Under the pieces are notes generated by a model that saw only the letters and a list, made by a program, of their open reading frames with translations, was not told the DNA's origin and did not search any database. A program made the translations under genes and the position numbers. From an uncultured Lachnospiraceae bacterium (GTDB taxonomy: Bacteria > Bacillota > Clostridia > Lachnospirales > Lachnospiraceae), in assembly GCA_964500085.1 (NCBI GenBank), contig CAZCON010000001.1:1-25952 (forward strand): a stretch of DNA of 25,952 nt, in the 5' to 3' direction. Numbering within the stretch: position 1 is the first letter of the stretch; each line of letters begins with the position of its first letter. Of the stretch, positions 1 to 25,952 are shown one piece after another.

Positions 1-490
1 GTTCCGGAACGGTGTCCTTAAATTCCGGATTATAGACGGAGAGCACGTGCTTTGTAACAGCGGTAACGGCGTCAGGCTGGGCAAACGGCATTTGTTCATA
101 GATACCCTTTAAGGACTGCATTTTTGCAGGTGAAATATTGGATTCCTTTAGAATCTGCGTAAAATAATTTGCAGAAAGCTCCTCGTCCCGAAAGGGACCG
201 ATGGCAATAAAGGGCTGCTGCGTATCACTCTTTGGTAACGTAAGAATATTGTAAAAGCCCAAATTGCTTTTTACGATTAGAATACGATTGCAGTGACAGG
301 AGTTCCCGAAGGATAGATTTTGGGGATTTTCGTTATAATTTGTCCAGACCATGGCGCGCAGCCCAAGGTCTATTTTTTTTATATCTGTATAAGGCGGCGT
401 AAACAAATGAACCGGCACCTGAAATGCCGATTGAAGAATTTTTTGTAGGAGCATGCAGCTATCTGTAAGGCTTGTTATAGTGTTGTTCAA
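1..490 (-). CDS. Partial CDS running off the left edge; probable N-terminal sensor domain of an AraC-family transcriptional regulator, divergent from the GH2 gene
   Basis: Manual translation of the minus strand: RBS GAAAGGGG, TTG start at 490, in-frame stop upstream, open to base 1 (~163 aa: MNNTITSLTDSCMLLQKILQSAFQVPVHLFTPPYTDIKKIDLGLRAMVW...QPFIAIGPFRDEELSANYFTQILKE...VYNPEFKDTVPE). Absent from the ORF track, probably because its stop lies outside the window. The AraC call is inferred from context and the IGPF-type N-terminal segment; the HTH would lie outside the window. Confidence 0.7.
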   Translation of the reverse strand, partial: MNNTITSLTDSCMLLQKILQSAFQVPVHLFTPPYTDIKKIDLGLRAMVWTNYNENPQNLSFGNSCHCNRILIVKSNLGFYNILTLPKSDTQQPFIAIGPFRDEELSANYFTQILKESNISPAKMQSLKGIYEQMPFAQPDAVTAVTKHVLSVYNPEFKDTVPE

Positions 491-579
491 GAGAAATCCC
501 CTTTCGATGATACCGGTGCGGCGGTATACTTTTGTTTATTGTTTGCCTTATTTTTGAAAAATCAATTCATATAAATATT

Positions 580-614
580 ATACAATTCAAACAAAAAAAA
601 TACAAGTTTATAAT
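580..614 (+). promoter_or_regulatory. AT-rich divergent promoter region with ATACAA direct repeats 20 bp apart and a TATAAT hexamer
   Basis: ATACAAtT at 580-587 and ATACAAgT at 600-607; TATAAT at 609-614. The spacing resembles tandem AraC-type half-sites. No clean -35 is visible. Confidence 0.35.
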
Positions 615-672
615 GATATTATAGGGTAAAATAATGTTAACAGAGTAGTGTTGATAAAGGAGGTCGTGATTT

Positions 673-2922
673 ATGAAGTTTACTTGGAATGATGCTTGGC
701 TGTTTACGAAGGATGCTGCGAAGGTGTCGGAGGAGCATTCCGCTTTAAATTTATCTGATTGGGAAGGCGTAACCCTGCCGCATACATGGAACGCAAAGGA
801 CGGACAGGATGGTGGTAATGATTATTACCGTGGCACCTGTTTTTATACAAAGAGACTTGCGCTGAAGGAGTGCCGGGGTGCAGAACAGGTTTACATCGAG
901 TTTGAAGGCGCCAATTCTTCTGCGGATGTATATGTGAACGGCACGCTTGCCGTACACCATGATGGCGGATATTCGACCTTTCGTGCGAATATCACAGAGC
1001 TTTTAAAGGATGAAAATGAAATTTTAGTGGCTGTGGATAATGCTCCGAATGACAGGGTATATCCGCAGATGGCGGACTTTACCTTTTATGGCGGTATTTA
1101 CCGTAACGTAAATGTGATTTGTGTACCGAAAGCACACTTTGATTTGGATTTCTTTGGAGGTCCGGGAATTCAGGTCACCCCAAAGGTTGAGGACGACGCT
1201 GCAAGGGTAGAGGTTATCGGGTACTTTTCGGGACTTACCGGAAATGAAACCGTGCGATATGTGGTAAAGGACGGTGATGCAATCATTTGCGAAGCGGAGG
1301 TTTCTGCAACGGACGGTAAGGCGGAGCTTTTTATTGAAAACGTACACCTCTGGAATGGTCGTAAGGACCCGCATCTTTATACTCTGGAGGCTGTTTTGGC
1401 AGATGACGGTAAGGAGTTGGATACAAGATGTGTCCGCTTTGGCTGTCGTTCCTTTGAAATTGACCCGGAGAGAGGCTTTATTTTAAACGGTGCGGAATAT
1501 CCGCTTCGCGGCGTATCCCGTCATCAGGACAGAAAGGATATCGGAAATGCGCTTCTTCCGGAGCATCATAGAGAGGATGCAGAGCTGATTTACGAGGTAG
1601 GTGCTACGACAATTCGTCTGGCGCATTACCAGCACGCACAGTATTTTTATGATTTATGCGATGAGCTTGGCTTTGTACTCTGGGCGGAGATTCCGTATAT
1701 TTCCCAGCATATGCCGAACGGACGTGAAAATACAATCTCCCAGATGAAGGAGCTGATTGCACAGAACTATAACCATCCGTCGATTTTTGTATGGGGGCTT
1801 TCTAACGAGATTACCATGAAAGGCGTACAAGACCCGGATTTACTGGAAAATCACCGGATTTTAAATGATTTGTGCCATGACTGGGACAAGACCAGACGGA
1901 CGACGATGGCGATTGTTTCGATGTGTCCGATAGACAGCGACTATGTGAAGATTCCGGATACGGTATCGTGGAACCATTACTTTGGCTGGTATGGCGGCGA
2001 TACCTCCATGAACGGTCCGTGGATGGATAACTTCCATGCAAAGCATCCGACCATTCCGGTAGGTATGAGTGAGTACGGCTGTGAAGCACTCAACTGGCAT
2101 AATTCTAATCCGGAGCAGGGGGATTATTCTGAGGAATATCAGGCATACTACCATGAAGAGCTGATTAAGCAGCTGTTCGCAAGAAAGTATCTTTGGGCTA
2201 CCCACGTTTGGAATATGTTTGACTTTGCAGCAGACAGCCGGGCTGAGGGCGGCGAGGATGGTATGAACCATAAGGGCCTTATGACTTTTGACAGAACGTA
2301 CAAGAAGGATGCCTTTTATGCATATAAGGCGTGGCTTTCGGATGAACCGTTTGTACACATTTGCGGAAAACGGTATGTGGACCGTGTGGAGGATGTGACG
2401 AGAGTGACGGTTTATTCTAATCAACCTGAGGTGGAGCTGTTTGCAAATGGTAAGAGTCTCGGAAAGCAGACAAGCGAGATGCATTTCTTTTACTTTAATG
2501 TGCCGAATGTGGGTACTACGGAGCTTACGGCAAAGGCAGGAAGCTGTGAGGATACCTCGAAGCTTGTCAAGGTAGAAAAATTTAATGACGCGTATCGTAT
2601 GGTGGAAACCGGCGATGTGCTGAACTGGTTCGAAATCACTGCTCCGGAGGGGTATTTTTCGATTAATGATAAGGCAGGAGAGGTACTGGCAACGGGAAGG
2701 GGTAAGCTTCTGTTCCTGGGGCTGATGAAGGATGCCATGAAGGGCAGAAAGACCATGGCGGATCCGACCCGGATGCTGGAGGGAAAGGAAATGATGGGCT
2801 TTTTGGCAGGCTTTACCGTAAAACGTCTGCTCTCCATGATGGGTACAATGGGAGCAAAGCCCTTGACGAAGGAACAGATGCTGGATTTGAATAGGAAGCT
2901 GAATAAGATTAAGAAGAAATAA
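673..2922 (+). CDS. GH2 glycoside hydrolase, probable beta-glucuronidase resembling the FMN-binding class
   Basis: 749 aa, RBS AAGGAGG. GH2 motifs LPHTWN, HDGGYSTF, DFTFYGGIYR, IRLAHY, WGLSNE (E379, acid/base), YFGWY, GMSEYG (E467, nucleophile) and VWNMFDF...NHKG (NxKG, residues 532-535). Confidence 0.85.
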   Translation: MKFTWNDAWLFTKDAAKVSEEHSALNLSDWEGVTLPHTWNAKDGQDGGNDYYRGTCFYTKRLALKECRGAEQVYIEFEGANSSADVYVNGTLAVHHDGGYSTFRANITELLKDENEILVAVDNAPNDRVYPQMADFTFYGGIYRNVNVICVPKAHFDLDFFGGPGIQVTPKVEDDAARVEVIGYFSGLTGNETVRYVVKDGDAIICEAEVSATDGKAELFIENVHLWNGRKDPHLYTLEAVLADDGKELDTRCVRFGCRSFEIDPERGFILNGAEYPLRGVSRHQDRKDIGNALLPEHHREDAELIYEVGATTIRLAHYQHAQYFYDLCDELGFVLWAEIPYISQHMPNGRENTISQMKELIAQNYNHPSIFVWGLSNEITMKGVQDPDLLENHRILNDLCHDWDKTRRTTMAIVSMCPIDSDYVKIPDTVSWNHYFGWYGGDTSMNGPWMDNFHAKHPTIPVGMSEYGCEALNWHNSNPEQGDYSEEYQAYYHEELIKQLFARKYLWATHVWNMFDFAADSRAEGGEDGMNHKGLMTFDRTYKKDAFYAYKAWLSDEPFVHICGKRYVDRVEDVTRVTVYSNQPEVELFANGKSLGKQTSEMHFFYFNVPNVGTTELTAKAGSCEDTSKLVKVEKFNDAYRMVETGDVLNWFEITAPEGYFSINDKAGEVLATGRGKLLFLGLMKDAMKGRKTMADPTRMLEGKEMMGFLAGFTVKRLLSMMGTMGAKPLTKEQMLDLNRKLNKIKKK

Positions 2923-2978
2923 GGTATCGGGGAGAAGGTAACAGATAACACAGTTTTTTCAACGAAAGGAGAAAATCT

Positions 2979-4454
2979 ATGGGAAAAAAAGTTACGCTTG
3001 ATGAAAAGGGGTATCGCAGGTTTGGCATGCGGGATAAGGTGGCATATGCGGCCGGTGATTTTGGCTGTAACATGAGCTTCGCGCTAAAGGGAACGGTTCA
3101 GACCTTCTGGCTTGTTTACATGATGCTGGAGACGGGTCTCCTTTCTGTATTATTGCTTGTCGTACAGATTTGGGATGCGGTTAATGACCCGTTAATCGGC
3201 TCTATGATTGATGCAGACAGAAGGAAATATAGACGAGGGAAATTTAAAACCTATATTCTGATTGGAGCAGTCGGTCTGCTGGTTGCCGGAGCACTGGTGT
3301 TTATTCCGATTCCAAATGCGTCCGTGCTTGTGAAGGCAATTGTATTTATTTTGGGTTATATTGTATGGGATGCCTGTTACACCGTGGCGAATGTTCCGTA
3401 TGGTTCCATGCTGTCCTTGGTGACGGAGGACGCGGGAGAAAGGGCGCAGCTGTCAACTTGGCGCAGTGTCGGTTCCACAATCGGAAATCTGCTGCCAAAT
3501 ATGATTCTTCCGTTGCTGATATGGGAGAAGGTTGTAGATAAGGACGGAAATCCGGTTTTGAATGAGGAAACGGGGGAGCAGGTTCAGAAGCTGGTTGGCG
3601 AGAGGGTATTTGTTGTAGCGATTTTGATGGGAGTCATTGGATTTATTGCATTTCTTTTTATGCTGAAAAACATTACAATTCGTGTAGACGAGAATACCGT
3701 AAAAACAAATGAAAATGAAAAATTTAATGTGGTCAAGGCATTCGGAAATTTTCTGAAGAATCGTCCGGCTGTCGGTGCAACGCTTGCTGCGATGGGAATG
3801 TTCCTTGGTATGCAGTCTGCAACGACCGCAACCTCCATTATGTTTGCAATTTATTTTGGAAAAGCGCAGCTTTCAGGAATTGTTCAGATGATTGGATTCC
3901 TGCCGATGTTTGTATTCATGCCTTTTATCAAAAAAATCGTTGCAAGGTGGGGAAAAAAAGAGGCCTCGGTAGCCGGTACGGCAGTATCCTTGGTCGGCGG
4001 CGTGCTGATGTTTGTGTTTCCGTTGATTTCGAATAAGAGCCTTGCGCTTGTGGTTTATATTCTGGCATTATGTATTTACGGATTCGGTATGGGTGTTTAT
4101 ACCTGTGTTTCCTGGGCGTTGATGGCAGATGCGATTGATTACAATGAGTGGAAGACCGGAAAGAGAGAGGAGGGTACGGTTTATTCCCTGCATTCCTTCT
4201 TCCGTAAGCTGTCGCAGGGTGTCGGACCGTCCGTTGTACTTCTGCTGATGGGTGCGTTGGGCTATAACTCAGAGCTGGGTGTCGGCGCTCAGTCTGCGGG
4301 AACCGCATATCATATGTGCTGGCTGGTAGCGGCATTGTATATGTTCAGTGCGGTTATGCAGTTTGTCGGACTTGCTTTTGTATACAACCTTGACAGGAAG
4401 AAGCTTGCCGAGATGCAGGCTGATTTGGACAAACGTCACGGAAGAGTAAAATAA
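2979..4454 (+). CDS. MFS glycoside-pentoside-hexuronide (GPH, MelB/UidB-like) cation symporter
   Basis: 491 aa, about 12 hydrophobic segments. Motifs YAAGDFG, WDAVNDPLIG, NVPYGSM, MADAIDYNEWKTGKREEG. RBS AAAGGAG. Confidence 0.92.
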   Translation: MGKKVTLDEKGYRRFGMRDKVAYAAGDFGCNMSFALKGTVQTFWLVYMMLETGLLSVLLLVVQIWDAVNDPLIGSMIDADRRKYRRGKFKTYILIGAVGLLVAGALVFIPIPNASVLVKAIVFILGYIVWDACYTVANVPYGSMLSLVTEDAGERAQLSTWRSVGSTIGNLLPNMILPLLIWEKVVDKDGNPVLNEETGEQVQKLVGERVFVVAILMGVIGFIAFLFMLKNITIRVDENTVKTNENEKFNVVKAFGNFLKNRPAVGATLAAMGMFLGMQSATTATSIMFAIYFGKAQLSGIVQMIGFLPMFVFMPFIKKIVARWGKKEASVAGTAVSLVGGVLMFVFPLISNKSLALVVYILALCIYGFGMGVYTCVSWALMADAIDYNEWKTGKREEGTVYSLHSFFRKLSQGVGPSVVLLLMGALGYNSELGVGAQSAGTAYHMCWLVAALYMFSAVMQFVGLAFVYNLDRKKLAEMQADLDKRHGRVK

Positions 4455-4505
4455 TGCAGACTACATCAGAATTTGACAATTCCTTGTAAAATTTCCTCAT
4501 ACGGC

Positions 4506-4546
4506 AAGGCGCTGTGAAGTTTAGGATTGAACTTTACAGCGCTTTT
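4506..4546 (+). terminator. Rho-independent terminator of the GH2-GPH operon
   Basis: AAGGCGCTGTGAAGTT-taggattg-AACTTTACAGCGCTTT: a 16-bp stem with two G-U pairs, ending in a T run. Confidence 0.75.
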
Positions 4547-4554
4547 GTTATAAT
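4527..4554 (+). promoter_or_regulatory. SigA-type promoter for the Nudix gene, overlapping the upstream terminator
   Basis: TTGAAC-N16-TATAAT with extended -10 TG at 4546-4547. Confidence 0.6.
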
Positions 4555-4590
4555 AAAAGGGCAGTTCTTTTACAAAAAGGAGATTTTAAA

Positions 4591-5079
4591 ATGCGTTTTT
4601 CATTTTGTCCGCATTGCGGAACGAGGCTGATTCAGAAGGAAATCGGAGATGAGGGACTGGTGCCGTTTTGTGAAACGTGCAGCATGCCGTTGTTTGATAT
4701 GTTTTCCACCTGTGTCATTTGTGCAGTTACAAATGAATGCGGTGAGATTGCATTGTTAAGACAAAGCTATTTGTCGGAAACCCGCTATGTCTGTGTGTCA
4801 GGTTTTATGAAAATCGGGGAGTCGGCAGAGGAATCGGCGGTCCGTGAAATTGAAGAGGAAATCGGTCAGACGGTGGAGAAGCTTACGTTTGTAAAAAGTT
4901 ATCCGTATGAGAAAAAGGAGATGCTGATGCTCGGCTTTCATGCGAAGGTAAAAAAAGCGGAGCTGGTTCTTTCTTCCGAGGTGGATGCTGCGGAGTGGGT
5001 GGCGTTTTCAGACGCGCTTGGAAAAATCCGGGAGGGCAGCATTGCATGGCAACTGGTAAAGGAAGTCATTGGCGCGTAG
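4591..5079 (+). CDS. Nudix hydrolase, short NudC (NADH pyrophosphatase)-like with zinc ribbon
   Basis: CPHCG...CETC zinc ribbon; Nudix box GFMKIGESAEESAVREIEEEIG; RBS AAAAGGAG. Confidence 0.85.
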   Translation: MRFSFCPHCGTRLIQKEIGDEGLVPFCETCSMPLFDMFSTCVICAVTNECGEIALLRQSYLSETRYVCVSGFMKIGESAEESAVREIEEEIGQTVEKLTFVKSYPYEKKEMLMLGFHAKVKKAELVLSSEVDAAEWVAFSDALGKIREGSIAWQLVKEVIGA

Positions 5080-5136
5080 AAAGATATGTATCCAAAGCAA
5101 TGTGGTGCAGTAATGCGACCAAAACCGCCTGCCTAC

Positions 5137-5165
5137 TTGATTCTTTTTGCGCTTTGTGTTATAAT
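5137..5165 (+). promoter_or_regulatory. SigA-type promoter of the amino acid ABC operon
   Basis: TTGATT-N17-TATAAT with extended TG at 5157-5158. Confidence 0.7.
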
Positions 5166-5209
5166 ACAGATTCGGTTTAGTGAATGCGTAAAACGGAAGG
5201 AGAAGCTAG

Positions 5210-5935
5210 ATGAGTCTGTATATGACCTTTTTATCCGGTGGGGGAATTATGGAATGGTTTACAAAATTGGCGAATGACTTTGAAAAGTGTTTTATTCGTG
5301 AGGACCGTTGGAAGCTTTTGCTGGACGGTGTCGGCGTAACCATAAAGATTTCTTTGCTGGCAGTGGTGCTGGGACTTATTATCGGCTTTCTGATTGCACT
5401 TTGCAGTTTGTCAAAGAACAGGCTGTTGCGTTTTCTTGGTAAGGTATATACCGATGTCATCCGCGGTACGCCGTCGGTAACACAGCTGATGATTATTTAC
5501 TTTGTTGTGTTTCAGTCGGTACATTGGGAAAAGTGGATTATTGCGGCAATTGCCTTTTCGATAAACTCCGGTGCCTATGTGTCGGAAATTATCCGGGCGG
5601 GCATTTTGTCGATTGACAAGGGACAGACGGAGGCAGGACGTTCCCTTGGTCTGACCAGTGCACAGACGATGCTTCATATTGTGATTCCGCAGGCGATAAA
5701 GAATATTTTTCCGGCGATGTGTAATGAGTTTATTACCCTGATTAAGGAAACTGCAATTGTAGGTTATGTAGGTCTTATGGATATCCAGAAAGCCGGCGAT
5801 TTCATCAAGAGTGCCACATTTATGGCGTTTATGCCGCTCATTGGCACTGCGGTCATTTATTTTGTATTGATAAAGATATTGACACTTGTACTTGGAAAGC
5901 TGGAAATAAGACTACGTAAGTCTGATATTCGGTAG
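5210..5935 (+). CDS. Polar amino acid ABC transporter permease (GlnP/HisM family)
   Basis: [14 protein letters not shown] and [26 protein letters not shown] (EAA loop); RBS AAGGAG 7 nt upstream. Confidence 0.93.
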
Positions 5936-5949
5936 AAAGGGGCAGTTGC

Positions 5950-6672
5950 ATGATTCGAATCAATAATTTACATAAAAGTTTTGATAAATTGCATGTATTG
6001 AACGGTATCAATGAGCATATCAAGCCGGGAGAGGTGGTTGTTGTCATTGGCCCGTCCGGTTCTGGCAAGAGTACCTTTCTGCGGTGCCTGAACCTGCTGG
6101 AAACGCCGGATGCCGGTGAAATCTATGTGGATGAGGAGCAGATTAACGCACCGAAGGTAGACGTAAATAAGGTTCGTCAGAAGATGGGCATGGTGTTTCA
6201 GCACTTCAATTTGTTTCCGCATTTGACGATAATGGAAAATATTACACTTGCTCCGGTAAAACTGAAAAAAATGACAAAGGAACAGGCAGTGGCAAAGGGA
6301 GAAGAGCTGCTGAAGATTGTTGGTCTTGCAGAAAAGGCGGATGCGTATCCGGTACAGCTGTCCGGTGGGCAGAAGCAGCGTATTGCGATTGCGCGTTCTC
6401 TTGCCATGGAGCCGGAAATCATGCTGTTTGATGAGCCGACCAGCGCACTTGACCCGGAGATGGTAGGCGAGGTGCTGGATGTTATGAAAAAGCTTGCAAA
6501 AAGCGGTATGACGATGGTGGTGGTGACGCATGAGATGGGCTTTGCGAAGGAAGTGGCATCCCGTGTGATATTTATGGATGAGGGAGTCGTGCTGGAGAGT
6601 GGTACGCCGGAGGAGGTATTTGAACATCCGCGGCACGAGAGAACGAAGCTCTTTTTAAGCAAGGTGCTTTAA
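5950..6672 (+). CDS. Polar amino acid ABC transporter ATP-binding protein (GlnQ family)
   Basis: Walker [10 protein letters not shown], signature LSGGQKQR, Walker [15 protein letters not shown]-loop VTHEM. Confidence 0.96.
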
Positions 6673-6706
6673 AAGATAAAGATTACAAGGAATAAGGAGA
6701 AAAGAA

Positions 6707-7480
6707 ATGAAAAAGACAGGAAAAAAGTTAGTATTGGCATTGGCATGTGTGGCTTCCGTAGCCATGCTTGCAGCATGCGGCGGTAAGGAACAGGGAAATG
6801 AGGAAAAGAAGGAGCTTGTATTCGGTACGAATGCAGAGTTTCCGCCGTTTGAGTATGTTGTTTCCAAGGGTGTGATTGATAAGTACGATGGCATCGACAT
6901 GGCAATTGCAAAGCAGATTGCAGAGGACAACGATATGACTGCAAAGATTGAGAATATGGAATTTGATTCCCTGCTCTTAGCACTGGAAAACGGCCAGGTA
7001 GACGCAGTTATCGCAGGCATGACGATTACTCCGGAGAAGGCAGAAGAAGTGGACTTTGCCATTCCGTATTATACCGCAAAGCAGGTCATGATTGTAAAAG
7101 AGGATTCTGACATTGCAGCAGCAGCGGATATGGCAGATAAGAGGATTGTTGTCATTCAGGGATATACCGGACAGACCTGTGTGGAAAATCTGGGATATGA
7201 GTTCGAGGCATTTAAGAAGGGCTCGGAAGCAGTCATGGAGCTTGTAAACGGCAAGTGCGACGTGGTGGTAATTGACTCTGCAACGGCTCAGAAGTATGTT
7301 GGTGACAATGAGGGCTTAAAGATTGTGGAGGATGCTGCGGCATTTGATTCCGAGGAGTACGGCATCGCAGTGAAGAAGGGAAATACCGAGCTTTTGGAAA
7401 AAATCAATACGGTATTGACTAAGATGATAGAGAATGGAACAATCAACGAGCTTTCTGCACAGTATTCTGAGGCAGAGTAA
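6707..7480 (+). CDS. Polar amino acid ABC transporter substrate-binding lipoprotein (family 3)
   Basis: Lipobox MLAAC; GTNAEFPPFEY, DGIDMAIA, EEYGIAVKKGN. Confidence 0.93.
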   Translation: MKKTGKKLVLALACVASVAMLAACGGKEQGNEEKKELVFGTNAEFPPFEYVVSKGVIDKYDGIDMAIAKQIAEDNDMTAKIENMEFDSLLLALENGQVDAVIAGMTITPEKAEEVDFAIPYYTAKQVMIVKEDSDIAAAADMADKRIVVIQGYTGQTCVENLGYEFEAFKKGSEAVMELVNGKCDVVVIDSATAQKYVGDNEGLKIVEDAAAFDSEEYGIAVKKGNTELLEKINTVLTKMIENGTINELSAQYSEAE

Positions 7481-7499
7481 TCGCACATTTTTCATACAC

Positions 7500-7534
7500 A
7501 AAGGGCAGCCGCAGGCTTCGTGCGACTGCCCTTT
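7500..7534. terminator. Probable bidirectional terminator between convergent genes
   Basis: AAAGGGCAG-C-CGCA-ggcttcg-TGCG-A-CTGCCCTTT, with A and T flanks, between stops at 7480 (+) and 7541 (-). Confidence 0.7.
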
Positions 7535-7540
7535 CTTAAT

Positions 7541-7813
7541 TTAGCAGCCGCAGCTGTCGCCGCAACCACCGCAGAAGAACAGAAGAAGGATGATGATAAG
7601 GATACAGCTGCAGCCGCTGCCACTGCCGAGTACACCGCCACAGTTGTTATTGTTGCAGCCACAGTCGCAGTCACAGCCATTGTTAGAGCCGCCTACGCCG
7701 TTGCCGCAGCCACAGCCGCCGCAGAAGAGGAGTAACAGGATGATAATCCACCAGCAGCTGCCGCTGTTAGAACCGCCTACACCACCACAACCACAATTTG
7801 ATAAGTTTCCCAT
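7541..7813 (-). CDS. Small Gly/Cys-rich protein with two hydrophobic repeats (resembles the clostridial family often annotated as chorion-class high-cysteine protein); probably spore-associated
   Basis: 90 aa, RBS GGAGGA 7 nt upstream. Duplicated unit C(WW/SCIL)III(L)LLL(L/F)FCGGCG embedded in CGCGG/N repeats. SigK-like promoter upstream. Confidence 0.8.
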   Translation of the reverse strand: MGNLSNCGCGGVGGSNSGSCWWIIILLLLFCGGCGCGNGVGGSNNGCDCDCGCNNNNCGGVLGSGSGCSCILIIILLLFFCGGCGDSCGC

Positions 7814-7844
7814 GAAGATTTCCTCCAGAATTTTGATTACACCA

Positions 7845-7873
7845 TATCGTATGCACCTATGCTTGACTTTGTT
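7845..7873 (-). promoter_or_regulatory. SigK-like (late mother-cell) promoter
   Basis: Minus strand AACA-N16-CATACGATA matches the SigK consensus mACm-N16-CATAnnnTA; it lies about 30 nt upstream of the start codon. Confidence 0.65.
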
Positions 7874-7925
7874 TCAGGCTTTTTTGTTTTACCGGAAACA
7901 CTGTTGCCTGCCGATAATATTTTTC

Positions 7926-7954
7926 TTGAAAATATGGAGACGGTGCGGTATGAT
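7926..7954 (+). promoter_or_regulatory. SigA-type promoter for the GT2-LicD operon
   Basis: TTGAAA-N17-TATGAT. Confidence 0.6.
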
Positions 7955-7983
7955 AAAAAAGGGAAAGTGTAAGGAGGCTGGCT

Positions 7984-9900
7984 ATGAAAAGGGTAGATGT
8001 TATTATACCGGTTTATAAAGCAGATAAAAGATTGGAGCGGCTGCTCGCCATGCTGTTGCAGCAGACCGTGCGTCCTGCGAAGATTATTTTAATGAATACG
8101 GAAGCGGAAGGATTTACAACGACAGAGCTGAAAAGACGTGTTGCCGCAGTGGCGGCAAAGCAGGACAGACCGGGTCAAAATAAGGTGGATGTCCGCATTG
8201 TCCGGGTGGAAAAAAAGGAATATGACCATGGCGGCACAAGAAATCTGGCAGTGCGGCAGTATTCGGATGCAGAGTTCTTTCTTTGTATGACGCAGGATGC
8301 AGTTCCTGCAGATGTGTTTTTACTGGAACGGCTGTTGCAGTGTTTTCAGGAGGAACAGGTGGGAGCGGCATATGCAAGACAGATACCGGAGGAGCATGCG
8401 AGCTTTACGGAGCGGTATCTGCGGATGCATAATTACCCGGCGGTTTCCATGAAAAAGACAAAAGAGGATTTGGAGCGCCTTGGAATAAAGACGTATATGC
8501 TTTCGAATGCCTGCGCGATGTATCGCAGAAGCCGATATGAGGAGCTTGGTGCTTTTGTGACGGATACTATTTTTAATGAAGACATGATTTTTGGGGCAGC
8601 CTTAATCGGGGTGGGAGATGCTATTTTTTACTGCGCCTCTGCAAGGGTGTATCATACGCATAATTACGGGTTGCAGACCCAGTTTAAGCGAAGCTTTGAC
8701 CTTGCAGTGTCCCAGGCAGATTATCCGGAGGTGTTTCAAGGAATCAGCTCGGAAAAGGAGGGGCTTTCCTATGTGAAGTCTGCTGCAAACTATTGCATCC
8801 GGCAGAGACGGTATGGAGATTTATTTGTGTTTCTGATGGATTCTGCGGCGCGTTATGCAGGGTTCTTTCTAGGAAAGCATTACCGTCTGCTTTCGGAAAA
8901 GGCTGTGCTTGCCTGTACATTGCAGCCGGCGTATTGGGCGAAGAGAAAACGGCAGGGGGATAATGGAAGTCGTAAGGAAAGTGACGCGGTCAGAAAGACT
9001 GTTCCGGCAGAAAAATTCGGTGTTGCGCCGGAAAAGCGGCAGGAGCGGGAGAAAATGCTGGAACAGCTTCACGGGATAGAACTGGAAGCGTTGAAGGCAT
9101 TTGTGACGTTTTGCGGACAGTACGGACTGCGTTATTATGCCATTGGCGGAACTCTGCTTGGCGCAGTGAGACATCAGGGCTTTATTCCGTGGGATGACGA
9201 TGTGGATTTGGCAATGCCGAGAAAGGATTACGATAAGCTGATTGCTCTTGTGGAGTCAGGAGAGGCAGAAGCCTTTTTTAATGGAAAGTACCGGATTGAA
9301 AGCTGGCAGACAGAGAAAACATTTAAAAGTTATTTTGCGAAGGTCAGTTCTACAGAGTTTGAGATATTTGAAGAGCTGCTGGAGGACGATACGGGACGGA
9401 AGGGGTATCTGATTGACATTTTGCCGCTGGACGGAACGCCGGATGAGGAGGGAAAACGTACTCTTTACTATGCGAAGGCAATGGGACTGCGTTTCCTTTG
9501 TGGAACCGCTAATGTATACACAGGCATCCGTACCAGCCGACCTAAGTGGGAACAGCTTGTGCTGCGCGCAGTACGCGCCATGAAGCTGTATCGTTTCCTC
9601 GATATAAAAAAGGTATATCGTGCAATGGACTGTCTGTTTCGGGAGCAGGATGCAGAGCATGCAGAGTACGCAGGCACTTTAACCGGCGCGTACAAGATGA
9701 AAGAGATTGTACCGAGAGCTTATTTTGGTGAAACATATGATGAATACAGCTTATGGACGTTTGAAGATATGACATTACGCGGACCGAAGCTCTGGAAAGA
9801 GTATTTAACGCATATGTTTGGGGATTATCGCACGCTTCCGCCGGAGTCGGAACGAAAGATACATTATCAGCCGGTTATTTTGGAAAAAGGAAAGGAATAG
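7984..9900 (+). CDS. Fusion protein: N-terminal GT2 (rhamnosyltransferase-like) plus C-terminal LicD-family phosphotransferase
   Basis: GT2 part: VIIPVY, DHGGTRN, MTQDAVP, NEDM. A charged linker follows, then the LicD motif GGTLLGAVRHQGFIPWDDDVDLAMPR, DILPLDG and MFGDY. RBS AAGGAGG. Confidence 0.88.
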   Translation: MKRVDVIIPVYKADKRLERLLAMLLQQTVRPAKIILMNTEAEGFTTTELKRRVAAVAAKQDRPGQNKVDVRIVRVEKKEYDHGGTRNLAVRQYSDAEFFLCMTQDAVPADVFLLERLLQCFQEEQVGAAYARQIPEEHASFTERYLRMHNYPAVSMKKTKEDLERLGIKTYMLSNACAMYRRSRYEELGAFVTDTIFNEDMIFGAALIGVGDAIFYCASARVYHTHNYGLQTQFKRSFDLAVSQADYPEVFQGISSEKEGLSYVKSAANYCIRQRRYGDLFVFLMDSAARYAGFFLGKHYRLLSEKAVLACTLQPAYWAKRKRQGDNGSRKESDAVRKTVPAEKFGVAPEKRQEREKMLEQLHGIELEALKAFVTFCGQYGLRYYAIGGTLLGAVRHQGFIPWDDDVDLAMPRKDYDKLIALVESGEAEAFFNGKYRIESWQTEKTFKSYFAKVSSTEFEIFEELLEDDTGRKGYLIDILPLDGTPDEEGKRTLYYAKAMGLRFLCGTANVYTGIRTSRPKWEQLVLRAVRAMKLYRFLDIKKVYRAMDCLFREQDAEHAEYAGTLTGAYKMKEIVPRAYFGETYDEYSLWTFEDMTLRGPKLWKEYLTHMFGDYRTLPPESERKIHYQPVILEKGKE

Positions 9901-9905
9901 CTTTC

Positions 9906-10835
9906 ATGACAAAATTGCAGGAAAAGATTTTGGAGATTATGAAGGTCTTTGACCGGATATGCCGGGAGAATGGACTTTGTTACTATATGTTGGGAGGGAC
10001 GATGCTCGGAGCTATCCGTCACAAGGGGTTTATCCCGTGGGATGATGACGCGGATTTTGGACTTCCGCGGGCAGACTATGAAAAGCTTCTGGCGTTATCA
10101 GAGGAGGCAGTTCCGAACGGATTTCGCCTGCGGCATTTTTCAAGAGAAAGGAAAGTTCCTTATGCGTTTGCCAGACTGGAGGATGAAAACACGACCTGCA
10201 TTGAGGCACGCAGGAGCGGAAGCGGATATAGCGGAGGGGTATATATTGATATTTTTCCGCTTGATGCAGACAGCAATTTTTATCCCTGTCAGCTGGCAAA
10301 GGAGTGGAAGGTTAATTTCTTAAAGAAGCTGCTGTATGCACATATTGCAGAAAAGGGTGCCGTGAAGAATCCGGTAAAGGCGCTTGGGATGAGAGCTGTC
10401 GCAGAACGGACGGACAGTGAAAAGCTGCTGCGTAGCTTGGATGCGCTGGTAGCAAAATACGGAGAAAGAAAAAAAAGGTTTCCACAGTGGGGAGAAGCCA
10501 GATATTCGAACTATCTGGGACACTGGGGAAAAAGGGAGTCCATACCACGCCGGGTATTTGACGGAGAAATCAGGCAGCGGGATTATGCTGCGTTTGACTG
10601 GCGCAGGGGAGAACGGATTGCAGCCCCGGCAGAGGGACGGAGAACCGAATATATATTTGAGGACGCACATTTTTTTGGACCGGTGGACAGTGCGGCATAT
10701 CTGACTGCATTATATGGCGCTGATTATATGATACCTCCGGAGGAAGCGCAGCGTGGCGGACATCCGGCAGCCGTCATTGAACTGGAGCAGTCGTATCATC
10801 AGGGGCATATTGCAGACGCAGAAGACGGACGTTAG
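9906..10835 (+). CDS. LicD-family phosphotransferase
   Basis: GGTMLGAIRHKGFIPWDDDADFGLPR, YIDIFPLD, YLTALYGADYMIPP. Confidence 0.9.
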   Translation: MTKLQEKILEIMKVFDRICRENGLCYYMLGGTMLGAIRHKGFIPWDDDADFGLPRADYEKLLALSEEAVPNGFRLRHFSRERKVPYAFARLEDENTTCIEARRSGSGYSGGVYIDIFPLDADSNFYPCQLAKEWKVNFLKKLLYAHIAEKGAVKNPVKALGMRAVAERTDSEKLLRSLDALVAKYGERKKRFPQWGEARYSNYLGHWGKRESIPRRVFDGEIRQRDYAAFDWRRGERIAAPAEGRRTEYIFEDAHFFGPVDSAAYLTALYGADYMIPPEEAQRGGHPAAVIELEQSYHQGHIADAEDGR

Positions 10836-10876
10836 TGCAGAATGGAGCAGGAAAAGAGTGTGAAAGGAGAGCAGTT

Positions 10877-11449
10877 ATGGCAAAACAGTATTGGAAACCG
10901 GGCAATATGCTTTATCCGGTACCTGCAGTGATGGTAAGCTGCGGACGGGAAAAGGAAAAGCCCAATATCATTACGGTGGCTTGGGCAGGAACGGTATGCT
11001 CTGACCCTGCCATGCTATCCATTTCGGTGCGCCCGGAACGGTATTCCTATGAAATTATAAAGGAAACCGGGGAGTTTGTAGTGAATCTGGTGACAAAGGA
11101 GCTGGTATTTGCAACGGATTATTGCGGAGTAAAATCCGGGAGGGACGTTGATAAATATAAAGAAATGAAGCTGACACCGCTTGTATCGCAAAAGATAGCA
11201 GCACCGGGAATTGCGGAAAGTCCGGTCAATATTGAATGCAGGGTGGTACAGACCGTGGAGCTTGGCAGTCATACGATGTTTATAGGCAGGGTGCTAGGTG
11301 TAACGGTAGAGGATTCTTATCTGAATGAATCCGGAAAGTTTGAGCTGAACAGTACCGGTTTGGTGAGCTATTCCCACGGGGCATATTTTCTTTTAGGGGA
11401 ACGGCTTGGAACCTTTGGATATTCGGTACAAAAGAGAAGGAAATCGTGA
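10877..11449 (+). CDS. Flavin reductase-like FMN-binding protein
   Basis: YPVPAVMVSC, NIITVAWAG, ISVRPERYS, GEFVVN, ESPVNIECRV, GSHTMFIG. Start moved from 10835 to ATG 10877 (RBS AAAGGAG). Confidence 0.88.
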   Translation: MAKQYWKPGNMLYPVPAVMVSCGREKEKPNIITVAWAGTVCSDPAMLSISVRPERYSYEIIKETGEFVVNLVTKELVFATDYCGVKSGRDVDKYKEMKLTPLVSQKIAAPGIAESPVNIECRVVQTVELGSHTMFIGRVLGVTVEDSYLNESGKFELNSTGLVSYSHGAYFLLGERLGTFGYSVQKRRKS

Positions 11450-11519
11450 AATGGGAACTGTGAAATGCCTGTTGGAGATGAATTGAGAAACATGATTCAC
11501 GGAAGCAAGGAGGAGTAAC

Positions 11520-11825
11520 GTGAGCAAAAGGAAAAGAAAAAATGTAGTTGGGAAAACAGCAAAGAAGAACAGGAGCACTACAAATTACAAAAGGAACTAT
11601 CCGAAGAGCTATCTGAGAAAAAGCTCAGAGGTTTCAGGGGTAACACAGCTGCTATGGGCCGTCTGCCTGATTGTGCTGGGCGTGTCCGGAGTTCTTTTTG
11701 GTATATTTGGCTTTATCGGGGTGCAGATGCCGGATTGGTTGATATGCAGTATCGGAATTGCAGATATTGTGGCATTACCCGTTTTGGTAATAACAACGAT
11801 ACAAAAGCTAAAATATGCCGAGTGA
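11520..11825 (+). CDS. Hypothetical small membrane protein (basic N-terminus, two transmembrane helices)
   Basis: GTG start with RBS AAGGAGGAG; K/R-rich first ~35 aa followed by two hydrophobic segments. Confidence 0.7.
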   Translation: MSKRKRKNVVGKTAKKNRSTTNYKRNYPKSYLRKSSEVSGVTQLLWAVCLIVLGVSGVLFGIFGFIGVQMPDWLICSIGIADIVALPVLVITTIQKLKYAE

Positions 11826-11874
11826 TAAAATGTGCGGAGCGTTTATATTCCGTTTGTAAGGAGCAGAAGAGGTT

Positions 11875-12540
11875 ATGTATGCAGTGATTTTTGATATGGA
11901 CGGCGTGATTTTTGATTCGGAACGTGCTGTATATGCCGGATGGCAGGAATTGGCGCAGAAATATGGTTTTCAAAAGCTTGAAATTCCTTATCGTAAGTGC
12001 ATTGGCGTTAATGCGGCAGCATCCAGACAGATTTTTCTGGATTTTTATGGCGAAGATTTTCCATATGATGCCTATTGTAAGGAACAGTCACAAAATTACC
12101 ATGCGAAATATGATAACGGCAGACTGCCGATGAAAAAGGGAGTGCGGGAGCTTTTGACGGCGCTAAAGGAGCGTGGCTGTAAAACGGCGATTGCGTCCTC
12201 GACCAGAACGGCAGTGGTGACACATCAGATAGAGGCGGCAGGACTTTTGGGCTTTTTTGATTGTATCGTCGGCGGAGACATGGTAGAAAGAAGTAAGCCT
12301 GCACCGGATATTTTCCTAAAAGCGGCGGAGCGGCTGAATGCTCCGGCAACGGGGACGTATGTCATTGAGGACTCCTATAACGGAATCCGGGCAGCAAGTG
12401 CCGCCAGGATGCTCCCGGTGATGGTGCCGGATATGCTGCCGCCGGATGAGGAAATGAAAGAAATGGCGGCGTATATTTTGGAGGATTTGTTTGCGGTGAA
12501 GGAGCTCCTTTGTGGAAAGACACTGCATCCGGTATGTTGA
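11875..12540 (+). CDS. HAD-superfamily phosphatase (beta-PGM/CbbY-like)
   Basis: Motif I DMDGVIFDSE, motif II ASS, KPAPDIF, motif IV IEDSYNG. Confidence 0.92.
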   Translation: MYAVIFDMDGVIFDSERAVYAGWQELAQKYGFQKLEIPYRKCIGVNAAASRQIFLDFYGEDFPYDAYCKEQSQNYHAKYDNGRLPMKKGVRELLTALKERGCKTAIASSTRTAVVTHQIEAAGLLGFFDCIVGGDMVERSKPAPDIFLKAAERLNAPATGTYVIEDSYNGIRAASAARMLPVMVPDMLPPDEEMKEMAAYILEDLFAVKELLCGKTLHPVC

Positions 12541-12638
12541 TTCCTGCTCCGGAGCTGATAAGAGGACGGTTCCATTTGTTAATCGAAATGGGTTAGAAAA
12601 AAGCTAGGAACCGCAGAATGAGACGGTGGAGGATGCCT

Positions 12639-13208
12639 ATGGAGGATTATAGGTTAAATGACAAGGATATCCGCAGGGTTATCTATGACAGCTTCTCCGG
12701 CAGTAAGGAGGAAACGCGTATTTTAGAAGAGTTTCCGATGGGGGACAGCCGCGCGGATATGCTTTTGGTGACAAAGACAAGGCTTATCGGACTGGAAATC
12801 AAAAGCGACAGGGATTCCTTTGAACGGCTGGCAAGACAGATAAAGGATTACGAGAGGTTTTTTGATACGAATTATCTTGTGGTTGGCACCTACCATGTGG
12901 AAGAAGCGATGCGTACCGTACCGGCACACTGGGGCATTTATGAAGTATATGAAACGGCGGAGGGAGGCTTTGTCATGGAGTGCGTCCGCAGTGCCTCTAT
13001 GGCATTAAAGGATAACACGGAAGAAAAGCTGTACCTTTTGTGGCGGAACGAACTGATGCGGATTGTAAGAGACTACCGCCTTGCAAAGGGCAGCCTGCAG
13101 CGGAAGGATAAAATGATAAGCAAAATCATCCGTGGTCTGGCCGTGCCGGTAATCCAGACTGAAATCTGCGCGGCACTGCTTGCAAGGGAATATTCCGTGA
13201 AAGGGTAA
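12639..13208 (+). CDS. sce7726-like protein with a PD-(D/E)xK-like motif
   Basis: EEF...SRADMLLV...GLEIKSDRDSFERLARQIKDY...WGI pattern. Start moved to ATG 12639 (RBS GGAGGA). The family call is from recognising the pattern and was not searched. Confidence 0.7.
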   Translation: MEDYRLNDKDIRRVIYDSFSGSKEETRILEEFPMGDSRADMLLVTKTRLIGLEIKSDRDSFERLARQIKDYERFFDTNYLVVGTYHVEEAMRTVPAHWGIYEVYETAEGGFVMECVRSASMALKDNTEEKLYLLWRNELMRIVRDYRLAKGSLQRKDKMISKIIRGLAVPVIQTEICAALLAREYSVKG

Positions 13209-13248
13209 AATGTCCGATTGCGGATTTGCGAAGGCAGAACCGTAGCGG

Positions 13249-13434
13249 TTACATCTGCTTTTTTACGATATCGTATTCGTTGTCAAAGTGATAGTACGGA
13301 CAGACCTTTGCAGTGCCGGACATCAGGCGGGAGTAGTCGTCCTCGTCCATGCCGCCTGCCATACAAACATATTCTTCGTAGTCGTCATCGTAACGAAAGT
13401 TGCTACAGGTATCGCAGCTGTATTGGGTACTCAT
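13249..13434 (-). CDS. Small acidic 4-Cys protein (DUF6472-like)
   Basis: 61 aa MSTQYSCDTCSNFRYDDDYEEYVC...VCPYYHFDNEYDIVKKQM; RBS GGAGG upstream of the ATG at 13434. Confidence 0.7.
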   Translation of the reverse strand: MSTQYSCDTCSNFRYDDDYEEYVCMAGGMDEDDYSRLMSGTAKVCPYYHFDNEYDIVKKQM

Positions 13435-13564
13435 GGGAAACCTCCGGAATAAAATTTGGAAGCGGTCGTTTGCTTCCTTTCCATAAAGTGTAACACAGTT
13501 TTGAAAAAAATGCATTCTTTTTTGCAACGACAGGAATAATTTGAAAAAAAGAGAGGATACTATT

Positions 13565-14161
13565 ATGAATCTGGTACAACGCTTTTTTGGACATCTTCAT
13601 ACCATCAATCAGCATAAGCGTACCGTGATGAAGCATTGCTTTAAGCTTGGCTTATATAAAAGAGGGCTTTTGCATGATTTGTCCAAGTATTCGCCAAGTG
13701 AATTTTTTGTGGGAGTGAAATATTTCAGAGGAGACGTAAGTCCCAATAACATTCAGAGACAGGCGGAGGGCGTGGCAACGGCATGGCTGCACCATAAGGG
13801 AAGAAATAAACATCATTATGAATATTGGATTGATTATAAAAAGGATGCGGAATGTGAACTTGCGGGTATGAAGATGCCGCTTCCGTATGTGCTTGAAATG
13901 TTTTGCGACCGGGTGGCGGCAAGCAAGGTATATAACAAAGAAAAGTATACGCAAAAGGACCCGTTGGCCTATTATCGCAGAGGTGAGGGCAAGTATCTGA
14001 TGCACGAGGAAACCGTTGCACTTTTGGAAAAGCTGCTGGTGATGCTGGCAGAAGAAGGAGAGGATACCACATTTTCCTATATTCGGAGGGAGCTTCTGGG
14101 AAAGAGGGAAACGCGTAGAAAAAAGTCCAAGGATTGCCATGGATTTTGTAAAAAAGGATAA
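13565..14161 (+). CDS. DUF5662-like HD-type metal-binding protein
   Basis: H..TI..HK, LHDLSKYSP.EF, AWLHHKGRNKHHYEYWID, EMFCDR. RBS GAGAGGA before ATG 13565. Confidence 0.75.
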   Translation: MNLVQRFFGHLHTINQHKRTVMKHCFKLGLYKRGLLHDLSKYSPSEFFVGVKYFRGDVSPNNIQRQAEGVATAWLHHKGRNKHHYEYWIDYKKDAECELAGMKMPLPYVLEMFCDRVAASKVYNKEKYTQKDPLAYYRRGEGKYLMHEETVALLEKLLVMLAEEGEDTTFSYIRRELLGKRETRRKKSKDCHGFCKKG

Positions 14162-14190
14162 TTGCTTTTTGAGGGGAAATGTAGTATAGT
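14162..14190 (+). promoter_or_regulatory. SigA-type promoter of the pfl operon
   Basis: TTGCTT-N17-TATAGT, immediately after the upstream stop codon. Confidence 0.6.
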
Positions 14191-14241
14191 ATAGTCGCGT
14201 TGAAAAAACGTAATTGAGATGCAGGAAAGGAGTAAAAAAGG

Positions 14242-16334
14242 ATGCAGGAAGAATGGAGAGGTTTTAAATCAGGTGTTTGGGAACGGGAGATTAACACAAG
14301 AGACTTCATTCAGAAGAATTTTAGCCCTTACGAGGGGGATGAGTCCTTTTTGGCAGGCTCGACTGCTGCAACCAAGGCGCTCTGGGAACAGGTATTAGAG
14401 CTGTCAAAGAAAGAGCGTGAAGCCGGTGGCGTGCTGGATATGGATACCAGTGTGATTTCTACCATCACTTCGCATGGACCGGGCTATTTAGATAAATCAA
14501 AGGAAACGATTGTAGGTTTTCAGACGGACAAGCCATTTAAGCGTTCCTTACAGCCTTACGGCGGGATTCGTATGGCGGCGAAGGCGTGCAGCGATAACGG
14601 ATATACGATTGACCCGCAGGTGGAGGAGTTTTTTACCGTACACCGTAAGACACATAATGCAGGTGTGTTTGACGCGTATACGCCGGAGATGCGCGCGTGC
14701 CGTTCCAGTCACATTATTACGGGACTTCCTGATGCTTACGGAAGAGGGCGTATTATCGGTGACTACAGAAGAGTTGCACTGTACGGTGTAGACCGCCTGA
14801 TTGAGGATAAGCAGGACCAGAAGGATTCTACCAGAACGATTATGTACTCTGACGTAATCCGTGACCGTGAGGAGCTTTCGGAGCAGATTCGTGCATTGAA
14901 GGATTTAAAGAAGCTTGGCGAAATTTATGGCTTCGATATTGGCAGACCGGCAAGAAACGTACAGGAGGCAATTCAGTGGCTGTACTTTGGGTATCTTGCG
15001 GCAGTGAAGGAGCAGAACGGTGCGGCAATGTCTCTTGGCAGAACCTCTACCTTCTTAGATATTTACGCACAGCGTGATTTGGCAGAGGGACGCTTTACGG
15101 AGGAACAGATTCAGGAATTTGTGGATCATTTTATCATGAAGCTTCGTTTGGTAAAGTTTGCAAGAACACCGGAGTACAATGCGCTGTTTTCCGGCGACCC
15201 GACGTGGGTAACGGAGTCCATTGGCGGTATTGGCATTGACGGCAGACCGATGGTGACAAAGATGTCCTTCCGTTATCTGCATACCCTGCAAAATCTTGGT
15301 GCAGCGCCGGAGCCGAACATGACCGTGCTTTGGTCTACCAGACTGCCGCAGGCGTTTAAGCGCTATTGTGCACAGGTTTCCATTGAATCCTCCTCCATCC
15401 AGTATGAGAACGATGACCTGATGCGTGTGACGCACGGAGACGATTATGCGATTGCATGCTGCGTGTCCTCAATGCGTGTGGGAAAGGAGATGCAGTTCTT
15501 TGGCGCAAGGGCAAATCTTGCAAAGTGTCTTCTTTATGCCATCAACGGCGGTGTGGATGAGATTACGAAGAAGCAGGTGGCGCCGGAGTACCGTCCGATT
15601 ACTTCCGAGTATTTGGATTATGACGAGGTAATGCACAAGTACAATGAGATGATGAAGTGGCTTGCGCGCGTTTATGTCAATACGCTAAATATTATTCATT
15701 ATATGCATGACAAGTATTGCTATGAGAAGCTGCAGATGGCGTTGCACGATAAGAAGGTAACCCGTTGGTTTGCAACCGGTATTGCGGGACTTTCCGTTGT
15801 GGCAGATTCTCTTTCTGCAATCAAGTATGCCAAGGTAAAGGTCATCCGTGATGCGGATGGAGTTGCGGTGGATTATGAGGTAGAGGGAGATTTTCCAAAG
15901 TACGGAAACGACGATGACCGGGTAGATGAAATTGCAAGAGAGGTGGTACACACCTTTATGCAGATGTCAAAGGAAATCATACCTACCGCGGCGGTATTCC
16001 GACTACCTCCATCCTTACCATTACTTCGAATGTCGTATATGGTAAAAATACCGGTTCCACTCCGGACGGACGTAAGGCAGGACAGCCGTTTGCACCGGGG
16101 GCAAACCCGATGCACGGCAGAGACGCGCACGGCGCAATTGCCTCTCTGGCTTCGGTATCCAAGCTTCCGTTCCGTGATGCGCAGGATGGTATTTCCAACA
16201 CCTTTACGGTAGTTCCGGGAGCACTTGGAAGAGACCAGGTGGTAATTTCCGGTGATTTGGCAGTAGAATTGGGCGAGGGCTGTTGTACGCCGGGTCCGCA
16301 GAATGCAGAGCCGGAGTATGGCACCGCAGAATAG
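14242..16334 (+). pseudogene. pflB: Pyruvate formate-lyase catalytic core lacking the glycyl-radical domain, with an apparent 1-nt deletion at ~15964 (frameshift or sequencing error)
   Basis: PFL motifs [28 protein letters not shown] and the active-site IACCVS lie in the 14242 frame. After ...HTFMQ the PFL sequence continues in another frame ([53 protein letters not shown]...[12 protein letters not shown]) to TAG at 16332-16334. Inserting one T after 15963 gives MQYVKGNH and a 697-aa protein. Confidence 0.9.
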
Positions 16335-16349
16335 AAAGGAGCAGTAGCT

Positions 16350-16589
16350 ATGGCTGATATGGCGCAGATTGATAATCTGGTGGCGTTACTGGATGGGTAT
16401 GTAGAGCAGGGCGGACACCATTTGAATGTAAATGTATTGAACCGTGAGACGCTTTTAGACGCACAGGCGCATCCGGAAAAGTATCCGCAGCTGACGGTAA
16501 GAGTTTCCGGCTATGCGGTAAACTTCAATAAGCTAAATAAGGAGCAGCAGGACGAGGTGATTTCCCGTACCTTCCATGAGGTGATTTAA
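16350..16589 (+). CDS. Stand-alone glycyl-radical domain (autonomous glycyl radical cofactor, GrcA-like)
   Basis: 79 aa: [48 protein letters not shown]. Own RBS AAAGGAG 8 nt upstream; TAATG overlap with pflA. Confidence 0.92.
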
Positions 16590-17419
16590 TGCAGGGCTAT
16601 GTACATTCGGTGGAAAGCTTCGGAACCGTGGACGGTCCGGGGGTACGCATGGTAATTTTCTTTCAGGGCTGCCCGATGCGGTGCGCTTATTGTCATAATC
16701 CCGACACCTGGGGAATGCAGCGGGGGACACTGATGACGGCAGACGAGCTGCTCCGGCAGTTCCTTCGTAATCGCGGCTACTATAAAAACGGCGGCATTAC
16801 GGTGACGGGAGGAGAACCGCTCTGCCAGATGGAGTTTTTGCTGGAGCTGTTTCGCAAGGCAAAAAAACAGGGGATTTCCACCTGCCTTGACACCTCCGGA
16901 ATTATGTTCCCGTATCGTAAGGGCGTTTCCGGCTGGGAAAAGGCAGAGAGCGGCATTCAGGAAACAATCAGACGTTATGGCGTACTTGTTCCGCTATCGG
17001 AGTATGAGGAGCTGCTTTCCGTGACAGATTTGGTGCTGTACGATGTAAAGCATATGGAGGAGGAAAAGCACCGGGTGCTGACGGCACATTCCAATAAAGC
17101 GGTATTTGCTTTTTTGGAATTTCTGGCAGAGCATAAGACGCCGGTATGGATTCGGCGTGTGGTGGTGCCGGGGGTGACGGACGATGCGGAGGAATTGTTT
17201 CGGCTCGGAGAATATATCGGCGGTTTTTCGAATGTACAGGCAATCGAGGTATTGCCTTACCATACGATGGGAAAGGCGAAATACGATGCTCTTGGAATCA
17301 GATATCGTCTGGAGGGGGTACCACAGGCGGACAGGGAAGAGGCAAGGGCAGCCAGAGAGCATATTTTAAATGGAATCAGAAAGCGCCGGAGCACAGATGG
17401 CGTTTTCAATAAACGATAA
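16589..17419 (+). CDS. pflA: Pyruvate formate-lyase activating enzyme (radical SAM)
   Basis: HSVESFGTVDGPGVR, CPMRCAYCHNPDTW (CxxxCxxC), GGITVTGGEP, DTSG, VLPYHTMGKAKY. Confidence 0.95.
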   Translation: MQGYVHSVESFGTVDGPGVRMVIFFQGCPMRCAYCHNPDTWGMQRGTLMTADELLRQFLRNRGYYKNGGITVTGGEPLCQMEFLLELFRKAKKQGISTCLDTSGIMFPYRKGVSGWEKAESGIQETIRRYGVLVPLSEYEELLSVTDLVLYDVKHMEEEKHRVLTAHSNKAVFAFLEFLAEHKTPVWIRRVVVPGVTDDAEELFRLGEYIGGFSNVQAIEVLPYHTMGKAKYDALGIRYRLEGVPQADREEARAAREHILNGIRKRRSTDGVFNKR

Positions 17420-17426
17420 GTAACGC

Positions 17427-17469
17427 GTGCAGCTTATTAGAAATACTAATAAGCTGCACAATTTTTTTT
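17427..17469 (+). terminator. Rho-independent terminator of the pfl operon
   Basis: Perfect 14-bp stem GTGCAGCTTATTAG-aaata-CTAATAAGCTGCAC followed by AATTTTTTTT. Confidence 0.88.
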
Positions 17470-17492
17470 CATGGTGGAAATAAAAAACGCCG

Positions 17493-17521
17493 TTGCCGAA
17501 TAGAAAAAGAAATGGTATGAT
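17493..17521 (+). promoter_or_regulatory. SigA-type promoter for the IMP cyclohydrolase / AICAR transformylase genes
   Basis: TTGCCG-N17-TATGAT with extended TG. This makes the ORF-track TTG start at 17493 unlikely. Confidence 0.65.
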
Positions 17522-17573
17522 AAGGATAGCGTTGAAATTATGTGCCGTACTGGCGAGGAAAGGGGCAGATGTT

Positions 17574-18287
17574 ATGGAAATGAAATCCATTCAGAAGGAA
17601 CTTGGCAGCAATTCTTACCCGGGCAGAGGTATTATTATTGGAAAATCCCCGAACGGAAAGTATGCAGTGACTGCTTATTTTATTATGGGCAGAAGCGTAA
17701 ACAGCAGAAACCGCGTCTTTGTAACGGAGGGAGAGGGCATTCGTACTGAGGCCTTTGATCCGAGTAAATTAAGTGATCCGAGCCTGATTATCTATGCGCC
17801 GGTGCGTGTGCTGGGCAACAAGACCATTGTAACGAATGGAGATCAGACGGATACGATTTATGAGCTGATGGATAAGCAGCAGACCTTTGAACAGGCATTG
17901 CGTACCAGAGAGTTTGAGCCGGATGCTCCAAACTATACCCCGCGTATTTCTGGTATTTTACATACAGGTGAAGGCGTATTTAATTATGCAATGTCGATTT
18001 TAAAGAGTAATCATGGTGATCCGGCCTGCTGTAACCGTTTTACATTTGCCTACAATAATCCGAAAGCAGGAGAGGGACATCTGATTCATACCTATATGGG
18101 AGACGGCAATCCGTTGCCGAGCTTTGAGGGCGAGCCGAAGCTGATTAATATTGCGGATGATATAGATGCGTATACCAACCTTCTCTGGAATAGTTTAAAT
18201 GAAGAAAATAAGGTTTCTCTGTTTGTCCGTTATATTGATATTGAAGCCGGAAGCTATGAGACCAGAATCATCAATAAGAATAAATAG
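17574..18287 (+). CDS. IMP cyclohydrolase, archaeal PurO-type
   Basis: YPGRGIIIG, YFIMGRSVNSRNR, LIIY, IVTNGDQTD, FEPDAPNYTPRISG. ATG 17574 with RBS GAGGAAAGGGG. Confidence 0.9.
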   Translation: MEMKSIQKELGSNSYPGRGIIIGKSPNGKYAVTAYFIMGRSVNSRNRVFVTEGEGIRTEAFDPSKLSDPSLIIYAPVRVLGNKTIVTNGDQTDTIYELMDKQQTFEQALRTREFEPDAPNYTPRISGILHTGEGVFNYAMSILKSNHGDPACCNRFTFAYNNPKAGEGHLIHTYMGDGNPLPSFEGEPKLINIADDIDAYTNLLWNSLNEENKVSLFVRYIDIEAGSYETRIINKNK

Positions 18288-18302
18288 TACAGGAGGCACA
18301 CG

Positions 18303-19478
18303 ATGAAAGAATTTGAGTTAAAGTACGGCTGTAATCCGAACCAGAAGCCGTCCCGAATTTATATGGAGGATGGTGAACTCCCGATTACCGTATTGAATGG
18401 CAGACCGGGCTATATCAATTTCCTGGATGCGTTTAACGGCTGGCAGTTAGTAAGCGAGTTAAAGAAGGCAACCGGACTTCCGGCAGCCACCTCCTTTAAG
18501 CATGTTTCTCCGGCAGGTGCAGCAGTCGGACTTCCGTTAACGGACGTTGAGAGAAAGATTTACTGGGTGGACGACATGGGCGAGCTTACTCCGCTTGCAA
18601 GTGCGTATGCGAGAGCAAGAGGTGCAGACCGTATGTCCTCCTTTGGCGATTTTATTGCGCTTTCCGATGTCTGTGACGAGTGTACCGCACGTATTATCAA
18701 GCGGGAGGTATCCGATGGCGTAATTGCTCCGGGGTATACGCCGGAGGCGCTTGCCGTATTAAAGGAAAAGAAAAAGGGCGGCTACAATATTATTGAAATC
18801 GACCCGGCGTATGTGCCGAAGCCGCTGGAACGCAAGGAGGTATACGGTATTACCTTTGAGCAGGGAAGAAACGAGTTAAAGGTGGACGATGAGCTGCTTT
18901 CCAACTTTGTGACCACAAATAAGGAGCTTCCGGAGGCAGCACGCATTGACCTGATTATTTCTTTGATTACGTTAAAGTATACGCAGTCCAACTCCGTGTG
19001 CTATGTAAAGGGAGGACAGGCGATAGGTATCGGCGCAGGACAGCAGTCCAGAATCCATTGTACCAGACTTGCCGGCAGCAAGGCAGACAATTGGTATCTC
19101 CGTCAGAATCCGAAGGTATTAAAGCTTCCGTTCCTTGATAAAATCGGCAGGGCAGACCGTGACAATGCCATCGACCTTTACATTGGTGAGGATTACATGG
19201 ATGTATTGGCAGACGGTGCGTGGGAGCGTATTTTTAAGGAAAAGCCGGAGGTCTTTACCAGAGAAGAAAAGCGTGCATGGCTTGATACGCTGACTGACGT
19301 GGCACTTGGCTCTGACGCGTTTTTCCCATTTTCAGACAACATTGAGCGCGCATACCGCAGCGGCGTTAAGTACATTGCAGAGCCGGGCGGCTCCGTAAGA
19401 GATGACCTTGTTATTGAAGCAGCGGACAAGCATGACATGGTAATGTGTTTTACCGGAATCCGTTTATTCCATCACTAA
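18303..19478 (+). CDS. purH: AICAR transformylase, monofunctional (PurH C-terminal domain only)
   Basis: KYGCNPNQ, GYINFLDA, SFKHVSPAGAA, KYTQSNSV, GIGAGQQSR, SDAFFPF, RLFHH. 391 aa, with no N-terminal IMPCH/MGS domain. Confidence 0.92.
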   Translation: MKEFELKYGCNPNQKPSRIYMEDGELPITVLNGRPGYINFLDAFNGWQLVSELKKATGLPAATSFKHVSPAGAAVGLPLTDVERKIYWVDDMGELTPLASAYARARGADRMSSFGDFIALSDVCDECTARIIKREVSDGVIAPGYTPEALAVLKEKKKGGYNIIEIDPAYVPKPLERKEVYGITFEQGRNELKVDDELLSNFVTTNKELPEAARIDLIISLITLKYTQSNSVCYVKGGQAIGIGAGQQSRIHCTRLAGSKADNWYLRQNPKVLKLPFLDKIGRADRDNAIDLYIGEDYMDVLADGAWERIFKEKPEVFTREEKRAWLDTLTDVALGSDAFFPFSDNIERAYRSGVKYIAEPGGSVRDDLVIEAADKHDMVMCFTGIRLFHH

Positions 19479-19588
19479 ATAATCTGTTTCAGAGCGTTAT
19501 TCGGATGCTGAAACTGGCTGTCAGATGGTTGCTATTGCCACGAAAGAAGAAAAAAGTAGGATTATCGCAAAAAAAATCAGATAGATAA

Positions 19589-19617
19589 TTGACGATAGCA
19601 TGAAAATGTGTTACAAT
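19589..19617 (+). promoter_or_regulatory. SigA-type promoter of the BlaI-like gene
   Basis: TTGACG-N17-TACAAT with extended TG. Confidence 0.75.
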
Positions 19618-19660
19618 AAAGCCAGTTTGAAAAATCTCGCGTTTGAAAGGAGAAAAAGAA

Positions 19661-20026
19661 ATGCAGCGTTATGGAATCGGAGAACAGGAAATGAAATTTG
19701 CCAGATTGCTTTGGGAGAGAGAAGGAATCGGCTCCGGTGAGGTTGTGAAGCTTTGCGAGAAAGAGCTTGGTTGGAAGAAATCCACTACGTATACCATGCT
19801 TCGTAGACTGTGTGAGCACGGACTGTTTCAGAATGTAAACAGCGTTGTAACTTCGGTAATGAGCGAAGAACAGTATAAGGCAAAGGTTGGCGAGGATATG
19901 ATTAATGATAAATTCAGCGGTTCTCTTCCAATGTTTGTAGCTACTTACACAAAGCATCGCGGCTTGTCTGAGAAGGATAAGAAAGAGTTGCTGAAGGTAA
20001 TTGAGAATTATAAGGCAACAAAGTAA
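19661..20026 (+). CDS. BlaI/MecI/CopY family transcriptional repressor
   Basis: EMKFARLLW, WKKSTTYTMLRRLCEHG, KFSGSLPMFVATY, LSEKDKKEL. ATG 19661 with RBS AAAGGAG. Confidence 0.92.
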   Translation: MQRYGIGEQEMKFARLLWEREGIGSGEVVKLCEKELGWKKSTTYTMLRRLCEHGLFQNVNSVVTSVMSEEQYKAKVGEDMINDKFSGSLPMFVATYTKHRGLSEKDKKELLKVIENYKATK

Positions 20027-20032
20027 GAAACT

Positions 20033-20073
20033 GCCGTGTTGTGGATTGAAAAATCGACAATACGGCGTTTTTT
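20033..20073 (+). terminator. Rho-independent terminator after the BlaI-like gene
   Basis: GCCGTGTTGT-G-GATT-gaaa-AATC-G-ACAATACGGC followed by GTTTTTT (GAAA tetraloop). Confidence 0.8.
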
Positions 20074-20209
20074 ATTTCCATGGAACAGCTTGAAGAGCGT
20101 GTTCCGTTGAAATAAAAGACGATTTATTTGCAAGTGCGTCTGTATTCTGTGTCCATAGAAAATCAGGCGAAACAGTTACGCCATTGTTGAAAAAATATGC
20201 TATAGAATA

Positions 20210-20238
20210 TTGACGAAGATATGGATTTGAGGTAAGCT
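20210..20238 (+). promoter_or_regulatory. SigA-type promoter of the M56 gene
   Basis: TTGACG-N17-TAAGCT. Confidence 0.55.
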
Positions 20239-20249
20239 ATAGGAGAGCC

Positions 20250-20263
20250 TGAAAGCGCTTACG
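20250..20263. promoter_or_regulatory. Putative CcpA cre site
   Basis: TGAAAGCGCTTACG matches 13 of 14 positions of TGWAARCGYTWNCA, just downstream of the predicted -10. Confidence 0.6.
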
Positions 20264-20305
20264 GATGGGAAAAAGGGTACAAAATATGAATCAGAGGTAC
20301 AATCG

Positions 20306-21238
20306 ATGAACATGCTGTTTATGTGGATTTTAGATAGAGGTATTGAACTGGGAGGCGTGATTCTGTTTCTTCTGCCGCTCCGTGCTGTTTTAAAAAGAAG
20401 GGCACCAAAGATTTTTTCTTATCTGCTTTGGAGTGCATTGCCGATTGGTTTATGCTATAATCTGATAACTCTGCTGCTTCCTAAATTGTCCTATCATGTG
20501 CAGACATTTCATGGTCTTGAGGCAATTATGATGCCGGACAGGGGCTTTGGCATATGCTGCGAGATTGTTATGGCGGCAGGGATGCTGGCGTTGCTTGTTT
20601 ATGAGATGTTTTCCTATGCTGCGCTGCGTGGGTGTCTGGTGGGCAGTATCCGTTTGCGGGGGAACATTTATATGACATCCCGAATTAAGGGACCGTTTAC
20701 CATGGGGGTACGTACGCCTCAGATTTATCTGCCGAATTCGCTTGAAGAAAAGCATCTGGAGTATGTGATTGCGCATGAGGAGATTCATATTGCACGGAAG
20801 GATGTATTGTTGCGTTGTATCGGAAGTGTGTTGCGTATGACATTCTGGTTTCAGCCGCTAATTTGGGTGGCGTATTATCTGTTTGTCAATGATATGGAGG
20901 ATGCCTGCGATGAGGCAGTGCTGCGGAACCAGTCCAGAGAGTACCAGATACGGTATGCAGAGACGTTGGTGGAGGTTTCCTATCAGGCAGGAAAAGCAGG
21001 CAGGGCGACAGTCGGCTACGGAGGCGGCGAGGTTAAGAAGCGTGTCGGGTATGTACTGCGGTATAAAAAGCACAGACGTGCAGTGATAATTGGTGCAGCA
21101 GTGGCATGCATTGCGGTGGTTTGTGTTGCAATTCCTGTGGCGGGAAAGCTGCCAAGGGTGTTCCAGACCACGCGGGAAGGGTCAAAGTCCTTTTCGATAG
21201 AGATATTGACAAGAGATGCTGCAGAATGGTGGAAATAA
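20306..21238 (+). CDS. M56 family membrane metallopeptidase (BlaR1/MecR1-like) without a beta-lactam sensor domain
   Basis: GPFTMG...PQIYLP, VIAHEEIHIARKD (HExxH), FWFQPLIW, MEDACDE. Ends ~27 aa after the last transmembrane helix. Confidence 0.9.
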   Translation: MNMLFMWILDRGIELGGVILFLLPLRAVLKRRAPKIFSYLLWSALPIGLCYNLITLLLPKLSYHVQTFHGLEAIMMPDRGFGICCEIVMAAGMLALLVYEMFSYAALRGCLVGSIRLRGNIYMTSRIKGPFTMGVRTPQIYLPNSLEEKHLEYVIAHEEIHIARKDVLLRCIGSVLRMTFWFQPLIWVAYYLFVNDMEDACDEAVLRNQSREYQIRYAETLVEVSYQAGKAGRATVGYGGGEVKKRVGYVLRYKKHRRAVIIGAAVACIAVVCVAIPVAGKLPRVFQTTREGSKSFSIEILTRDAAEWWK

Positions 21239-21290
21239 GTGCGATAAATTAGACCCCGGAAAATAGAACAAAAGAGGAAAGGAGTTGCCT

Positions 21291-21821
21291 ATGAAACGAG
21301 TATTGATGTTGATGGCGGCGCTGGTGCTGTGCGGAGCGGCAAAGGCAGGAACGGCGCAGGCTGCAGAGGCAGAGTACCCAGAAAATATGATAACGGTACG
21401 CTACGTGGAAACGGAGGATGCCGTGGTACCGGAAGAGATAACCGGAGAGCAGCAGGTTTTGGTTTCGGAGGAGATTTATCTGCCGGAATCGGAGACGGCG
21501 GCTTCGTATACGCCGCAGACGCATACTAAGACGTTTGAATTTTACAATGGCAGTACGCTGATGGGGACGGTAACGGAGCGCTGTACGGTGTGGTATTATA
21601 CGGACGGAAAGGTACACCTTTACAGTCGGTACATTACAACGACGCAGAGTACGAATTATTCCGTAAGTAAGAAATACGGCAGTATTGTGAATACGGATGG
21701 CAGCTACAGCTATACCTCCGGCGATTTGGTTTATGTCGGAACGAGCGGTTATACAGTGATATATGCGCTGGATTTTTATGTAGATTCGGACGGATATGAT
21801 TTTTCCTTAACTGAGTCGTAG
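21291..21821 (+). CDS. Secreted hypothetical protein
   Basis: RBS AAAGGAG; signal peptide MKRVLMLMAALVLCGAAKAGTAQA; acidic linker, then a Thr/Ser/Tyr/Gly-rich, probably beta-rich domain. 176 aa. Confidence 0.85.
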   Translation: MKRVLMLMAALVLCGAAKAGTAQAAEAEYPENMITVRYVETEDAVVPEEITGEQQVLVSEEIYLPESETAASYTPQTHTKTFEFYNGSTLMGTVTERCTVWYYTDGKVHLYSRYITTTQSTNYSVSKKYGSIVNTDGSYSYTSGDLVYVGTSGYTVIYALDFYVDSDGYDFSLTES

Positions 21822-21938
21822 AACGGAGCAGAGGCTTCTAAGAACGATAGCGTGGGAGAGCAGCGGATGGAAAGACCGGGGTCAGATTTAAATTAAGAAA
21901 TGATTGGCGACAGAATGTGCGTACAATCATATTCAGAG

Positions 21939-21969
21939 AGAAGGCGGGCGCAATTGCGGTTCGCCTTCT
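21939..21969 (+). terminator. Possible terminator hairpin after the secreted-protein gene
   Basis: AGAAGGCGGG...TTCGCCTTCT followed by GTTCTTGTT; weak U tract. Confidence 0.45.
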
Positions 21970-22016
21970 GTTCTTGTTCGGACTTTTGCAGAAAATGGCG
22001 AATGGTAAATTTTTTC

Positions 22017-22045
22017 TTGCCTGTACGGAGAAAATAGGGTATACT
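22017..22045 (+). promoter_or_regulatory. SigA-type promoter of the aminopeptidase gene
   Basis: TTGCCT-N17-TATACT. Confidence 0.6.
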
Positions 22046-22081
22046 AAACAGTGCGGAATAAGCAGGAAAGGTTGGTGCAGC

Positions 22082-23506
22082 ATGGCAGTTAAAAAAACAG
22101 AGCTCACGAAGGAGAAAAAGGGTACAAAGCCTTCGGTAAATGCATGGTTAAAATATTCAGAAAAGGAGCGTAAGGCTGTATTTGATTTTGCAGAGGGCTA
22201 TCGCAGCTTTCTCTCCGGATGTAAGACAGAAAGGGAATGCACGGAGGAATTGTTACGCAGGGCAAAAGCCGCAGGCTATGTGGATTTAAAGGATGCCGTT
22301 GCAGAGGGGCGGAAGCTTTCTGCCGGTGATAAGGTGTTTGTGAATTGTATGGGAAAGGCGATTGCGTTGTTCCTGCTCGGTGAAAGACCGTTAGAGGAGG
22401 GAATGAAGATTTTAGGAGCGCATATTGATTCTCCGCGTCTTGATTTAAAACAGGTGCCGCTTTACGAGGACACGGAAATGGCACTTTTTGATACCCATTA
22501 TTATGGCGGCATTAAGAAATATCAGTGGGTGACCTTGCCGCTGGCACTTCATGGCGTTGTGGCAAAGAAGGATGGTACGGTAATCAATGTGGTGATTGGT
22601 GAGGAAGAATCAGATCCGGTTGTGGGAATTACGGATTTGTTAATTCATTTGTCAGCAAAGCAGCTTGAAAAAAATGCCGCAAAGGTGGTAGAGGGTGAGG
22701 ATTTGAACATTCTCATCGGAAGCATTCCGCTTGCGGAGTGTGACAAGGAAGCAGTAAAGGAAAATGTGCTGGCCCTGTTAAAGGAAAAGTATGATATTAC
22801 AGAGGATGATTTTGTATCTGCAGAAATTGAGGCGGTTCCGGCCGGAGTTGCAAGGGATTTTGGCATTGACCGCAGTATGATTATGGGGTACGGACAGGAT
22901 GACCGCGTGTGTGCCTATGCTTCTGCGGAAGCAATGTTTGAAATGAAGCAGACAGATCGTACCGCAGTATGTCTGCTTGTAGATAAAGAGGAAATCGGTA
23001 GTGTGGGTGCAACCGGAATGCATTCCCGTTTCTTTGAGAATGCGGTAGCCGAGATAATGAATCTTTGCGGTGATTATTCTGAATTAAAGGTGCGGAGGGC
23101 ACTGGCAAATTCCCAGATGCTTTCCTCTGATGTCAGCGCAGCGTATGATCCGAATTATCCGGCAGTCAGTGAAAAGAAAAATACCGCATATTTCGGTAAG
23201 GGCTTAGTATTTAATAAATACACCGGCTCCAGAGGAAAGTCAGGCTCTAATGATGCCAATGCGGAGTATATCGCAAGACTTCGTAAGGCAATGGATGACA
23301 ACAGGGTTACCTTCCAGACCTCGGAGCTTGGCCGCGTGGATGAAGGCGGCGGCGGAACCATCGCTTATATTATGGCAAATTACGGGATGGAGGTTATTGA
23401 CAGCGGTGTGGCGGTGTTGAATATGCACGCACCATGGGAAATTACCGGAAAGTCCGATTTATATGAGGCATATCGGGGCTATCTTGCATTTTTAAAGGAA
23501 CTGTAG
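22082..23506 (+). CDS. M18 family aminopeptidase
   Basis: GAHIDSPRLDLK, YYGGIKKYQW, GQDDRVC, DKEEIGS, SDV, MHAPWE. Start moved to ATG 22082, downstream of the predicted promoter. Confidence 0.92.
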   Translation: MAVKKTELTKEKKGTKPSVNAWLKYSEKERKAVFDFAEGYRSFLSGCKTERECTEELLRRAKAAGYVDLKDAVAEGRKLSAGDKVFVNCMGKAIALFLLGERPLEEGMKILGAHIDSPRLDLKQVPLYEDTEMALFDTHYYGGIKKYQWVTLPLALHGVVAKKDGTVINVVIGEEESDPVVGITDLLIHLSAKQLEKNAAKVVEGEDLNILIGSIPLAECDKEAVKENVLALLKEKYDITEDDFVSAEIEAVPAGVARDFGIDRSMIMGYGQDDRVCAYASAEAMFEMKQTDRTAVCLLVDKEEIGSVGATGMHSRFFENAVAEIMNLCGDYSELKVRRALANSQMLSSDVSAAYDPNYPAVSEKKNTAYFGKGLVFNKYTGSRGKSGSNDANAEYIARLRKAMDDNRVTFQTSELGRVDEGGGGTIAYIMANYGMEVIDSGVAVLNMHAPWEITGKSDLYEAYRGYLAFLKEL

Positions 23507-23528
23507 AGCAGGAGAGAAGGGACATAAG

Positions 23529-24059
23529 ATGGAGACAGAAAAGCTGACAGCCCCGCGTATTGCGAGGTTTTCCAAGGTATCAAGGGAGCGTTTTACGGCA
23601 GATTTTGCCGATGCGTTTCCGGAAGAAGCTCAAAGGGCTGAGGAGGTGTATGACAGCCTGCAGCTTCCGGTAAGAGCCACGACCGGCTCGGCAGGGTATG
23701 ATTTCTTTATGCCGATAACCGTTGAACTTGCGCCGGGGGAGACGGTAAAGATTCCGACCGGAATTCGTGCAGAGATGGCGGCACAGTATGTACTTTTACT
23801 GTTCCCGCGCAGTGGGCTTGGCTTCCGCTACCGTCTGCAGCTGAATAATACGGTTGGAGTAATTGACAGTGATTACTTTTTTTCAGATAATGAAGGGCAT
23901 ATATTTGCAAAGGTAACCAATGATTCCAACGAGGGAAAAAGTGTTACTCTGACTGCAGGAACAGGCTTTATGCAGGGAATATTTTTGCCGTTTGGGATTA
24001 CAGAGGAGGATGTCGTGAGCGAAAAGCGTAACGGCGGCTTTGGCAGTACCACAAAATAA
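23529..24059 (+). CDS. dut: Trimeric dUTP diphosphatase
   Basis: RATTGSAGYDF, PRSGLG, NTVGVIDSDY, QGIF, RNGGFGST (motifs I-V). Confidence 0.93.
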   Translation: METEKLTAPRIARFSKVSRERFTADFADAFPEEAQRAEEVYDSLQLPVRATTGSAGYDFFMPITVELAPGETVKIPTGIRAEMAAQYVLLLFPRSGLGFRYRLQLNNTVGVIDSDYFFSDNEGHIFAKVTNDSNEGKSVTLTAGTGFMQGIFLPFGITEEDVVSEKRNGGFGSTTK

Positions 24060-24218
24060 TAAGCGGCTGTATGACCGTAGAACGGAGGAAAGGTACGGTT
24101 AGGGCAATTGCAGGCGCAAACTGAGGTGATGAGGGAAAGGGCAAAATCAACTACAGGTCTAGAAGCCTGGACAGTGGGACGATGTGAGGCAAAGGATAAA
24201 AGAGAAAGAGGGGACAGC

Positions 24219-25388
24219 ATGAAAATCGGATTGTTTACAGATACCTACTATCCGGAAATTAACGGCGTGGCCGCATCGGTTTTTTTGTTGCGGCAGGAGC
24301 TGGAAAAACGGGGACATGAGGTATATGTGTTTACGACAACGGAGCCGGATGCACCGGAGTCTGAAGAACGCGTGTACCGTGTTCCAAGCCTGTCCTGCAA
24401 ATTTTTAAGTGAACGCCGGGTAGGAATGTTTTATCAGCACAAGCTGGATACGATTATTCGGGGAATTGGTCTTGATGTAATTCATACCCATACAGAATTC
24501 GGTCTGGGAATTTTCGGGCGTATTATTGCAACGGAGCATAAAATACCTACAGTGCATACCTATCATACAATTTATGAAAATTACACCCACTACATTGCTC
24601 CAATCCGGGTACTGGATAACCGGGCGAAGGCGTTTGCGAGAAGATATTCCAGATTTTTTTGCAATCATGGCGGACATGTTATTGTACCAACAGAAAAGGT
24701 AAAGCATTTACTGGAGCAGTATAAGGTGCGGACGGAAATTTCGGTTGTTCCGACCGGAATTGATTTGACAAAATTTGACAGGGCGCAATACGAAGAAGGA
24801 CTGCTCGCAGAAAAGAGAGCCGAGCTTGGTCTTTCGGGGAGGGAAAAGGTTATTCTGTATGTGGGCAGGGTGGCACCGGAGAAAAATATTGAGGAAATTA
24901 TGCGGATGCTGCCGGCGTTTTTGAAGGAGCATACAGATGCAAGATTTATGATAGTGGGAAACGGTCCGGCGCTTGCCGGATTAAAGCATCTGGCAGAGCA
25001 GGAGAATATTTCCGAACAGGTGATTTTTGCAGGAGCGAAGCCGTGGGATGAAATTGGAGCCTATTATGCACTGGGAGATGTGTTTGTCAGTGCGTCCCAG
25101 AGCGAAACACAGGGTTTGACCTACATAGAGGCCATGGCGGCCGGTCTGCCGGTTGTGGCAAAAAAGGATGATTGTCTGCAAAACGTGTTGGAAGATGGTA
25201 AAAACGGGTTTGCCTATGAGAAAAGGGAGGAGTTTCTGAACGGTCTTTCGCAGGTGCTGTATGACGGAGCACAGGAGTCATACCGTCTGGCGGCCCTTTC
25301 TGCGGTGAAGCCTTATTCCAAGGAGGTTTATGCAGAGCGGATTGAACAGATTTACTTATGGAAGAAAAAATCTTTTCATTCCGTATAA
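24219..25388 (+). CDS. GT4 glycosyltransferase, similar to 1,2-diacylglycerol 3-alpha-glucosyltransferase
   Basis: MKIGLFTDTYYPEINGV, HTHTEF, HTYHTIYENY, YVGRVAPEKN, ETQGLTYIEAMAAGLPVV. RBS GAGGGG before ATG 24219. Confidence 0.9.
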   Translation: MKIGLFTDTYYPEINGVAASVFLLRQELEKRGHEVYVFTTTEPDAPESEERVYRVPSLSCKFLSERRVGMFYQHKLDTIIRGIGLDVIHTHTEFGLGIFGRIIATEHKIPTVHTYHTIYENYTHYIAPIRVLDNRAKAFARRYSRFFCNHGGHVIVPTEKVKHLLEQYKVRTEISVVPTGIDLTKFDRAQYEEGLLAEKRAELGLSGREKVILYVGRVAPEKNIEEIMRMLPAFLKEHTDARFMIVGNGPALAGLKHLAEQENISEQVIFAGAKPWDEIGAYYALGDVFVSASQSETQGLTYIEAMAAGLPVVAKKDDCLQNVLEDGKNGFAYEKREEFLNGLSQVLYDGAQESYRLAALSAVKPYSKEVYAERIEQIYLWKKKSFHSV

Positions 25389-25484
25389 ATGGTGGTATAC
25401 TATAGATAATGTTCAAAACAGGGGAATTTTTTAAAATGCATTGAAATGCCGGGATTGTTCCGGCAGCGTTGCGAGGAGGTACTT

Positions 25485-25952
25485 ATGAAAAAGGTTGAAG
25501 ATTATGTAAGAACAATTCCGGATTTTCCGGTGCCGGGGATTATGTTCCGTGATATTACCACGGTGTTGCAGGATGCGGATGGATTTCGGCTTGCCATTGA
25601 AGAATTGCAGAGGAAGATAGAAAATGTTGAATTTGATGTAGTGGTGGGAGCTGAGTCCAGAGGCTTTATTTTTGGCGCGCCGCTTGCGTATCATCTGCAC
25701 AAGGCGTTTGTGCCGGTTCGGAAAAAAGGAAAGCTTCCGTGCGAGACCGTGGAGGCCACCTATGAGCTGGAATATGGTACGGCCACCATAGAAATGCATA
25801 AGGATTCCATAAAGCCGGGACAGAGGGTGGTTCTGGTAGATGACCTGATTGCAACGGGTGGGACGACAGAGGCAGCCATCCGGATGATTGAACAGCTTGG
25901 AGGCAAGGTGGTGAAGGTTCTGTTTTTACTTGAGCTTGCAGGTCTGGAGGGC
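25485..25952 (+). CDS. apt: Adenine phosphoribosyltransferase, partial (runs off the right edge)
   Basis: Manual translation: MKKVEDYVRTIPDFPVPGIMFRDITT...ESRGFIFG...RKKGKLP...YELEYG...VLVDDLIATGGT. RBS GAGGAGG. Not in the ORF track. Confidence 0.96.
   Translation, partial: MKKVEDYVRTIPDFPVPGIMFRDITTVLQDADGFRLAIEELQRKIENVEFDVVVGAESRGFIFGAPLAYHLHKAFVPVRKKGKLPCETVEATYELEYGTATIEMHKDSIKPGQRVVLVDDLIATGGTTEAAIRMIEQLGGKVVKVLFLLELAGLEG

Follow-up and report, generated by a model that had tools for sequence, protein, structure and literature searches.

We conclude that the window, by which we mean the whole stretch of 25,952 nucleotides analyzed here from an uncultured Lachnospiraceae bacterium, very probably carries a three-gene operon encoding a two-chain pyruvate formate-lyase (PFL). 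PFL is a central fermentation enzyme of gut anaerobes, their most abundant glycyl radical enzyme, and the textbook example of such enzymes, and to our knowledge all mechanistic work on it rests on the single-chain protein of E. coli. In the window, the catalytic core and the radical-bearing module are encoded by separate genes, and comparison with relatives and with independent assemblies confirmed that this split is natural and not an artefact.

All features of the locus lie on the forward strand. The core gene is preceded by a promoter-like site (14134 to 14162; TTGCCA, 17 nt, GATAAT), a pattern match only, which agrees with the consensus at 10 of 12 positions. The core is read in two pieces: a 5' piece (14242 to 15963), which matches the Pfam PFL-like domain (2.9e-212) and contains the catalytic Cys-Cys pair, and a 3' piece (15966 to 16232), which continues in a shifted frame from GANPMHGRD to PGALGR. 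At 15963 to 15964, one T is absent. This T is present after 15963 in 18 of 18 sister species, and a sequence re-check against assembled contigs from four independent gut metagenome runs, belonging to four studies, found it inserted behind 15963 in every case. The frameshift is private to the window assembly, whose source genome is a fragmented bin of 465 contigs, 77% complete. Were it real and not an assembly error, the core of the window strain would be broken.

Once mended, the core comprises about 697 amino acids and covers Pfam PFL-like positions 4 to 647, followed by positions 1 to 49 of the 106 positions of the Gly_radical domain. It reaches 1090.4 bits on the TIGR01255 equivalog profile (cut-off, 994.2; positions 2 to 671 of 744), and its C-terminal 60 codons are under strong purifying selection (dN/dS = 0.042 in the genus comparison). 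The adjacent catalytic cysteines, C418 and C419 in E. coli, are present within IACCVSS (codons at 15457 to 15462) and are invariant, as C406 and C407, across 41 split cores. An earlier note on this DNA had claimed that bridging the frameshift would not bring back the radical motif. Indeed, the mended core runs beyond PGALGRD for 32 further residues to a TAG stop (16332 to 16334), no RVSGY occurs on this polypeptide up to 16334, and the motif is found on a separate 79-aa ORF.

That ORF (16350 to 16589) has its own ribosome-binding site, AAAGGAG (16335 to 16341), 8 nt ahead of the ATG at 16350, and is coupled to pflA by a TAATG junction in which its TAA (16587 to 16589) and the pflA ATG (16589 to 16591) have one base in common; both features, already part of the earlier description, are read directly in the sequence. 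Throughout the genus, TAATG or TGATG is kept at this junction. The pflA gene (16589 to 17419) encodes a PFL-activating radical SAM enzyme of 276 aa with a CX3CX2C motif, assigned by Pfam Radical_SAM and Fer4_12 and by TIGR02493 (278.1 bits; cut-off, 231.75). A terminator-like hairpin with a stem of 14 pairs and a T run behind it (17427 to 17469) closes the operon, and the terminator scan found no such site on the forward strand inside the three genes.

The small protein corresponds to residues 681 to 759 of E. coli PflB. Since its residues 6 to 77 align to PflB 681 to 757 (1H16), the break falls between ALGKD and NL..L.DGY, where the earlier note had put it. It matches Gly_radical positions 51 to 106 (Pfam, 1.1e-23), bears RVSGY at residues 51 to 55, with the radical glycine G54 encoded at 16509 to 16511, and has no cysteine. 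Strong purifying selection acts on its gene (dN/dS = 0.026, genus comparison). With 161.5 bits it passes the NF038360 cut-off of 158, and it falls under the cut-offs of the GrcA/YfiD family TIGR04365 (96.5 bits; cut-off, 170) and of GrcA2 (101.9 bits; cut-off, 145); only its residues 20 to 77 align to GrcA (68 to 125). The NCBIfam name for the protein is autonomous glycyl radical cofactor GrcA3, and its close homologs bear the same name in public records. Somewhat more distant homologs occur in Blautia, Roseburia, and Clostridium sp.

The layout is conserved within the genus. Stop, ribosome-binding site, and ATG are retained in 18 of 19 sister species, together with the tail and a spacer of 12 to 17 nt, and AAAGGAG or AAAGGGG directly follows the stop in every sister species with the split. 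A continuous ORF across 16236 to 16350, which the earlier note had named as evidence against a natural split, was found in no relative, and the contigs of the four runs show no letter changed, inserted, or deleted across this interval.

The break, as had also been proposed, is not a simple nonsense mutation, in that a tail, a stop, a ribosome-binding site, and a new N-terminus are inserted. The tail (16233 to 16334, 33 codons and the TAG) is acidic and contains a Cys pair. Nothing in E. coli PflB corresponds to it, so that its earlier description as non-homologous is right with respect to that enzyme. The description does not extend to the relatives, where the tail is conserved: it measures 33 codons in 18 of 18 sister species, with an invariant GCC.P and the TAG retained, and its dN/dS in the genus comparison is 0.29. 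It is predicted to be disordered (pLDDT of about 26 to 33 in a model of the core alone) and lies outside the confident interface of the modeled complex. One might guess that it acts as a flexible tether or a recognition element for the small chain.

In many relatives a third small gene with a Cys motif lies between the two halves, and in others the motif is carried on the core tail. The sequence comparison suggests that the genus tail belongs to this variable Cys-bearing insertion, which is partly a third small gene in other genera. At the position of the motif, the window genus has only GCC.P, versus C..AC.[IV]P[NT]L..G.D elsewhere in the split clade. When a profile of the motif was run on the genus tails, 264 of 500 shuffled tails scored at least as high as the lowest-scoring real tail, and the top shuffled score equaled that of the best real tail, 8.2 bits. 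With profile scores no better than those of shuffled tails, we do not claim that the genus tail is homologous to the wider Cys motif and retain the positional resemblance alone.

The pflB-small gene-pflA order that the earlier note mentioned for other Gram-positive genomes does occur in many of them. A survey of the family with one genome per genus (301 genomes) detected a stand-alone GrcA3-type ORF in about 121 of these, or ~40% of the sampled genera. The phylogeny against fused PFL, proposed in the same note, unites all 53 split loci, together with 3 fused forms bearing the insertion, in one clade (SH-aLRT, 99), inside which the window genus forms a group with 100% support. The small gene lies downstream of a shortened core in 53 of the 53 split loci examined, and in other genera 100 to 430 nt or a whole extra gene separates the halves.

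It is possible, though on the unlikely side, that the split is a neutral fragmentation of the gene: a surface linker would have received an insertion that gained a stop and a start, and the enzyme would work as before, with no oxygen-related or regulatory benefit. This neutral origin fits a break site that is a variable linker, with 12 to 24 extra residues in the fused relatives L069, L070, and L071, and it fits the predicted disorder of the tail. It is further favored by the frequent switching between two-gene and three-gene forms, with at least five to six changes forced by well-supported branches, and by the occurrence of fused forms with the insertion at three separate places inside the split clade. 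Against it stands the TAG, present in 18 of 18 genus loci. The two ORFs share a frame in 7 of these loci, the window included, separated only by the TAG and 3 to 5 codons; there, one base change in the TAG would fuse the genes, and yet the TAG is kept despite a dS of about 0.9. Moreover, the layout persists over more than 100 genera and comes with either a conserved Cys motif or an entire third gene. As read from these comparisons, TAG retention, spread, and the Cys motif argue for selection without proving a benefit.

We consider it very unlikely that the small protein serves as a genuine spare part and repairs an oxygen-cleaved, full-length PFL encoded elsewhere, the shortened core being a relic. 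The name attached to NF038360 suggests such a role, as do matches to the GrcA2 and GrcA profiles at E-values of 1e-29 and 1e-27, and some family members do have both fused and split PFL (G153, G204, and G015, for example). Nevertheless, in seven of the nine sister genomes with hits (G007, G003, G012, G009, G016, G019, and G005), the split pair is the only TIGR01255 match; of the other two, G015 has a fused PFL and G001 an extra partial PFL at a contig edge. In the window genome, at its 77% completeness, a search for a second PFL returned as the only other Gly_radical match the C-terminus of NrdD, beside NrdG on contig C223. Because most sister genomes lack a full-length PFL to repair, the small protein would be an obligate part and not a spare one. 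The purifying selection on the core and its score above the PFL equivalog cut-off, the constant pairing of the small gene with a shortened core, and the absence from the small protein of the roughly 60-residue disordered N-terminus of YfiD also speak against the spare-part role.

It is extremely unlikely that the cell nevertheless makes a single fused protein, whether by reading through the TAG, by frameshifting, or by protein splicing: the common frame in the window and six sister loci would allow it, whereas in 11 of the 18 genus loci the two ORFs lie in different frames (spacers in the genus measure 12, 14, 15, or 17 nt), every locus has a strong ribosome-binding site and an ATG, long stretches or an extra gene part the halves in other genera, and an intein has no room. 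Since no more than 7 of 18 loci have both ORFs in one frame, read-through cannot be the general mechanism, and we ruled out read-through or recoding on this varying frame relation. It is equally improbable that the locus results from faulty assembly or is a decaying pseudogene, as the frame break at 15963 and the fragmented source genome might suggest, given that the frame break is missing from the four independent assemblies and all relatives, that every one of these does have the stop and the restart, and that purifying selection acts on both the small gene and the core end.

The two-chain enzyme was also modeled, as the earlier note had advised, with the intact core and small proteins of G016. 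The complex obtained an ipSAE of 0.94 versus 0.00 for the best control, a value that may only recall the solved single-chain PFL fold; as for the ipSAE mark applied, 51 of 78 solved complexes attain it, against 2 of 108 mismatched pairs. The modeled interface takes in the Cys-Cys loop (406 to 408) and the RVSGY loop (46 to 58), and in the model of the core alone most of the complex's interface segments have low confidence. In the assembly that we propose, the core would contribute the barrel with its catalytic Cys-Cys pair and the radical domain's first half, and the 79-aa protein would add a docking helix, the final strand of the barrel, the glycine-bearing RVSGY loop, and the helix at the C-terminus, seated in the core like residues 681 to 759 of single-chain PFL. 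PflA, translationally coupled to the small gene, would put the radical on G54, and the assembled pair would cleave pyruvate to acetyl-CoA and formate. We infer that the two chains form an active complex, that PflA can activate a small chain that is free or loosely bound, and that the split allows the part cleaved by oxygen to be replaced on its own. As the earlier note had suggested, oxygen damage might then cost no more than a replaceable subunit of 9 kDa. A bolder and rather doubtful proposal is that the radical module is an exchangeable subunit, charged by PflA off the enzyme and swapped after oxygen cleavage, with the Cys-bearing tail, or elsewhere a third small protein mimicking the docking helix, serving as a placeholder, a tether, or a radical-quenching partner during the exchange.

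E. coli PflB with GrcA/YfiD (1H16 and 6OWR) and Y06I of phage T4 likewise involve a separate RVSGY module that the PFL activase accepts as a substrate and that complements a PFL body without a working radical domain. In E. coli, however, the body is an enzyme of full length, on which GrcA acts only once oxygen has cleaved it, whereas the body in the window never has the module. The proteins differ as well: GrcA/YfiD has about 127 aa and the window protein 79 aa, and the latter has a PflB-like docking helix (residues 6 to 19) in place of the disordered N-terminus of YfiD, which promotes binding to damaged PFL (PMC8683613). The window ORF is a member of GrcA3 (NF038360), a name that implies a spare part, whereas the sequence data point to an obligate subunit next to a shortened core.

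An engineered E. coli pair also resembles the window enzyme in being two-chain, with a cut that lies no more than about 15 residues from the natural break. Andorfer et al. (2021) combined tPFL (residues 1 to 695) with truncYfiD (61 to 127) and obtained a kcat like that of the wild type once the radical was installed (PMC8683613). Binding of YfiD to the truncated core was too weak to detect, and activation was 32-fold lower than for the O2-cleaved enzyme with YfiD (PMC8683613), so that a split at this place is not automatically efficient. Compared with that pair, the natural small chain extends about 15 residues further at its N-terminus, and the natural core ends in an additional Cys-bearing tail; either difference could offset the weak binding and activation. 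Benzylsuccinate synthase (beta and gamma subunits) and 4-hydroxyphenylacetate decarboxylase (gamma subunit) are also multichain glycyl radical enzymes with small Cys-containing partners (PMC13450708), but their glycine is on the large chain and their small chains bind iron-sulfur clusters, whereas in the window the glycine is on the small chain.

The split layout is conserved and half-annotated by databases, and we found it in no paper. Literature searches under GrcA3, under the cofactor name with Lachnospiraceae, and under split or separate PFL yielded no description of a natural two-gene PFL and no paper using the name GrcA3, and none of the 12 papers listed, out of 6,063 that matched a search with gut genus names at least in part, describes the split layout in its title or abstract. 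A 2026 review of glycyl radical enzymes mentions YfiD alone as a separate radical module (PMC13450708). Where annotation pipelines label the small gene as a spare part and treat the core as an ordinary PFL, the enzyme is described wrongly for a large share of Lachnospiraceae-type genomes, and PFL gene counts in metagenomes may therefore be distorted. A natural two-chain PFL that is the sole form in many species bears on how the activase reaches a buried glycine, on what decides the binding of the radical module to the PFL body, a puzzle since the 2021 truncation work in E. coli, and on whether subunit exchange can repair oxygen damage. If the exchange of the radical module is true, the PFL of gut anaerobes would have a built-in repair cycle.

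The window carries three closely spaced genes on the + strand, which encode a pyruvate formate-lyase (PFL) core, a small radical-module protein and PflA, with a promoter-like site on their 5' side (14134-14162, +) and a strong terminator-like hairpin on their 3' side (17427-17459, +). With its frame break bridged, the core exceeded the cut-off of the PFL equivalog model TIGR01255 (1090.4 versus 994.2 bits) while covering only profile positions 2 to 671 of 744, and its Pfam domains consist of PFL-like and only positions 1 to 49 of the 106-position Gly_radical. The core extends 33 residues beyond ...PGALGR, a tail that E. coli PflB does not have, and ends with a TAG (16332-16334, +), directly followed by AAAGGAG (16335-16341, +). 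Eight bases past this motif, at 16350 (+), starts a 79-aa ORF that holds Gly_radical positions 51 to 106 and the RVSGY motif, the radical glycine of which (G54) is encoded at 16509-16511 (+). Residues 6 to 77 of this small chain align with residues 681 to 757 of E. coli PflB, and only residues 20 to 77 align with GrcA (residues 68 to 125), also called YfiD, the spare-part protein for O2-cleaved PFL. The pflA start overlaps the stop of the small ORF (TAATG), and PflA scored 278.1 bits on TIGR02493 (cut-off, 231.75). Domain searches, the reading of ORFs, ribosome binding sites and junctions, and alignment to E. coli PflB confirmed all the sequence statements on which the earlier note had based its proposal of a naturally split PFL at 14242-17419. 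Of note, PflA (16589-17419) has 276 residues, about 40 beyond the 235-position PFLA model, which matches it in two stretches, the first at residues 4 to 109 (profile positions 1 to 108).

Alignment to relatives showed that one T is missing after 15963 in the window, which breaks the frame of the core. This T is present in 18 of 18 sister species, i.e., members of the window's genus, and all contigs from four public gut-metagenome runs, from four different studies, have a T put in behind 15963; these contigs share ≥99% identity with the window and belong to the same species. The frame break at 15963/15964 is therefore private to the window assembly, a bin of 465 contigs at 77% completeness, and is separate from the split of PFL; it arose from either an error in the consensus or a private mutation.

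A continuous ORF across 16236-16350, which the earlier note had named as the observation that would speak against a split, was found neither in the four metagenome runs, which contain no indel or changed letter there, nor in the relatives, 18 sister loci of which keep the stop and the restart, an outcome that speaks for the split. The whole 901-bp junction region was matched in 18 of 19 sister species, and in all 18 the tail has 33 codons, including an invariant GCC.P, and ends with TAG. AAAGGAG or AAAGGGG stands directly past this stop, the spacer before the ATG measures 12 to 17 nt, and the small gene meets pflA in TAATG or TGATG. Read-through is ruled out as a general mechanism, since the core and the small ORF share the same frame in only 7 of the 18 genus loci. 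The TAG is kept in all seven of these, although one substitution in it would fuse the genes and the genus has diverged by ∼0.9 synonymous substitutions per site. Pairwise dN/dS of the small gene was 0.026; the final 60 core codons ahead of the tail gave 0.042 and the tail itself 0.29. These ratios are rough because dS is close to saturation.

Seven sister genomes (G007, G003, G012, G009, G016, G019, and G005) match the PFL model nowhere other than in the truncated core and the small ORF. In G001, one additional partial match lies at the edge of a contig. G015 combines a canonical fused PFL with contig-edge fragments that may be part of a second, split copy, and G014 has no PFL-model match. In the 77%-complete window genome, no glycyl-radical match was found besides the split PFL except NrdD, accompanied by NrdG. 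Since the split pair is the only PFL in most sister genomes, a full-length PFL that the small protein could repair is absent from the majority of them, and the small protein is probably a subunit rather than a spare.

Modelling of the intact core (697 aa) with the small chain (79 aa) of G016, the closest relative, gave an ipSAE of 0.94 in three runs, versus a maximum of 0.00 among three controls; 51 of 78 solved complexes and 2 of 108 mismatched pairs attained that mark. The modelled interface takes in the Cys-Cys loop (core residues 406 to 408) and the RVSGY loop (small-chain residues 46 to 58), and the tail (core residues 666 to 697) lies outside its confident part. Modelled alone, the core is confident over most of the barrel and low at most segments that contact the small chain (311-324, 401-411, 594-598, and 619-635), as well as from residue 649 to the C terminus, a stretch that contains the tail. 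As the structure of single-chain PFL is already solved, the model speaks to the PFL fold, which the two chains are predicted to be able to re-form, and not to binding in the cell.

Experimentally, the closest parallel comes from work on E. coli YfiD, in which PFL truncated at residue 695 and truncated YfiD displayed a wild-type-like kcat once the radical was installed (PMC8683613). No binding between these partners could be detected, and their activation fell 32-fold short of that of the O2-cleaved enzyme with YfiD (PMC8683613). The natural break lies ∼15 residues earlier, so that the small chain retains the PflB-type helix 681-695, and the natural core has an added tail. We infer that this helix and the tail may supply the recognition absent from the artificial pair.

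In a phylogeny of the core sequence as far as the junction, for which 60 further loci were retrieved, 53 of 53 split loci and three fused proteins with a junction insertion formed a single clade (SH-aLRT, 99), outside which fell 23 canonical fused PFLs with a fixed 24-residue junction. The three fused proteins, L069 (from G246), L070 (G167), and L071 (G249), are single chains with an insertion of 12 to 24 residues exactly at the split site; the insertion of L070 includes a Cys cluster. The placement of the three proteins at separate points inside the split clade suggests secondary re-fusion as a putative direction of change.

Outside the window's genus, 15 of 36 split loci have an additional 55- to 89-residue ORF that separates the core from the small gene (L022:2163-2417 and L023:2099-2311, from other genera, and 13 further among L027-L058). 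Its N terminus is similar to the small chain's docking helix (e.g., IDDIVSMLDSFM..GGGHMN.V) and its C terminus carries the motif C..AC.[IV]P[NT]L..G.D. In 18 other loci, devoid of the middle gene, a cysteine motif is found on the core tail, as C..AC.[IV]P[NT]L..G.D in about ten and as shorter Cys-Cys variants in the others; neither feature is present in the remaining three loci. Loci with two genes and loci with three intermix in the core tree. The window's genus has the two-gene form, with only GCC.P at the motif position, and its relation to the wider motif is treated as positional only, because shuffled tails scored as high as the genus tails against a profile of the motif.

The small protein already has an NCBIfam model, NF038360, "autonomous glycyl radical cofactor GrcA3," a name used in public records. 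In a family sample of 301 genomes (the window's own and 300 more, one per genus), this model matched 130 at E ≤ 1e-40, nine of which had the match inside an open frame of 748 to 789 aa, i.e., a fused protein; a stand-alone ORF of 80 to 150 codons occurred in about 121 of the 301. Canonical single-chain PFL (profile positions 1 to 744) is present in many of these genomes, some of which have both kinds. Outside the family, the stand-alone form was found in three genomes of a phylum-wide sample of 400 (G408, G525, and G663) and in one more, G035, from the same order. Some family members have two stand-alone GrcA3-type genes, among others G183 (C1:5040586-5040816), G075, G123, G288, and G107.

The PFL operon is preceded by a 196-aa ORF that matched no Pfam family (12618-13208) and a 206-aa DUF5662 protein (13541-14161). 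Directly downstream are an IMP cyclohydrolase-like protein (PF07826; 17493-18287) and a 391-aa protein (18303-19478) that matches only positions 76 to 311 of the AICARFT/IMPCHase model; the last two purine steps therefore appear to be carried by two proteins rather than by a bifunctional PurH.

Our literature search found no paper with the name GrcA3 or describing a constitutively split PFL, and a 2026 review of glycyl radical enzymes mentions only YfiD as a spare part (PMC13450708). As far as we found, the split PFL is half-annotated in databases and undescribed in papers. A neutral "gene in pieces" is a serious rival as the reason why the split exists, not as an account of what the genes do. 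The two-gene PFL is real, conserved, and almost certainly functional, and an economy under oxygen would be a reasonable, if putative, rationale for its division.
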